Assembly (NCBI GenBank): GCA_947085915.1
Contig: CAMTYD010000020.1
Location: 1 to 42,726 of the forward strand
Length of the DNA stretch: 42,726 bases
Origin: an uncultured Parcubacteria group bacterium
GTDB lineage: Bacteria; Patescibacteriota; Minisyncoccia; Phycocordibacterales; UBA2100
Direction: 5' to 3'
Below the pieces are notes generated by a model. It saw only the letters and a list, made by a program, of their open reading frames with translations. It was not told where the DNA came from and did not search any database. A program made the position numbers and the translations under genes. Positions 1-42,726 of this stretch are shown here, piece after piece (the stretch's first letter is position 1; each line of letters starts with the position of its first letter).

Positions 1-103
1 CCTCATGAGTGCAGGTATTCCTGTATGCCGGACACTGGGTCGTGTCGCCATATTCTACGGCCGCAATCTTGTGGGGCCGGCTTACATTGGGTAATAACGT
101 GAT

Positions 104-1255
104 ATGTCGGGAAAAAGAATTACGCTCGTCGCTTTGGCACTCGTGCTTTTGGGTGCAGTCGCTTTCGGAGCGTGGTGGCTTGTGATTGGTTCCCGCGCCG
201 CGCCGATTTTGTATTCTTCAGAGCTTACTCCGTATGCCGTCCTGACACAGCGAAACACGGCGTTTGTCGAGGCGGAGCAGCTGGTGCGCGGGGGAGATTA
301 TAGCGGCGCACGTGAAAAGTATATCGAAGCGCTTCGCTCTGCGCAGGACTCTGTCCAAAAATCTCAGATTCAATATAAAATGGCCGCAACTTTTGAGTAT
401 CTCGGCGACTACGTAGGGGCCATCAGAGAGCTCAAGAAGATAGTGGCCGACCCGTCCACGAATGACATTTTTCGTTCGTATGCCGTCATGAGGATGGGCT
501 CAATTTTTTATGTGTACGGATATGGTCAAGACCTTGACCCGATAGTTGAGGAAACGTTTACAGGGGAACCGTATGCATCATTCCGCAAAGATGGAGATGT
601 ATATCTCGCGTACCGGCGGCTCTACGAATATTCGAGCTCGTTTTACCCGGCCGCACTCTCCGAGTTGCGCATTGGAGACTGGTACGCGAACGACATTCGT
701 TCACGGGCTGCCAGTTCTACCTATGAGCAGTTGCGTCCGGAGCTTGATATTGTCTTGAAAAAAATCGCGAACGCTGCAAGGGACGCAAAAAGAATAGAAA
801 AAGACCCGAACGAAATAGGATTGCTTCCGGATATATACATGCGTCAGGGAGAGATTATCGCAAAACTTGCGTTTCTCGCGAGGGTGGCGGGAGAACCCGT
901 CCTCACGCAGGCAAGAGAGCAGGGTATCGCGTTCGAGATTGCCGAGAGCTCCTACGAACGCGCGCTTCTTCTTCGGACAACCCAGGGTGGCGAGAGGGGA
1001 CAAGATGGCATGGAGCGGTTCATGTATGCATCGTTCCTTCAGCGATACTTTCCTGAGAGAGAAAGTGATATCAAGGAAATCATCGCACCATTCTACAAGA
1101 CGCATGCATATAAAACCGCTCCTATCAGCATATTCCTACGGGCACAATCAAATGCGGATACGTGGATGAACAAGAGTCTCATTGGTATGGCGGCCATTGA
1201 CCCACAGTTCAAAGGATTTTTGATGTCTCTCGGGTGGACCGAGGCCGACTTCTAG
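104..1255 (+). CDS. Membrane-anchored TPR-like helical repeat protein
   Basis: 383-aa ORF with an N-terminal hydrophobic segment (ITLVALALVLLGAVAFGAWWLVI) and TPR-like helices (AEQLVRGGDYSGAREKYIEAL, YKMAATFEYLGDYVGAIRELKK). Confidence 0.65.
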   Translation: MSGKRITLVALALVLLGAVAFGAWWLVIGSRAAPILYSSELTPYAVLTQRNTAFVEAEQLVRGGDYSGAREKYIEALRSAQDSVQKSQIQYKMAATFEYLGDYVGAIRELKKIVADPSTNDIFRSYAVMRMGSIFYVYGYGQDLDPIVEETFTGEPYASFRKDGDVYLAYRRLYEYSSSFYPAALSELRIGDWYANDIRSRAASSTYEQLRPELDIVLKKIANAARDAKRIEKDPNEIGLLPDIYMRQGEIIAKLAFLARVAGEPVLTQAREQGIAFEIAESSYERALLLRTTQGGERGQDGMERFMYASFLQRYFPERESDIKEIIAPFYKTHAYKTAPISIFLRAQSNADTWMNKSLIGMAAIDPQFKGFLMSLGWTEADF

Positions 1256-1470
1256 GGAAGTCATGCGGCTCTTCTTTTCACGCCGATTTCTCTCCAAACC
1301 TGTTCTCGGTGTCATCGCGTTTGCGGTCGCCGCTTGTCTCAGGTGACTATCCGGGTCGGATAAAAACAACGATTGAGTACCTTATAGCCGGCGCAACGTC
1401 CTCTCTCTAACGGCATATGAATCCACAGGAGTCCGATACGTATCGCTTGTTAAATTGGTATAGTACTCAT

Positions 1471-1929
1471 ATGTATAAAGGGAGGACGCTCGTCGCAATA
1501 GGAATCGCAGCCGCCCTCCTCTCAGCTCTTGTGATTTATCTCACGCCGCTCAAGTGGATTAATCTCATTGAACCGCCGATACACGACATAACCCCGGCGG
1601 AATTCTATGCCGATTTCGAAAAAAATCCCGACAACTATATATTCATCGACGTTCGCAACGAAAGTGCATACAATACCGCACGCGCAAAGGGTTCCATAAA
1701 TAAGCCAATCGGTTCTTTATTCGACGGGCACAAATTCCTGCCGAAGTCGGGCAAGCAGATAGTCCTTATCTGCAGCAGCAGCCGGCTTGCGGGGGTCGCT
1801 TACGGATATTTGGAACATCAGGGTTTCTTTAATCTTCTGCGCATCGAGGGCGGTGTACAGGCGTGGGTCGTGGCGGGGTTGCCACTCGAAGGTAACAACA
1901 TACATGCTCCGATTCCAGAAGTGGATTGA
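1471..1929 (+). CDS. Membrane-anchored rhodanese-like domain protein
   Basis: Motifs FIDVR, GSINKP, active-site loop LICSSSRLA and IEGGVQAW, plus an N-terminal TM helix. Start moved to ATG 1471, 6 nt after TGnTATAGT. Confidence 0.85.
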   Translation: MYKGRTLVAIGIAAALLSALVIYLTPLKWINLIEPPIHDITPAEFYADFEKNPDNYIFIDVRNESAYNTARAKGSINKPIGSLFDGHKFLPKSGKQIVLICSSSRLAGVAYGYLEHQGFFNLLRIEGGVQAWVVAGLPLEGNNIHAPIPEVD

Positions 1930-2765
1930 TGCGCTTTTTGGTGCACACACTCAACATGAGCAAGTCTCTTTTGTCCGTGTCGCGCAACACATTGCTGTTC
2001 GGACTGCTCGCTGTTTTCGTGGTCGTGGTCACCGTTCCACCGTTCTACAGGCATGTGGACATGTGGCGTGAAGACGTCTTGTATGCGCTCGACCCTTCCG
2101 CGGAGCGCGCGTATCAATATGGGGTGCGGCACTTTAGTTCGGATGAGCCTGCCCGCTACGATATCGACCGCGCGGAGTATTTTCTCAACCTCGCCGCCCT
2201 CAAAGACCCTTCAATTCCATACCTCTACCATCAGCTTGCGCGCATTTCTTTCTTGCGTGGAAATTTTACGCAGGCCATGGCGCGGATAGACTTCCAAATA
2301 CAGATGCATGGTGATGCCGCGCCAAATTCATATTACGTCCGCGGACTTATCGAAGGGTACATGGGGGAGTATGCGGACTCCGCACGTGACTACGAATACT
2401 TTTTGCGATTTGACCCGCAGAATTGGGCGACACTCAATGACTATGCCTGGGTGCTCTTGAAGGCGGAGCGTTTCGGAGATGCAGCCGAGGTTACCGCGAG
2501 AGGCCTCATAGATTTCCCCGACAATCCGTGGCTCCTCAACTCATATGCGATAGCACTCTTTGAGCTTCACGATTATCCGAATGCACTATCAGCTGCACAA
2601 AAAGCTTCCGCCGAGGTCGCGAAGGTGAGCGAGGCGGAGTGGCTGCACGCCTATCCGGGCAATGACCCACAAATCGGCTCGCAAGGACTTGCCGTGTTTA
2701 AGAAAGCTGTTGCCGACAATATGCACACCATAGAACTGGCAATTGCTTCGAGCACGGTACAATAA
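1929..2765 (+). CDS. Tetratricopeptide repeat protein with N-terminal TM segment
   Basis: Several TPR-like units (YLYHQLARISFLRGNFTQA, SYYVRGLIEGYMGEYADSARDY, LNDYAWVLLKAERFGDA). The start overlaps the upstream TGA; exact start uncertain (1929 or 1956). Confidence 0.75.
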   Translation: MRFLVHTLNMSKSLLSVSRNTLLFGLLAVFVVVVTVPPFYRHVDMWREDVLYALDPSAERAYQYGVRHFSSDEPARYDIDRAEYFLNLAALKDPSIPYLYHQLARISFLRGNFTQAMARIDFQIQMHGDAAPNSYYVRGLIEGYMGEYADSARDYEYFLRFDPQNWATLNDYAWVLLKAERFGDAAEVTARGLIDFPDNPWLLNSYAIALFELHDYPNALSAAQKASAEVAKVSEAEWLHAYPGNDPQIGSQGLAVFKKAVADNMHTIELAIASSTVQ

Positions 2766-2773
2766 AGACACGT

Positions 2774-3919
2774 ATGAAGTACCTGTCGCATGCAGAGATG
2801 TTCTCGGGTTTCCGGAAGCATCTCCATCTGGTTGTATTTCTCGCACTCATCGCGTTGCTTGTCGCGGGGTTTGGAATGCAGCAGTCGCGTGCTCCATTTG
2901 CTTCCGCTGAAGTTCAATTCACTGATGTCTCAGCACGCGGTATGCACATCGTTCCGGCGTCATGCCCGTCAGACCAGCATTACGTAGGAGAGTGCGCTCC
3001 GCCTACCTGTCCTTCCGGATACGTGGGCACCCCACCCAACTGTACCGTTCCCGGTCCGTCGAGCGGCTGCAGTATTACATCCAGCCCGGACCCCATCGTT
3101 GCCGGCCAGAGCACCTCACTCTCTTGGAGCACTCTCAACTATCAACATCTTGGTTTCTTGAGCGTTGCACCAAGCGGTACTTCGATAAGCCCGGGTATCG
3201 GTGCAGTAAATCCTTCAGGCTCGGCGACGGTCAGCCCAACTCAGACGACCACTTACACCCTCTCGGGTTCATATGTACTTAGTGGTGAGGGTGGGGGTCT
3301 TGGAGACAAGATTTTCGGCCTCTTCCGTGGAGCAGGCGCCACCGTAAACTCGTTCTCGTGCTCGAGGACAGTCACGGTGAATGCGTGCCCTGCGGGGTAT
3401 GTATTGACCGGGGGAACCTGTGTGCTTTCGGAGTGCCCCTTGGGCTTCGTTCTCCAAAATGGAGCATGCGTTTTCAATGCTTGTCCGAGCGGATATGAAC
3501 GGCAGGGAAATCAGTGCGTAAGCACGGCATCGGCATGTACTGCGGTCAATTATTGTGTCGGGAACACTTTGTGGCATAGGAATGCCCAGTGTGCGACGAA
3601 CCCCGTTCAGACATGTGTATCCGGTTGTGCCTCCGGTGCGTGTATTGCAACCCCGGCTCCATCCGTGGTTACATGGCGCGTCTATCCGTCGCTGATCCAG
3701 CCAAACGAAACGGCAAATGTGGAGTGGGAAGTCATCAATGTGCGTTCGTGCGAAGTACACGGTAACAACAACGACTCATGGACAGGCGTATCAGGTGTAA
3801 AGGTTTCAAGCCCCCTAACGGCACAGACTATTTTCACGCTCAACTGTACTGGCCTCGACAACTCGACGGTGACGCGGACAGCGACTGTCAACATCACACC
3901 GATATTCAACGAAAACTGA
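2774..3919 (+). CDS. Secreted/surface Cys-rich protein with Ig-like beta domains
   Basis: N-terminal hydrophobic segment, repeated CPxG(Y/F)xxxxxxC units, and beta-rich segments (GQSTSLSWS, VSPTQTTTYTL, TIFTLNC). Confidence 0.7.
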   Translation: MKYLSHAEMFSGFRKHLHLVVFLALIALLVAGFGMQQSRAPFASAEVQFTDVSARGMHIVPASCPSDQHYVGECAPPTCPSGYVGTPPNCTVPGPSSGCSITSSPDPIVAGQSTSLSWSTLNYQHLGFLSVAPSGTSISPGIGAVNPSGSATVSPTQTTTYTLSGSYVLSGEGGGLGDKIFGLFRGAGATVNSFSCSRTVTVNACPAGYVLTGGTCVLSECPLGFVLQNGACVFNACPSGYERQGNQCVSTASACTAVNYCVGNTLWHRNAQCATNPVQTCVSGCASGACIATPAPSVVTWRVYPSLIQPNETANVEWEVINVRSCEVHGNNNDSWTGVSGVKVSSPLTAQTIFTLNCTGLDNSTVTRTATVNITPIFNEN

Positions 3920-3946
3920 TTTCAGAAGTGATATAGTTTATTTACT

Positions 3947-4429
3947 ATGGTCAGTTCAATGAACGTTTCGCGTGCACTTCTTCTCGCAGCTCTCGTTGTC
4001 GCACTCCTCCTTCCGGGCAGCGTCTACGGACAGGAGTCGTCTGCCGATTTGCGCGCGACTATCCGGGCTGAACTCTTGAGTGACCCACGTACATCGAGCT
4101 TGTCAGAGGCGCAGATAGAAACACTCGTTGACCTCCTTGCACAAGAAGCGGAGAAGCAGGGCATCACATCGGAGGATATCCAGTGGCGTCCGCAAAATAA
4201 TGAGCAATTTGTCGCGACTGGAAGCGCCGTACAGGAAGGAACCGGGTGTGGGGGAGGATTTCTTTGCATCATGAGTGAAGCCTTCGGTTTTATCGGATAT
4301 GACGTCACCATCCCTTTTTTCCTGGGGATGTCTTCAATGGGACTTATCTGGATATTGGCCGAGATGATTCATCGCCATAGGCACCCCGCTCTCAAGGTCG
4401 CGCCGCCGCCAACGACATCTTCTCTCTAA
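3947..4429 (+). CDS. Hypothetical membrane protein (signal peptide plus C-terminal TM helix)
   Basis: 160-aa ORF with a signal-like N terminus and a hydrophobic C-terminal segment; TGnTATAGT just upstream. Confidence 0.6.
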   Translation: MVSSMNVSRALLLAALVVALLLPGSVYGQESSADLRATIRAELLSDPRTSSLSEAQIETLVDLLAQEAEKQGITSEDIQWRPQNNEQFVATGSAVQEGTGCGGGFLCIMSEAFGFIGYDVTIPFFLGMSSMGLIWILAEMIHRHRHPALKVAPPPTTSSL

Positions 4430-4459
4430 GTTCGATTTACCCCTTCGTGTGTACGGGGT

Positions 4460-4488
4460 TTGCATTCCTCGGCGCGTTCCTATATAGT
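4460..4488 (+). promoter_or_regulatory. Sigma70-type promoter of the rplC operon
   Basis: TTGCAT (4460-4465), 17-nt spacer, TATAGT (4483-4488). Confidence 0.6.
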
Positions 4489-4567
4489 GCCTCCACCCAC
4501 GTCCCCATATCGGGACCAATGGCAGGCTAGAAAAGCCCGCTATTGCGGGTATTTCTTTTTTCAACAT

Positions 4568-5170
4568 ATGAAATTCATGCTCGGCACAAAAGGAAGAATG
4601 ACCCAGGTCTTCGATGACAAGGGTATTGTTTCTGCTGCCACAATCGTTACCGCGGGTCCTCTTACCGTGACGCAGGTCATGGGGAAGGAAAAGCAGGGAT
4701 ACGATGCGGTGCAAGTCGGTTTCGGCCCTAAGAAAGAATCCAAGGTCAACAAAGCGCAGACCGGCAAAGCATTTCGCGTATTGCGCGAATTTCCGCTCGA
4801 AGCCGGAGCTACGGCTCCAGAAGCTGCGTCCACTATTGATGTCTCGATATTCGTTCCGGGTGACGTCATCGCTGTATCCGCTATCTCAAAAGGAAAAGGA
4901 TTCCAGGGTGTCGTGAAGCGGCACGGATTCAGCGGCGGTCCACGCAGCCACGGTCAGAAGAATAAAGAGCGCGCTCCGGGTTCTATCGGCGGAGGTGGTC
5001 GCGCAGGAGGACGCGTCGTCAAAGGTATGCGTATGGCCGGTCGTATGGGCGGAGACCGCATCACCGTAAAGAACCTCAAAGTCTTGCAAGTCGACACGGC
5101 TACCAATACGCTCCTCATTTCAGGCGCTGTCCCAGGGAAGCCGGGTACGCTCGTAGAAATCCGTGGCTAA
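4568..5170 (+). CDS. rplC: 50S ribosomal protein L3
   Basis: MKFMLGTKGRMTQVF, GYDAVQVGF, SKGKGFQGVVKRHGF, MAGRMG. Start at ATG 4568. Confidence 0.97.
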   Translation: MKFMLGTKGRMTQVFDDKGIVSAATIVTAGPLTVTQVMGKEKQGYDAVQVGFGPKKESKVNKAQTGKAFRVLREFPLEAGATAPEAASTIDVSIFVPGDVIAVSAISKGKGFQGVVKRHGFSGGPRSHGQKNKERAPGSIGGGGRAGGRVVKGMRMAGRMGGDRITVKNLKVLQVDTATNTLLISGAVPGKPGTLVEIRG

Positions 5171-5186
5171 TCTTCAATATATTGAT

Positions 5187-5918
5187 ATGAAAACAGACAT
5201 TTATAACTCACAAGGCAAAAAGGCAGGTTCTGTTGAACTTCCGGAGAGCGTCTTCGGTGTTGCTTGGAACGACTCTCTCATGCACCAAGTGGTGACGGGA
5301 ATGCAGGCAAATGCCCGTCCGACTGTCGCACACGTAAAGAACCGCGGGGATGTACGCGGAGGAGGTAAGAAGCCATGGGCGCAGAAGGGTACCGGTCGCG
5401 CACGTCATGGTTCGAGCCGCAGCCCGATATGGAAGGGAGGAGGTGTCACACACGGACCCCGCAAAGACCGCGATTACTCTCAGGCCATCCCGAAGAAAAT
5501 GCGCGCAAAGGCACTTTTCATGGCACTCTCTCGCAAATTCAAAGAGGGTCAGATTCTGTTTGTGGATTCATTCGGTATTTCAGAGCCAAAGACCGCTACC
5601 GCCCAGAAATCTCTCGCGATGCTCACCAAGGTCTCCGGATTCGAGAAGCTCACGACAAAGCGCAAGAATGCCGCCCTCGTCGCATTTTCAGATCCGTCGG
5701 AAGCAGCAAACAAAAGCTTCCGCAATATCGGCAATGTCACGGTCATCTCGGTCCGCAACCTGAATCCTGTCGCAGTCCTCGGCAATTCGTATCTCATCAT
5801 CGAAGGGCCTGACGCAGCAGTCGCAATCGTCGGGAGCCGTATGCAAAAGACAGCGGTTGAAAAAGCTGAAAAGGCGGACAAGAAAGTAGCTAAGAAATCC
5901 GCTAAGGCGCAAAAATAA
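5187..5918 (+). CDS. rplD: 50S ribosomal protein L4
   Basis: RGGGKKPWAQKGTGRARHGSSRSPIWKGGGVTHGP; Lys/Ala-rich C-terminal tail. Confidence 0.97.
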   Translation: MKTDIYNSQGKKAGSVELPESVFGVAWNDSLMHQVVTGMQANARPTVAHVKNRGDVRGGGKKPWAQKGTGRARHGSSRSPIWKGGGVTHGPRKDRDYSQAIPKKMRAKALFMALSRKFKEGQILFVDSFGISEPKTATAQKSLAMLTKVSGFEKLTTKRKNAALVAFSDPSEAANKSFRNIGNVTVISVRNLNPVAVLGNSYLIIEGPDAAVAIVGSRMQKTAVEKAEKADKKVAKKSAKAQK

Positions 5919-5919
5919 T

Positions 5920-6291
5920 ATGGCACTCTTTGGAAAAAAGAAGAATACAGAGAAGAAGGATGTGGTAGCGACCACAACGCCTGCAACGACTTCGTCTGAA
6001 TCAATGGGACGGGATATCTCGACCATCCTCAGGCACGCACGCATCACGGAGAAGGCGAGCATGCACCAGAGCCTCGGCGTCTACACATTCGATATCGCAC
6101 CCGCTGCGACGAAGCGCGACATCATTCAGGCTGTCCGCGCTCTCTACAAGGTCACACCTCGCTCTATTCGCATCGTCACTATCCCGACAAAGTCACGCCG
6201 CAATGCACGCACAGGCAAAGTGGGAGTGACGGGCGGCGGCAAGAAGGCCTACGTCTACCTTAAAAAGGGTGAGAGCATAACCATCGGTTAA
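5920..6291 (+). CDS. rplW: 50S ribosomal protein L23
   Basis: ITEKA, ATKRDIIQAVRALYKV, KKAYVYLKKGE; operon position; N-terminal extension. Confidence 0.95.
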   Translation: MALFGKKKNTEKKDVVATTTPATTSSESMGRDISTILRHARITEKASMHQSLGVYTFDIAPAATKRDIIQAVRALYKVTPRSIRIVTIPTKSRRNARTGKVGVTGGGKKAYVYLKKGESITIG

Positions 6292-6296
6292 TTTTT

Positions 6297-7139
6297 ATGA
6301 AAACCTACAAACCTACATCAAAGTCCCAGAGACAACACACCTCGATTGAGTACCGGAAGCTTCTTTCGGGACACAAGCCGGAGAAATCCTTGATGAAAGG
6401 TGCCCGTAGCTACGCCGGCCGCAATTCATTTGGCCGCATCACCGTGCGCCACCAAGGAGGCGGACACAAAAAGAGCCACCGCTTGGTAGATTTTAAGTTC
6501 AACAAGAAAAACATTCCTGCGAAGATTACAACTATCGAGTACGACCCATTCCGCTCGGGATTCATCGGTCTCGCTGTGTATGCCGATGGCGAAAAGCGCT
6601 ATGTAGTATTGCCGCAGAAAACGAAAGTCGGCGACAAATTCATCGTGTCTGAGACGGCTCCTGTAGCGCTCTGCAACCGCCTTCCTCTCGGCAACATGCC
6701 GGTCGGTACGTTTGTCTACAATATTGAATTGAAGCCGGGTCAGGGTGGCGTCATCGCGCGCTCTGCAGGTAATTACTGCGAAATCGTCGCACAAGATGCA
6801 GGCTACACCCATCTCAAGATGCCTTCGACCGAAGTTCGCCGCGTCATCTCGACCGCATGGGCATCTGTCGGGGAAGTCTCAAACGAAGAGCATCACCTGG
6901 TAAACCTCGGCAAAGCCGGCCGAAGCCGTTGGCTCGGACGCCGCCCGACCGTCCGCGGTACTGCGATGAACCCGGTAGACCACCCACACGGAGGAGGTGA
7001 AGGTAAACAAGGTCGCGGACTTCGCCGCGCAAAAACCATGTGGGGTAAGCCATCCGGAAAAGGTCAAAAGACCCGTAGCCCGAAAAAATACTCCAATGTT
7101 TTCATCGTTTCTCGTAGAAAAGTTGGAAAACGCAAGTAA
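6297..7139 (+). CDS. rplB: 50S ribosomal protein L2
   Basis: GRITVRHQGGGHK, IEYDPFRS, RPTVRGTAMNPVDHPHGGGEG. Confidence 0.98.
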   Translation: MKTYKPTSKSQRQHTSIEYRKLLSGHKPEKSLMKGARSYAGRNSFGRITVRHQGGGHKKSHRLVDFKFNKKNIPAKITTIEYDPFRSGFIGLAVYADGEKRYVVLPQKTKVGDKFIVSETAPVALCNRLPLGNMPVGTFVYNIELKPGQGGVIARSAGNYCEIVAQDAGYTHLKMPSTEVRRVISTAWASVGEVSNEEHHLVNLGKAGRSRWLGRRPTVRGTAMNPVDHPHGGGEGKQGRGLRRAKTMWGKPSGKGQKTRSPKKYSNVFIVSRRKVGKRK

Positions 7140-7165
7140 TTGCGCTATAGTAGCCACTCGCTTAT

Positions 7166-7510
7166 ATGACACGATCACTCAAAAAAGGCCCATACGTCGA
7201 CGTAAAGTTGATGAAAAAAGTAACACTGCGCAAACCGACGCAGGGGGTTATTAAGACGTGGGCACGCGCCTCTCAGATAGCACCGGAATTCGTCGGCTAC
7301 ACTTTCGGAGTACACACAGGCAAGAATTTTGATGATGTGTTCGTGACCGAGGATATGGTGGGTCACCGCTTGGGCGAATTCGCTCCGACGACCAAATTCA
7401 TCAAGCACGGAGGAAAGATGCAGAAGGAGACAGAAATGGCTGCAAAGGCCGCTGAAATCGCTGCAGCATCCGCCGCGAAGGCGACTGCTACGACAGCAAC
7501 GAAGAAATAA
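7166..7510 (+). CDS. rpsS: 30S ribosomal protein S19
   Basis: [31 protein letters not shown]; Ala/Lys tail. Confidence 0.97.
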
Positions 7511-7513
7511 TAT

Positions 7514-7915
7514 ATGAAAGCGCTTCTCACCAACTATCATCAATCGCCGCGCAAAGTGCGCCTCGTCGCAGACCTCATCCGCGGCAAGAGCGTCGCACAA
7601 GCTCGTGCAGCACTTCTCTACTTGCCGAAGAAGTCTTCTCCCGCGCTCGGCAAGCTTCTGGATTCCGCAGTTGCGAATGCAAGCTCAGCCGGTAATTCCG
7701 TTGAGAATCTTTTTGTGAAGACAATCACGGTCAACAAAGGTCTCGTCATGCGCCGCGCACGCCCGTTTGGTCGGGGACGCTCCGGATCGCTCCGCAAGAC
7801 GATGAGCATCGTATTTCTTGAATTGGGTACGGGAGCAGGAAAGGGTGCAAAGAAAGCGAAGGCACCTGCCGCAAAGAAAGTAGCCGCAAAGAAAGCTAAA
7901 GTCGTAGCAAAATAA
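7514..7915 (+). CDS. rplV: 50S ribosomal protein L22
   Basis: QSPRKVRLVADLIRGK, KLLDSAVANA; Lys/Ala tail. Confidence 0.97.
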   Translation: MKALLTNYHQSPRKVRLVADLIRGKSVAQARAALLYLPKKSSPALGKLLDSAVANASSAGNSVENLFVKTITVNKGLVMRRARPFGRGRSGSLRKTMSIVFLELGTGAGKGAKKAKAPAAKKVAAKKAKVVAK

Positions 7916-7916
7916 T

Positions 7917-8600
7917 ATGACACATACCGTACACCCATACGCACATCGCCTCGGTATCATCCGCGACTGGAAGTCGCGCTGGTTTGCCAAGAATCCGGCC
8001 AAATACCGCCAGAACGTTTGTGTCGACGCCGCCATCCGCCGCTTCCTCAAGAAGCGTTTGCGCGGCGCGTACGTCACTTCGGTAGAGATCGAGCGCAACG
8101 AAAAAGCAGTCCGCGTCATCATCAAGACATCCCGCCCGGGTCTCGTTATCGGCCGCGGTGGTGAAGGTTCGACCAAGCTCAGCAAGGAGATAGAAGCAAT
8201 CATCCGCACCGTACCGAAGGCAGAGCGCAAAGCGGTCCGCCTCGATATCGAAGAGGTTCGCTCACCGGAATCACAGTCACCGGTCGTTGCCTACATGGTT
8301 GCCGAAGGTTTGGAGAAGCGCCAGACATTCCGCCGCGTCTTGAAGCAGACGGTGGAGAAGGTAATGGCAAACCGTGATGTACAGGGTGTCCGCATCGCTA
8401 TCGCAGGCCGCCTCGGTGGAGCAGAAATGTCCCGCACCGAAGAGATTAAGCGCGGTCGTGTGCCACTTCAGACCTTGCGTGCTGATATCGATTTCGCTCG
8501 TGAACAGGCGTACCTCCCATACGGTGTCATCGGTATCAAAGTATGGATTTATCGTGGAGATATCTTCGCTGATGAAAAACAGTCTGTTAAGAACGCGTAA
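7917..8600 (+). CDS. rpsC: 30S ribosomal protein S3
   Basis: HPYAHRLGIIRDWKSRWF, RPGLVIGRGG, GRVPLQTLRADIDF, YGVIGIKVWIY. Confidence 0.98.
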   Translation: MTHTVHPYAHRLGIIRDWKSRWFAKNPAKYRQNVCVDAAIRRFLKKRLRGAYVTSVEIERNEKAVRVIIKTSRPGLVIGRGGEGSTKLSKEIEAIIRTVPKAERKAVRLDIEEVRSPESQSPVVAYMVAEGLEKRQTFRRVLKQTVEKVMANRDVQGVRIAIAGRLGGAEMSRTEEIKRGRVPLQTLRADIDFAREQAYLPYGVIGIKVWIYRGDIFADEKQSVKNA

Positions 8601-8608
8601 AAAATTGT

Positions 8609-9031
8609 ATGCTCGCACCTAAGAAAGCAAAATACCGAAAGTGGCAGTCAATGCGCCGTGGTGAACGACGCACCAACTCCGCCGATACCCGTGGTGTCAC
8701 GGTGGCTTTTGGGTCATTCGGCCTCAAAGCGCTCTCTCAGGCACGCGTTACCTCCAATCAGATAGAAGCTGCCCGTCGCGCCCTCTCACGCGCAAGCGGA
8801 AAGGGTGCAAAGATTTGGACGCGCATTTTCCCTGACAGACCATTCACCCGCAAAGCTGCAGAAGTACGCATGGGTAGCGGTAAAGGAGATGTGGCCGGCT
8901 ATGTCTTCGATGTAAAGCCGGGGCGCGTTATTTTCGAGATTGATGGAGCTGTGGAAGCTGTCGCACGCGAAGCATTGCGTAAGGCAGGGACCAAGCTTCC
9001 TCTCACTGTCCGTGTCATCGCACGTCAATAA
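8609..9031 (+). CDS. rplP: 50S ribosomal protein L16
   Basis: MLAPKKAKYRK, NQIEAARRA, RIFPDRP, RMGSGKG. Confidence 0.98.
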   Translation: MLAPKKAKYRKWQSMRRGERRTNSADTRGVTVAFGSFGLKALSQARVTSNQIEAARRALSRASGKGAKIWTRIFPDRPFTRKAAEVRMGSGKGDVAGYVFDVKPGRVIFEIDGAVEAVAREALRKAGTKLPLTVRVIARQ

Positions 9032-9035
9032 ATGT

Positions 9036-9239
9036 ATGGCTGATATTACCAAACAAGATGTTGCAGAGTTGCAGAAGCAAGTCGCTGATAAGCGAGAGAG
9101 CCTGCGCGTATTTCGCTTCGGAGGGGCAGGAAGCCGCACACGAGATGTCCGCGCAGGTCGCACACTCCGCAAGGATATCGCACGTTCACTGACCGAGCTT
9201 CGCGCACGACAAATTGCATCTAAGCCAAAGAAAGCGTAG
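9036..9239 (+). CDS. rpmC: 50S ribosomal protein L29
   Basis: 67 aa from ATG 9036; LRVFRF and RKDIARSLT; lies between rplP and rpsQ. Confidence 0.9.
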   Translation: MADITKQDVAELQKQVADKRESLRVFRFGGAGSRTRDVRAGRTLRKDIARSLTELRARQIASKPKKA

Positions 9240-9255
9240 TATCTCACTTCACCGT

Positions 9256-9504
9256 ATGGAAACTGAAACAAAAAATAATACAGGCAAGACGTTCGAAGGC
9301 GTCGTCGTTAAGTCGGCGATGAAAGACACCGCGACCGTGCAGGTGGAACGCTACGTGAAACACCCGAAGTACCAGAAATTCATGCGCCTCTCAAAGAAGT
9401 TTTTGGTGCACGATGTCGGCAACACCGCTCAGATAGGGGACAAGGTCACCATCCGTGAGACCCGCCCTATTTCCAAGCGTAAGCGTTTCATCCTCGTGAA
9501 GTAA
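9256..9504 (+). CDS. rpsQ: 30S ribosomal protein S17
   Basis: GVVVKSAMKDT, HPKYQK, GDKVTIRETRPISKRKRF. Confidence 0.97.
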   Translation: METETKNNTGKTFEGVVVKSAMKDTATVQVERYVKHPKYQKFMRLSKKFLVHDVGNTAQIGDKVTIRETRPISKRKRFILVK

Positions 9505-9511
9505 AAGGCAT

Positions 9512-9892
9512 ATGATTCAAGACAGAACACTCGTTAAAATAGCGGACAATTCAGGCGGTATCATCGGCCGTGTCTTCAAGATATTGGGCGGCTCCAAGCG
9601 CCGTTACGCAGGTATCGGAGATGAGATAGTCATCTCTATCCAGACTGCGCAGCCACGTAAAGCGGTCAAGAAGAAGGAAGTACACCGCGCTGTCGTCGTC
9701 CGTCAGAGAAAGGCATTCCGCCGCGCAGACGGTTCGTACGTACGCTTCGATGAGAATGCGGTTGTCCTCATTGCCGGTTCGGGCAAAGAGCCAAAGGAAC
9801 CAAAGGCATCTCGCGTCTTTGGTCCCATCCCGCGCGAAATAGCAGAGCGTGGCTACCAACGCATCGCGACACTTGCGCCTGAAATCGTATAA
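9512..9892 (+). CDS. rplN: 50S ribosomal protein L14
   Basis: MIQDRTLVKIADNSG, RRADGSYVRFDENAVV, RVFGPIPREI, LAPEIV. Confidence 0.98.
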   Translation: MIQDRTLVKIADNSGGIIGRVFKILGGSKRRYAGIGDEIVISIQTAQPRKAVKKKEVHRAVVVRQRKAFRRADGSYVRFDENAVVLIAGSGKEPKEPKASRVFGPIPREIAERGYQRIATLAPEIV

Positions 9893-9896
9893 CTAT

Positions 9897-10208
9897 ATGA
9901 AACTCAAGAAAGGAGATAAGGTCCTCGTTATCGCGGGGAAGAATAAGGGAGAAAGCGGCGCAATCGTACGCGTCTTGGTACGCGACAACATGGTGCTTCT
10001 CGACGGTATCAACCTCGTGAAGCGTCATCGCCGTCCATCAGCTCAGAATCGCAAAGGCCAGATTATTGATATGCCGGTGCCGATACACGCCTCCAATGTC
10101 ATGCTCGTGGACCCGAAGACAGGCAAGCCGACCCGCATCAAAATCACACGCAACAAGGAGGGCGGACGTGAGCGTGTCGCGGTCAAAAGCGGGGAATCGT
10201 TGAAATAA
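9897..10208 (+). CDS. rplX: 50S ribosomal protein L24
   Basis: KOW motif MKLKKGDKVLVIAGKNKG; PIHASNVML. Confidence 0.97.
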   Translation: MKLKKGDKVLVIAGKNKGESGAIVRVLVRDNMVLLDGINLVKRHRRPSAQNRKGQIIDMPVPIHASNVMLVDPKTGKPTRIKITRNKEGGRERVAVKSGESLK

Positions 10209-10209
10209 T

Positions 10210-10740
10210 ATGAATGCAACAAAAACACATAACAAAACATTCGATGCGCTCAAAGGTGAGCTTGGCTACACAAACGTCATGCAGACCCCCAAGGTCTCCA
10301 AGATAATCGTCTCGACAGGCGTCGGCTCGCTCAAAGACAAAAAGAAGATTGAGCTCATCATCGAGCGACTCACCCGTATCACAGGTCAGGCTCCTGCAGT
10401 GCGTGGCTCTAAGAAATCAATCGCAAACTTCAAGAGCCGTGTCGGTGATGTCGCAGGCTACCAGATAACGCTTCGCGGCGCCCGCATGCAGTCATTCCTC
10501 GACAAGCTCATCCACATCGTATTTCCCCGCGTCAAAGACTTCCGTGGTATCAAGCCGACGGCAATCGATGAGATGGGCAATATCTCAATAGGATTCAAGG
10601 AGCACATCGTATTTCCTGAGACGTCCGACGAAGACACAAAAGACATCTTCGGCCTCGCTGTCACTATCGTCACGACCGCTAAGAGCAGAAAAGAAGCAGA
10701 AGCGTATCTCCGCTATATCGGCATCCCTTTCAAGTCGTAA
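10210..10740 (+). CDS. rplE: 50S ribosomal protein L5
   Basis: NVMQTPKVSKI, ITGQAP, SIANFKSR, PRVKDFRG, EHIVFPE. Confidence 0.97.
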   Translation: MNATKTHNKTFDALKGELGYTNVMQTPKVSKIIVSTGVGSLKDKKKIELIIERLTRITGQAPAVRGSKKSIANFKSRVGDVAGYQITLRGARMQSFLDKLIHIVFPRVKDFRGIKPTAIDEMGNISIGFKEHIVFPETSDEDTKDIFGLAVTIVTTAKSRKEAEAYLRYIGIPFKS

Positions 10741-10756
10741 ACAACTAGCAAACCAA

Positions 10757-10787
10757 GAAAACGGCTCACCAAGAGTGAGCCGTTTTC
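10757..10787. terminator. Bidirectional intrinsic terminator after rplE
   Basis: GAAAACGGCTCAC-caaga-GTGAGCCGTTTTC perfect stem with A/T runs on both sides. Confidence 0.8.
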
Positions 10788-10818
10788 AATAGGAGAAGCT
10801 CTCCATAGAGTGCAAGCA

Positions 10819-10854
10819 ATACACAATCTCTGCCGACCGCTACAGATTGTGTAT
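10819..10854. repeat. 36-bp palindromic site, copy A (downstream of the PaaX/Cas2-like gene)
   Basis: ATACACAATCTCTG-CCGACCGC-TACAGATTGTGTAT; direct repeat of 11434-11469. Confidence 0.9.
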
Positions 10855-10859
10855 ACGGA

Positions 10860-11423
10860 TTATTTCAATCCAAAGTGTGCTTTTATCTCTGCGTCACCTT
10901 CGATTTTCTCGGCGATAACATATCGCACATTCTTTCCTGTACGTAATTCGAGTTTTATCAACGCAATAAGCTCTTCGCTGTCATACGGATAGACCCATAC
11001 GCTGTCCTGAAGTCGGAAGAAACCCAGCTGTCTGATAAGCGCAGTAAGTCTGTTCCGGCTTTTACGCCATTTCTCCGGAATATCGAAAATAACCATTCGC
11101 CACCTTTTGTCCCAGCGTTTCTTTGGGAGGGGAATGGTGGTTATATTGTCCAACAATCGTTGACCTTTGGGGGTTAAGCGCGCGTAACTCACCTCATCTT
11201 TTTTTACGAAAGTAATAAGACCTTTTTGTTTCAGCCGTGTTAGTGCATTGGTGCTTTGCGCAAAAAAGCGCGACTTATTCTTTACGCTACCGAGTAGCTT
11301 TAGAGTATTTGGAGCCATCACCCCGATGGCGAGGATTCCCGCGATGCCAATCGCAGAGAGGGTGGCATTCTGAATAGCGCCTCTGGTTCGCAATTTCCTC
11401 GCTTCTTGTTCAATATCACCCAT
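10860..11423 (-). CDS. PaaX-like protein: winged HTH plus C-terminal Cas2-like (ferredoxin-fold) domain
   Basis: wHTH-type ALTRLKQKGLI...ARLTPKG, then WDKRWRMVIFDIPE...LGFFRLQDSVWVYP, typical of the PaaX central/Cas2-like domain. Start moved to ATG 11423 (187 aa), 7 nt from TATACT. Confidence 0.85.
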   Translation of the reverse strand: MGDIEQEARKLRTRGAIQNATLSAIGIAGILAIGVMAPNTLKLLGSVKNKSRFFAQSTNALTRLKQKGLITFVKKDEVSYARLTPKGQRLLDNITTIPLPKKRWDKRWRMVIFDIPEKWRKSRNRLTALIRQLGFFRLQDSVWVYPYDSEELIALIKLELRTGKNVRYVIAEKIEGDAEIKAHFGLK

Positions 11424-11433
11424 AGTAACCAGT

Positions 11434-11469
11434 ATACACAATCTGTGCCGACCGTCAGAGTTTGTGTAT
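11434..11469. repeat. 36-bp palindromic site, copy B (over the promoter of the PaaX/Cas2-like gene)
   Basis: ATACACAATCTGTG-CCGACCGT-CAGAGTTTGTGTAT; overlaps the minus-strand -10 TATACT (11431-11436). Confidence 0.9.
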
Positions 11470-11510
11470 GGGGAGTTTGTTGGGTAGGATGTTAGAAACA
11501 TCGAAGCTAT

Positions 11511-12209
11511 ATGGCAGACTCACGCAAGCACAAGGAATTCTGGAACAAGGAATACAGAACGAGCGAACACCTCACGCTCTCTACCGCACCTTCCGAAGAC
11601 CTTGAAAAGTTCACCCGCTTCCTGGAGAGAGAATACAAACGCGAATATCTCAACGGCTACGCCCGTGTCCTGGACCTGGGCTGCGGCAACGGCCGCAATC
11701 TTATCTACCTCGCCGACCAATACGCTATGCGGGGCGTGGGCTATGACATCTCCGATGTGGCGATTGCCGAAGCGGTCAAAGCCTCCAAAGACTTACACTT
11801 GGAATACGAAGTGCGCTCTATCGCCGAGCCGCTACCGCTTGCGGACGGCTCCGTCACCATGGTGCTCGATATGATGACCTCGCACTTCCTCAAGGGGGAG
11901 GAGCGCAAAGCACTCAAAGCAGAAATTCTCCGCGTACTGCGTCCGGGTGGCTGGCTCTTCTTCAAGTCATTTCTTGCCGATGAGGACCTCAACGTAAAGC
12001 GGCTTTTGCGGGAGAACCCTGCCGACGAAGAAAATGCGTACATCCACCCCAAAATGGGAGTGTATGAATACGTGTGGACCGAAGAGGCGCTAGAGGAATT
12101 CTTCACGCCCGAATTTGAGATACACAAAGTACACAAATCTCACAAACACCTCCGCCGCGGCAAACCCGGCAAACGCCGCACCCTCTCTGCCTACATGCAG
12201 AAATTCTAG
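11511..12209 (+). CDS. Class I SAM-dependent methyltransferase
   Basis: Motif I VLDLGCGNGRN, GYDIS, LPLADGSV, EILRVLRPGG. Confidence 0.9.
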   Translation: MADSRKHKEFWNKEYRTSEHLTLSTAPSEDLEKFTRFLEREYKREYLNGYARVLDLGCGNGRNLIYLADQYAMRGVGYDISDVAIAEAVKASKDLHLEYEVRSIAEPLPLADGSVTMVLDMMTSHFLKGEERKALKAEILRVLRPGGWLFFKSFLADEDLNVKRLLRENPADEENAYIHPKMGVYEYVWTEEALEEFFTPEFEIHKVHKSHKHLRRGKPGKRRTLSAYMQKF

Positions 12210-12307
12210 TTACATAGACAAAGAAGGAAAGCTCTATATCATCAAGTTGTTTTGGGTTAGGCGGTTACCAAGACATTGCATATGCAAACCGTGTTCAGGA
12301 GGCCCAG

Positions 12308-12519
12308 ATGAAGGCCAGGGAAATTCCGCCCTAGCGGCGGATCGCGAAGCGTTACTTCTCGATGCGTGGCATCTTTCCAAGCAAAGTGAGGAAACGCGAC
12401 ATTTGCCATTTTGCGCCCATGATCAAACGTGGTCGCATTGGCCAGTTGAACGGCTAGCAGTTGTTGTCAATGTCATGCGCCTTGTGGCGGAAGGCAAGAC
12501 GAAGCCGCTTACCTTTTGA
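12308..12519 (+). pseudogene. Possible frameshifted small orphan gene
   Basis: AGGAGG (12297-12302) precedes ATG 12308, which stops at codon 9. The -1 frame stays open to TGA 12519, just before a terminator. Confidence 0.3.
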
Positions 12520-12532
12520 CTGAAAACATCGG

Positions 12533-12565
12533 AATGGGTGCGGGCGACTGCACCCATTTTCTTTT
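12533..12565 (+). terminator. Intrinsic terminator
   Basis: AATGGGTGC-gggcgact-GCACCCATT followed by TTCTTTT. Confidence 0.75.
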
Positions 12566-12566
12566 G

Positions 12567-12595
12567 TTGACTTTACCCCTCGGTTCGCGTATATT
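12567..12595 (+). promoter_or_regulatory. Sigma70-type promoter of the rpsN-secY part of the spc operon
   Basis: TTGACT (12567-12572), 17-nt spacer, TATATT (12590-12595). Confidence 0.7.
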
Positions 12596-12769
12596 TCCTG
12601 AGCCTCGTAGGGGGCTTTGTTTTTTAGAGTGATTCGGGCTTAGGCCTGAATATCGCAGGAACAAGGTCACGGAGGGAGTTTCTTTAACCCAACATCCGAA
12701 AGGTGGGGTGCCGGAACTTCCACTTCTCCTTTAGGCTCCTCTCGACTAGCTCGAGGTAAACAAAAAGTC

Positions 12770-12955
12770 ATGGCAAAGAAATCAATGATCATAAAGGCGA
12801 ACCGCGTACCGAAGTTTTCTTCGCGTACGGTTCGACGCTGCTTCAAGTGCGGCCGCCCACGCGGATTTATGCGCGATTTCAATCTTTGCCGTATCTGCTT
12901 CCGCGAGGAGGCTTTGGAGGGAAATATTCCTGGAATCAAAAAATCATCATGGTAG
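12770..12955 (+). CDS. rpsN: 30S ribosomal protein S14, short Zn-binding (type Z) form
   Basis: 61 aa with [10 protein letters not shown] and LCRICFRE (four Cys) and PGIKKSSW. Confidence 0.97.
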
Positions 12956-13344
12956 GCGATACGATCGGTGACTTCATAGTGCGACTTACAAACGCCGGTG
13001 CAATCAAGAAGGCTACCGTCTCGGTACCGTACTCGGCATTCAAGATGGCTGTCGCAGAAAAGTTGAAAGACATGGGCTACGTGAAGGATATCGAGAAGAA
13101 GGGTAAGAAGGTCAAGAAGACCATCGATGTCGTCCTCAAGTACTCAGAGACTGGCGAACACGCTATCCAGGGCGTAAAGCGCATCTCGAAGCCGGGCCGC
13201 CGTTTGTACAAGAGCACACGTGAAATCGTCCCTGTCCGCTACGGACACGGCTCGCTCGTTCTCTCGACCCCGAAAGGAGTTCTCTCCGACAAGGAAGCTC
13301 GCAAGCAGAATGTCGGCGGTGAAGCACTCTTTGAAATCTGGTAA
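12949..13344 (+). CDS. rpsH: 30S ribosomal protein S8
   Basis: [40 protein letters not shown]. Start overlaps the end of rpsN. Confidence 0.97.
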
Positions 13345-13363
13345 TTTTTCTTCAAATATTCAT

Positions 13364-13909
13364 ATGTCACGTATAGGAAAAAGAGCAATACCGATCCCCG
13401 CAGGCACTGAAGTCTCGGTCGTTTCGAACGAGCTTATCGTCAAGGGGAAGGGAGGCACCCTCAAGAAGATGGTGCACCCAGCTGTCACCATCGCTATCGC
13501 CAATGGTGAAGCGACTGTTACCCCAAAAGAGAAGTCCCGCCTCGGACGCGCTTTGTGGGGCACCTACGCTGCACACGTCCGCAACATGATCTCGGGAGTC
13601 AATACGCCATTCATAAAGAAATTGCAGGTAGAAGGTATCGGTTACAAAGTAGAGCTTACCGGCAAACAACTCAAGCTCATCGTCGGATTCTCACACCCGG
13701 TCCTGCTCGCTATCCCTGAAGGCATCACCGCAGTAGTCGAGAAGAACATCGTCACCGTCTCGGGTTCTGACAAGGAGGCGGTCGGTCAATTCGCTGCATC
13801 CGTGCGCGCCGTAAAGAAGCCGGAGCCGTACAAGGGCAAGGGCATCCGCTATGAGGGAGAGGTCGTCCGCGAGAAGCAAGGTAAGAAGGCAGCAGCTGCA
13901 GCCGCATAG
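13364..13909 (+). CDS. rplF: 50S ribosomal protein L6
   Basis: MSRIGKRAI, GIGYK, GFSHPV, KPEPYKGKGIRY. Confidence 0.98.
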   Translation: MSRIGKRAIPIPAGTEVSVVSNELIVKGKGGTLKKMVHPAVTIAIANGEATVTPKEKSRLGRALWGTYAAHVRNMISGVNTPFIKKLQVEGIGYKVELTGKQLKLIVGFSHPVLLAIPEGITAVVEKNIVTVSGSDKEAVGQFAASVRAVKKPEPYKGKGIRYEGEVVREKQGKKAAAAAA

Positions 13910-13939
13910 TTCGACATCGCTCACTATAAATAAAAAACT

Positions 13940-14284
13940 ATGGAACTCACAAAAGCACAGCAAAGAATCCGCCGCCACAAACGTGTGCGCGCAAAGGTTA
14001 TCGGAAGCGAAACCCGCCCACGTCTTTCGATATACAAGTCCAACACGCGCCTTACCGCACAGATAATCGATGACACCAAGCGCGTTACTATCGCGGCGGT
14101 TTCATCTGCTGACGAAAAAGGCAAGACTCCGCGCGAGAGGGCAGAGCAGGCGGCAGCAACACTCGCAAAGAGCGCAGGCGCCAAGGGCATTAAAGCGGTT
14201 GTCTTCGACCGTGGTGGTTTCCAGTACGTCGGGACGGTGAAGGCATTTGCCGACGCTGCACGCGCTGCCGGATTAGAATTTTAA
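13940..14284 (+). CDS. rplR: 50S ribosomal protein L18
   Basis: RPRLSIYKSN, AQIIDD, VVFDRGGFQYVG, ARAAGLEF. Confidence 0.97.
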   Translation: MELTKAQQRIRRHKRVRAKVIGSETRPRLSIYKSNTRLTAQIIDDTKRVTIAAVSSADEKGKTPRERAEQAAATLAKSAGAKGIKAVVFDRGGFQYVGTVKAFADAARAAGLEF

Positions 14285-14293
14285 TAAAACTAT

Positions 14294-14914
14294 ATGGCCG
14301 ATAATCAACCAGAAGAAGTAAAGCCAGATGCAGCCGCACAGGCTCCTTCTGATACACACCTGCCTGCGCAGGCAGGGGCACCAAAGGCTGGTTTTGCAGG
14401 CCGTGGAGGAAACCGTGACCGCCGTGGAGGTCGCCCAGGGGGCCGACCAGGTGGTCGCCGTGGAGGGGATGAACGCCGCAGTGAATTCGCACAGAAGCTC
14501 ATCGGCATCCGCCGCGTCGCCCGCGTCATGGCAGGAGGCCGTCGTTTCAATTTCAGCGCTGCACTCGTGATTGGCGACAAGAAGGGTCGCGTCGGTGTAG
14601 GACTCGGCAAAGCAGCTGACACCGCACAGGCGATAGAGAAAGCTACCCGTGCAGCGAAAAAGGCGATGATACAGCTCAACCTCACCAAGACCCGCAGTAT
14701 TCCTCACAACATCGCGGCGAAGTTTTGTGCATCGCGTGTAGAAATCCGTCCGAGCGCAGGCCGCGGATTGGTCGCAGGTTCGTCGGTACGTACCGTACTC
14801 GAGCTCGCAGGCGTCACCGACGTTACGGCGAAGATACTTTCTCGTAGCCACAATCCCGTCAACAACGCACGTGCAGCTGTCGAGGCTTTGAGAAAGCTCT
14901 CAATGGGAAAATAA
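14294..14914 (+). CDS. rpsE: 30S ribosomal protein S5
   Basis: RRVARVMAGGRRFNFSAALVIGD, GRVGVGLGKA, VRTVLELAGV; long Gly/Arg-rich N-terminal extension. Confidence 0.97.
   Translation: MADNQPEEVKPDAAAQAPSDTHLPAQAGAPKAGFAGRGGNRDRRGGRPGGRPGGRRGGDERRSEFAQKLIGIRRVARVMAGGRRFNFSAALVIGDKKGRVGVGLGKAADTAQAIEKATRAAKKAMIQLNLTKTRSIPHNIAAKFCASRVEIRPSAGRGLVAGSSVRTVLELAGVTDVTAKILSRSHNPVNNARAAVEALRKLSMGK
14359..14376. repeat. Perfect 18-bp palindrome within rpsE
   Basis: CCTGCCTGCGCAGGCAGG is its own reverse complement. Confidence 0.7.
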
Positions 14915-14915
14915 T

Positions 14916-15362
14916 ATGACAACATCACTCAACTCACTCAAACGGATGACCTTGCGCAAAGAAATGCGCGTCGGTCGTGGTGGAAAGCGCGGCAAGACCG
15001 CAGGACGCGGTACTAAGGGGCAGAACGCACGTGCGGGCCGCAAGAAGCGCCCGGAAATGCGCGACATCATCAAGAAGTTGCCGAAACGCCGCGGATACGG
15101 CAAGAACCGTGGACGCAGCGTCGATGGCACAAAGCTTGATGCCGTTGTGATTTCGCTCGACCGCCTCGAGAAGCTCTTCGAAGGAGGCGCGGAAGTAAGC
15201 TACAAAGTACTTACAGAAAAGGGTGCCGTCTCAGCACGCACCATGCCACCAGTAAAGATTGTCGGCACGGGCACGCTCTCCAAAAAGCTCTCATTCAAAG
15301 GTCTCGCCGTATCTGCTTCAGCCCGCCTTGCTATCGAGAAGGCTGGAGGTACGATTAGCTAG
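14916..15362 (+). CDS. rplO: 50S ribosomal protein L15
   Basis: RVGRGGKRGKTAGRGTKGQNARAG, LPKRRG, AIEKAGG. Follows rpsE directly, with no rpmD. Confidence 0.97.
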   Translation: MTTSLNSLKRMTLRKEMRVGRGGKRGKTAGRGTKGQNARAGRKKRPEMRDIIKKLPKRRGYGKNRGRSVDGTKLDAVVISLDRLEKLFEGGAEVSYKVLTEKGAVSARTMPPVKIVGTGTLSKKLSFKGLAVSASARLAIEKAGGTIS

Positions 15363-15367
15363 CCTAT

Positions 15368-16642
15368 ATGTTTGAATCATTCATTCGCAAAATAAAGCTC
15401 ACCTTCGAAGACGAAGTATTGCGCACACGCATTCTTTTCGTCTTGGCAGCTCTTGTGGTGTTCCGTTTTCTCGCCGCAATTCCTATACCGGGTATCAACG
15501 CTGCACAGCTTGAAGCATTCTTGAGCAACAACCAATTCCTCGGCCTTCTCAACATATTCTCGGGAGGCGGTTTTTCAAATCTCTCTATCATGATGATAGG
15601 AGTCTCTCCGTACATCACCGCATCTATCGTGATGCAGCTCATGACTATTCTTATTCCGAAGTTGAAGGAGATGTACCAGGAAGAAGGGGATTCAGGTCGT
15701 ATGCGCTTCATGCAATACTCCCGCTATCTCTCGGTTCCGCTCGCTTTTATCCAAGGCTTCGGATTTCTGCTCCTCTTGCAACAGAACGGCATTGTGCCTC
15801 AGCTCTCGCTTCTTGCCTTCATAACCAATGTCACGGTCATAGCCGCAGGTGCCATGCTCGTCATGTGGATAGGTGAACTCATCTCAGAGTTTGGTGTCGG
15901 CAACGGCATCTCGCTCATCATCTTCGCCGGTATTGTCGCGAGCTTGCCTTCAGCTATCGCTCAGCTCATCTTTAGTTTCGACGTCGCGCAGATTCCTGTG
16001 TACATCGCATTTTCAGTTGTTGCCGTACTCATCATCGCTGGGGTCGTCTTCATCACTGAGGCCGAGCGTCCGATTCCCGTAACGTACGCGCGCCGTGTCC
16101 GTGGCACCAAGGTTTTGGGCGGCGTCTCGACGTACTTGCCTTTGCGCGTAAATCAAGCAGGAGTTATTCCTATCATCTTTGCTCTTTCTATCTTACTTTT
16201 CCCACAGATGATAGCGACGTTCATTGCAAAAAGCTCCATTCCGTTTCTCGCTTCGGGTGCCTCCGCAGTCGTCTCAGCACTTGCGAATCAGTGGGTATAC
16301 GGAAGCCTCTACTTCTTCCTCGTTGTCATATTCACGTACTTCTACACCGCTATCACCTTCGAGCCGAATCAGGTAGCAAAGAATCTGCAGAAGAACGGCG
16401 CCTTCATCCCGGGTGTCCGGCCCGGCGGCACGACGAGTGAATACCTCGGCAACATCATCACCCGCATCACGCTCGTAGGTGCACTCTTCTTGGGTTCACT
16501 CGCGGTACTCCCTATTGTCCTACAAGGATTGACGGGTATCACCGCCATCACCATCGGCGGTACCGCACTTCTCATCGCAGTTTCCGTTGTACTCGACCTT
16601 GTTAAGAAAATCGATGCACAAACATCGATCCGGGAATATTAG
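15368..16642 (+). CDS. secY: Preprotein translocase subunit SecY
   Basis: About ten hydrophobic segments; GVSPYITASIVMQL, GVGNGISLIIFAGI, NQAGVIPIIFA, FIPGVRPG, GGTALLIAVSV. Confidence 0.98.
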   Translation: MFESFIRKIKLTFEDEVLRTRILFVLAALVVFRFLAAIPIPGINAAQLEAFLSNNQFLGLLNIFSGGGFSNLSIMMIGVSPYITASIVMQLMTILIPKLKEMYQEEGDSGRMRFMQYSRYLSVPLAFIQGFGFLLLLQQNGIVPQLSLLAFITNVTVIAAGAMLVMWIGELISEFGVGNGISLIIFAGIVASLPSAIAQLIFSFDVAQIPVYIAFSVVAVLIIAGVVFITEAERPIPVTYARRVRGTKVLGGVSTYLPLRVNQAGVIPIIFALSILLFPQMIATFIAKSSIPFLASGASAVVSALANQWVYGSLYFFLVVIFTYFYTAITFEPNQVAKNLQKNGAFIPGVRPGGTTSEYLGNIITRITLVGALFLGSLAVLPIVLQGLTGITAITIGGTALLIAVSVVLDLVKKIDAQTSIREY

Positions 16643-16698
16643 AACAAGGCGCAGCTATTCATCTGCTCCATCACTCTAAGTGTGGTAATCTCGTCCAT

Positions 16699-17280
16699 AT
16701 GAAGCAAGTCATAGTCATCGCAGGACCTTCAGGAAGTGGCAAGAACGCCATCATCAACAGTATTTTAAGGAGCCATCACAACTGCGTCCGACTCGTGACC
16801 GCTACAACGCGCTCAATGCGCCCAGGGGAGCAGGAGGGGGTGGATTATTACTTCCTCTCCCAGGAAAAGTTTGACGAAGCGCTTGCGGCGGGCAATATTC
16901 CAGAGCATCGTTTTGTACCCGCGCTCAATACCTATTACGGGATTTACTTGCCTGACCTCCAAAAGAAGATAAAGGAAGGGAAAATAGTATTTGCTCAGGT
17001 GGACATTGAGGGTGCGCGACTCCTCAAGGAGCGTTTCAACGCAACCACCATTTTCATTATGCCTGAGTCACTCGACCAGTTCCGTGGCCGTCTGCGCGCG
17101 CGTAACCCGGAGTGGTCGCAAAAAGAGTTTGATGCCCGCATGAAGATAACCGAAGAAGAAATGCGCGTACATGCGCCGCAGTATGACTACCGGGTCACAA
17201 ATGCTGATGGAGCATTGGAAGAGACCGCATCGCAGGTCATGGATATTATGCGAAAGGAAGGCTATACTTTCCAATCATGA
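16699..17280 (+). CDS. gmk: Guanylate kinase
   Basis: P-loop GPSGSGKN, TTRSMRPGEQEGVDYYF, YYGI. Confidence 0.92.
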   Translation: MKQVIVIAGPSGSGKNAIINSILRSHHNCVRLVTATTRSMRPGEQEGVDYYFLSQEKFDEALAAGNIPEHRFVPALNTYYGIYLPDLQKKIKEGKIVFAQVDIEGARLLKERFNATTIFIMPESLDQFRGRLRARNPEWSQKEFDARMKITEEEMRVHAPQYDYRVTNADGALEETASQVMDIMRKEGYTFQS

Positions 17281-17347
17281 ATCCCACCCTTTCAAATTCG
17301 GCAATAACCATATGATGAAGGATGAAGGTAGAAAGGGAGGGATGAAT
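17277..17347. mobile_element. 59-bp CCC...GGG mini-element between ATGAAT direct repeats at the adk start
   Basis: ATGAAT-CCCACCCTTTC-(37 nt)-GAAAGGGAGGG-ATGAAT; ATGAATCCCA occurs at both 17277 and 17342. Confidence 0.6.
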
Positions 17348-17929
17348 CCCATCACCGTACTTTTCTTCGGGCCCCAAGGTGCGGGGAAGGGTACACAGGT
17401 CAAGCTTCTCATGGAGGTCCTGAAGTCTCGCTCAGAGCGGGGCATCATTCACATAGACATGGGGCAACTCTTGCGCAATATGATTGCGGGAGGAGGACAC
17501 ACCGCAGAACTTACCAACGAAATCGTGGGCATAGGGAAGCGCATGCCTGATTTCATGCCGATATACCTCACAACCGACGCGTTGGTGAAGCAATTTAGCG
17601 GAGAAGAACACATCATTGCAGACGGCCTCGCACGTGGACCCGACCAGACGCGTGGATGGGACGACGCGATGGTTTTTTACGGACGCTCTGATTTTCACAT
17701 TATCTCCCTTGAGCTTTCAGAAGGGGAGAGTGTCGAGCGTCTCGTGAAGCGGGGACGCAGCGACGACACGGAAGATGCTATCAAGCAGCGATTGTCATGG
17801 CACAAAGCGGAGGTTGAGCCGCAGCTCGAATTCCTCAAGAGTCGCGGGCGTACTATTCACCGCATTGATGGCGCGCCGGACATCGAGACGGTGCACAAAA
17901 ATATTCTTTCAGCACTTCAATTGTCATGA
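17342..17929 (+). CDS. adk: Adenylate kinase (short-LID type)
   Basis: GPQGAGKGTQ, HIDMGQLLR, DGLARGPDQ, RGRSDD. Lies before map. Start taken as ATG 17342. Confidence 0.88.
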   Translation: MNPITVLFFGPQGAGKGTQVKLLMEVLKSRSERGIIHIDMGQLLRNMIAGGGHTAELTNEIVGIGKRMPDFMPIYLTTDALVKQFSGEEHIIADGLARGPDQTRGWDDAMVFYGRSDFHIISLELSEGESVERLVKRGRSDDTEDAIKQRLSWHKAEVEPQLEFLKSRGRTIHRIDGAPDIETVHKNILSALQLS

Positions 17930-18693
17930 TTATACGAAACCAAGCAGATATCGACGCGTTGCGAGAAGGGGGAAAGCGCCTCGCGCGGCACCTCCGCACA
18001 CTGAGTCTGATGGTCGCTCCGGGTGTTACCGGACAACAGCTCGAAGACAGAGCACGTGAATTGGTAAAAGCCGACGGCGACCTGCTCGCATTTCACGGAC
18101 ACACTGAGCGGAAAGGCGACAAGCCCTATCCATCAGGGCTCTGCCTCTCTGTCAACGACGTCATCGTGCACTCTCCCGCAAGCGAGAACGGCGCCATCAT
18201 TCACGACGGCGATGTGGTATGCCTCGACTTCGGTATCAAGCACAAGGGACTTTTTACTGACCATGCCGTGACCGTTATTGCGGGTACAAGACGCAATCCG
18301 CACGACGAAGAATTGGTCACCGGTACCTACGAAGCGCTCGCTGCGGGAATTGCCGAGGCGAGAGTAGGGAATACCACCGGTGACATCGGGTATGCAGTGC
18401 AGAAGATTGCCGAAAAGTACAATTTTGGCTACCCCAAAAATCTCTCGGGTCATGGGGTGGGACTCAAGGTGCACGAAGACCCGCACATACCGAATTTCGG
18501 AAGCCCCGGTAAGGGTACAAAGCTCGTCGAAGGTCTCGTCATCGCTATTGAGCCGATGATGGCACTTGGCTCTGGCGACCTTTTTGTAGACAAAGACGGT
18601 CACTCCTATCGGACGAAGGACGGCTCGCGTACCGCGCACGCGGAACACACGGTGCTTGTCACCAAAAATGGTCCCGAGATTTTAACTGTCTAG
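17926..18693 (+). CDS. map: Methionine aminopeptidase type I
   Basis: CLSVNDVIVH, GDVVCLDFG, GHGVGLKVHEDP, IAIEPM, AHAEHTV. Confidence 0.96.
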   Translation: MIIRNQADIDALREGGKRLARHLRTLSLMVAPGVTGQQLEDRARELVKADGDLLAFHGHTERKGDKPYPSGLCLSVNDVIVHSPASENGAIIHDGDVVCLDFGIKHKGLFTDHAVTVIAGTRRNPHDEELVTGTYEALAAGIAEARVGNTTGDIGYAVQKIAEKYNFGYPKNLSGHGVGLKVHEDPHIPNFGSPGKGTKLVEGLVIAIEPMMALGSGDLFVDKDGHSYRTKDGSRTAHAEHTVLVTKNGPEILTV

Positions 18694-18753
18694 CAGAGTG
18701 AGGGAAGTGCAAAAATTCATTTTTGCACTTCCGAGCGAGCGACGACAGAAAGC
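18687..18753 (+). repeat. 67-nt structured repeat, copy 1
   Basis: TGTCTAGCaGAGTGAG-[hairpin GGAAGTGCAAAAAT/ATTTTTGCACTTCC]-GAGCGAGCGACGACAgAAAGC; homologous to the reverse complement of 27146-27212. Confidence 0.85.
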
Positions 18754-18805
18754 TTTCGCTTACTGCGTAGCTTTTGCTTGGCAAGGAATAACGTACAATA
18801 CCCCA

Positions 18806-20080
18806 ATGGACGTCCTTGTTATTGGGAGCGGAGCGCGGGAACATGCCCTCGTATGGAAGCTAAAAGCTTCGCCGCGCGTGGGTAAGGTATACGTGGCACC
18901 CGGCAACGGCGGGACAGCTCTCATCGCTGAGAATGTAGCTATCGGAGTCATGGAATTCGAAGCTCTCGTCAAATTTGCAAAAGAGAAAAAAATAGGTTTT
19001 ACCATCCCTGGTCCCGATGATGCGTTTGTCGGCGGTATCGTCGACGTGTTCCAATCGCATGGATTGCGTGTCTGGGGTCCCACCAAGGATGCGGCACAAG
19101 TAGAAGGTTCAAAAGCATTCGCGAAGCAATTGATGCATGACGGCAAAATTCCGACGGCGGAATTTCAGGTGTTCTCAAATTCGGCAGCGGCACTCGCGCA
19201 TGTCCGCCTCCGTGGGGCACCCATCGTGGTAAAGGCGAGCGGACTCGCGCTCGGAAAAGGCGTCTACGTGTGCAAGACCACAGCAGAAGCAGAGCAAGCG
19301 ATTCAAGAAATCATGATTGACCGCATACACAAAGGCGCAGGCGATGAAGTTGTTATCGAGGAGTATCTCGATGGGCCTGAGATATCAATCCACGCTCTTA
19401 CGGGCGGAACCACACATATACTCTTCCCGTCATCGCAAGACCACAAAAGAGCACAGGATGGGGATCAAGGAAAGAATACTGGCGGTATGGGCACCATCGC
19501 CCCCGTTCCGTGGGTGACTGAGGACATGATGGCGGGTATTGAAAATGAAGTAGTGACGGGGACTTTTGATGAGCTCAACAAGCGCGGAATTCAATTTAAG
19601 GGTCTCTTGTTTCCCGGCGTTATGATAACCGTGAATGGGCCCAAGGTGCTCGAATACAATGCGCGTTTCGGTGATCCCGAAACACAGGTGTACATGCGTC
19701 TCCTCAAGAGCGATCTGCTCGACCTTCTTGAGGCATCTCTCGACGGTACGATAGATGCGATTCGCAACAATGTCGAATGGTACCGGGGATTTGCGGCGAA
19801 CATCGTCATCGCCTCCGGCGGGTACCCTGATGCATATCAGACAGGATTCCCGATAACCGGCATTGAAGAAGCCGAACGAGACGAGCATGTCGTCGTATTT
19901 CAAGCTGGTACAAAAATGGACAAAGGTCAGCTGGTTACCGCAGGTGGGCGAGTCCTTAGCGTCTCCGCGATAGGTGGCACGCTCAAGCAAGCGCTTGACC
20001 GCGCCTACGCAGCTGTCGAGAAGATTCATTTCGAAGGCATGCACTTCCGTCGCGACATTGGTGCGAAGTCTTTGTCATAA
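18806..20080 (+). CDS. purD: Phosphoribosylamine--glycine ligase
   Basis: VLVIGSGAREHAL, APGNGG, EGSKAFAK, VKASGLALGKGV, QDHKRA, NTGGMG, EYNARFGDPETQ, AGGRVL. Confidence 0.96.
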   Translation: MDVLVIGSGAREHALVWKLKASPRVGKVYVAPGNGGTALIAENVAIGVMEFEALVKFAKEKKIGFTIPGPDDAFVGGIVDVFQSHGLRVWGPTKDAAQVEGSKAFAKQLMHDGKIPTAEFQVFSNSAAALAHVRLRGAPIVVKASGLALGKGVYVCKTTAEAEQAIQEIMIDRIHKGAGDEVVIEEYLDGPEISIHALTGGTTHILFPSSQDHKRAQDGDQGKNTGGMGTIAPVPWVTEDMMAGIENEVVTGTFDELNKRGIQFKGLLFPGVMITVNGPKVLEYNARFGDPETQVYMRLLKSDLLDLLEASLDGTIDAIRNNVEWYRGFAANIVIASGGYPDAYQTGFPITGIEEAERDEHVVVFQAGTKMDKGQLVTAGGRVLSVSAIGGTLKQALDRAYAAVEKIHFEGMHFRRDIGAKSLS

Positions 20081-20140
20081 TCTAAACTTGGCGCTATAGT
20101 CCTATCGGCGCCACACCTGAATGTGGCTAGGAGTAACGTC

Positions 20141-20527
20141 ATGGCATTCAAATGGCTTGAAGACCGAAGGGCAAAAAGGGCGGCTGAAGAAGCAGCAGAA
20201 GCGCAAAGGGTCGCTGACGACAATGCGATAGCAAAAGCGAAGGCAGAACGCCGGGCGGCAGACGCCTACGCAGCTGAGCTTGAACGTATCCGCGCAGCAA
20301 TCAATAACGCGTCGGAGGCAGGCAAACGTTTCGTCGTCATTCCCCACGACTCATCGGTCGGCTACCGCCGCTTTGTCTACGCGGTTGTCGAAGTCTCCAA
20401 CGACTGCAATGTCGAAACAATCGTATTCACGCACGATGTCTCGAGACGTTGGGATTCCGCCGAGTCAACGAATGAATGTGCGGTCTTGACGTTGCGCCTC
20501 GCCGTTGCAAGAGCTGCGGCTGCGTAA
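20141..20527 (+). CDS. Hypothetical orphan protein with Ala/Glu/Arg-rich helical N terminus
   Basis: AGGAG upstream of ATG 20141, upstream TATAGT and downstream hairpin; no recognised motif. Confidence 0.6.
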   Translation: MAFKWLEDRRAKRAAEEAAEAQRVADDNAIAKAKAERRAADAYAAELERIRAAINNASEAGKRFVVIPHDSSVGYRRFVYAVVEVSNDCNVETIVFTHDVSRRWDSAESTNECAVLTLRLAVARAAAA

Positions 20528-20592
20528 GCCGTCCGAGAAGAGACGTTCGAGTACATGCACTCGCGTCCACTCCTCGGGCGGCTCTTCTTTTT
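20527..20592 (+). terminator. Long hairpin plus U-tract
   Basis: AGCCGTCCGAG...CTCGGGCGGCT outer stem followed by CTTCTTTTT. Confidence 0.6.
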
Positions 20593-20632
20593 ATACACGA
20601 TACTCCATACAAGATACGTTATACTTACTGAC

Positions 20633-23455
20633 ATGCCTCCCATGATGGAGAAGCCGCGCAACGCGGCACTTCCGAAATTTAAATCTCCCGAAGAGGAACT
20701 CGCCTATTTGCGCGAGCGGGTGCGCGAGAAAGAGGCTGAAATGGAAGCCCCGGACAACCGTTTCGAGAGTGACCGCATTGCCAAGCGTGAAGTAGCGGCC
20801 TACGCGGAGATATCTCCGGCGACCATTCTTCACGAGACGGTAGTCATGGCTGAGCACGACATTCTTAAAAACGTCCTCAAGCTTGAGCCTGAGACGCACG
20901 ATAAGCAAGTGGATGAAATCTTACGACTCGTGCAGAGTAGCGGCATCCGCAATGCGCTATCCGTTGCGGCTCGGATGAAGAATCCCCATCTTGAAGACGA
21001 TGTGCACCGAGCGCTGGTACGGTATATCGCCGAAGGGTTGCCCGATAAGGGCATGGGGGTGCCGGAGAAGGTGCGACGTTCGCTCAACATGGTGCTCTTC
21101 GAGATACAGCCGCAGGCGCATGGCGAGGGTGACAAACAGGACAATCAGCAACATAAATTGGAGCAATTGCTCTCATCTTCTGAGCAGCTCTACGCGGGTC
21201 TTACCTCGCTCGTAGACAAACATGAAGGCTTCTCGCTCGAGATTGCCGTACAAGAAGGGACTGAGGAAGCGTTTCTGTACTTGGGGGTACCGCGTGCGAA
21301 AAAGATACTTGCCGAGCGTCTGATTTCATCAGTATTTCCAAATGCGCGCCTGTCGGAATCTCGCGGAGACTACAACATCTTTAATGTTGAGGGGCATCAT
21401 GCGGCCGCGTACGCAACCCTCGCTGACCACCCCTGCCTGCCGTTGAAGACTCCGGAGTTGTTTGAACACGACCCGATGAACGTTCTCTTAGCTGCTTTTG
21501 CGAAGCTTGCGAAACATGGGGAGGGTGCCGCACTACAGATAACCGTCTCGACCGAAGGTGACCGCTACAATCACCACTACAAAAAGATTTTGCGCCAGCT
21601 TGAGAAGGGAAAGAATTTCCGCAAGGCAATCAAAATCCCTGAGACTGAAATAGGGGAGGCGGTCTACGCGATGGCCAAGCAGGTATTCATGCCGGAGGCA
21701 CACAAAAAAGAACTGGAGAGCCAGTTCAGAAAAACATCCGACCAAGTCATGACTGAGGAGATTACGAAGAAGATTAAGAGCCGCATTTCACCCGTCTCAA
21801 TCCGTCTGGTCACTTCTGCACCCACAAAAGAGCGTGCCGAAGAATTGCTCAAAAATCTCGAATCTCCCTTCAATCAATACGATGACTCGAAAGGCAATCA
21901 GCTGGTCTTCAAACACGTCGGGAGCTGGGGACTGACAGAGTTTATCCGCAGTTTTACCTATCGGGAATTTGACCACTCTATATCCATGCCGCTCTCGCTC
22001 GCCGAAGTCACTTCGATTTTCCACTTCACCGCTGAGCGTGTGACGACTTCGCGAGAGTTGAAGCGCAGTTTCGCAAAGCAGGCTCCCGCTCCGGTCGAAA
22101 CACCCCAGGACGGCATCGTCGTCGGTATCAACCACTACGGTGCCGATGAAACACCGGTCAGATTTGGACCATCGGACCGCCTCCGCCATGCGTACGTCAT
22201 CGGGCAGACGGGTACCGGAAAGACCGGCTTCCTTAAGAACATGATCATTCAAGACATCCGCAACGGGGAAGGAGTCGCATTTATAGACCCGCACGGCAAC
22301 GACATAGAAGACGTGCTCGCTGCGATTCCGCCCGAGCGTATGAAAGATGTCATTTACTTCGACCCCGCGTACACAGCGCGCCCGATGGGTCTCAACATGC
22401 TTGAGTACGACCGCACGAAGCCGGAGATGAAGACATTCGTCGTGGACGAAGTGTATGGCATCTTCCGCAAGCTGTACGCGGATGTCCCCGAAGCCTTCGG
22501 TCCGATGTTCGAACAGTACTATCGCAACGCCGTACAGCTCGTTGTCGAAGATCCCGACTCAGGCTCTACGTTCGTTGAGATCCCGCGCGTCTTTGCCGAT
22601 ACCGCATTCCGCAATCTAAAACTCTCGAAGTGCAACAATCCCATCATCGTGCAATTCTGGCGCAAAATCGCTGAGCAAGCGCAGGGTGACCCGTCACTCG
22701 AGAACGTAGCGCCCTACATCACGTCAAAATTCGATGTGTTCCTCACCAACGACATCATGCGCCCTATCGTTTCTCAGGAAAAGTCCGCATTTAATTTCCG
22801 AGAAATAATGGACGGCAAGAAGATTTTCCTCGCCAATCTCTCGAAGGGCAGACTCGGTGACCGCAACACATCACTCCTGGGTCTCATCCTCGTATCTAAA
22901 TTCCTCCAAGCCGCATTTTCCCGCGTGGATACGCGCGGCGATTTGCCGGTCTTCTATATGTACATCGACGAATTCCAGAACTTCGCGACGCCCTCCATCG
23001 CGACCATTCTCTCCGAAGCACGTAAATACAAGCTCTCGCTCACCATCGCGCACCAATTCATCGCGCAGCTCGAAGAGGACATCCGCGATGCGGTCATCGG
23101 CAACGTGGGCACCAAGGCGGCATTCCGCATCGGTACTCAAGACGCGGAATTCCTCGAGAAGCAATTCGCTCCGACGTTCCAGCAGCGCGACTTGGAAAAT
23201 TTACCGAACAGAAACGCGGTCTTAGCCCTCCTCGTCAACGGTGTACCGGCACGGCCATTTACGATAGAAACACAGGAGCTGCCGAAATTTGATTATTCCC
23301 ATGTGGATGCGGTCAAACAGCTCTCGTACATGACATATGGCAAAGATAGAGAAGAGGTGGAAGCCGAAACCCGCCGCAAATTCGACGCAGCGTACGGCAA
23401 AAAACCGGCACCAAATCCGCTCGATTTGCCCGACCCCGCATCGCTCTACCAATAA
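20633..23455 (+). CDS. TraG/TraD/VirD4-like (HerA/DUF87-related) coupling ATPase
   Basis: DRLRHAYVIGQTGTGKT (Walker A), FIDPHG, YIDEFQNF (Walker B), LSEARKY, AHQFIAQL, GNVGT. Start at ATG 20633, 7 nt after TATACT. Confidence 0.88.
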   Translation: MPPMMEKPRNAALPKFKSPEEELAYLRERVREKEAEMEAPDNRFESDRIAKREVAAYAEISPATILHETVVMAEHDILKNVLKLEPETHDKQVDEILRLVQSSGIRNALSVAARMKNPHLEDDVHRALVRYIAEGLPDKGMGVPEKVRRSLNMVLFEIQPQAHGEGDKQDNQQHKLEQLLSSSEQLYAGLTSLVDKHEGFSLEIAVQEGTEEAFLYLGVPRAKKILAERLISSVFPNARLSESRGDYNIFNVEGHHAAAYATLADHPCLPLKTPELFEHDPMNVLLAAFAKLAKHGEGAALQITVSTEGDRYNHHYKKILRQLEKGKNFRKAIKIPETEIGEAVYAMAKQVFMPEAHKKELESQFRKTSDQVMTEEITKKIKSRISPVSIRLVTSAPTKERAEELLKNLESPFNQYDDSKGNQLVFKHVGSWGLTEFIRSFTYREFDHSISMPLSLAEVTSIFHFTAERVTTSRELKRSFAKQAPAPVETPQDGIVVGINHYGADETPVRFGPSDRLRHAYVIGQTGTGKTGFLKNMIIQDIRNGEGVAFIDPHGNDIEDVLAAIPPERMKDVIYFDPAYTARPMGLNMLEYDRTKPEMKTFVVDEVYGIFRKLYADVPEAFGPMFEQYYRNAVQLVVEDPDSGSTFVEIPRVFADTAFRNLKLSKCNNPIIVQFWRKIAEQAQGDPSLENVAPYITSKFDVFLTNDIMRPIVSQEKSAFNFREIMDGKKIFLANLSKGRLGDRNTSLLGLILVSKFLQAAFSRVDTRGDLPVFYMYIDEFQNFATPSIATILSEARKYKLSLTIAHQFIAQLEEDIRDAVIGNVGTKAAFRIGTQDAEFLEKQFAPTFQQRDLENLPNRNAVLALLVNGVPARPFTIETQELPKFDYSHVDAVKQLSYMTYGKDREEVEAETRRKFDAAYGKKPAPNPLDLPDPASLYQ

Positions 23456-23491
23456 TTCCGCTTGAGTGGGAAACGTGATACATTGTCGCTT

Positions 23492-24094
23492 ATGGAACAT
23501 CCTAAAAAAGAGCGGACATTTGTCATGGTTAAGCCTGACGGCGTGCAGCGTGGCTTGGTGGGAGAAGTAATCAAGCGCTACGAGCGCACGGGCCTCAAGC
23601 TCGTAGGTTTAAAGCTTTGCCTCGCCGACGAGAAAAAATTATGGGAACACTACGGTAAGGACGATGTGTGGTTCCTCAAAAAAGGTACCAAAATAATGGA
23701 AGACAAAAAAGCCAACAATCTGCCGGTCACCAAAGAGGCGATTGAATACGGAAAAGACATCATCGGACAGCTCGTAAAATTTATGACGAGCGGACCCGTC
23801 ATTCAAATGGTGTGGGAAGGTAATCAAGCGGCCGCTGTTGTCGTCAAAATTACCGGTACCACCGAGCCTGCGACTTCCGACGTCGGCACCATTCGTGGAG
23901 ACCTCACCATCGACTCATACAATATCGCCGCAGTTGATGACCGTGCAGTACGCAATCTCATTCACTGCTCAGAATCAGCGGAGGAAGGAAAACGCGAAAT
24001 CGCTATTTGGTTTACCGAAGCTGAGATGACCGGATATCGCCTCGTGGGGGAGCAGATTCTCTACGACGTAAACCTTGACGGAATCTTGGAATAG
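23492..24094 (+). CDS. ndk: Nucleoside diphosphate kinase
   Basis: ERTFVMVKPDGVQRGLVGEVI, FMTSGP, GTIRGD, catalytic RNLIHCSES. Confidence 0.95.
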   Translation: MEHPKKERTFVMVKPDGVQRGLVGEVIKRYERTGLKLVGLKLCLADEKKLWEHYGKDDVWFLKKGTKIMEDKKANNLPVTKEAIEYGKDIIGQLVKFMTSGPVIQMVWEGNQAAAVVVKITGTTEPATSDVGTIRGDLTIDSYNIAAVDDRAVRNLIHCSESAEEGKREIAIWFTEAEMTGYRLVGEQILYDVNLDGILE

Positions 24095-24150
24095 CGTTGC
24101 ATAAAGATATTCACATACACCTCATTTTCACGGGTGTATACTTGTTTTTA

Positions 24151-24269
24151 GCGGTTAGGTACGAAAACCTGCTGGTGCGAATAAGGGTAATCCGATATCG
24201 CTCTGCGCCTTGGCGTAGACGCTGAGGACTCCCACCTGGCTCCAATACCAGGCTCACCGTACTTGCCGC
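24151..24269 (+). ncRNA. ssrS: Probable compact 6S RNA
   Basis: Own -10 (TATACT 24137-24142). Ends pair (GCGGTTAGGTACG/CGTACTTGCCGC), giving a rod with an apical TCTGCGC/GCGTAGA stem and a central bubble. The 3' CCCACCTG...CAGGCTCA segment resembles 6S RNAs of Gram-positive lineages. A terminator-like hairpin follows. Confidence 0.55.
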
Positions 24270-24272
24270 CCC

Positions 24273-24316
24273 ACAGCAACATCTCACCGCTATCTGGTTG
24301 AGGTGTTTTGTGTTTC
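24273..24316 (+). terminator. Hairpin/terminator after the putative 6S RNA
   Basis: AACATCTCA...TGAGGTGTT stem followed by TTGTGTTT. Confidence 0.5.
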
Positions 24317-24380
24317 TGGGAAGACATTGTTTTGCCTCCAAGCCCCGCCAACGGCGGGGTTGAGGTGCTAGAATCGCTCA

Positions 24381-25775
24381 ATGTCATCGACGATAGCTTT
24401 CCATGGGGGTGCGGGAACGGTGACGGGTGCAAATTTTCTCCTCGATACGGGTACACAAAAAATATTGATTGATTGCGGCATTCTTCAGAGAGAAATGGTC
24501 TGTGATGTGGTGAATAGTGCCCCTTTTCCGTACGAAGTAAGCACGGTAGACGCACTTATCGTGACGCACGCGCATGCAGACCACATCGGGCGCATCCCGC
24601 GGCTCGTACGCGATGGCTTCCGTGGCTCTATTCACTCGACGGGCGCAACGTATGATCTTGCGGCTCTCATGTTTGCCGATGCGGTCCGCGTGATGCAGGA
24701 AGATGCACTCAAGCATGGGTGCGAAGTGTTGTATGAAGCGGGTGATGTCGAAAAGGCGCTCTCGCTGTGGGAAGGTCATGAGTACCATGCACCGTTTTCC
24801 CTGGCCGGGCAGGCGGTCGGGGAGGTGACTATAGAATTATTTGATGCGGGGCATATCGTAGGTTCAAGTATCGTAAAGATGAGCCGCCTTCGCCAAGGCT
24901 TCGGCGAGCCGAGGCGCTCAATTATTTTTACCGGTGACCTCGGCAATTCGCCCGAGCCACTTCTCAACGACACCGAATTTCCCGAGGGCGCGAACTATAT
25001 TGTCATGGAGAGTGTGTACGGAGACCGGGCTCACGAAGGGCGTGAAGAACGTCGCGAACAGCTGCGCCTCTGTGTAGAAAAGGTACGGGCGCACAAGGGG
25101 GTGTTGCTTATCCCGTCTTTCTCTCTCGAGCGCACACAGCTCCTACTCTTTGAGCTCAATGTAATGATGGAAGAGGGGAAGCTCGCGTCTATACCGGTGT
25201 ATCTTGATTCGCCGCTTGCTATCAAGGCGACGGAGATATTCCGCACGTACAAGCATCTACTCAATCCTGCTGCCCAGAAGCATTTTTCAGGGGATAGTGA
25301 TCCTTTTTCGTTCCAGAGCTTGAAGCTGACCCGGGATGTCACTGAATCCCGAGCAATTCATGCGGCACCGAGCCCGAAGGTCATCATTGCGGGTGCAGGC
25401 ATGTCTCATGGGGGGCGCATCCGCGCACACGAAAAATACTATTTAGGCGATAAGCATGCAACCATTCTATTCGTTGGGTACCAAGTGCCGGGCTCTCTCG
25501 GCAGGCGTATTCAAGATGGAGAGAAGCGTGTCCAGATAGACGGTGAACACATCCGCATTCATGCCTCGCGCGAGACGCTTTCCGGATATTCCGGACATGC
25601 CGACCGCGAACAATTGCTCACCTTCGTCGAGAATACAGGCGAGAAGGCGGAGCGTGTCTTTGTCGCGATGGGGGAGCCGCGAGCTTCCGGATTCCTTGCG
25701 CAACGTATAAGAGATTTTCTTGGGGTTGACGCGGTTGTGCCCGAAGCAGGGCAGATATTTGAAATAAATTGGTAA
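24381..25775 (+). CDS. MBL-fold beta-CASP ribonuclease
   Basis: GGAGTVTG, THAHADHIGR, DAGHIVGS, FTGDLG, MESVYG, PSFSLERTQ, YSGHADR. Confidence 0.92.
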   Translation: MSSTIAFHGGAGTVTGANFLLDTGTQKILIDCGILQREMVCDVVNSAPFPYEVSTVDALIVTHAHADHIGRIPRLVRDGFRGSIHSTGATYDLAALMFADAVRVMQEDALKHGCEVLYEAGDVEKALSLWEGHEYHAPFSLAGQAVGEVTIELFDAGHIVGSSIVKMSRLRQGFGEPRRSIIFTGDLGNSPEPLLNDTEFPEGANYIVMESVYGDRAHEGREERREQLRLCVEKVRAHKGVLLIPSFSLERTQLLLFELNVMMEEGKLASIPVYLDSPLAIKATEIFRTYKHLLNPAAQKHFSGDSDPFSFQSLKLTRDVTESRAIHAAPSPKVIIAGAGMSHGGRIRAHEKYYLGDKHATILFVGYQVPGSLGRRIQDGEKRVQIDGEHIRIHASRETLSGYSGHADREQLLTFVENTGEKAERVFVAMGEPRASGFLAQRIRDFLGVDAVVPEAGQIFEINW

Positions 25776-25797
25776 TGGGATGATATAATTTTATTCA

Positions 25798-26481
25798 ATG
25801 GCAAAAAGGAATCTCCATCCCAACCACACCGCCGTGCCGCTGAATTTTTGCCGGTTGCCTGATGGCTATGGTGTCGTGAAAATAGGGGTCTCCGGTGCTG
25901 CAGAGACAGGGGCATGCGGGCTTGATGCATACGAAAAAGCCAAAGAAGTTGGACGTGAGATAGCGAAACAGGGCGGTATCATCACCACGGGTGCTACCAC
26001 TGGATTCCCAATGTATTCCGCGATGGGCGCCAAGGACGAATGCGGGTTTTCTATCGGATTTTCACCTGCGGCCAATGAACGCGAGCACGTGGAGACTTAC
26101 AAGCTACCCCTCGATTTTATGGATGTGGTCGTGTATACCGGTTTCGGCTATGCGGGTCGCGATTTGCTCTTCGTGCGCTCATCTGACGCCATGATAATAG
26201 GATGCGGACGCGTCGGTACCTTGAATGAGTTTGCGGTCGCTTTCGAAGATAGACGCCCTATCGGTATCTTGGAAGGCTCGTGGGAGACGGATGAAATTCT
26301 CAGACGTGTGATTGAGGCTGCACATCGTCCGAATGCCAAAATTATCTTCGACTCAGACCCCAAGGCCATGGTTGAGCGCTTGATTGAAATGGTGAAAAAA
26401 GACAAAGAAAAGACGATGCTCGTCTACAACAATCACGACAATAGAGGTCCGGCGACGAGGCAGGAGGAGGTGATCCTATAG
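25798..26481 (+). CDS. LOG/SLOG family nucleotide-binding protein
   Basis: IGVSGAA, ITTGATTGFP, TGFGYAGRD, GCGRVGTLNEF. Confidence 0.8.
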   Translation: MAKRNLHPNHTAVPLNFCRLPDGYGVVKIGVSGAAETGACGLDAYEKAKEVGREIAKQGGIITTGATTGFPMYSAMGAKDECGFSIGFSPAANEREHVETYKLPLDFMDVVVYTGFGYAGRDLLFVRSSDAMIIGCGRVGTLNEFAVAFEDRRPIGILEGSWETDEILRRVIEAAHRPNAKIIFDSDPKAMVERLIEMVKKDKEKTMLVYNNHDNRGPATRQEEVIL

Positions 26482-26581
26482 CCCACAGCAAAGATTTTGC
26501 CGTCGCTATCTGCCGCTGCTGCGGCAGCGCTGCCTCTCGGCCCGTCGGCCTGCGAGACACGGCAAAACCCTTGCCGTGTGC
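26481..26581. repeat. 101-bp branched palindromic element filling a convergent intergenic gap
   Basis: Terminal 23-nt imperfect inverted repeat (19/23 identical) enclosing two GC-rich hairpins. Confidence 0.7.
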
Positions 26582-26929
26582 TTAGGATTTGAGTGAGGAG
26601 GTAAGGCGAGTGAACACCTCCGGGTGGTCTTTTGCGAGTTCAGAGAGTACTTTGCGGTCGAGCTTGATGTCGGCCTTCTTGAGAGTGTCGATGAATTTCG
26701 AGTATGAGAATCCAAGCGGTCGTACCGCAGCGTTAATGCGGAGTGTCCAGAGATTACGGTATTCGCGCTTCTTTGTGCGGCGGTGGCGGAATGCGTGAGT
26801 ACCCGCGTGTTGTATTGCTTCCTTCGCTGTGCGCTCTTTGGTGGAGCGGTTGAAGCGATAGCCCTTGGTCTGTGCCAAGACGTTTCGGCGGCGCTTCAAC
26901 TTCGTGACTCCTCGTTTTACTCGTACCAT
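26582..26929 (-). CDS. rplT: 50S ribosomal protein L20
   Basis: MVRVKRG, KGY, RNLWTLRINAA, YSKFI, LDRKVLSELA. Confidence 0.97.
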   Translation of the reverse strand: MVRVKRGVTKLKRRRNVLAQTKGYRFNRSTKERTAKEAIQHAGTHAFRHRRTKKREYRNLWTLRINAAVRPLGFSYSKFIDTLKKADIKLDRKVLSELAKDHPEVFTRLTSSLKS

Positions 26930-26946
26930 ATCGTAGTGTTACTCGT

Positions 26947-27135
26947 TTAATGACTCAGGTAGCGGCTTTTAGCGGTGTTGTCCATCGTCATGTGGAAGGC
27001 AACAGCACGGCCACGGCGCATCTGTTTTATGCCGCTTTCCTTCGCGTTGAAGTGGTTCTGCCCCGGTGCGCGGGCAATTATCTTGCCCTTCTTGGTGACA
27101 CGGAGGCGTTTTGTGTAAGACTTGTTTGTTTTCAT
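26947..27135 (-). CDS. rpmI: 50S ribosomal protein L35
   Basis: MKTNKSYTKRLRVTKKGKI...HFNAKES; lies between infC and rplT. Confidence 0.92.
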   Translation of the reverse strand: MKTNKSYTKRLRVTKKGKIIARAPGQNHFNAKESGIKQMRRGRAVAFHMTMDNTAKSRYLSH

Positions 27136-27145
27136 ATAAGCTGTG

Positions 27146-27212
27146 GCTTTTTGTCGTCGCTCGCTCGGAAATGTGAAGGCAAGCCTTCTCATTTCTCTCA
27201 CTCCGCTAGACA
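27146..27212 (-). repeat. 67-nt structured repeat, copy 2 (in the rpmI 5' region)
   Basis: Same length and flanks as 18687-18753, with a different but still paired inner stem (GAAATGaGAAGGC/GCCTTCaCATTTC). Confidence 0.85.
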
Positions 27213-27273
27213 ATAATAACCGCGCTCTTGCGCGGTGGGGATAGTATGCCTGAAATCAGGCAAAACGCAAATC

Positions 27274-27882
27274 CTAAGCCTCTGTCTCTGCAGCGGGAGG
27301 GGCTGCCGCTTTGGGCGGTTTCGGTGTCTGGGGTTTCTTCGAAGGATCTCTCTCAAGGGTGATGGAGAGGCCTTTTGGGCCTTTTTGGATAGGTTCGGCT
27401 ACCTTGTAGCCCTCGGGAATGACTGCGAGGAAGCGCTCGAGACGCTCCTTGAGGAATTCGAATTCCATGTATTTGTAGCGACCCCAGAGAAAGAGATCCA
27501 CCTTTACGCGATGACCCTCTTTGAGCCACTCGGCTGCCTTGCCGGCTTTTATTTGCATGTCGCGCTCCGAAGTACCGATTTTGACCTGCGTTATTTTGGT
27601 CTCGGTCACGTGAGCTTTGGATTTTATCTCCTTGTCCTTTTTCTTTTGTTCGTATTTGAATTTTCCGTAATCCGTTATTTTACATACGGGTGGCTGCGCA
27701 TTGGGGGAGATTTCGATAAGGTCGAGTCCGAGTTCTTGGGCTTTGGCTATCGCCTCGCGGATAGGGAGCACACCGAAATTTTCGGCATCCGGTCCAATGA
27801 CACGTACCTCAGGCGCCCGTATGCCTTCGTTCATACGCGCGCGCTCTTTTTCAGCCTGCGATGTGTATTTGGTGAATCCCAT
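27274..27882 (-). CDS. infC: Translation initiation factor IF-3
   Basis: NEGIRAPEVRVI, GLDLIEISPNAQPPVCKITDYGKFKYEQKKK, LKEGHRVKV. Confidence 0.97.
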   Translation of the reverse strand: MGFTKYTSQAEKERARMNEGIRAPEVRVIGPDAENFGVLPIREAIAKAQELGLDLIEISPNAQPPVCKITDYGKFKYEQKKKDKEIKSKAHVTETKITQVKIGTSERDMQIKAGKAAEWLKEGHRVKVDLFLWGRYKYMEFEFLKERLERFLAVIPEGYKVAEPIQKGPKGLSITLERDPSKKPQTPKPPKAAAPPAAETEA

Positions 27883-27929
27883 TTGTCGCGTGCACTATAG
27901 CATCCCGCGTGTCATTTCTCAATGCGAAA

Positions 27930-29213
27930 TTACTCAATGTAATTTTGTGCAGGCGTATACCCCCCAAAAGGCTTCAGGTAGCTAAGCGCGAGAAGCAGGG
28001 CGCGCTTCATCGTGTCGAGCAATCTCATGGTGAAGGTGTTGTCTGCTCCTGTGAAGCCAGAGCCCGGATTGTTTGCGAGGTCATTCGAAGTAAAGGTCTG
28101 CGGGACGTTCAGGCCTTGGTAGACAGCTAGTGTGCCCGTTGCTCTTGTTGAGGTCGGTCTCTTGCCATCCAGTGATGTTGCGTCACTGGTATCGGGATTG
28201 AGGTCAATATCAACTGCGGTTCCGATATCGATCGAGTCGCTTGTCGGCTCGTCGAGGAACTCCTCAATGAGGTCGATACTCGATGTGGCCTTTTTCGTCG
28301 TAGTCGATTTGGTATTCGTATTTGTATTGGTGTTGGTATTCGTGTTGAGTAAATCCGAGACGGGGGTTGGCTGGGATGGTACAGAAGTGTTCGTGGGTTG
28401 GGCAGTCGGGGTTGATTGCTGAGGGGGTGGCGGAGGGGGTGGCGGTTGCTGCGGAGGCTGTTGCGGTTGTTGACCCATTGCCTGCCGGATTGCGTCTGAA
28501 AGCTGGGATGAGGGTGATGTGCTCGGATTTGGTATGCCCGATGTATCTGGATTTATGTTTACCTTGCCATCACAGCCTTTTGTCTGACGGCTGCAGGCAG
28601 CTTGCAGATTCTCAACGCACTGCAGGTGACGATATCCTTCGTGCTCGGAGTATGCAGAATGTATACCAAAAGGAGAGTTTGCGTTCTGTCTGCCCAGCAC
28701 TTGGAGAACCCAGGCAAGACACGAGGGACTTCCTGCCACATCAACGGCGAGTCCGTATTGATGGCAAGATCGGCCTTGAGGAGCGCATGCACCACCGCTC
28801 GGGTTACATTTTTGTAGAGGACGCATTGCACTGTTGATTTTTAGCGGGCACCCACGTGTTTCCGCGAACTCCATGAATTTCTTTAGTCGACAGGCCAGAG
28901 AGGGGTTCATACCGTTCGAAAATTCGCCGCCCGCACCCTGTCGTGGGGTAATGAAGCTGTTGGATTTATCGCCGTTATGACGCTGTTCTAGGAAGGGATA
29001 GGGATTCGTGTCGCATCCGCCATTCAAAACAGTCCCATCTTTTCCGTCGGGAGTACACGTACCAGCGGCGACACCTGGAACTTCGTTGGGCGCTGCGGGG
29101 TGCATGCCGCTCGGGCATTCGACCGCGAAGACGCGGGGAATTCCGAGAAAGCTTACAAAAATGATTCCGCACGCAAGAAAAAGTACTACAACCGCGCGCT
29201 CTCTAATCGACAT
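27930..29213 (-). CDS. Secreted Cys-rich protein with M15-like (D-Ala-D-Ala peptidase) Zn domain and Pro/Gln/Thr/Asn linker
   Basis: Signal peptide; INSAMRP, SCHQYGLAVD (SxHxxGxAxD) and a downstream RHLQ; followed by poly-P/Q and (NT)n tracts. Confidence 0.7.
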   Translation of the reverse strand: MSIRERAVVVLFLACGIIFVSFLGIPRVFAVECPSGMHPAAPNEVPGVAAGTCTPDGKDGTVLNGGCDTNPYPFLEQRHNGDKSNSFITPRQGAGGEFSNGMNPSLACRLKKFMEFAETRGCPLKINSAMRPLQKCNPSGGACAPQGRSCHQYGLAVDVAGSPSCLAWVLQVLGRQNANSPFGIHSAYSEHEGYRHLQCVENLQAACSRQTKGCDGKVNINPDTSGIPNPSTSPSSQLSDAIRQAMGQQPQQPPQQPPPPPPPPQQSTPTAQPTNTSVPSQPTPVSDLLNTNTNTNTNTNTKSTTTKKATSSIDLIEEFLDEPTSDSIDIGTAVDIDLNPDTSDATSLDGKRPTSTRATGTLAVYQGLNVPQTFTSNDLANNPGSGFTGADNTFTMRLLDTMKRALLLALSYLKPFGGYTPAQNYIE

Positions 29214-29270
29214 ACTTGCTAGTATACAGGGCTACGTGTCGTGCCGGCAGTCGTCCTGTGGACGCACCCT

Positions 29271-29864
29271 TCATGATGCCGCAGGCTTTTTTGTATCTCC
29301 GGCACATGTATCGTCTGCCCACAATCCTTTTTTTTCCTCGCGCGCTTTTTTCTCGGCCGCTTTGAATCTATCTTGATATTTGTAGGGAAGATTGTACGTG
29401 TACTCATGGGCGTATCCCGTAAAAATCATGTATTCGTTGAAAAGTGTCCCGTCCGGGAGGTATACGTAGGCGAGTGTCCGCCCGTACTTATCGAGCGTGC
29501 CTTGCGACGCATCAAACTCAAGACGCACTGTCTTGCCTGTGAGTAGCTCCTTCGCTTTGTCCGACGCGGCCTTGCCGAAACATTGCACTGGTTTGCGTGG
29601 GTCCACGGTCTCCGGTGTGTCGAGCCCGATGAGTCTCAGTGTCACCGGCTTTCCGTTCATCAGGACTGCGACTGTATCTCCGTCGACGACTTTGACGACG
29701 GGGTACGTATCCTTCGGAAGGGGAGGTAGAGGAGTCTGCTCGCTCACCCGTACCGCTACATCGATGGGTGGAGATGAGGAGGTATCATTTTTTGTCTGCG
29801 GCTCGAGAAGTAAGCCGATAATCGCTATCAGGATTGGAATCCCAAAAACAAGCAACTTTTTCAC
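29271..29864 (-). CDS. Thermonuclease (staphylococcal nuclease family), membrane-anchored
   Basis: VVDGDT, LRLIGLDTPE, DKYGRTLAYV, GYAHEY, AREEKKGLW. GTG start 6 nt after TATAAT. Confidence 0.93.
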   Translation of the reverse strand: MKKLLVFGIPILIAIIGLLLEPQTKNDTSSSPPIDVAVRVSEQTPLPPLPKDTYPVVKVVDGDTVAVLMNGKPVTLRLIGLDTPETVDPRKPVQCFGKAASDKAKELLTGKTVRLEFDASQGTLDKYGRTLAYVYLPDGTLFNEYMIFTGYAHEYTYNLPYKYQDRFKAAEKKAREEKKGLWADDTCAGDTKKPAAS

Positions 29865-30042
29865 TCGCGTATTATACGTGGGAGTCGGTTCATCCTGTCT
29901 TCATGTGGATTGCGTACCTTTATGCACCGTATGGTCGAAGCTAAAAGAGTTCTCATGAAAGTCAGTAAGTAATACACTGCTGCCACGTCTTTTCTTCATG
30001 AGGGTGTTAAAATCTGTCTAGTTATTAATCTAATTATTTATC

Positions 30043-30540
30043 ATGACATCAAGTTCAAAAAAGATTTGGTACGCTATCGGCGCTGTTGCGATTATCCTCC
30101 TTGTCGGATGGGCTCTTATGAACCGCACTGCCTCGACGAACGGGAACACCGATACGCAGGCGACCTCGACCGCAACCACGACGAATGACACAGCGGGTGG
30201 AACGACCTCAGGTACAGGTGCAGGTAAGTTGCCCGCAGGCTGGCCAGCGGATGCTCCGGCGCTTCAATCGGGCGCGAAGATTACGTACTCCGGCGCAGTA
30301 GATCCTGAGACGAAAATCGTTGGCCCCATGGTCATCTATACCGTCTCCGGCACGCCCGCAAGTGCCGTGACGTTCTTCAAATCCCAGTTCACGAAACAGG
30401 GATGGACGTTCCGCGGACAAGGCAACGTGCTGGGCTCGGTGCAGCTCGCTGCGACCAAGGATACACGTCGAGTTACGGTGACAATTTTGGAGACACGCCC
30501 AGGCGTGCTCAACGTAACCGTCGGGATATCTAAACAGTAA
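30043..30540 (+). CDS. Membrane-anchored extracellular hypothetical protein
   Basis: TM anchor, Thr-rich linker, LPAGWPADAP...FFKSQFTKQGWT; paralog of 31590-32114. Confidence 0.7.
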   Translation: MTSSSKKIWYAIGAVAIILLVGWALMNRTASTNGNTDTQATSTATTTNDTAGGTTSGTGAGKLPAGWPADAPALQSGAKITYSGAVDPETKIVGPMVIYTVSGTPASAVTFFKSQFTKQGWTFRGQGNVLGSVQLAATKDTRRVTVTILETRPGVLNVTVGISKQ

Positions 30541-30556
30541 TTTCTTGTTGAAACTC

Positions 30557-30590
30557 AAAAACCGTCCCGCCGCCCGCGGGACGGTTTTTT
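30557..30590 (+). terminator. Intrinsic terminator
   Basis: AAAAACCGTCCCGC-cgccc-GCGGGACGGTTTTT. Confidence 0.85.
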
Positions 30591-30605
30591 GCTTCTGTGC
30601 GGCTG

Positions 30606-30676
30606 GTATACCCCATGAGATAACGATTTCTCTATAATTTGCATCAAATTATGACTTTTTATCTCACGGGGTATAC
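30606..30676 (-). mobile_element. GTATAC-flanked mini inverted-repeat element, copy 1 (opposite orientation to copies 2 and 3)
   Basis: GTATAC-CCCATGAGATA-(37 nt)-TATCTCACGGG-GTATAC. Confidence 0.8.
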
Positions 30677-30764
30677 TGAATAGCTGCGTAAAGTCCCGTT
30701 TTAATCGTCAGTACGGGACACGATTCTGCTGAATCGGGTACGCGGCATAATTTCGCAAAATCAT

Positions 30765-31466
30765 ATGAATCGCATCATTGGGTACTTACTCGCCCTCGTC
30801 GTTCTCTCCGGCCTTGCGTATGCAATTTATTCGTTTGTACCGAGAGGCCCTCTGTCGTCGGGAGAGCCAACCGCCGCGACAACAACCGGCACAAGCTTAG
30901 AGACAGAGATGAAAGTCGAGTCGGTCTATGAGGAGACCTCCGTCTACAAGATTGAAGCGCGCTATCCGCAATTCGGTATTTCTGCCGTGGATGCATACAT
31001 AAAAGCAGTTGTAGATAAAGCCATTACGGCGTTCAAGGAATATCCGGCGAATCCGGCCGGTTCTGCGGTGACGCAGAACGAGTTCACCGGCTCGTTTGAT
31101 TCCGTGTACGTAGGATCTGACATTGTGAGCGTTTCGCTCATCATCTCTGAATACACAGGTGGCGCGCATCCGAATACGGTCATCATCGGAGTAAATGTCG
31201 ATAGAAATACGGGGAGAGAGATTTTGCTTGATGACGCGCTTTGGATGATCGGGAAGACACTGCCGCAAGTCGCTGAGCAGTCTTTAAAGGAATTGAAAGC
31301 AACGCTCGGGGGAAACATCATTGCGCCCGAAGGAGCGGATCCCACGGTACAAAATTACAGCACCTTTCTCGTGACCAAAGAAAAAGTCACGTTCATCTTC
31401 AATAGTTACCAAGTCGCTCCGTATGCGGCAGGACAGCAGAAGGTGTGGTTCCAGCGCGTGAAATAA
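30765..31466 (+). CDS. DUF3298/DUF4163 (RsiV/PdaC-N-like) membrane-anchored protein
   Basis: TM anchor; YPQF, EYTGGAHPN, FNSYQVAPYAAG. Confidence 0.8.
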   Translation: MNRIIGYLLALVVLSGLAYAIYSFVPRGPLSSGEPTAATTTGTSLETEMKVESVYEETSVYKIEARYPQFGISAVDAYIKAVVDKAITAFKEYPANPAGSAVTQNEFTGSFDSVYVGSDIVSVSLIISEYTGGAHPNTVIIGVNVDRNTGREILLDDALWMIGKTLPQVAEQSLKELKATLGGNIIAPEGADPTVQNYSTFLVTKEKVTFIFNSYQVAPYAAGQQKVWFQRVK

Positions 31467-31589
31467 GGATTGTTCTGTCCCCCCAGGGGATTGCGATTTG
31501 TAACCACGCTTCGCGTGGACAAATCGGGAACTTGCCCTTCATGAGCGGTATGGGACACTGGAGGTGTTATCCATAACTAATACTATTGT

Positions 31590-32114
31590 ATGCCAGAAGG
31601 AAATACGCCCTCTACATCGGGCGGAAATAAGATGTACTACATTATCGGCGGCGTTATCGTCTTGGCGCTTATCGGTTGGTTCCTGATGCGCGGCGCAGGT
31701 TCTATGATGGGCGCTGCGACAGGCACAGATGTCGATCGCAACATGGATGGTTCGACAACATATACCAATGATCAAGGCAGCGTGACGGTAGGCACAGCCG
31801 CGAGTATGCCGGCCAATTGGCCGTCGGACGCACCGCAGAATTTTGCAGGTGCCACGATTGTCTACTCAGGCACATCAAATCCGCAGACCGGTCAGACGGG
31901 CTCAGCGGTTTCCTACACCGTGCGCGCCTCTGCACAAAGTGTCGCTGACCATTACAAGCAGCAGCTCAGCTCTGCTGGTTGGACTGTTCAGGCAACGGCA
32001 AACATGGGCGGTGCTACGGTTGTCTCGGCGTCCAAAGATGCACGCACGTTTGGCGCGTACATCACCGATGTAGGTGACGGTACCGCCTCGGTAGTCGTGG
32101 GCATAGGAATGTAA
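31590..32114 (+). CDS. Membrane-anchored extracellular hypothetical protein
   Basis: TM anchor; MPANWPSDAP...HYKQQLSSAGWT; paralog of 30043-30540. Confidence 0.7.
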   Translation: MPEGNTPSTSGGNKMYYIIGGVIVLALIGWFLMRGAGSMMGAATGTDVDRNMDGSTTYTNDQGSVTVGTAASMPANWPSDAPQNFAGATIVYSGTSNPQTGQTGSAVSYTVRASAQSVADHYKQQLSSAGWTVQATANMGGATVVSASKDARTFGAYITDVGDGTASVVVGIGM

Positions 32115-32128
32115 TTCATTTTTCGGTA

Positions 32129-32162
32129 ACTCAAAAGCCGCCCGAGAGGGCGGCGTTTGAGT
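32129..32162. terminator. Hairpin, probable terminator
   Basis: ACTCAAA-a-GCCGCCC-gaga-GGGCGGC-g-TTTGAGT. Confidence 0.6.
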
Positions 32163-32211
32163 CGGAGACAAGAGGGGACGCCCCCAGTCCAGGGCTATCC
32201 ACAGGCACGTC

Positions 32212-32240
32212 TTGACTGGTGAACTATAGTTCACTACACT
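32212..32240 (+). promoter_or_regulatory. lexA-dinB promoter with SOS box in the spacer
   Basis: TTGACT (32212-32217), 17 nt, TACACT (32235-32240). The spacer holds the perfect palindrome GTGAACTATAGTTCAC (32219-32234), a GAAC-N4-GTTC site. Confidence 0.85.
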
Positions 32241-32247
32241 GAGGGTA

Positions 32248-32814
32248 ATGTATGAGGAATATAAAAAGAAACTGGTCGCGTTTTATGAGACACATCGGCG
32301 TATGCCCGGCTACAAAGAGATCATGGCACTCACGGGTTTTAGATCCAAGAACGCTGTGTTCAAATTTATCGGTAAACTTATCGAGGACGGTGTGGTCCGA
32401 AAGGACGAAAGAGGCAGATTATCCCCGGCATCGCTCGGAGCGGGTATTCGACTCCTTGGTTTGGTCGAGGCGGGATTTCCTTCGGCAGCCGAGGAAGAGC
32501 TACTTGATGTTATAGATTTCGACGAGTACCTTACGCCCAACAAGGAGTCGAGCTACATCCTCAAGGTCAAAGGTGACTCGATGATAGATGCCGGTATCCA
32601 GCCGGGGGACATGGTCATCGTTGAACGAAAGAGCTCGTACAAGCTGGGGCAAATAGTAATCGCAAATGTGGACAGCGAATTTACTATGAAATATTTGCGC
32701 AAGTCGGGAGACAAGTACTATCTGGAGCCGGCCAACAAGAAATACAAGCCGATTTATCCAAAGGAATCTTTTTCTATTGAAGCGGTCGTAACCGCGGTCG
32801 TCCGTAAATATTAA
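32248..32814 (+). CDS. lexA: LexA repressor (HTH plus S24 autopeptidase)
   Basis: N-terminal MPGYKEIMALTGFRSKNAV, Ala-Gly cleavage site VEAGFP, catalytic Ser in GDSM and Lys in TMKY. Confidence 0.9.
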   Translation: MYEEYKKKLVAFYETHRRMPGYKEIMALTGFRSKNAVFKFIGKLIEDGVVRKDERGRLSPASLGAGIRLLGLVEAGFPSAAEEELLDVIDFDEYLTPNKESSYILKVKGDSMIDAGIQPGDMVIVERKSSYKLGQIVIANVDSEFTMKYLRKSGDKYYLEPANKKYKPIYPKESFSIEAVVTAVVRKY

Positions 32815-32816
32815 GT

Positions 32817-34118
32817 ATGGCATGGGGCGCGCAGCAGAGTTTTCCGCGCGCCATTTTGCATACGGATGGCGATTCGTTTTTTGCGTCGTGCGAAGTAGCC
32901 AAGAATCCCTCGCTGCGGGGAAAGCCCGTTATCACAGGTAAAGAACGCGGCATCGTTTCCTCTATGACATACGAGGCGCGGGCTCTCGGAGTGCGCCGCG
33001 CGATGCCGCTCCACGAAATAAAGAAAAAATTTCCCGAGGTTATTATTTTGCCGTCGGACTATGAGACATACAGTATCTTCTCCAACCGCATGTATGAAAT
33101 AGTGCGTAGATACACGCCGGCCGTCGAGGAATATTCTATCGATGAGTGCTTTGCCGACCTCACGGGTCTGCGTCGTCTGCATCACATGCCGTATCCAAAG
33201 ATTGCCGCATCTATCAAGCGTGACCTCGAGCGCGAGCTCGGCATGACATTTTCGATGGGTCTTTCGTGTACCAAGGTCTTAGCGAAGATAGGTTCAAAAT
33301 GGAACAAGCCTTCGGGGCTCACTATTATCCCGCTACGCGACGCGGGCGCATTTTTGAAGCAAACACCCATAGGGAAGATTTGGGGCATCGGGCCCAATAC
33401 CGCCGCTTACCTCAACAAATTTGGAATACAGACTGCATACGATTTCGCGAAGAAAGACGAGGCGTGGATACGGGCCACGACGTCGAAACCGTATGTTGAA
33501 TTGTGGAAAGAGCTCAATGGCACGGTGATGAGCGAGCTGGATAGTGCCGGCCGGAAAAGCTACCAATCAATACAAAAGACCAAGACCTTCACACCATCGC
33601 GGGATATGCGCGTCGTGTTCTCGCAGCTCTCCAAAAATGTCGAGAATGCCTGCATTAAGGCGCGCCGGTGGAATCTCGCTACAAAAGATATTTCCTTTTT
33701 TCTCAAGACACAGGATTTCCGCTATCACGGCTATGAGATAAAGCTTTCTTCGGCCACGTGCGTGCCGCAAGACATTCTGAAAGTTGTCTCGGAATATTTT
33801 CCCGATGTATTCAAAAAGGGTACGGAGTATCGCGCGACCGGGATTACCCTCATGAGCTTAGGTGATGCGGGTTCCGCACAGCTGGACATCTTTGGGTCTG
33901 TGCTGAAGTCGGAAGGATTGAAAAAGGTATTCGAGAGTGTGGACGCTATATCCCTGCGGTACGGTAAGCATGCGGTTTTTCTTGGCTCAAGCTTTGAGGC
34001 AATGAAATCCGGGGCGCATCTGGGAGAGCGCGGCGAGAAGCCGGCGCGGACGCGGGAACTCTTTAAGGGCGAGACCGCGCGCCGCCGATTGGGCATTCCG
34101 AGCTTAGGAGAAGTGTAA
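32817..34118 (+). CDS. dinB: Y-family DNA polymerase IV
   Basis: ILHTDGDSFFASCE, YEARALGV, YSIDECF, KIWGIG, clamp-binding-like QLDIF. Confidence 0.9.
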   Translation: MAWGAQQSFPRAILHTDGDSFFASCEVAKNPSLRGKPVITGKERGIVSSMTYEARALGVRRAMPLHEIKKKFPEVIILPSDYETYSIFSNRMYEIVRRYTPAVEEYSIDECFADLTGLRRLHHMPYPKIAASIKRDLERELGMTFSMGLSCTKVLAKIGSKWNKPSGLTIIPLRDAGAFLKQTPIGKIWGIGPNTAAYLNKFGIQTAYDFAKKDEAWIRATTSKPYVELWKELNGTVMSELDSAGRKSYQSIQKTKTFTPSRDMRVVFSQLSKNVENACIKARRWNLATKDISFFLKTQDFRYHGYEIKLSSATCVPQDILKVVSEYFPDVFKKGTEYRATGITLMSLGDAGSAQLDIFGSVLKSEGLKKVFESVDAISLRYGKHAVFLGSSFEAMKSGAHLGERGEKPARTRELFKGETARRRLGIPSLGEV

Positions 34119-34119
34119 G

Positions 34120-34156
34120 AAAACAAAAAGCGCCTTGCGGCGCTCTTTGTTGTTTT
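34120..34156. terminator. Bidirectional terminator between dinB and ssrA
   Basis: AGCGCC-ttgc-GGCGCT stem flanked by A-rich and T-rich tracts. Confidence 0.75.
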
Positions 34157-34157
34157 G

Positions 34158-34546
34158 TGGAAGTGCCGGGAATCGAACCCGGGTCCAGAAAATGGTATGC
34201 AGATGATTCTACAAGGCTTAGAGTATTCTTTTTTGTTTGAGTACAACGAGTAGGGAATACTCGAGATCGCGTTGTACCGGACTCTCTTTCTTTAGTTCCT
34301 TACCCGGAGTGAGATAAGGTTCGGACCCGAATTTTATGACACGCCATCTCTTGTATCGGATGTAGAAGAGGAGCGTGGTCGCTTAGGCTATTGCGTAAGC
34401 GAACTGAAGGTCTTTCATCTGAATAGGTGAAAGCTCTCCACGTGCTGTTTTATTTGCACTTAGGTTTTGAATGTTTTTATGGAAGGACATTCACTTCCGC
34501 CTCGCACACAAGCACACTGAATTTCCTGTCGAAGCCAGTCACCCCC
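34158..34546 (-). ncRNA. ssrA: tmRNA
   Basis: 5' GGGGGTGACTGGCTTCGAC and 3' GGACCCGGGTTCGATTCCCGGCACTTCCA; tag frame 34457-34383 ANKTARGELSPIQMKDLQFAYAIA*; directly downstream of smpB. Confidence 0.95.
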
Positions 34547-34594
34547 CATCTCCCATCTTAAAAAAGATGAGAGATGGCGATGGACTGACCACAG

Positions 34595-35038
34595 CTATTT
34601 ATTTTTCAAAGTCCTTTCGATGTGGCGTTTCTCGTCGCGGTTCTTAATACTATGACGCTTATCTTCCTTTTTCTTACCGCGCGCAATTCCTATCGAGAGT
34701 TTCAGATTTCGTCCTTTATTATACACCTTAAGTGGCACTATTGTCAACCCTTTCTCGCCCTCTGCCGAGGATACATGTGCGATTTGTTTTCGGGAAAGGA
34801 GCAACCGGCGCGTTCGTTCGGGGTCGTATGCTTTCGGAGCGTTGGCGGGCTGCCACGCGGGTATCGTCGCGCCCACGAGGTAGGCTTCGCCCCCGCGCGC
34901 CACGACGCGCGCGCCTTTGAGCGAGCCATGACCAGCGCGAAGCGACTTCACTTCGAAGCCGAGCAATTCCAAACCCGCCTCGATTTCTTCGAGTATCGTG
35001 TAGTCAAATCCGACGCGTTTATTTTCTACCACTGCCAT
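34595..35038 (-). CDS. smpB: SsrA-binding protein
   Basis: ENKRVGFDY, EAGLELLGFEVKSLR, RTRRLLL, GLTIVPL, ARGKKKEDKR. Start at ATG 35038. Confidence 0.97.
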   Translation of the reverse strand: MAVVENKRVGFDYTILEEIEAGLELLGFEVKSLRAGHGSLKGARVVARGGEAYLVGATIPAWQPANAPKAYDPERTRRLLLSRKQIAHVSSAEGEKGLTIVPLKVYNKGRNLKLSIGIARGKKKEDKRHSIKNRDEKRHIERTLKNK

Positions 35039-35103
35039 GCGAACACTATACACCGTGACCGCATTCTTTCATTCGCCGCTCTACTTATGTATAATGCCCA
35101 GCT

Positions 35104-37044
35104 ATGGCAACTCCAGAAAAACCGGTAGTGCGCAAACCACGAGAGGGAGGCGAGAAGCCAAAACCCACTGGCGGTCCTTCCATCTGGATGCAGCTCTCTG
35201 CCGCGTTCGCCGTCTTCCTCCTGCTCTCAGTCGGATATTCTTTTGTACGCCAATACATTTCTACTCCGGACGAGGTCGTGCCTCTTTCACAAATAGCGCA
35301 GGATATTACCGCGGGCACGATTACGTCGCTCGATGTCGCTGGTGACAAAATAACAGCAACCTACGTAGATACGACGACCAAGACCTCCCGCAAAGAAACC
35401 GAGAGTTCTCTCACGCAGACGCTTTCTGATTACGGTCTTACGCCCGAAAAAATGGCGGCGGTGAAAATAGAAATAAAAGACGAAGGGGGAGTGCGCTTCT
35501 GGGCGCTGACGCTGTTGCCGATTTTGGTGCCCGTCATCTTTCTCTTCGGCGTCATTTGGTATCTCTCACGACAAATGCGCGGAGGTGGGGGTATGCAAGC
35601 GTTCTCGTTTGGGAAATCGATGGCACGACTCGTAAATCCTGAAGACGAAGTGCAGAAAGTTACATTCAAAGATGTCGCAGGAGCAAAAGAAGCAAAGAGC
35701 GAATTGCTCGAGATAGTGGACTTCCTCAAGAATCCAAAGAAATTCATTCAGATAGGTGCACGCATTCCAAAGGGGGTGCTTCTGATGGGTGCACCGGGTA
35801 CCGGAAAGACACTGCTTGCGCGTGCGGTTGCGGGTGAAGCGGGCGTACCCTTCTTCTCGATATCAGGTTCTGAATTCGTCGAGATGTTTGTGGGCGTCGG
35901 CGCATCGCGTGTGCGCGATTTGTTCCTCACCGCGAAAAAGGCTTCCCCATCCATTATCTTCATAGACGAGATTGATGCGGTCGGGCGCGTGCGTGGCACG
36001 GGAGTGGGTGGCGGCAACGACGAGCGTGAGCAGACACTCAACCAGATACTTGTGGAGATGGACGGCTTCGAGCCGAATGAAAAGGTGATCGTGATGGCCG
36101 CATCCAACAGACCCGATGTTTTGGATCCAGCGCTCTTACGCCCGGGCCGTTTCGACAGACGCGTCATGATAGACCTCCCTGACCGCAAAGACCGCGAAGA
36201 GATTCTCAAAGTCCATGCACGCTCCAAGCCTTTGGGTGCTGATGTGAAGCTTGTCGTGATTGCTGAGCGTACACCAGGATTCTCAGGTGCTGACCTTGCG
36301 AGCTTGATGAACGAAGGAGCGATTCTTGCTGCACGTGAAGATAGAAAAGAAATCACCCAGTACGACCTCATCCGCTCAATAGAGAAAGTGATGCTCGGGC
36401 CGGAACGCCGCTCGCATGTGCTCAACAAAAAAGAAAAAGAAATCACTGCTTACCACGAAGCAGGGCACGCACTCGTCGCGTCTGTCTTGCCGTACGCCGA
36501 CCCGGTACACAAAATATCCATCATCTCGCGCGGTCGCGCTGCGGGCTACACGCTGAAGCTTCCACTCGAAGACCGCAAGATGCAATCGCGCAAAGAGTTT
36601 TTGGATGATATCGCAGTTTCCCTCGGCGGCTTCGTCGCAGAGAAAATGATATTCGACGATGTAACGACGGGTGCCTCAAATGATCTACAGGTCCTAACCG
36701 CGCTGGCGCGCAATATGGTCGTCCGCTACGGTATGTCCGACAAAATGGGTCCTATCGCTTTTGCGGCATCCGCCCAGCGCGCCATCTTTGGGGAAGGAGT
36801 AGAGAACGACCAGACTTCCCAGGAGGTCATCGCGGAGATTGATGCGGAGGTGAAGAAAATTATTTTGGCTGCACACAAGAAGGCTGAAAACGTCCTCATC
36901 AAACACCGTGATGCGCTCGATGCGATTGCACAAAAGCTTGTAGAAGTAGAAACCCTCGAACGCGCTGAATTTGAAACGATTCTCATCGTGCACGGCATTA
37001 CGCCAAAGAAGAAAGAGGATATCGAACACGCACCTTTAGCTTAA
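35104..37044 (+). CDS. ftsH: ATP-dependent zinc metalloprotease FtsH
   Basis: Two TM helices, [36 protein letters not shown]. Confidence 0.98.
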
Positions 37045-37045
37045 T

Positions 37046-38131
37046 CTACTTTTGGATTTGCCAGTGAATGGTCTCGTTGCCGAGGCCGTGCACGGTGTTA
37101 CAAATAGGCCAAATGTTGACGCCTTCGTCGGTTACGACAGGCTCGGTCGTCTGCCAATCTTTTTTGATGAGGGTTATCGTTTCCTTGCTCGGTTCGACGC
37201 CGTAGAAGCGGGGGCCGTTCACCGAAAGAAAATTCTCCAATTTATCGAGGCAACCGAGTTCGTCGAATATTTGTGCATACACTTCGATTGCGACAGGGGA
37301 GGTGAAGGTGCCGAAAGCGCAACACGAGGAGAATTTTTTCCCTTCCGGATGCGGTGCCGAATCGGTGCCTGCCGAGATGAAAGGAAGACCTTTTTTTGCA
37401 ATGTCGCGCACGCGCTCGCGGTCGGCACTGGTCTTTACGAGCGGCTTCATGTGGATGAGTGGGCGATAGCCGCCCGAAAATGCTTGGCGTCTGTCATAGA
37501 GAAGGTGCGTCGGGGTGATGGTCGCGACGAGCTGACCCTCTTTTCCGTTTTTCTCCATAAAATCGACGGCAGAAGCGCTCGACATGTGCTCGAGAGACAC
37601 TTTTAATCGCGGATACGCATCGAGGAGGCGGGGGAGGACGTCTGTTATAAAAAGTCGCTCGCCGTCGTACGGGTCTTCTTCTTCACCCGCATCATTGAGA
37701 TGCACTTCGCCGTGCAGGAGAAGTGGCATACCGACTTCCTCCATTTTTTTCAGAACATCTGCCGCTTCAAGGATTGAACGATAGCCCCACTGCGAATTTG
37801 TCGTTGCTCCATAGGGATATGATTTGACCGCATAGATTTTATTTTCTTTATCCCCAGAAAACCCCTTCTCAATTTCATCAGGTGTGAGGTTTTTTGTAAG
37901 ATAAAATGTAAGCAGTGGTTCGAAAGACATACCTCGGGGTAGCGCCCCGAGGATTTCTTTTTTGTACTCGGAGGCGAGCTCTACCGTGTCGATGGGCGGC
38001 TCTGTATTCGGCATGATGATTGCACCCGCGAATCGCTCAGCTGTTATGGGCGCTACAGCCCGCAATACGGCTCCGCGTCTGAGGTGTACATGGGAGTCGA
38101 AGGGTCTTTTGATGGTGATTGTGTTGCTCAT
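37046..38131 (-). CDS. pyrC: Dihydroorotase (homodimeric type II)
   Basis: DSHVHLR, MPNTEPP, GATTNS, LLHGEV, EHMSS, TPTHL, GTDSAPH. Start at ATG 38131. Confidence 0.93.
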   Translation of the reverse strand: MSNTITIKRPFDSHVHLRRGAVLRAVAPITAERFAGAIIMPNTEPPIDTVELASEYKKEILGALPRGMSFEPLLTFYLTKNLTPDEIEKGFSGDKENKIYAVKSYPYGATTNSQWGYRSILEAADVLKKMEEVGMPLLLHGEVHLNDAGEEEDPYDGERLFITDVLPRLLDAYPRLKVSLEHMSSASAVDFMEKNGKEGQLVATITPTHLLYDRRQAFSGGYRPLIHMKPLVKTSADRERVRDIAKKGLPFISAGTDSAPHPEGKKFSSCCAFGTFTSPVAIEVYAQIFDELGCLDKLENFLSVNGPRFYGVEPSKETITLIKKDWQTTEPVVTDEGVNIWPICNTVHGLGNETIHWQIQK

Positions 38132-38138
38132 GCGGGAA

Positions 38139-38207
38139 GTATACCCCGTGAGATACAAAAATCTCTTTTTCGCTGGGGACTTGGCACCTCTATCTCATGG
38201 GGTATAC
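38139..38207 (+). mobile_element. GTATAC-flanked mini inverted-repeat element, copy 2
   Basis: GTATAC-CCCGTGAGATA-(35 nt)-TATCTCATGGG-GTATAC, occupying most of the divergent pyrC/malic enzyme gap. Confidence 0.8.
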
Positions 38208-38216
38208 ACTGACGGA

Positions 38217-39353
38217 ATGAGCACCAAAAAAGATGTATCCAAACAGGCTTTGGCGCTTCACAAAAAGCTTGGCGGGAAGATTCGTATCATGCCTGCGGCG
38301 CCCGTACGCAATCGCGCCGACCTCTCTCTTGTCTACACCCCGGGCGTCGCCGCCGTTTCCTCCTACGTAGCCAAGCATCCAAAAGAAGCGCGTGACTATA
38401 CGATGAAAGGCCGCATGGTTGCCGTTATTTCAGACGGTTCAGCTGTCCTAGGGCTCGGTAACATCGGGGCATTGGGTGCCTTGCCCGTGATGGAAGGGAA
38501 GTGTGCACTTTTCAAAACATTCGCAGATGTGGATGCGGTGCCGCTCGTGCTCGATACACAAGACCCCGACGAAATAGTACGGACAGTGCTTGCGGTCGCA
38601 CCCGCATTTGGCGGTATCAACCTTGAAGACATCAATGCACCGAAATGTTTTGATATAGAAAAGCGCATAATCGAAGCGCTCGACATTCCCGTCATGCATG
38701 ACGACCAGCATGGAACTGCGGTTGTCGTATTGGCCGGAATCATCAACGCGCTCAAGGTTGTCGGCAAGAAAATGTCGGATGCGAAGGTGGTGGTGCTGGG
38801 TGCAGGTGCTGCAGGGACGGCTACTGCAAAGCTACTCCATGTGGCGGGTGCAAAAAACATCGTAGTGCTCGACAGCAAAGGTATCGTTGATGCAAATCGT
38901 CCAGAACCCCACAAGCGCGAGCTCTCAAAATTTAATACAAAGGGCGTGAAGGGTAATCTGCAGGATGCGCTCGAAGGCGCCGATGTGTTGCTCGGCGTCT
39001 CAGGTCCAAATACCGTCAAGGCTGAAGACATCAGGCTTATGGCGAAGAAGGCGATAGTCTTTGCGATGGCAAACCCAACGCCGGAAATAATGCCCGATGA
39101 AGCGAAAAAAGGAGGCGCATTTGTGATAGGCACCGGCCGCTCGGACTTTCCGAATCAGATAAATAACTCACTCGCATTTCCCGGGATATTCCGTGGTGCG
39201 CTCGAGAATCGCGTCACCAAAATTACCGATAAGATGAAATTGAAAGCAGCGTACGCGATAGCGGGGCTCGTCAAAAAACCGACCGTAAATAAAGTGGTTC
39301 CCGATATGTTCGATAAGCGTGTAGCGAAAGCGGTCGCGAAGGTGATTCGATAA
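38217..39353 (+). CDS. NAD(P)-dependent malic enzyme (no PTA domain)
   Basis: LSLVYTPGVA, SDGSAVLGLGNIG, PVMEGK, INLEDI, HDDQHGTA, GAGAAG, GRSDFPNQINN. Start at ATG 38217. Confidence 0.93.
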   Translation: MSTKKDVSKQALALHKKLGGKIRIMPAAPVRNRADLSLVYTPGVAAVSSYVAKHPKEARDYTMKGRMVAVISDGSAVLGLGNIGALGALPVMEGKCALFKTFADVDAVPLVLDTQDPDEIVRTVLAVAPAFGGINLEDINAPKCFDIEKRIIEALDIPVMHDDQHGTAVVVLAGIINALKVVGKKMSDAKVVVLGAGAAGTATAKLLHVAGAKNIVVLDSKGIVDANRPEPHKRELSKFNTKGVKGNLQDALEGADVLLGVSGPNTVKAEDIRLMAKKAIVFAMANPTPEIMPDEAKKGGAFVIGTGRSDFPNQINNSLAFPGIFRGALENRVTKITDKMKLKAAYAIAGLVKKPTVNKVVPDMFDKRVAKAVAKVIR

Positions 39354-39363
39354 TTCTCACGAG

Positions 39364-39432
39364 GTATACCCCGTGAGATAAAAAGGTTCGAACCCATTCA
39401 ATATCTGAAGGCAATTATCTCATGGGGTATAC
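39364..39432 (+). mobile_element. GTATAC-flanked mini inverted-repeat element, copy 3
   Basis: GTATAC-CCCGTGAGATA-(35 nt)-TATCTCATGGG-GTATAC. Confidence 0.8.
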
Positions 39433-39439
39433 TAAGCGT

Positions 39440-39676
39440 ATGGATCCGATGCAACTTGCTCAGATGAAACGCACCGTCGAGTGGCACGCTGAAGAAGCGC
39501 GCCATCACGAACGTGACCTACAGACCGCCGAGCTAGCTCTCGAAAACGCAAAGAAGAAAGTCGACGAATTGCGCAAGCGAGCCGTCGAAAGCAAACGCAA
39601 GCTCGAAGTGTATAAAGGGGACGTCGTGCGCGCGGAAGCAGAAGTCCGTAAGAAGATAGCTGACGCCCGTCATTGA
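39440..39676 (+). CDS. Small coiled-coil hypothetical protein
   Basis: 78 aa, E/K/R/A-rich helical pattern; ATG 6 nt after TATACT. Confidence 0.65.
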   Translation: MDPMQLAQMKRTVEWHAEEARHHERDLQTAELALENAKKKVDELRKRAVESKRKLEVYKGDVVRAEAEVRKKIADARH

Positions 39677-39790
39677 GATAAGTCGTCACACATATTTTTC
39701 TACTGAAAATTGCGCGACCCCGCCTCGCGCCGTCGCGCTCCGGCTCGGACAAGTCTCAAAAACTATGCCCCGCATAGTTTATTGCGCTTG

Positions 39791-39864
39791 TCCGCCCTCT
39801 TGGATTCGAACCAAGGACCCCAGAGGTATAAGCTCTGTGCTCTAACCAGCTGAGCTAAGGGCGG
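39791..39864 (-). tRNA. tRNA-Ile (anticodon UAU)
   Basis: CCGCCCT/AGGGCGG acceptor stem, TAGCTCAGCTGGTTAGAGC D arm, CAGAG-CT-TAT-AC-CTCTG anticodon arm, GGTTCGAATCC T arm, discriminator A. CCA is not encoded. Confidence 0.95.
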
Positions 39865-39963
39865 GACACAGCGATTATAGAATGCCACTGTCACAATACC
39901 AAGAAGGAAGAGGGGGGGGGAACGAAAAAGAGGGAGGCCTCCATCCATAGTAGAATTCACGGC

Positions 39964-40974
39964 ATGAATTCTCGGACAAAGCTCTTACTCCTCGTAAGTA
40001 TCCAGCTCATCATCATTGGAGCGGTCAGCGCTTATCTCGTATTCGTTCAGGAGAGGTACTCATATGTGGTAACGCCGATGAGCCGCAGTGACATTTCTAC
40101 AACAACTCCGAACGACAGATTGAAATATTTCTATGACCTCGCACTGGAAGGCGCGATCGCCATTCCTTCATGGCTCCCGTATCGCCCCATCTACATTCGC
40201 AACAGTGATCACCTGAACGACCGTTTTGATTACGCGGTGGACAAACCAGAGGACACGTACCGGATAATCACCCTCGGTGATTCGTGGGCGTTTGGTATGC
40301 ATGTGAGTACAAAGGATACCTACTCAGAAGTACTGGAAGACATTTTAAATACGGAACTGCGGAACGGATCTTTGCAGTGCGCGGGGATAAAGCAATTCGA
40401 AGTGTTAAACTTGGGGGTGGGAGGATACGATATTGAATACATGGTCGAACGGCTCCGGCTTCGCGGAATGAAGTACGACCCCGATCTCGTGATTCCGCTT
40501 ATTAAGCCTGATGATTTTATCCTCGTGAGCGAAATTTGGCAGCCAAAAATATTAGCCCATCGGATAGTCTCTGGCGATGATTCAGACGCTCGAATCATCG
40601 ACGGAGTTGCGGTAAACCCCCGTCAAGATTTTGCTGCGCAGTTAAACCACGAGATTCGACAAGAGTATCGACCGGAGGACCTCGACGCTCGGGGAGATGC
40701 TGCATTACAGACCCTCTCCGGCTTCTACCGGAAGACAATCCTGTTTTTTGTCTATGCGACTCTTTCGAAAAACGAAAGTCAGATTCTGTCGACGTTCGCT
40801 TCGAGCCGGAGGAACACACATATCTATGAGGGCATCAAGATGCTTGAGCCGGAGGAGAAAGTTCCGCATGACGAACATCCCGGCGTGGTCGGTCACATTC
40901 GATTTGCACAGAGTCTTTTTGAGACGCTCAAAAAGCAGAGAATCATTCCGTGTACGGTTATTTCACGACAATAA
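39964..40974 (+). CDS. SGNH/GDSL hydrolase-like protein with N-terminal TM helix
   Basis: ITLGDSWAFG (block I), VLNLGVGGY, YDPDLVI, DEHPGVVGH (block V). Confidence 0.85.
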   Translation: MNSRTKLLLLVSIQLIIIGAVSAYLVFVQERYSYVVTPMSRSDISTTTPNDRLKYFYDLALEGAIAIPSWLPYRPIYIRNSDHLNDRFDYAVDKPEDTYRIITLGDSWAFGMHVSTKDTYSEVLEDILNTELRNGSLQCAGIKQFEVLNLGVGGYDIEYMVERLRLRGMKYDPDLVIPLIKPDDFILVSEIWQPKILAHRIVSGDDSDARIIDGVAVNPRQDFAAQLNHEIRQEYRPEDLDARGDAALQTLSGFYRKTILFFVYATLSKNESQILSTFASSRRNTHIYEGIKMLEPEEKVPHDEHPGVVGHIRFAQSLFETLKKQRIIPCTVISRQ

Positions 40975-42637
40975 ATGTGCCGATGGCGAGCGCATCGATT
41001 TCCATTGAGGCAAAATCTACAATTGCTTGCTCCGGGGTCTCTACAATCGGTTCGCCGCGGCGGTTGAAGCTCGTATTGAGAATGCAGGGAATCTGTGTCA
41101 ATTCTTCGAATGCTTTGATAAGTGAGTAATATGGATCGTGCATAGAGGAGACCGTTTGTATGCGGCAGGTATCGTCGATGTGGAGGACTGCCGGTATGAG
41201 ATTCTTTGCGCCTTCTTTGACTCGGACACAGAATGTCATGAAGGAATAGTTGGTTCGACGAGAGGGGAGATCAAAATATTCGTCCGCTCGCTCCTCCAGG
41301 ATAGAGCATGCGAATGGGTGAAAACCTTCACGGCCCTTCACGCGGTTCATCACGTCCTTGGTGCGGGCGCTGCGCGGGTCGGCAAGTATCGAACGATTGC
41401 CCAGCGCGCGTGGGCCGAATTCCATGTTGCCTTGGTACCATCCGACGATCTTTCCTTCCGAAATGAGTCTCGCTGTACGCTGCGCGAGCTCATTTTTCGA
41501 ATCGCATCGCGTGTAATGCAGGCCGCTTTTTTTAAGCTGCGTCTCTATCGCATCCGAATCGTATGAAGTGCCTAAAGAGAGCGTGAGGAGCGGAGTTCTC
41601 TGTGGTGCCTTTTTATGATGTACATAGAGCGCAGCCCCAATTGCAGCGCCGTCGTCTCCCGCGGCTCCGACAATGTACGCATCAGAGAATGCGGTCGCTT
41701 CAAAGATTTTCCCGTTCGCCCGTGCATTCAGTGCGACCCCGCCACCGATACATATGTTTGTACTCCGTGTTTTTGAGTGAAGGTGGTTGAGCATCTTGAA
41801 GTAGACATCCTCTGTGAGCGACTGAACGCTTGCTGCGATGTCTTTGTGGTGCTGCGTAATCTCACTGCCGGATGTTCGGGGAGTACCGAGGATTCGCTCG
41901 AGCGCACGACTCCACATGTGAGACGATTCGCGGAATGCGAAGTATGCAAGGTTGAGCTTGAAGCTTCCGTCAGCTTTCACTTCTATCGTTTGAGACAAAG
42001 ACTTGAGCAGAGTCGGATTTCCATAACCGGCGAGGCCCATAACCTTGTACTCTTCGTCGTTTACTCTAAAGCCGAGAAAGGCTGTGATGGTCGAATAGAG
42101 AAGTCCAAGAGAATGCGGGAAATCAAGCGAAGCTATCGGGCGTATTTCATTACCCGTTCCGTACCAGAGTGCCGTCGTTTGATACTCTCCTACGCCGTCG
42201 ACCGTAAGTATCGCCGCTTCAGTATAGGGGGAGGGGAAAAAGGCCATTGCTGCATGGGAAAGATGGTGAGGTACAAACAGTACATCGCCGGTGTAGCCTG
42301 TAGTGTCGCGGATTATTTTCTCCACACGGATTTTCGTGGAAAGCCACTCGGGCATTGCGTTTACGAACATCCTGAGGGAGCGAGGGTAGGTACGGGTGCT
42401 CGTGTCGAGAATGCGTTCGAATTTTCTGAGTGGTCGTTCGTAGTAGGCGATCGTGTGTACATCTGCGATAGAAATGCCGGCCTCCTTTAGGCAGAAAGCG
42501 ATTGCCTGTGCGGGAAAACTGTTGTCATGTTTCTTTCGCGAAAAACGCTCTTCTGCAGCTGCCGCTCGTACGACACCGGCCACGATGATTGCCGCTGCGC
42601 TATCGTGATAAAACGCCGAGATGCCTAATATGTACAT
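40958..42637 (-). CDS. O-carbamoyltransferase (NodU/CmcH family)
   Basis: MYILGISAFYHDSAAA, EERFSRKKH, HHLSHA, DGVGE, EYKVMGLAGYG, EFGPRALGNRSILA, LNTSFN. Start at ATG 42637. Confidence 0.93.
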   Translation of the reverse strand: MYILGISAFYHDSAAAIIVAGVVRAAAAEERFSRKKHDNSFPAQAIAFCLKEAGISIADVHTIAYYERPLRKFERILDTSTRTYPRSLRMFVNAMPEWLSTKIRVEKIIRDTTGYTGDVLFVPHHLSHAAMAFFPSPYTEAAILTVDGVGEYQTTALWYGTGNEIRPIASLDFPHSLGLLYSTITAFLGFRVNDEEYKVMGLAGYGNPTLLKSLSQTIEVKADGSFKLNLAYFAFRESSHMWSRALERILGTPRTSGSEITQHHKDIAASVQSLTEDVYFKMLNHLHSKTRSTNICIGGGVALNARANGKIFEATAFSDAYIVGAAGDDGAAIGAALYVHHKKAPQRTPLLTLSLGTSYDSDAIETQLKKSGLHYTRCDSKNELAQRTARLISEGKIVGWYQGNMEFGPRALGNRSILADPRSARTKDVMNRVKGREGFHPFACSILEERADEYFDLPSRRTNYSFMTFCVRVKEGAKNLIPAVLHIDDTCRIQTVSSMHDPYYSLIKAFEELTQIPCILNTSFNRRGEPIVETPEQAIVDFASMEIDALAIGTFIVVK

Positions 42638-42659
42638 ACAGAAGTAATCAAGTTTGTCT

Positions 42660-42725
42660 TTAGTAGGCAGACGTGAGCGGGTGAGCCGCGGGCGCATTAT
42701 TATCCGGCGTATCCCAGACGCGATA
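42660..42725 (-). CDS. 3' end of an upstream gene, truncated by the window edge
   Basis: Open frame YRVWDTPDNNAPAAHPLTSAY* ends 22 nt before the carbamoyltransferase start; too short to identify. Confidence 0.3.
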   Translation of the reverse strand, partial: YRVWDTPDNNAPAAHPLTSAY

Positions 42726-42726
42726 A

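Follow-up and report, generated by a model that had tools for sequence, protein, structure and literature searches.

The short PaaX-type gene described here, together with the two palindromes that enclose it, is by sequence comparison one member of a large family of modules in Patescibacteria, in which each unit consists of an upstream palindrome, a mini-PaaX gene and a downstream palindrome. The titles and opening lines of abstracts in the literature on PaaX, Cas2-like proteins and Patescibacteria describe no such palindrome-bracketed module. The module was found on contig CAMTYD010000020.1 of an uncultured Parcubacteria group bacterium (assembly GCA_947085915.1), whose genome (G000) comprises 786,396 bases at a completeness of 91%. 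The window referred to below is the whole stretch of DNA that was analyzed, 42,726 nt in length. The module and its surroundings are composed of the following features:

10210..10740, plus strand: rplE (ribosomal protein L5), the convergent left neighbour
10757..10787: G+C-rich hairpin with an intrinsic-terminator score on both strands
10788..11510: block present in the window, in whose place the closest relative (L034) has about 31 nt
10819..10854: site A, the downstream 36-bp quasi-palindrome, laid out as ATACACAA...CCGACCG...TTGTGTAT, starting 6 nt past the mini-PaaX stop codon and lying between the mini-PaaX gene and the rplE hairpin
10860..11423, minus strand: mini-PaaX (short PaaX-type) gene, 187 aa, start MGDIEQ
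11431..11458, minus strand: promoter-like site of the mini-PaaX gene, from a consensus scan
11434..11469: site B, the upstream 36-bp quasi-palindrome, spanning -46..-11 relative to the mini-PaaX ATG and lying 41 nt upstream of the divergent methyltransferase ATG
11511..12209, plus strand: class I SAM-dependent methyltransferase, the divergent right neighbour

The genes rpsN and rpsH come after the methyltransferase gene. Of the 20 genus relatives from which rplE regions were fetched, 9 have the methyltransferase placed between rplE and rpsN. Rfam and tRNA scans of positions 10000-13200 gave no matches.

The 187-aa product is a short PaaX-type protein, named mini-PaaX here, for which profile matches and a structure model indicate a winged helix joined to a Cas2 fold. 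It exceeds the gathering cut-off of Pfam PaaX_M by far (68.9 bits, cut-off 24, E 4e-19), while Pfam Cas2 is matched at 22.9 bits with a cut-off of 23.8, and the match to HTH_45 is also weak. TIGR01573 is matched above its cut-off (30.3 against 24.5 bits), yet the alignment covers only 44 residues. The score for the full-length PaaX equivalog TIGR02277 is 38.5 bits, far under the cut-off of 264.55, because the C-terminal effector domain is absent: the match spans model positions 39-160 of 279, and the mini-PaaX protein ends there. The order of its parts is thus a hydrophobic N-terminal segment, the winged helix and the Cas2-fold domain. An AlphaFold2 model built with 39 relatives as input reached a mean pLDDT of 80, and its predicted overall fold resembles the solved PaaX structures, the best Foldseek matches in the PDB being E. 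coli PaaX 8a39 (E 3.6e-4) and Rv0674 3kfw (1.1e-3), followed by Cas2 chains. A profile search of the PDB sequences returned the same two entries, 3kfw at 0.0033 and 8a39 at 0.096, and PADLOC reported weak Cas2 and CARF matches and nothing else. Residues 17-47 have pLDDT values below 50, and a transmembrane-grade hydrophobic stretch is present in this region in 45/45 family proteins, so the start of the DNA-binding domain is modelled without confidence.

In the alignment of the family proteins, conservation is much stronger over the Cas2-fold half than over the winged helix, with invariant residues that include W104, D105, R109, F113, D114, R123, Q139, S141, W143, P146 and E150. D114 aligns with an Asp of the Cas2-like protein 3exc, which we take to be the catalytic residue in Cas2. 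The entire protein possesses one His, and no HUH/Y1 transposase-like Pfam domain was detected in it at E values up to 0.01. A search of the 91%-complete genome for Cas1 (PF01867) gave no match, and with the PaaX_M score so far above that of Cas2 we rejected mini-PaaX as a CRISPR part. Judged from its domain content, it is not a phenylacetate regulator either, since the effector domain is absent and many copies of the family are present per genome. On both points the initial annotation of this DNA, which had doubted the two roles, is borne out.

Sites A and B lie in direct orientation on the plus strand, 615 bp apart from start to start, around the gene, just as first described. They share a left part of 21 nt, ATACACAATCTSTGCCGACCG, which has two matches in the window at up to 3 mismatches with 0.00 expected from 100 shuffles. 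The two sites differ at 5/36 positions, and in site A 14/18 positions pair. The initial annotation regarded them as tyrosine-recombinase sites like loxP, FRT or dif, with hybrid attL/attR arms left by the integration of a 615-bp circle and hence with an excisable gene between them. We consider this reading very improbable, although parts of the observation behind it are correct. The 14-8-14 layout with direct cores can be drawn, and the gene-proximal arms of A and B do form the perfect 15-nt inverted match GTATACACAATCTGT / ACAGATTGTGTATAC that had been noticed. Its arm counts also stand. Over 15-nt arms, A and B have 3+3 mismatches within the site, 4+1 in direct and 2+2 in crossed comparison (sums 6/5/4). 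What the exchanged-arm claim reduces to is that the arms are slightly better inverted and the core is direct, with a margin of 1-2 bases, and the three-way comparison of arms over the whole family, given below, makes this pattern what noise gives. The window core CGACCG is one base pair from a palindrome, and relatives have CGATCG or CGGCCG, which argues that the core is not a designed asymmetric spacer.

Loci for the family-wide analysis were gathered from the genus and order (30), the two paralogs of the same genome (2), metagenomes (30) and the genome_contigs collection (80). After incomplete and identical loci were removed, 116 non-redundant loci were evaluated, and a bracket was called where the upstream and downstream 36-mers were at least 24/36 alike. 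By this measure 103/116 loci possess the bracket, so that paired palindromes with a shared core, which the initial annotation had suggested looking for at homologs of this gene, are indeed found there. In the cross-locus control, where the upstream site of one locus was compared with the downstream site of another, the mean likeness was 15.8 (sd 4.5, 95th percentile 24). The outer ~8 nt of the arms are locus-specific, yet identical on either side of a given gene, while the centre of the palindrome is common across the family and the inner arms are variable. The central 6-mers (CGACCG, CGGTCG, CTATAG, CGGCCG, CCATGG and CGATCG) are palindromic or one step off. A substitution in the protein, E117Q, accompanies the CCATGG cores, being found in 8/9 such loci versus 0/62 with CGnnCG, but the CCATGG loci may be one clade and we base no conclusion on this association. 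The upstream palindrome ends at -1/0 of the ATG in 44/103 loci, and the downstream palindrome begins no more than 7 nt past the stop codon in 42/103.

Recombination between loxP-like sites does not agree well with these loci. Summed over the 103 of them, crossed pairing of the arms is the worst arrangement with 793 mismatches, compared with 751 within sites and 672 in direct comparison, and it is uniquely best in only 17/103 loci. Even in the 31 loci with direct asymmetric cores, the arms favour the direct arrangement 19 times and the crossed one 6 times, with 6 ties. At 57 loci one copy or both have a symmetric core, and the others divide into 31 with direct and 15 with inverted cores. Direct cores are therefore commoner than inverted ones, as a recombination site would have it, but with 57 symmetric and 15 inverted cores the directionality needed for excision is not conserved, and the asymmetric core of about 8 bp that had been proposed does not hold for the family. 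Since the arms change from paralog to paralog, a single host recombinase could not recognise all of them. The genome has two PF00589 matches on other contigs (C56 and C27), a full-length tyrosine recombinase and a fragment, which might be counted in favour of such sites. No tyrosine recombinase is encoded on the contig of the window, in line with the earlier remark that the window holds no integrase.

The family is widely distributed. Matches were found in 31/36 genomes of the genus, from one up to eleven in each, with three in this genome, and at least 595 stretches of genome_contigs encode relatives, in records labelled Kaiserbacteria, Paceibacterota, Patescibacteria and similar. The three paralogs of this genome are 36-39% identical to one another, and the best relative of the mini-PaaX protein in the window, among the genus genomes, metagenome loci and genome_contigs, is 56% identical. 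None of these collections contains a close copy of the cassette in the window.

On the minus strand over site B, a -35 element CTGACG (11458-11453) is followed after a 16-nt spacer by a -10 element TATACT (11436-11431), and the ATG comes 7 nt later. The -10 box thus overlaps site B (11434-11469), as the initial annotation had it. The sigma-70-like consensus scan found one promoter site compared with 1.2 in shuffles, so the match alone is not significant. An ATG 7 nt after the -10 element implies a leaderless mini-PaaX mRNA, with palindrome B placed over the core promoter. The same arrangement recurs in relatives: at the loci where the upstream site ends at -1/0, TANNNT is present at -12..-7 in 22/44 upstream sites versus 2/44 downstream sites. 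From this layout we infer that the upstream palindrome of the family serves as promoter for a leaderless gene, the downstream one being a 'clean' copy of it. Site B is the probable operator overlapping the mini-PaaX promoter. The earlier proposal that the protein binds A and B, with autoregulation through B, agrees with these predictions from sites and promoter layout, and binding is the most likely role.

It could also be supposed that the palindromes act as RNA hairpins, that is, as a terminator or a stabiliser of the 3' end, and that the two copies resemble each other for reasons unconnected with the protein. Site A is transcribed within the 3' UTR, the average downstream copy is a better palindrome than the average upstream copy, and two of four solo copies described below lie between convergent genes, all of which would suit this explanation. 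We nevertheless find it the hardest of the readings to believe. An upstream copy that ends at -1/0 of the ATG, as in 44/103 loci, belongs to the promoter DNA rather than to an RNA, in many downstream copies no more than 9-14/18 positions pair, and the arms co-vary with the paralog, as expected of a protein-DNA code. Site A itself folds weakly as RNA (-19.5 kcal/mol, z -1.9) and no U tract follows it. The hairpin at 10757-10787, a canonical bidirectional terminator 30 nt further on, probably ends both the rplE and the mini-PaaX transcripts, so that site A is not needed for this purpose. Site A was rejected as the mini-PaaX terminator in this window on the basis of the missing U tract, the weak fold and the hairpin beyond it.

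A comparison with relatives reveals the locus in a form that lacks the cassette. The closest relative, L034, has protein identities of 93% for rplE, 96% for the methyltransferase and 100% for rpsN, and in it just the same hairpin and about 31 nt separate rplE from the methyltransferase, where neither a mini-PaaX gene nor a palindrome is present. The next relative (rplE 91%) shows the same arrangement. The single empty site that had been expected after rplE is therefore not there in the closest relative, and this counts against the loxP-like reading. In one sequencing run (X1) that also holds the window sequence, a 371-nt contig of about 90% identity joins position 10770 to 11526 through 55 other letters; by its sequence this contig represents a related population without the cassette, which was replaced there rather than cut out. 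A joint of A to B, as excision of 615 bp would make, was found in none of the contigs of four sequencing runs in Logan, where contigs break at palindromes and drop rare forms. The 21-mer that the predicted circle and empty-site junctions would both contain had no match in metagenome_contigs or genome_contigs, the two public collections searched. In G000, the intervals syntenic to four cassettes of relatives contain neither a cassette nor a family-type palindrome, which is again unlike what loxP-like sites would leave. Integration of a circle with hybrid arms is thus supported neither by the crossed pairing nor by the empty site or the junction. The broader proposal of a mobile cassette with a protein that binds the flanking sites fares better in part: the unit is present or absent as a whole and the bracket holds family-wide, but the loxP-like circle mechanism attached to it is not supported.

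Of the 20 relatives with a fetched rplE region, 3 have a cassette directly after rplE as this genome does, with proteins 43-46% identical to that of the window and with different palindrome arms. One further relative possesses a solo palindrome after rplE that matches its own cassette elsewhere. Based upon crude ORF calling in 100 loci, upstream neighbours are co-directional in 47 and divergent in 44, and downstream neighbours are co-directional in 50 and convergent in 41; as far as these calls go, the orientation of the cassette relative to its neighbours is random.

The limits of the unit were determined from 15 non-identical cassette pairs of at least 80% DNA identity, belonging to five groups. 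Collinear homology stops no more than 4 nt beyond the outer edge of the downstream palindrome in 8/15 pairs, and no more than 3 nt from the outer edge of the upstream palindrome in 4 pairs, one of which had only 44 nt of flank. In the clearest pair, the shared block extends from -37 to stop+40/45 and the flanks are unrelated. In several other pairs the shared sequence reaches 30-200 nt farther upstream. At two loci, an element from upstream of dnaE is duplicated on either side of the inserted block, which on sequence looks like ordinary homologous recombination. These comparisons indicate that the gene and its palindromes are a discrete evolutionary block, gained and lost whole, with the downstream palindrome as a preferred junction. 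The simplest route of loss would be recombination between the two direct copies, by which a solo palindrome is left behind.

Solo palindromes are few in this genome. The motif of the window has only 3 copies in the whole genome, namely A, B and a solo site C, and with 3 copies in 786,396 bases we rejected the 36-mer as a common genome-wide repeat. The third copy, on another contig, means that the motif is not confined to this gene. Site C (G000:C19:4914-4949) is located between the terminator of an RRM-protein gene and a small membrane-protein gene. When A, B and C are compared, 7/8 variable positions fall within 22-28, and positions 1-21 and 29-36 are otherwise kept, which suggests the same constraint on C as on A and B. 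The palindromes of the other two paralogs (on C14 and C32) also recur as solos, once and twice. Together with C there are thus four solos, of which two are between convergent genes (rplI/rpmA, and an aaRS fragment and cysS), where there is no promoter to regulate. The rplI/rpmA junction, usually 0-30 nt long, contains a family palindrome in this genome and in 1/29 relatives. At the locus of site C the palindrome is present in 0/5 of the closest relatives, and this genome is about 95 nt longer there. These counts (1/29 and 0/5) led us to reject the solo sites as a conserved regulon. The solo palindromes fit better, by their distribution, as lineage-specific insertions or scars than as an old regulon.

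The reading we prefer, and to which we give somewhat better than an even chance, is that of a self-repressing mini-PaaX enclosed by its own sites, with the second site in the role of an anchor or insulator and with gain and loss that affect the unit as a whole. A mini-PaaX dimer would bind its own 36-bp site, given that the Cas2 fold dimerises in PaaX. The variable winged helices would read the locus-specific outer arms, here ATACACAA and TTGTGTAT at a distance of 20 bp, while the conserved Cas2-fold dimer would sit over the conserved centre C-G-N-N-C-G; this assignment of variable helices to variable arms and of the constant domain to the constant centre fits the parallel split of conservation in protein and sites. 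Binding at B, over the -35 and -10 elements, would repress the mini-PaaX gene itself and may also influence the divergent methyltransferase gene at a distance of 41 nt. Sites A and C would be further binding sites of the same protein. Site A would most likely serve as a second anchor, either forming a loop with B or acting as a roadblock against convergent read-through from rplE. Together, A and B could provide the same self-regulation in any genomic context. Two observations are not explained by regulation alone, namely the second site right after the stop codon in most relatives and the solos between convergent genes.

A self-mobilising cassette is the main alternative to be weighed, where the protein would cut or join DNA at the terminal palindromes through its Cas2 fold, or recruit host enzymes to do so. 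The solo palindromes would then be footprints or targets, with a logic like that of REP/RAYT systems or of a minimal insertion sequence. Several of the features described above speak for it: cognate sites that bracket the gene in 103/116 loci, homology that ends at the palindrome edges (downstream in 8/15 pairs, upstream in 4), random orientation relative to the neighbours, a patchy copy number of 0-11 per genome, solos that are lineage-specific insertions matching resident paralogs, and invariant polar residues in the Cas2-fold half, with D114 among them. We hold it to be unlikely all the same, since there are no recent copies (paralogs 36-39% identical, best relative 56%), A and B differ at 5/36 positions, and a target-site duplication is not evident. 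The protein displays no known recombinase or transposase motif or fold, its single His precludes an HUH motif, and PaaX proteins have the same fold with no known nuclease activity. Moreover, the upstream boundary is often 30-200 nt past the palindrome, and the dnaE-upstream duplication in two cases points to ordinary homologous recombination. Somewhat more doubtful still is a new autonomous mobile element of Patescibacteria, in which the arms would be read, the Cas2-fold dimer would act at the central 6-mer so as to move or copy the cassette, and solos would be left behind.

Patescibacteria have tiny genomes with few recognisable regulators, yet many of them carry several mini-PaaX modules with private palindromes. 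If mini-PaaX is a self-repressing binder, the flanking palindromes would amount to a ready table of which protein recognises which DNA, for a large unstudied family whose members are partly labelled Cas2 in databases. If the protein also moves the cassette, the module would represent a mobile-element chemistry that is new and related to the fold of CRISPR adaptation, and, if true, a case of Cas2-fold DNA mobility with neither Cas1 nor a known transposase or recombinase. For annotation, mini-PaaX genes are to be treated neither as CRISPR parts nor as phenylacetate regulators, and the adjoining palindromes should not be named recombination sites from their layout alone.

Among known systems, the loxP, FRT and dif sites and the pdif modules resemble the present one in having inverted arms around a short centre and two sites that bracket one or a few genes. 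They differ from it in that the centres here are mostly palindromic, the arms paralog-specific and the orientation mixed, with no linked recombinase and with no site at the empty locus of the sister species. The REP/RAYT systems likewise consist of a gene flanked by palindromes that its product presumably recognises, binding being predicted here, and of extra solo copies in intergenic spaces, often at the 3' ends of genes. RAYTs (TnpA_REP) are relatives of the HUH/Y1 transposases, whereas mini-PaaX is PaaX-like and lacks the HUH motif, has one or two solos per paralog instead of hundreds, and uses its upstream copy also as a promoter. The likeness to Cas2 resides in the ferredoxin-like fold of residues ~105-185, in weak Pfam, NCBIfam and PADLOC Cas2 matches over ~45 residues, and in the Foldseek matches to Cas2 chains. 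Unlike Cas2, mini-PaaX is fused to a winged helix, occurs in a genome with no Cas1 and matches PaaX_M much more strongly.

PaaX itself, the phenylacetyl-CoA-responsive repressor of E. coli and Pseudomonas (Pfam PaaX, PaaX_M and PaaX_C), shares with mini-PaaX the succession of a winged helix and a Cas2-fold middle domain, and short inverted arms set far apart. According to the review PMC9493321, the operator of E. coli PaaX is TGATTC(N27)GAATCA and PaaX represses its own promoter; the arms here are ATACACAA-N20-TTGTGTAT, with N20 in place of N27. By analogy, the operator dimensions and the self-repression logic of PaaX match the layout seen here. The differences are equally clear. PaaX has 316 aa and responds to phenylacetyl-CoA, whereas mini-PaaX has 187 aa and no C-terminal effector domain; it has rplE and a methyltransferase gene rather than paa genes as neighbours, reaches up to 11 copies per genome with a private palindrome for each, and possesses both a second site past the stop codon and a strongly hydrophobic N-terminal segment.

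Family-type palindromes were also found apart from mini-PaaX genes, which encode short PaaX-type proteins, in the genome assembly that contains the window (G000).

G000:C12:1532-1567 (locus L084), perfect 36-bp family-type palindrome, core CGGTCG
G000:C12:3551-3586 (L084), perfect 36-bp family-type palindrome, core CGGTCG
G000:C8:10468, solo family-type palindrome
G000:C24:25753, solo family-type palindrome
G000:C28:48238, solo family-type palindrome

The two palindromes on contig C12 are identical to each other and enclose about 2 kb, in which four small ORFs without Pfam matches, and no mini-PaaX gene, were found. A third, near-identical copy is located at C47:4608, and the assembly contains no mini-PaaX gene cognate to these arms. 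The TACATAATA arms are common to two of the three solo palindromes, and no cassette (mini-PaaX gene with its two palindromes) matching any of the three is present in the 91%-complete assembly. Directly after site C, a solo copy of the window's motif on contig C19, an ATG opens a 24-codon frame (L001 1541-1615), whose TGA overlaps the ATG of a membrane-protein gene (ATGA). In five relatives this gene is preceded by TATAAT and 6 nt before its ATG, and the small frame is absent.

The genus relative G003 has a solo palindrome (L043 about 610-650) at the position of the window's cassette, with the rplE terminator on one side and the methyltransferase gene on the other. The arms of this palindrome match G003's own cassette on a different contig (L021). 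The methyltransferase gene and rpsN are separated by 560 nt in the window (12210-12769), where the closest relative has about 210 nt; no Rfam match, tRNA or convincing ORF was found in these 560 nt.

In all 45 family proteins examined, a 19-residue stretch reaches an average Kyte-Doolittle value of 1.6 or more (mean 2.0) and has positive charge on either side.

11310-11365 of the window, minus strand, hydrophobic stretch by Kyte-Doolittle, protein residues about 20-38

Residues 17-47 have pLDDT below 50 in the AlphaFold2 model. The stretch either anchors the protein in the membrane or forms an unusually hydrophobic beginning of the winged helix. Among nine proteins with a CCATGG palindrome core, eight carry Gln instead of Glu at the alignment column of E117 (FDIPE motif); none of the 62 proteins with a CGnnCG core does. 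The loci with CCATGG may belong to a single clade.

A conserved element of about 50 nt, normally 5' of dnaE and containing CAAGSGRGCAAGG, flanks the cassette-containing insert on either side in two metagenome loci.

L057, 1507 and 2742, dnaE-upstream element copies
L059, 1052 and about 1100 nt downstream of the cassette ATG, dnaE-upstream element copies

This arrangement is the outcome that a single-crossover insertion would give.

Follow-up and report, generated by a model that had tools for sequence, protein, structure and literature searches.

Very small inverted-repeat elements, probably transposable, in the -10 boxes of leaderless genes of a CPR bacterium

The window analyzed here, a 42,726-nucleotide stretch of DNA from an uncultured Parcubacteria group bacterium, contains three copies of a short inverted-repeat sequence which is probably (we put the likelihood at about 0.7) a very small non-autonomous transposable element (MITE) that inserts in the -10 boxes of leaderless genes and resembles a portable promoter. 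In its behaviour the family appears to be closest to the Correia elements of Neisseria. The host belongs to a Kaiserbacteria-type CPR genus of ultra-small bacteria, and an element that rebuilds the -10 box on both of its sides could spread in such a tightly packed genome without obvious silencing of the neighbours.

Six perfect 17-nt arms, arranged in three pairs, were located in the window at 30606-30622 / 30660-30676 (copy 1), 38139-38155 / 38191-38207 (copy 2) and 39364-39380 / 39416-39432 (copy 3), with copy 1 inverted relative to copies 2 and 3 as had been predicted. When up to three mismatches were allowed, the arm motif had seven matches in the window compared to 0.07 expected, a number reached by none of 100 shuffles. 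The element proper is CCCCRTGAGATA...TATCTCAYGGGG and has 12-nt terminal inverted repeats. The interiors, expected to be unrelated and 35-37 nt long, indeed measured 37, 35 and 35 nt in copies 1, 2 and 3, and no mutual relatedness was found between them. The 61-bp element proper of copy 1 (CCCC...GGGG) lies at 30611..30671, with the G-bearing strand being the minus strand. To its left, the TATA at 30607..30610 is assigned to the target duplication by the 4-bp rule derived from other sites (see below). The right TATA forms with the following CT a rebuilt, -10-like TATACT (30672..30677, plus strand), 88 nt before the ATG (30765) of a DUF3298/PdaC gene, whose orthologues mostly have TATACT or TATAAT 6 nt before the ATG.

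Copy 2 (element proper 38144..38202, plus strand, 59 bp with a 35-nt interior) is located between the divergent pyrC and malic-enzyme genes, the former identified by TIGR00856 (319.5 bits, cut-off 293). Its left TATA (38140..38143) is, on the minus strand, part of a TATACT 6 nt before the pyrC ATG (38131-38129), and its right TATA makes with CA the -10 hexamer TATACA (38203..38208, plus strand), 8 nt ahead of the malic-enzyme start codon (ATG at 38217). The interior contains TTGGCA (38181..38186, plus strand) 16 nt upstream of the rebuilt TATACA, a putative -35 box in view of the family-wide TTGAA signal at the same register. Copy 3 (39369..39427, plus strand, also 59 bp with a 35-nt interior) lies between the malic-enzyme stop codon (39351-39353) and a small ORF at 39440, which encodes 78 aa and is leaderless by position. 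It is bordered by TATA at 39365..39368 and by TATACT at 39428..39433 (plus strand), the latter 6 nt before the ATG. The outer TATAC(N) was thus found just before start codons as anticipated, the distance from GTATAC to ATG being 7 nt for pyrC (minus strand), 9 nt for the malic enzyme and 7 nt for the ORF at 39440. Two unoccupied GTATACT -10 boxes had also been proposed. The one at 29222..29227 (minus strand) stands 6 nt before the ATG of ORF 27930-29213 and qualifies as a leaderless -10 box, whereas the one at 24136 is present but is not followed by an ATG, which leaves it at most a candidate promoter.

Comparison with sister species revealed empty orthologous sites for seven elements, the three window copies and four others. 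The copy 1 site is empty in G010 and holds a hairpin form with an 8-nt loop in G021; the copy 2 site is a single GTATAC within a 22-nt spacer between the two ATGs in eight syntenic relatives; and the copy 3 site is a single TATACT in L013, L020 and L031. At the HisRS/SET site, 13 of 29 relatives have aaG-TATA-ATAC where G000 has aaG[TATA]CCCC..GGGG[TATA]ATAC, and at the ParB site gatgaTATAAT of G050 corresponds to gatga[TATA]CCCC..GGGG[TATA]AT of G000. The YqeY site is empty in G050 and G011, and the pyrophosphatase site is a TACACT box in seven relatives and [TACA]CCCC..GGGG[TACA]CT in G000. Such alignments identify the elements as insertions, supporting the predicted MITE-like behaviour and supplying the empty single-GTATAC alleles that it called for. 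They also show that the duplication comprises not the 6-bp GTATAC originally proposed but 4 bp, the first four bases of the -10 hexamer (usually TATA, once TACA), the flanking C and G belonging to the element ends. Since TACA is not a palindrome, its repetition at the pyrophosphatase site is a true duplication.

A genome-wide search showed the window copies to be members of a large family, with 33 paired elements in the 786-kb genome from which the window derives. A 16-mer of the arm was present in 42 of the 61 genomes sampled from the genus, very unevenly (0 to 62 arms per genome), while the reversed pattern, used as control, gave one match in total. Among 16 genomes from other families of the same order, a 17-mer search yielded a single match, with one mismatch, in one genome. 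The elements are situated mainly at gene starts: an ATG follows 76 of 200 arms at a distance of 4-12 nt (mode 7), the next base being T in 69 of these 76, and one or both arms are so placed in 92 of 134 elements, and neither in the remaining 42. Leaderless architecture is general in the window genome: of 1047 candidate starts, 99 have a TANNNT hexamer whose end is 6 nt upstream, compared to 6-33 at offsets further upstream. From these positions the targets can be recognized as -10 boxes of leaderless genes. A rough assignment of ORFs put 79% of TATA/TACA sites in coding sequence; the restriction to promoters could reflect a selection filter rather than targeting. The flanking genes are unrelated housekeeping genes with no common functional theme, so the family is not a regulon.

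The elements range from roughly 35 to 100 bp in overall size. Instead of the single conserved length suggested by the window copies, the 134 elements fell into three interior classes, 6-17 nt (n=16), 33-39 nt (n=65) and 61-80 nt (n=48), centred at about 9, 35 or 71 nt. The original prediction that the arms always differ at one position held for the three window copies but not for the family: at this R/Y site 94 of 134 elements are mismatched (G..T in 50, A..C in 44), 37 have a perfect G..C, one has A..T and two have other combinations. In one element both arms have T at this site, compared to approximately 17.5 expected from the counts in the 134 elements, an unexplained rule which we count against the MITE reading. 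The outermost arm base is conserved in 72%, the other arm positions in 92-100%. In some subfamilies the two arms are altered identically (TATCCCA in three elements of G000, TATCTAA in G000 and G069), and tandem elements meet at the junction TATCTCAYGGG-GTATAC-CCCRTGAGATA.

Alignment of orthologous copies indicates that interiors are inherited. For the ParB copy in G010, which was found via the protein and not via the arms, 28 of 36 interior positions are common and the arms differ only at the R/Y site. In the other orthologous pairs the interiors agree at 22/33, 46/74 and 49/72 positions and the arms at 31-33 of 34. Interiors of orthologous copies are 61-78% identical compared to 91-97% for the arms; most figures for arm conservation were obtained with copies found by their arms and are thus biased upward. 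In one MAG, recent copies located on two contigs carry 73-nt interiors that are nearly identical, and the copy 3 interior is approximately 69% like that of a copy at C38:6581 (hand count; alignment score 16). In G000 the arms are close to perfect, yet hardly any interior resembles another. A simple neutral birth-death model does not predict this combination, which needs selection on the arms or some other process; what conserves the arms is a step that we infer.

The element inserts into TAnA, usually TATA, at the start of a -10 hexamer that precedes the ATG of a leaderless gene by 6-7 nt, and duplicates these 4 bp. The gene-side hexamer is restored because the duplicated TATA precedes the original last two bases, and the far side gains a second, outward-facing GGGG-TATAnn. 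Native promoters have an extended -10 only (gtGnTAtAaT), a context for which the element arm substitutes. On both sides, a TTGAA signal was detected in the interior (positions -11 to -7); it supplies each rebuilt hexamer with a weak -35-like box exactly 17 bp upstream, which suggests that the element is probably a promoter cassette, portable and potentially bidirectional. Once inserted, the element keeps its arms and its gene-side -35 region, while the interior drifts almost freely. G050 retains only the gene-proximal arm and 12 interior nt, identical to G000 at 28 of 28 positions, which argues for the use of that half as a promoter. Promoter activity of the elements is predicted from such patterns in the sequence.

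A long element with the same ends and a transposase gene, which had been expected, was looked for and not found. Five carrier genomes had no match to DDE_3, DDE_Tnp_1, DDE_Tnp_4, DDE_Tnp_1_4 or the TnpB domain, and rve and IS110 matched in one of the five each. DDE_Tnp_1_2 and DDE_5 had no match in any of the 61 genomes. In sum, six of the seven DDE families searched gave no match and rve matched in one genome, with no transposase linked to the element family.

The elements could alternatively be of REPIN/REP type, moved as single-stranded hairpins by a RAYT (HUH Y1 tyrosine transposase), with the G.T wobble marking the active strand. We consider this unlikely, even though Y1_Tnp genes occur in all five carrier genomes (3-6 copies each). 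The five Y1 genes of G000 pass the Pfam Y1_Tnp cut-off and have as best match, below its cut-off, the NCBIfam 'REP-associated tyrosine transposase', and each of these RAYT-like genes has its own flanking palindrome, a feature of RAYTs. PMC3337134 describes for REPINs the same odd pattern of inverted ends, discrete spacings and unlike spacers. In addition, the G-bearing strand folds without mismatch (-15.0 to -18.1 kcal/mol, compared to -14.2 to -15.8 for the other strand). However, none of the five Y1 loci scanned has the focal arms at its flanks, Y1 proteins are not encoded at any locus with arms, and orthologues of C5:224-859, the most canonical RAYT, do not track arm counts, being not found in arm-rich G020, G069, G016 and G021 and present in arm-free G015, G065, G068, G062 and G018. 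The true 4-bp duplication of TACA is unlike IS200/IS605-type insertion, which is not known to yield one. Moreover, interiors are not self-complementary (mean z +0.1 to +0.2), whereas REPIN spacers form hairpins, single arms have no palindromic core, and element orientation alternates along one 200-kb contig of G020. Uptake of approximately 35 nt of new foreign or host DNA at each insertion, comparable to CRISPR spacer acquisition, was implied by the ruler-type or sequence-capturing mechanism first proposed, and seems barely credible. Interiors in G000 are near-random (the first 16 nt share on average 4.6-4.7 positions, compared to 4.0-4.1 in shuffles) and lengths cluster at ~35 and ~71 nt, roughly twice 35, but the inherited interiors of orthologous copies, the 73-nt interior common to two contigs, the likeness between copy 3 and C38:6581 and the common TTGAA register beside each arm all speak against capture. 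Lengths spread around founder lengths, more widely in the long class, as predicted by drift. A search for a source gave chance-level matches only, for 32 interiors in their own genome (best E 0.014) and for three in 50,697 phage records (no match, or chance matches at E 0.1). There appears to be no need for a ruler or capture mechanism; REPINs show the same pattern.

A product of site-specific recombination, similar to an integron attC site or a Xer-exploiting element, is improbable. Where elements abut, the junction is a 28-bp palindrome with 11-nt arms around a 6-nt centre, a dif/lox-type layout, and arms with a variable loop, one fixed mismatch and strand asymmetry at one stem position recall attC hairpins; carrier genomes have 1-2 tyrosine recombinase genes each and large serine recombinases in four of five. 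Overlaps, though, are 6-8 bp for tyrosine and 2 bp for serine recombinases, not 4 bp, and the duplicated bases take the sequence of the target (TACA, or TATA followed by AT or CT) rather than being a fixed core common to element and target. Furthermore, the attC core GTTRRRY is absent from the window arms, no serine recombinase was matched in G000, and no cassette arrays were seen, the neighbours being housekeeping genes. Non-mobile paired operators or a structured transcription-factor site, conserved in place, would account for highly conserved arms in promoters and for sites common to more than one species. This is refuted by the clean empty alleles at seven loci, where the occupied form shows exact 4-bp duplications, and both the range of 0 to 62 arms within one genus and the lack of a functional theme among neighbours make it scarcely conceivable; a factor binding to the arms, if any, may be a secondary use.

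The MITE reading can be set beside known systems. attC sites ('59-base elements') share with the window family imperfect inverted repeats, a variable-length loop, a commonest form of about 57-60 bp and strand asymmetry from an unpaired or mismatched base, but the window family has no GTTRRRY/RYYYAAC cores and no cassette array or integrase context, and its target duplication comes from the insertion site. IS5/IS701-type MITEs (ISfinder) likewise have short terminal inverted repeats, a 4-bp AT-rich duplication, no coding capacity and many copies; in contrast, the window family has a non-conserved interior, and no parent IS or matching DDE gene was found for it (PF01609 in 0 of 5, PF13586 and PF13546 in 0 of 61 genomes). 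For REPINs, PMC3337134 reports conserved inverted REPs at spacings of 34-36, 41-43 and 71 with no two spacers alike, and long palindromes as excision remnants. The window family parallels these in its conserved inverted ends, less conserved and non-identical spacers, discrete spacing classes (34-36, 71), long lineage persistence, short palindromic remnants and RAYT-like genes in the same genomes. It differs from them in having arms without a palindromic core, non-folding interiors, no RAYT-like gene flanked by arms and a true target-site duplication.

Correia elements (CREE/NEMIS) and the window family are both small and non-coding, have terminal inverted repeats, fall into at least two length classes, and are mostly located immediately upstream of genes. 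The length of Correia elements is 100-155 bp, with 26-bp terminal repeats, an IHF site in the conserved interior and a 2-bp (TA) duplication, whereas the window family has 12-nt repeats, a non-conserved interior and a 4-bp duplication. Like the window family, Correia elements are not known to have a cognate transposase. The Correia comparison drawn in the original prediction proved apt, given the arms in -10 boxes of leaderless genes and the perfectly conserved gene-proximal half-element of one species. According to the review PMC10969869, which treats promoters and RNase III, Correia elements carry sigma-70-like promoters able to drive neighbours and their terminal repeats can form an RNA hairpin; the window family is alike in its sigma-70-like promoters, here predicted, and in repeats able to pair as an RNA hairpin. 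What sets it apart is its CPR host and its specific target, the -10 hexamer of leaderless genes, which it rebuilds.

The three copies of the element in the window lie, as originally predicted, at 30606-30676 (copy 1), 38139-38207 (copy 2) and 39364-39432 (copy 3), copy 1 being inverted relative to the other two. The 17-nt half-site TATCTCAYGGGGTATAC has six exact matches in the window and a seventh with 3 mismatches, where shuffling predicts 0.07; a total of 7 was reached by none of 100 shuffles. In the genome to which the window belongs (G000; 786,396 bp in 59 contigs, 52% G+C, about 91% complete) the half-site was matched 70 times at ≤3 mismatches, and 33 paired elements were found, with a core-to-core length of 56-59 bp in 19, 91-96 bp in 12, 82 bp in one and 103 bp in one. 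Tandem element pairs with a common central GTATAC occur at three places of this genome (contigs C54, C43 and C31). In a census of 134 elements (32 from G000 plus the fetched loci L001-L010 and L041-L158) the interiors between the conserved arms were 6-17 nt (n = 16), 33-39 nt (n = 65) or 61-80 nt long (n = 48), with five outliers. The elements are small (about 35-105 bp), non-coding, multicopy and variably present, and end in the 12-nt inverted repeats CCCCRTGAGATA and TATCTCAYGGGG. Arm positions 1-16 are 92-100% conserved among 268 arms, a figure that is biased upward because the copies were found by their arms. A search of the window against Rfam gave no family matches on the elements.

For comparison of empty and occupied sites, orthologous loci were fetched via neighboring proteins, independently of the arms, and the empty alleles called for by the original prediction were found by synteny at all three window copies. 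At the copy 2 site, between the divergent pyrC and malic enzyme genes, arms were present in none of 29 relatives; the eight that retain the divergent pyrC neighbor have the arrangement CAT-N7-GTATAC-N9-ATG, that is, one palindromic box common to two leaderless genes 22 nt apart. The small ORF downstream of copy 3 was present in three of 29 relatives, each with a single TATACT. Among the 29 relatives compared at the copy 1 site, one (G010) is syntenic and lacks the element, another (G021) carries a hairpin form with an 8-nt loop, a third (G070) has a hairpin with different arms that are complementary to each other, and most of the others show TATACT or TATAAT with the ATG 6 nt downstream. Conversely, 65 elements of other species had usable flanks, and ten of these could be placed on G000 by both flanks; three of the ten sites were occupied and seven empty, an apparent fourth occupied one being a neighboring site.

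At seven sites the empty form could be set beside the occupied one: the occupied form has a duplication, the empty form a single copy. The duplication is not the 6-bp GTATAC that had been proposed, but 4 bp, TATA or TACA. At the HisRS/SET gene pair 13 of 29 relatives have aaG-TATA-ATAC and G000 has aaG[TATA]CCCC...GGGG[TATA]ATAC; at ParB, gatgaTATAATttcccgATG of another species (G050) corresponds to gatga[TATA]CCCC...GGGG[TATA]ATttccacATG in G000; at YqeY, ttgcTATACT (G050 and G011) corresponds to ttgc[TATA]CCCC...GGGG[TATA]CT. The decisive site is that of the pyrophosphatase gene, where the box reads TACACT in seven of 13 relatives and G000 has [TACA]CCCC...GGGG[TACA]CT: this duplication is non-palindromic and copied from the target, and the element therefore does not bring the flanking 4-mer with it. 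These comparisons define the element proper as CCCCRTGAGATA...TATCTCAYGGGG, and GTATAC is composed of TATA, the element's first and last base and one flank base. The outermost arm base is C in only 72% of arms in the 134-element census, and unlike flanks, for instance CTATAC...GTATAC, are frequent. The family is a real and well-populated MITE family. It has 12-nt terminal inverted repeats and a 4-bp target duplication, its target being bases one to four of the -10 hexamer in leaderless genes.

As to this target, the ATG of an ORF of ≥60 aa lies 6-11 nt, most often 7 nt, beyond 26 of the 64 G000 arms. In a first census an ATG was found 4-12 nt from 76 of 200 arms, and in 69 of these the following base is T, which yields TATACT; in the 134-element census 83 elements had one ATG-facing arm, nine had two and 42 had none. 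This layout is widespread in G000: of its 1047 candidate first ATGs, 99 are preceded by a TANNNT hexamer whose end lies exactly 6 nt away, compared with 6-33 at offsets further upstream, and the commonest hexamers at that offset are TATACT (23), TATAAT (10) and TAGAAT (9). The native promoters of leaderless type in G000 follow the consensus gtGnTAtAaT and lack a -35 signal. Genes adjoining elements (Pfam scan, neighbors corrected by hand) include those for HisRS, S16, UvrC, RuvA, YidC, pyrophosphatase, DnaE, ParB, PilM, PheS and HMG-CoA reductase; these are unrelated housekeeping genes and thus do not form a regulon. A crude ORF call puts about 79% of TATA/TACA words inside coding regions, yet the elements lie between genes, a placement that fits targeting and a selection filter alike and does not tell the two apart.

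Several other features of these regions were recorded. Divergent leaderless gene pairs can be separated by only about 22 nt from ATG to ATG, with one palindromic -10 box in common, GTATAC or GTATAATAC, as in the orthologues of window 38131-38217 (L012, L013 and others) and of the HisRS/SET pair on G000 contig C1 (L222, L223 and others). The G000 DUF3298/PdaC gene has an 88-nt leader (window 30677-30764) with the hairpin GTCCCGT...ACGGGAC, for which the Rfam search returned no family matches; most of its orthologues are leaderless. Rfam matched only tmRNA and tRNA in the window, a tmRNA gene at 34155-34546 on the minus strand (123.6 bits) and a tRNA gene at 39791-39864, also on the minus strand. 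In whole G000, GTTAAC (18 observed, 175 expected) and CTATAG (68 versus 175) are rare, which suggests restriction-site avoidance; GTATAC is not avoided (202 versus 175).

Beside each arm, the elements show a weak preference for T-T-G-A-A (39-49% per position) at interior positions -11 to -7, 17 bp from the rebuilt hexamer, on the gene-facing and non-facing sides alike. At the rhodanese gene, which has a full element in G000, another species (G050, 85% protein identity) keeps only the gene-proximal arm and the adjacent 12 interior nt. This solo half-element (L301, on G050:C1) follows directly on the upstream stop codon, and its 28 nt are identical in the two species; they include TCGAAC and, beyond a 17-nt spacer, TATAGT, which lies 6 nt upstream of the rhodanese ATG. 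From the 22% interior divergence between similarly distant species we calculate a chance of about 0.001 for 28 identical neutral positions. Neutral retention thus seems unlikely, and this single case is the best indirect sign of promoter use. By position and conservation, the elements are putative promoter cassettes.

The combination of a conserved length with free interior sequence had been taken to suggest a ruler-type or sequence-capturing mechanism. The interiors of G000 are indeed near-random to one another, with a mean of 4.6-4.7 matching positions in the first 16 nt as against 4.0-4.1 in shuffles; the best same-orientation pair among the short-class interiors, copy 3 and C38:6581, scores 16 and is about 69% alike by hand count. 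In one MAG, tandem units on two contigs have near-identical 73-nt interiors, which score 55-57/73 between the contigs. Between orthologous elements, however, the interiors proved to be inherited. In three occupied pairs found by their arms, so that the arm identities are biased upward, interiors and arms were identical at 22/33 and 33/34 positions (C1 and L083), 46/74 and 31/34 (C42 and L118), and 49/72 and 33/34 (L002 and L149). The ParB copies of G000 and G010, a pair found via the protein and free of this bias, share 28/36 interior positions without gaps and have arms differing at one variable position only, with flanks identical at 53/60 and 49/60. The interiors show no folding (mean z of +0.18 for the 65 short and +0.11 for the 48 long ones). 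Self-BLAST of 32 interiors against G000 yielded only chance matches of 12-18 nt, and of three interiors compared with phage records two had no match and the third had chance 23-nt matches (E 0.1). The long class is more spread in length than the short one. With interiors that are inherited and drift, do not fold, have no outside matches and show this spread, we see no need for a ruler or a capture mechanism; the spread in length is what drift from two founder lengths would produce.

The variable arm position (G or A in one arm, T or C in the other; R/Y site) sets the orientation of the element. The arms had been described as always mismatched here, which is true of the majority (G..T in 50 and A..C, the same configuration flipped, in 44) but not of the 37 elements with G..C and the one with A..T; two were of other types. 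Elements with T in both arms were seen once, against about 17.5 expected by our arithmetic if the arms were independent (97 of 268 arms have T), related copies not being independent. Orthologous copies can differ at the site, as ParB does between G000 and G010. The G-bearing strand forms a continuous stem (-15.0 to -18.1 kcal/mol as DNA), whereas the other strand has an A.C mismatch in the stem (-14.2 to -15.8 kcal/mol). Orientation toward the gene was not significantly biased (C-arm 37, T-arm 22, p = 0.07). Subfamilies exist with TATCCCA in both arms (G000 contigs C27, C32 and C22) or TATCTAA in both arms (G000 contig C52 and several elements of G069), and the occurrence of the same change in both arms fits replication of variant masters. 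A simple neutral model does not account for near-perfect arms beside randomized interiors, a puzzle that REPINs share.

The arm 16-mer (≤1 mismatch) was present in 42 of 61 sampled genomes of the genus, G000 included, at 0-62 arms per genome (62 in G000, 62 in G020, 44 in G069, 32 in G016 and 26 in G021); a reversed-pattern control gave one match in total in the 61 genomes. Outside the family, a 17-mer search matched one of 16 genomes of the order's other families, once and with 1 mismatch. In a scan of species-representative genomes at least 118 stretches carried the motif; among the matches listed nearly all were CPR MAGs, with record titles such as Kaiserbacteria, Paceibacterota and Parcubacteria, and the few single-arm matches in unrelated bacteria look like chance. 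Solo arms exist, for example at G020:C4:86477. Several of the short Logan contigs from four DNA runs over window 30000-40000 end in or beside arms; three arm-to-arm joints in them were other family copies with different interiors, and no empty-allele joint was present. The TATA(A) site at HisRS is occupied in other species by hairpin elements whose arms are different but which likewise begin with CCC(C), end with (G)GGG and lie between TATA or TATAA flanks: CCCCTTACCACTTTTG... in L225 (G024), CCCGTACACACGAAA... in L239 (G051) and another form in L234 (G043); a further form occupies the copy 1 site in L202 (G070). These sister elements at shared promoter sites suggest that the family may be part of a wider superfamily. 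In full-text literature outside subscription journals we found no account of the element family, nothing on leaderless promoters in Patescibacteria or on repetitive extragenic palindromic sequences in Parcubacteria, and MITEs together with the Candidate Phyla Radiation only in unrelated work.

The long transposase-coding element with the same ends that had been anticipated was searched for and not found, nor was any transposase with matching ends, in MAGs that are 77-100% complete. Arms paired over long distances in G016, G021 and G020, and a 287-bp case on C55, turned out to bracket ordinary genes or to be hairpins in their own right. Five carrier genomes (G000, G020, G016, G021 and G014) were searched with profiles. 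PF13358, PF01609, PF13359, PF13701 and PF07282 (DDE_3, DDE_Tnp_1, DDE_Tnp_4, DDE_Tnp_1_4 and the TnpB domain) had no match in any of the five; matches were seen for PF00665 (rve) and PF01548 (IS110) in G021 only, and for PF13586 and PF13546 (DDE_Tnp_1_2 and DDE_5) in none of the 61 genus genomes. Overall, rve, in one of five genomes, was the only one of seven DDE Pfam families to be detected. Large serine recombinases (PF00239) occur in four of the five carriers, G000 being the exception, and tyrosine recombinases (PF00589), probably Xer, in all five at 1-2 copies each. Y1_Tnp is the only family tested that occurs throughout (five of five carriers, 3-6 copies each). The five Y1_Tnp genes of G000 pass the Pfam cut-off, with 'REP-associated tyrosine transposase' as best NCBIfam match, below the cut-off of that NCBIfam family: C5:224-859(-), C5:12560-13261(-), C17:3915-4628(+), C2:16267-17028(+) and C45:10832-11482(-). 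Each is flanked by its own palindrome, as RAYTs are; one palindrome, ATATCGGGATTTCGTAAATCCCGATAT, has about eight dispersed copies in G000, several touching gene starts. A link of these genes to the element was not borne out: there were no arms in the five Y1 loci fetched and no Y1 coding in the flanks of arm loci, and orthologues of C5:224-859, the most canonical gene and one of five paralogue groups, were uncorrelated with arm counts. A true 4-bp duplication, set against the behavior of IS200/IS605, favors a staggered-cut transposase over HUH-type insertion.

A more far-reaching reading, to which we give a probability of roughly 15 per cent, is that the element homes to promoters and is mobilized either by a hitherto undescribed type of transposase or through an undescribed activity of the RAYT-like proteins. 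The -10 hexamer itself would be recognized, perhaps melted or bound by RNA polymerase, and the host lineage would have adopted the element as a standard promoter module. A dedicated factor would bind the invariant arms, so that these stay intact while interiors randomize, and some step specific to one strand or one side would explain why two T-bearing arms are avoided.

The genomes of CPR bacteria are tiny and densely packed with genes, and the usual view is that they contain little mobile DNA; to our knowledge almost nothing is known of the promoters of these bacteria. Sequence alone shows many genes here to be leaderless, with a -10 box 6-7 nt before the ATG. The family illustrates how a transposon can survive in a compact genome, by landing in an ever-present intergenic word and rebuilding that word, and it offers candidate ready-made promoter cassettes for organisms not yet grown alone. 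Beyond Neisseria Correia elements and pseudomonad REPINs, it is a second, independent example of conserved arms, a free interior and no known transposase.

Correia elements have a TA duplication, 26-bp terminal inverted repeats and an interior that is conserved and includes an IHF site, and we know of no enzyme that mobilizes them. This general description sets them apart from the present family, with its 4-bp duplication, 12-nt repeats and non-conserved interior; Correia ends have outward promoter activity, whereas here such activity is putative, judged from position and conservation. Integron attC sites have R''/R' core sites (RYYYAAC / GTTRRRY), which are absent from the arms of the three window copies. 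REPINs, mobilized in the REPIN-RAYT system, likewise have inverted ends and a spacer in discrete spacings (here 6-17, 33-39 and 61-80 nt). Bertels and Rainey (PMC3337134) report for REPINs that the spacings are 34-36, 41-43 and 71, that no two spacers among hundreds are identical, that REP ends are 94-98% conserved, and that excision remnants are long palindromes, the same pattern as in the present family. The REP, however, has an imperfect palindrome and the whole doublet is a hairpin, whereas here only the arms pair with each other and the interiors are unfolded; REPIN copies flank and co-occur with their cognate RAYT, whereas here RAYT-like genes are present and none is flanked by arms. The family appears to work like a Correia element and to look like a REPIN, while failing the defining features of both.
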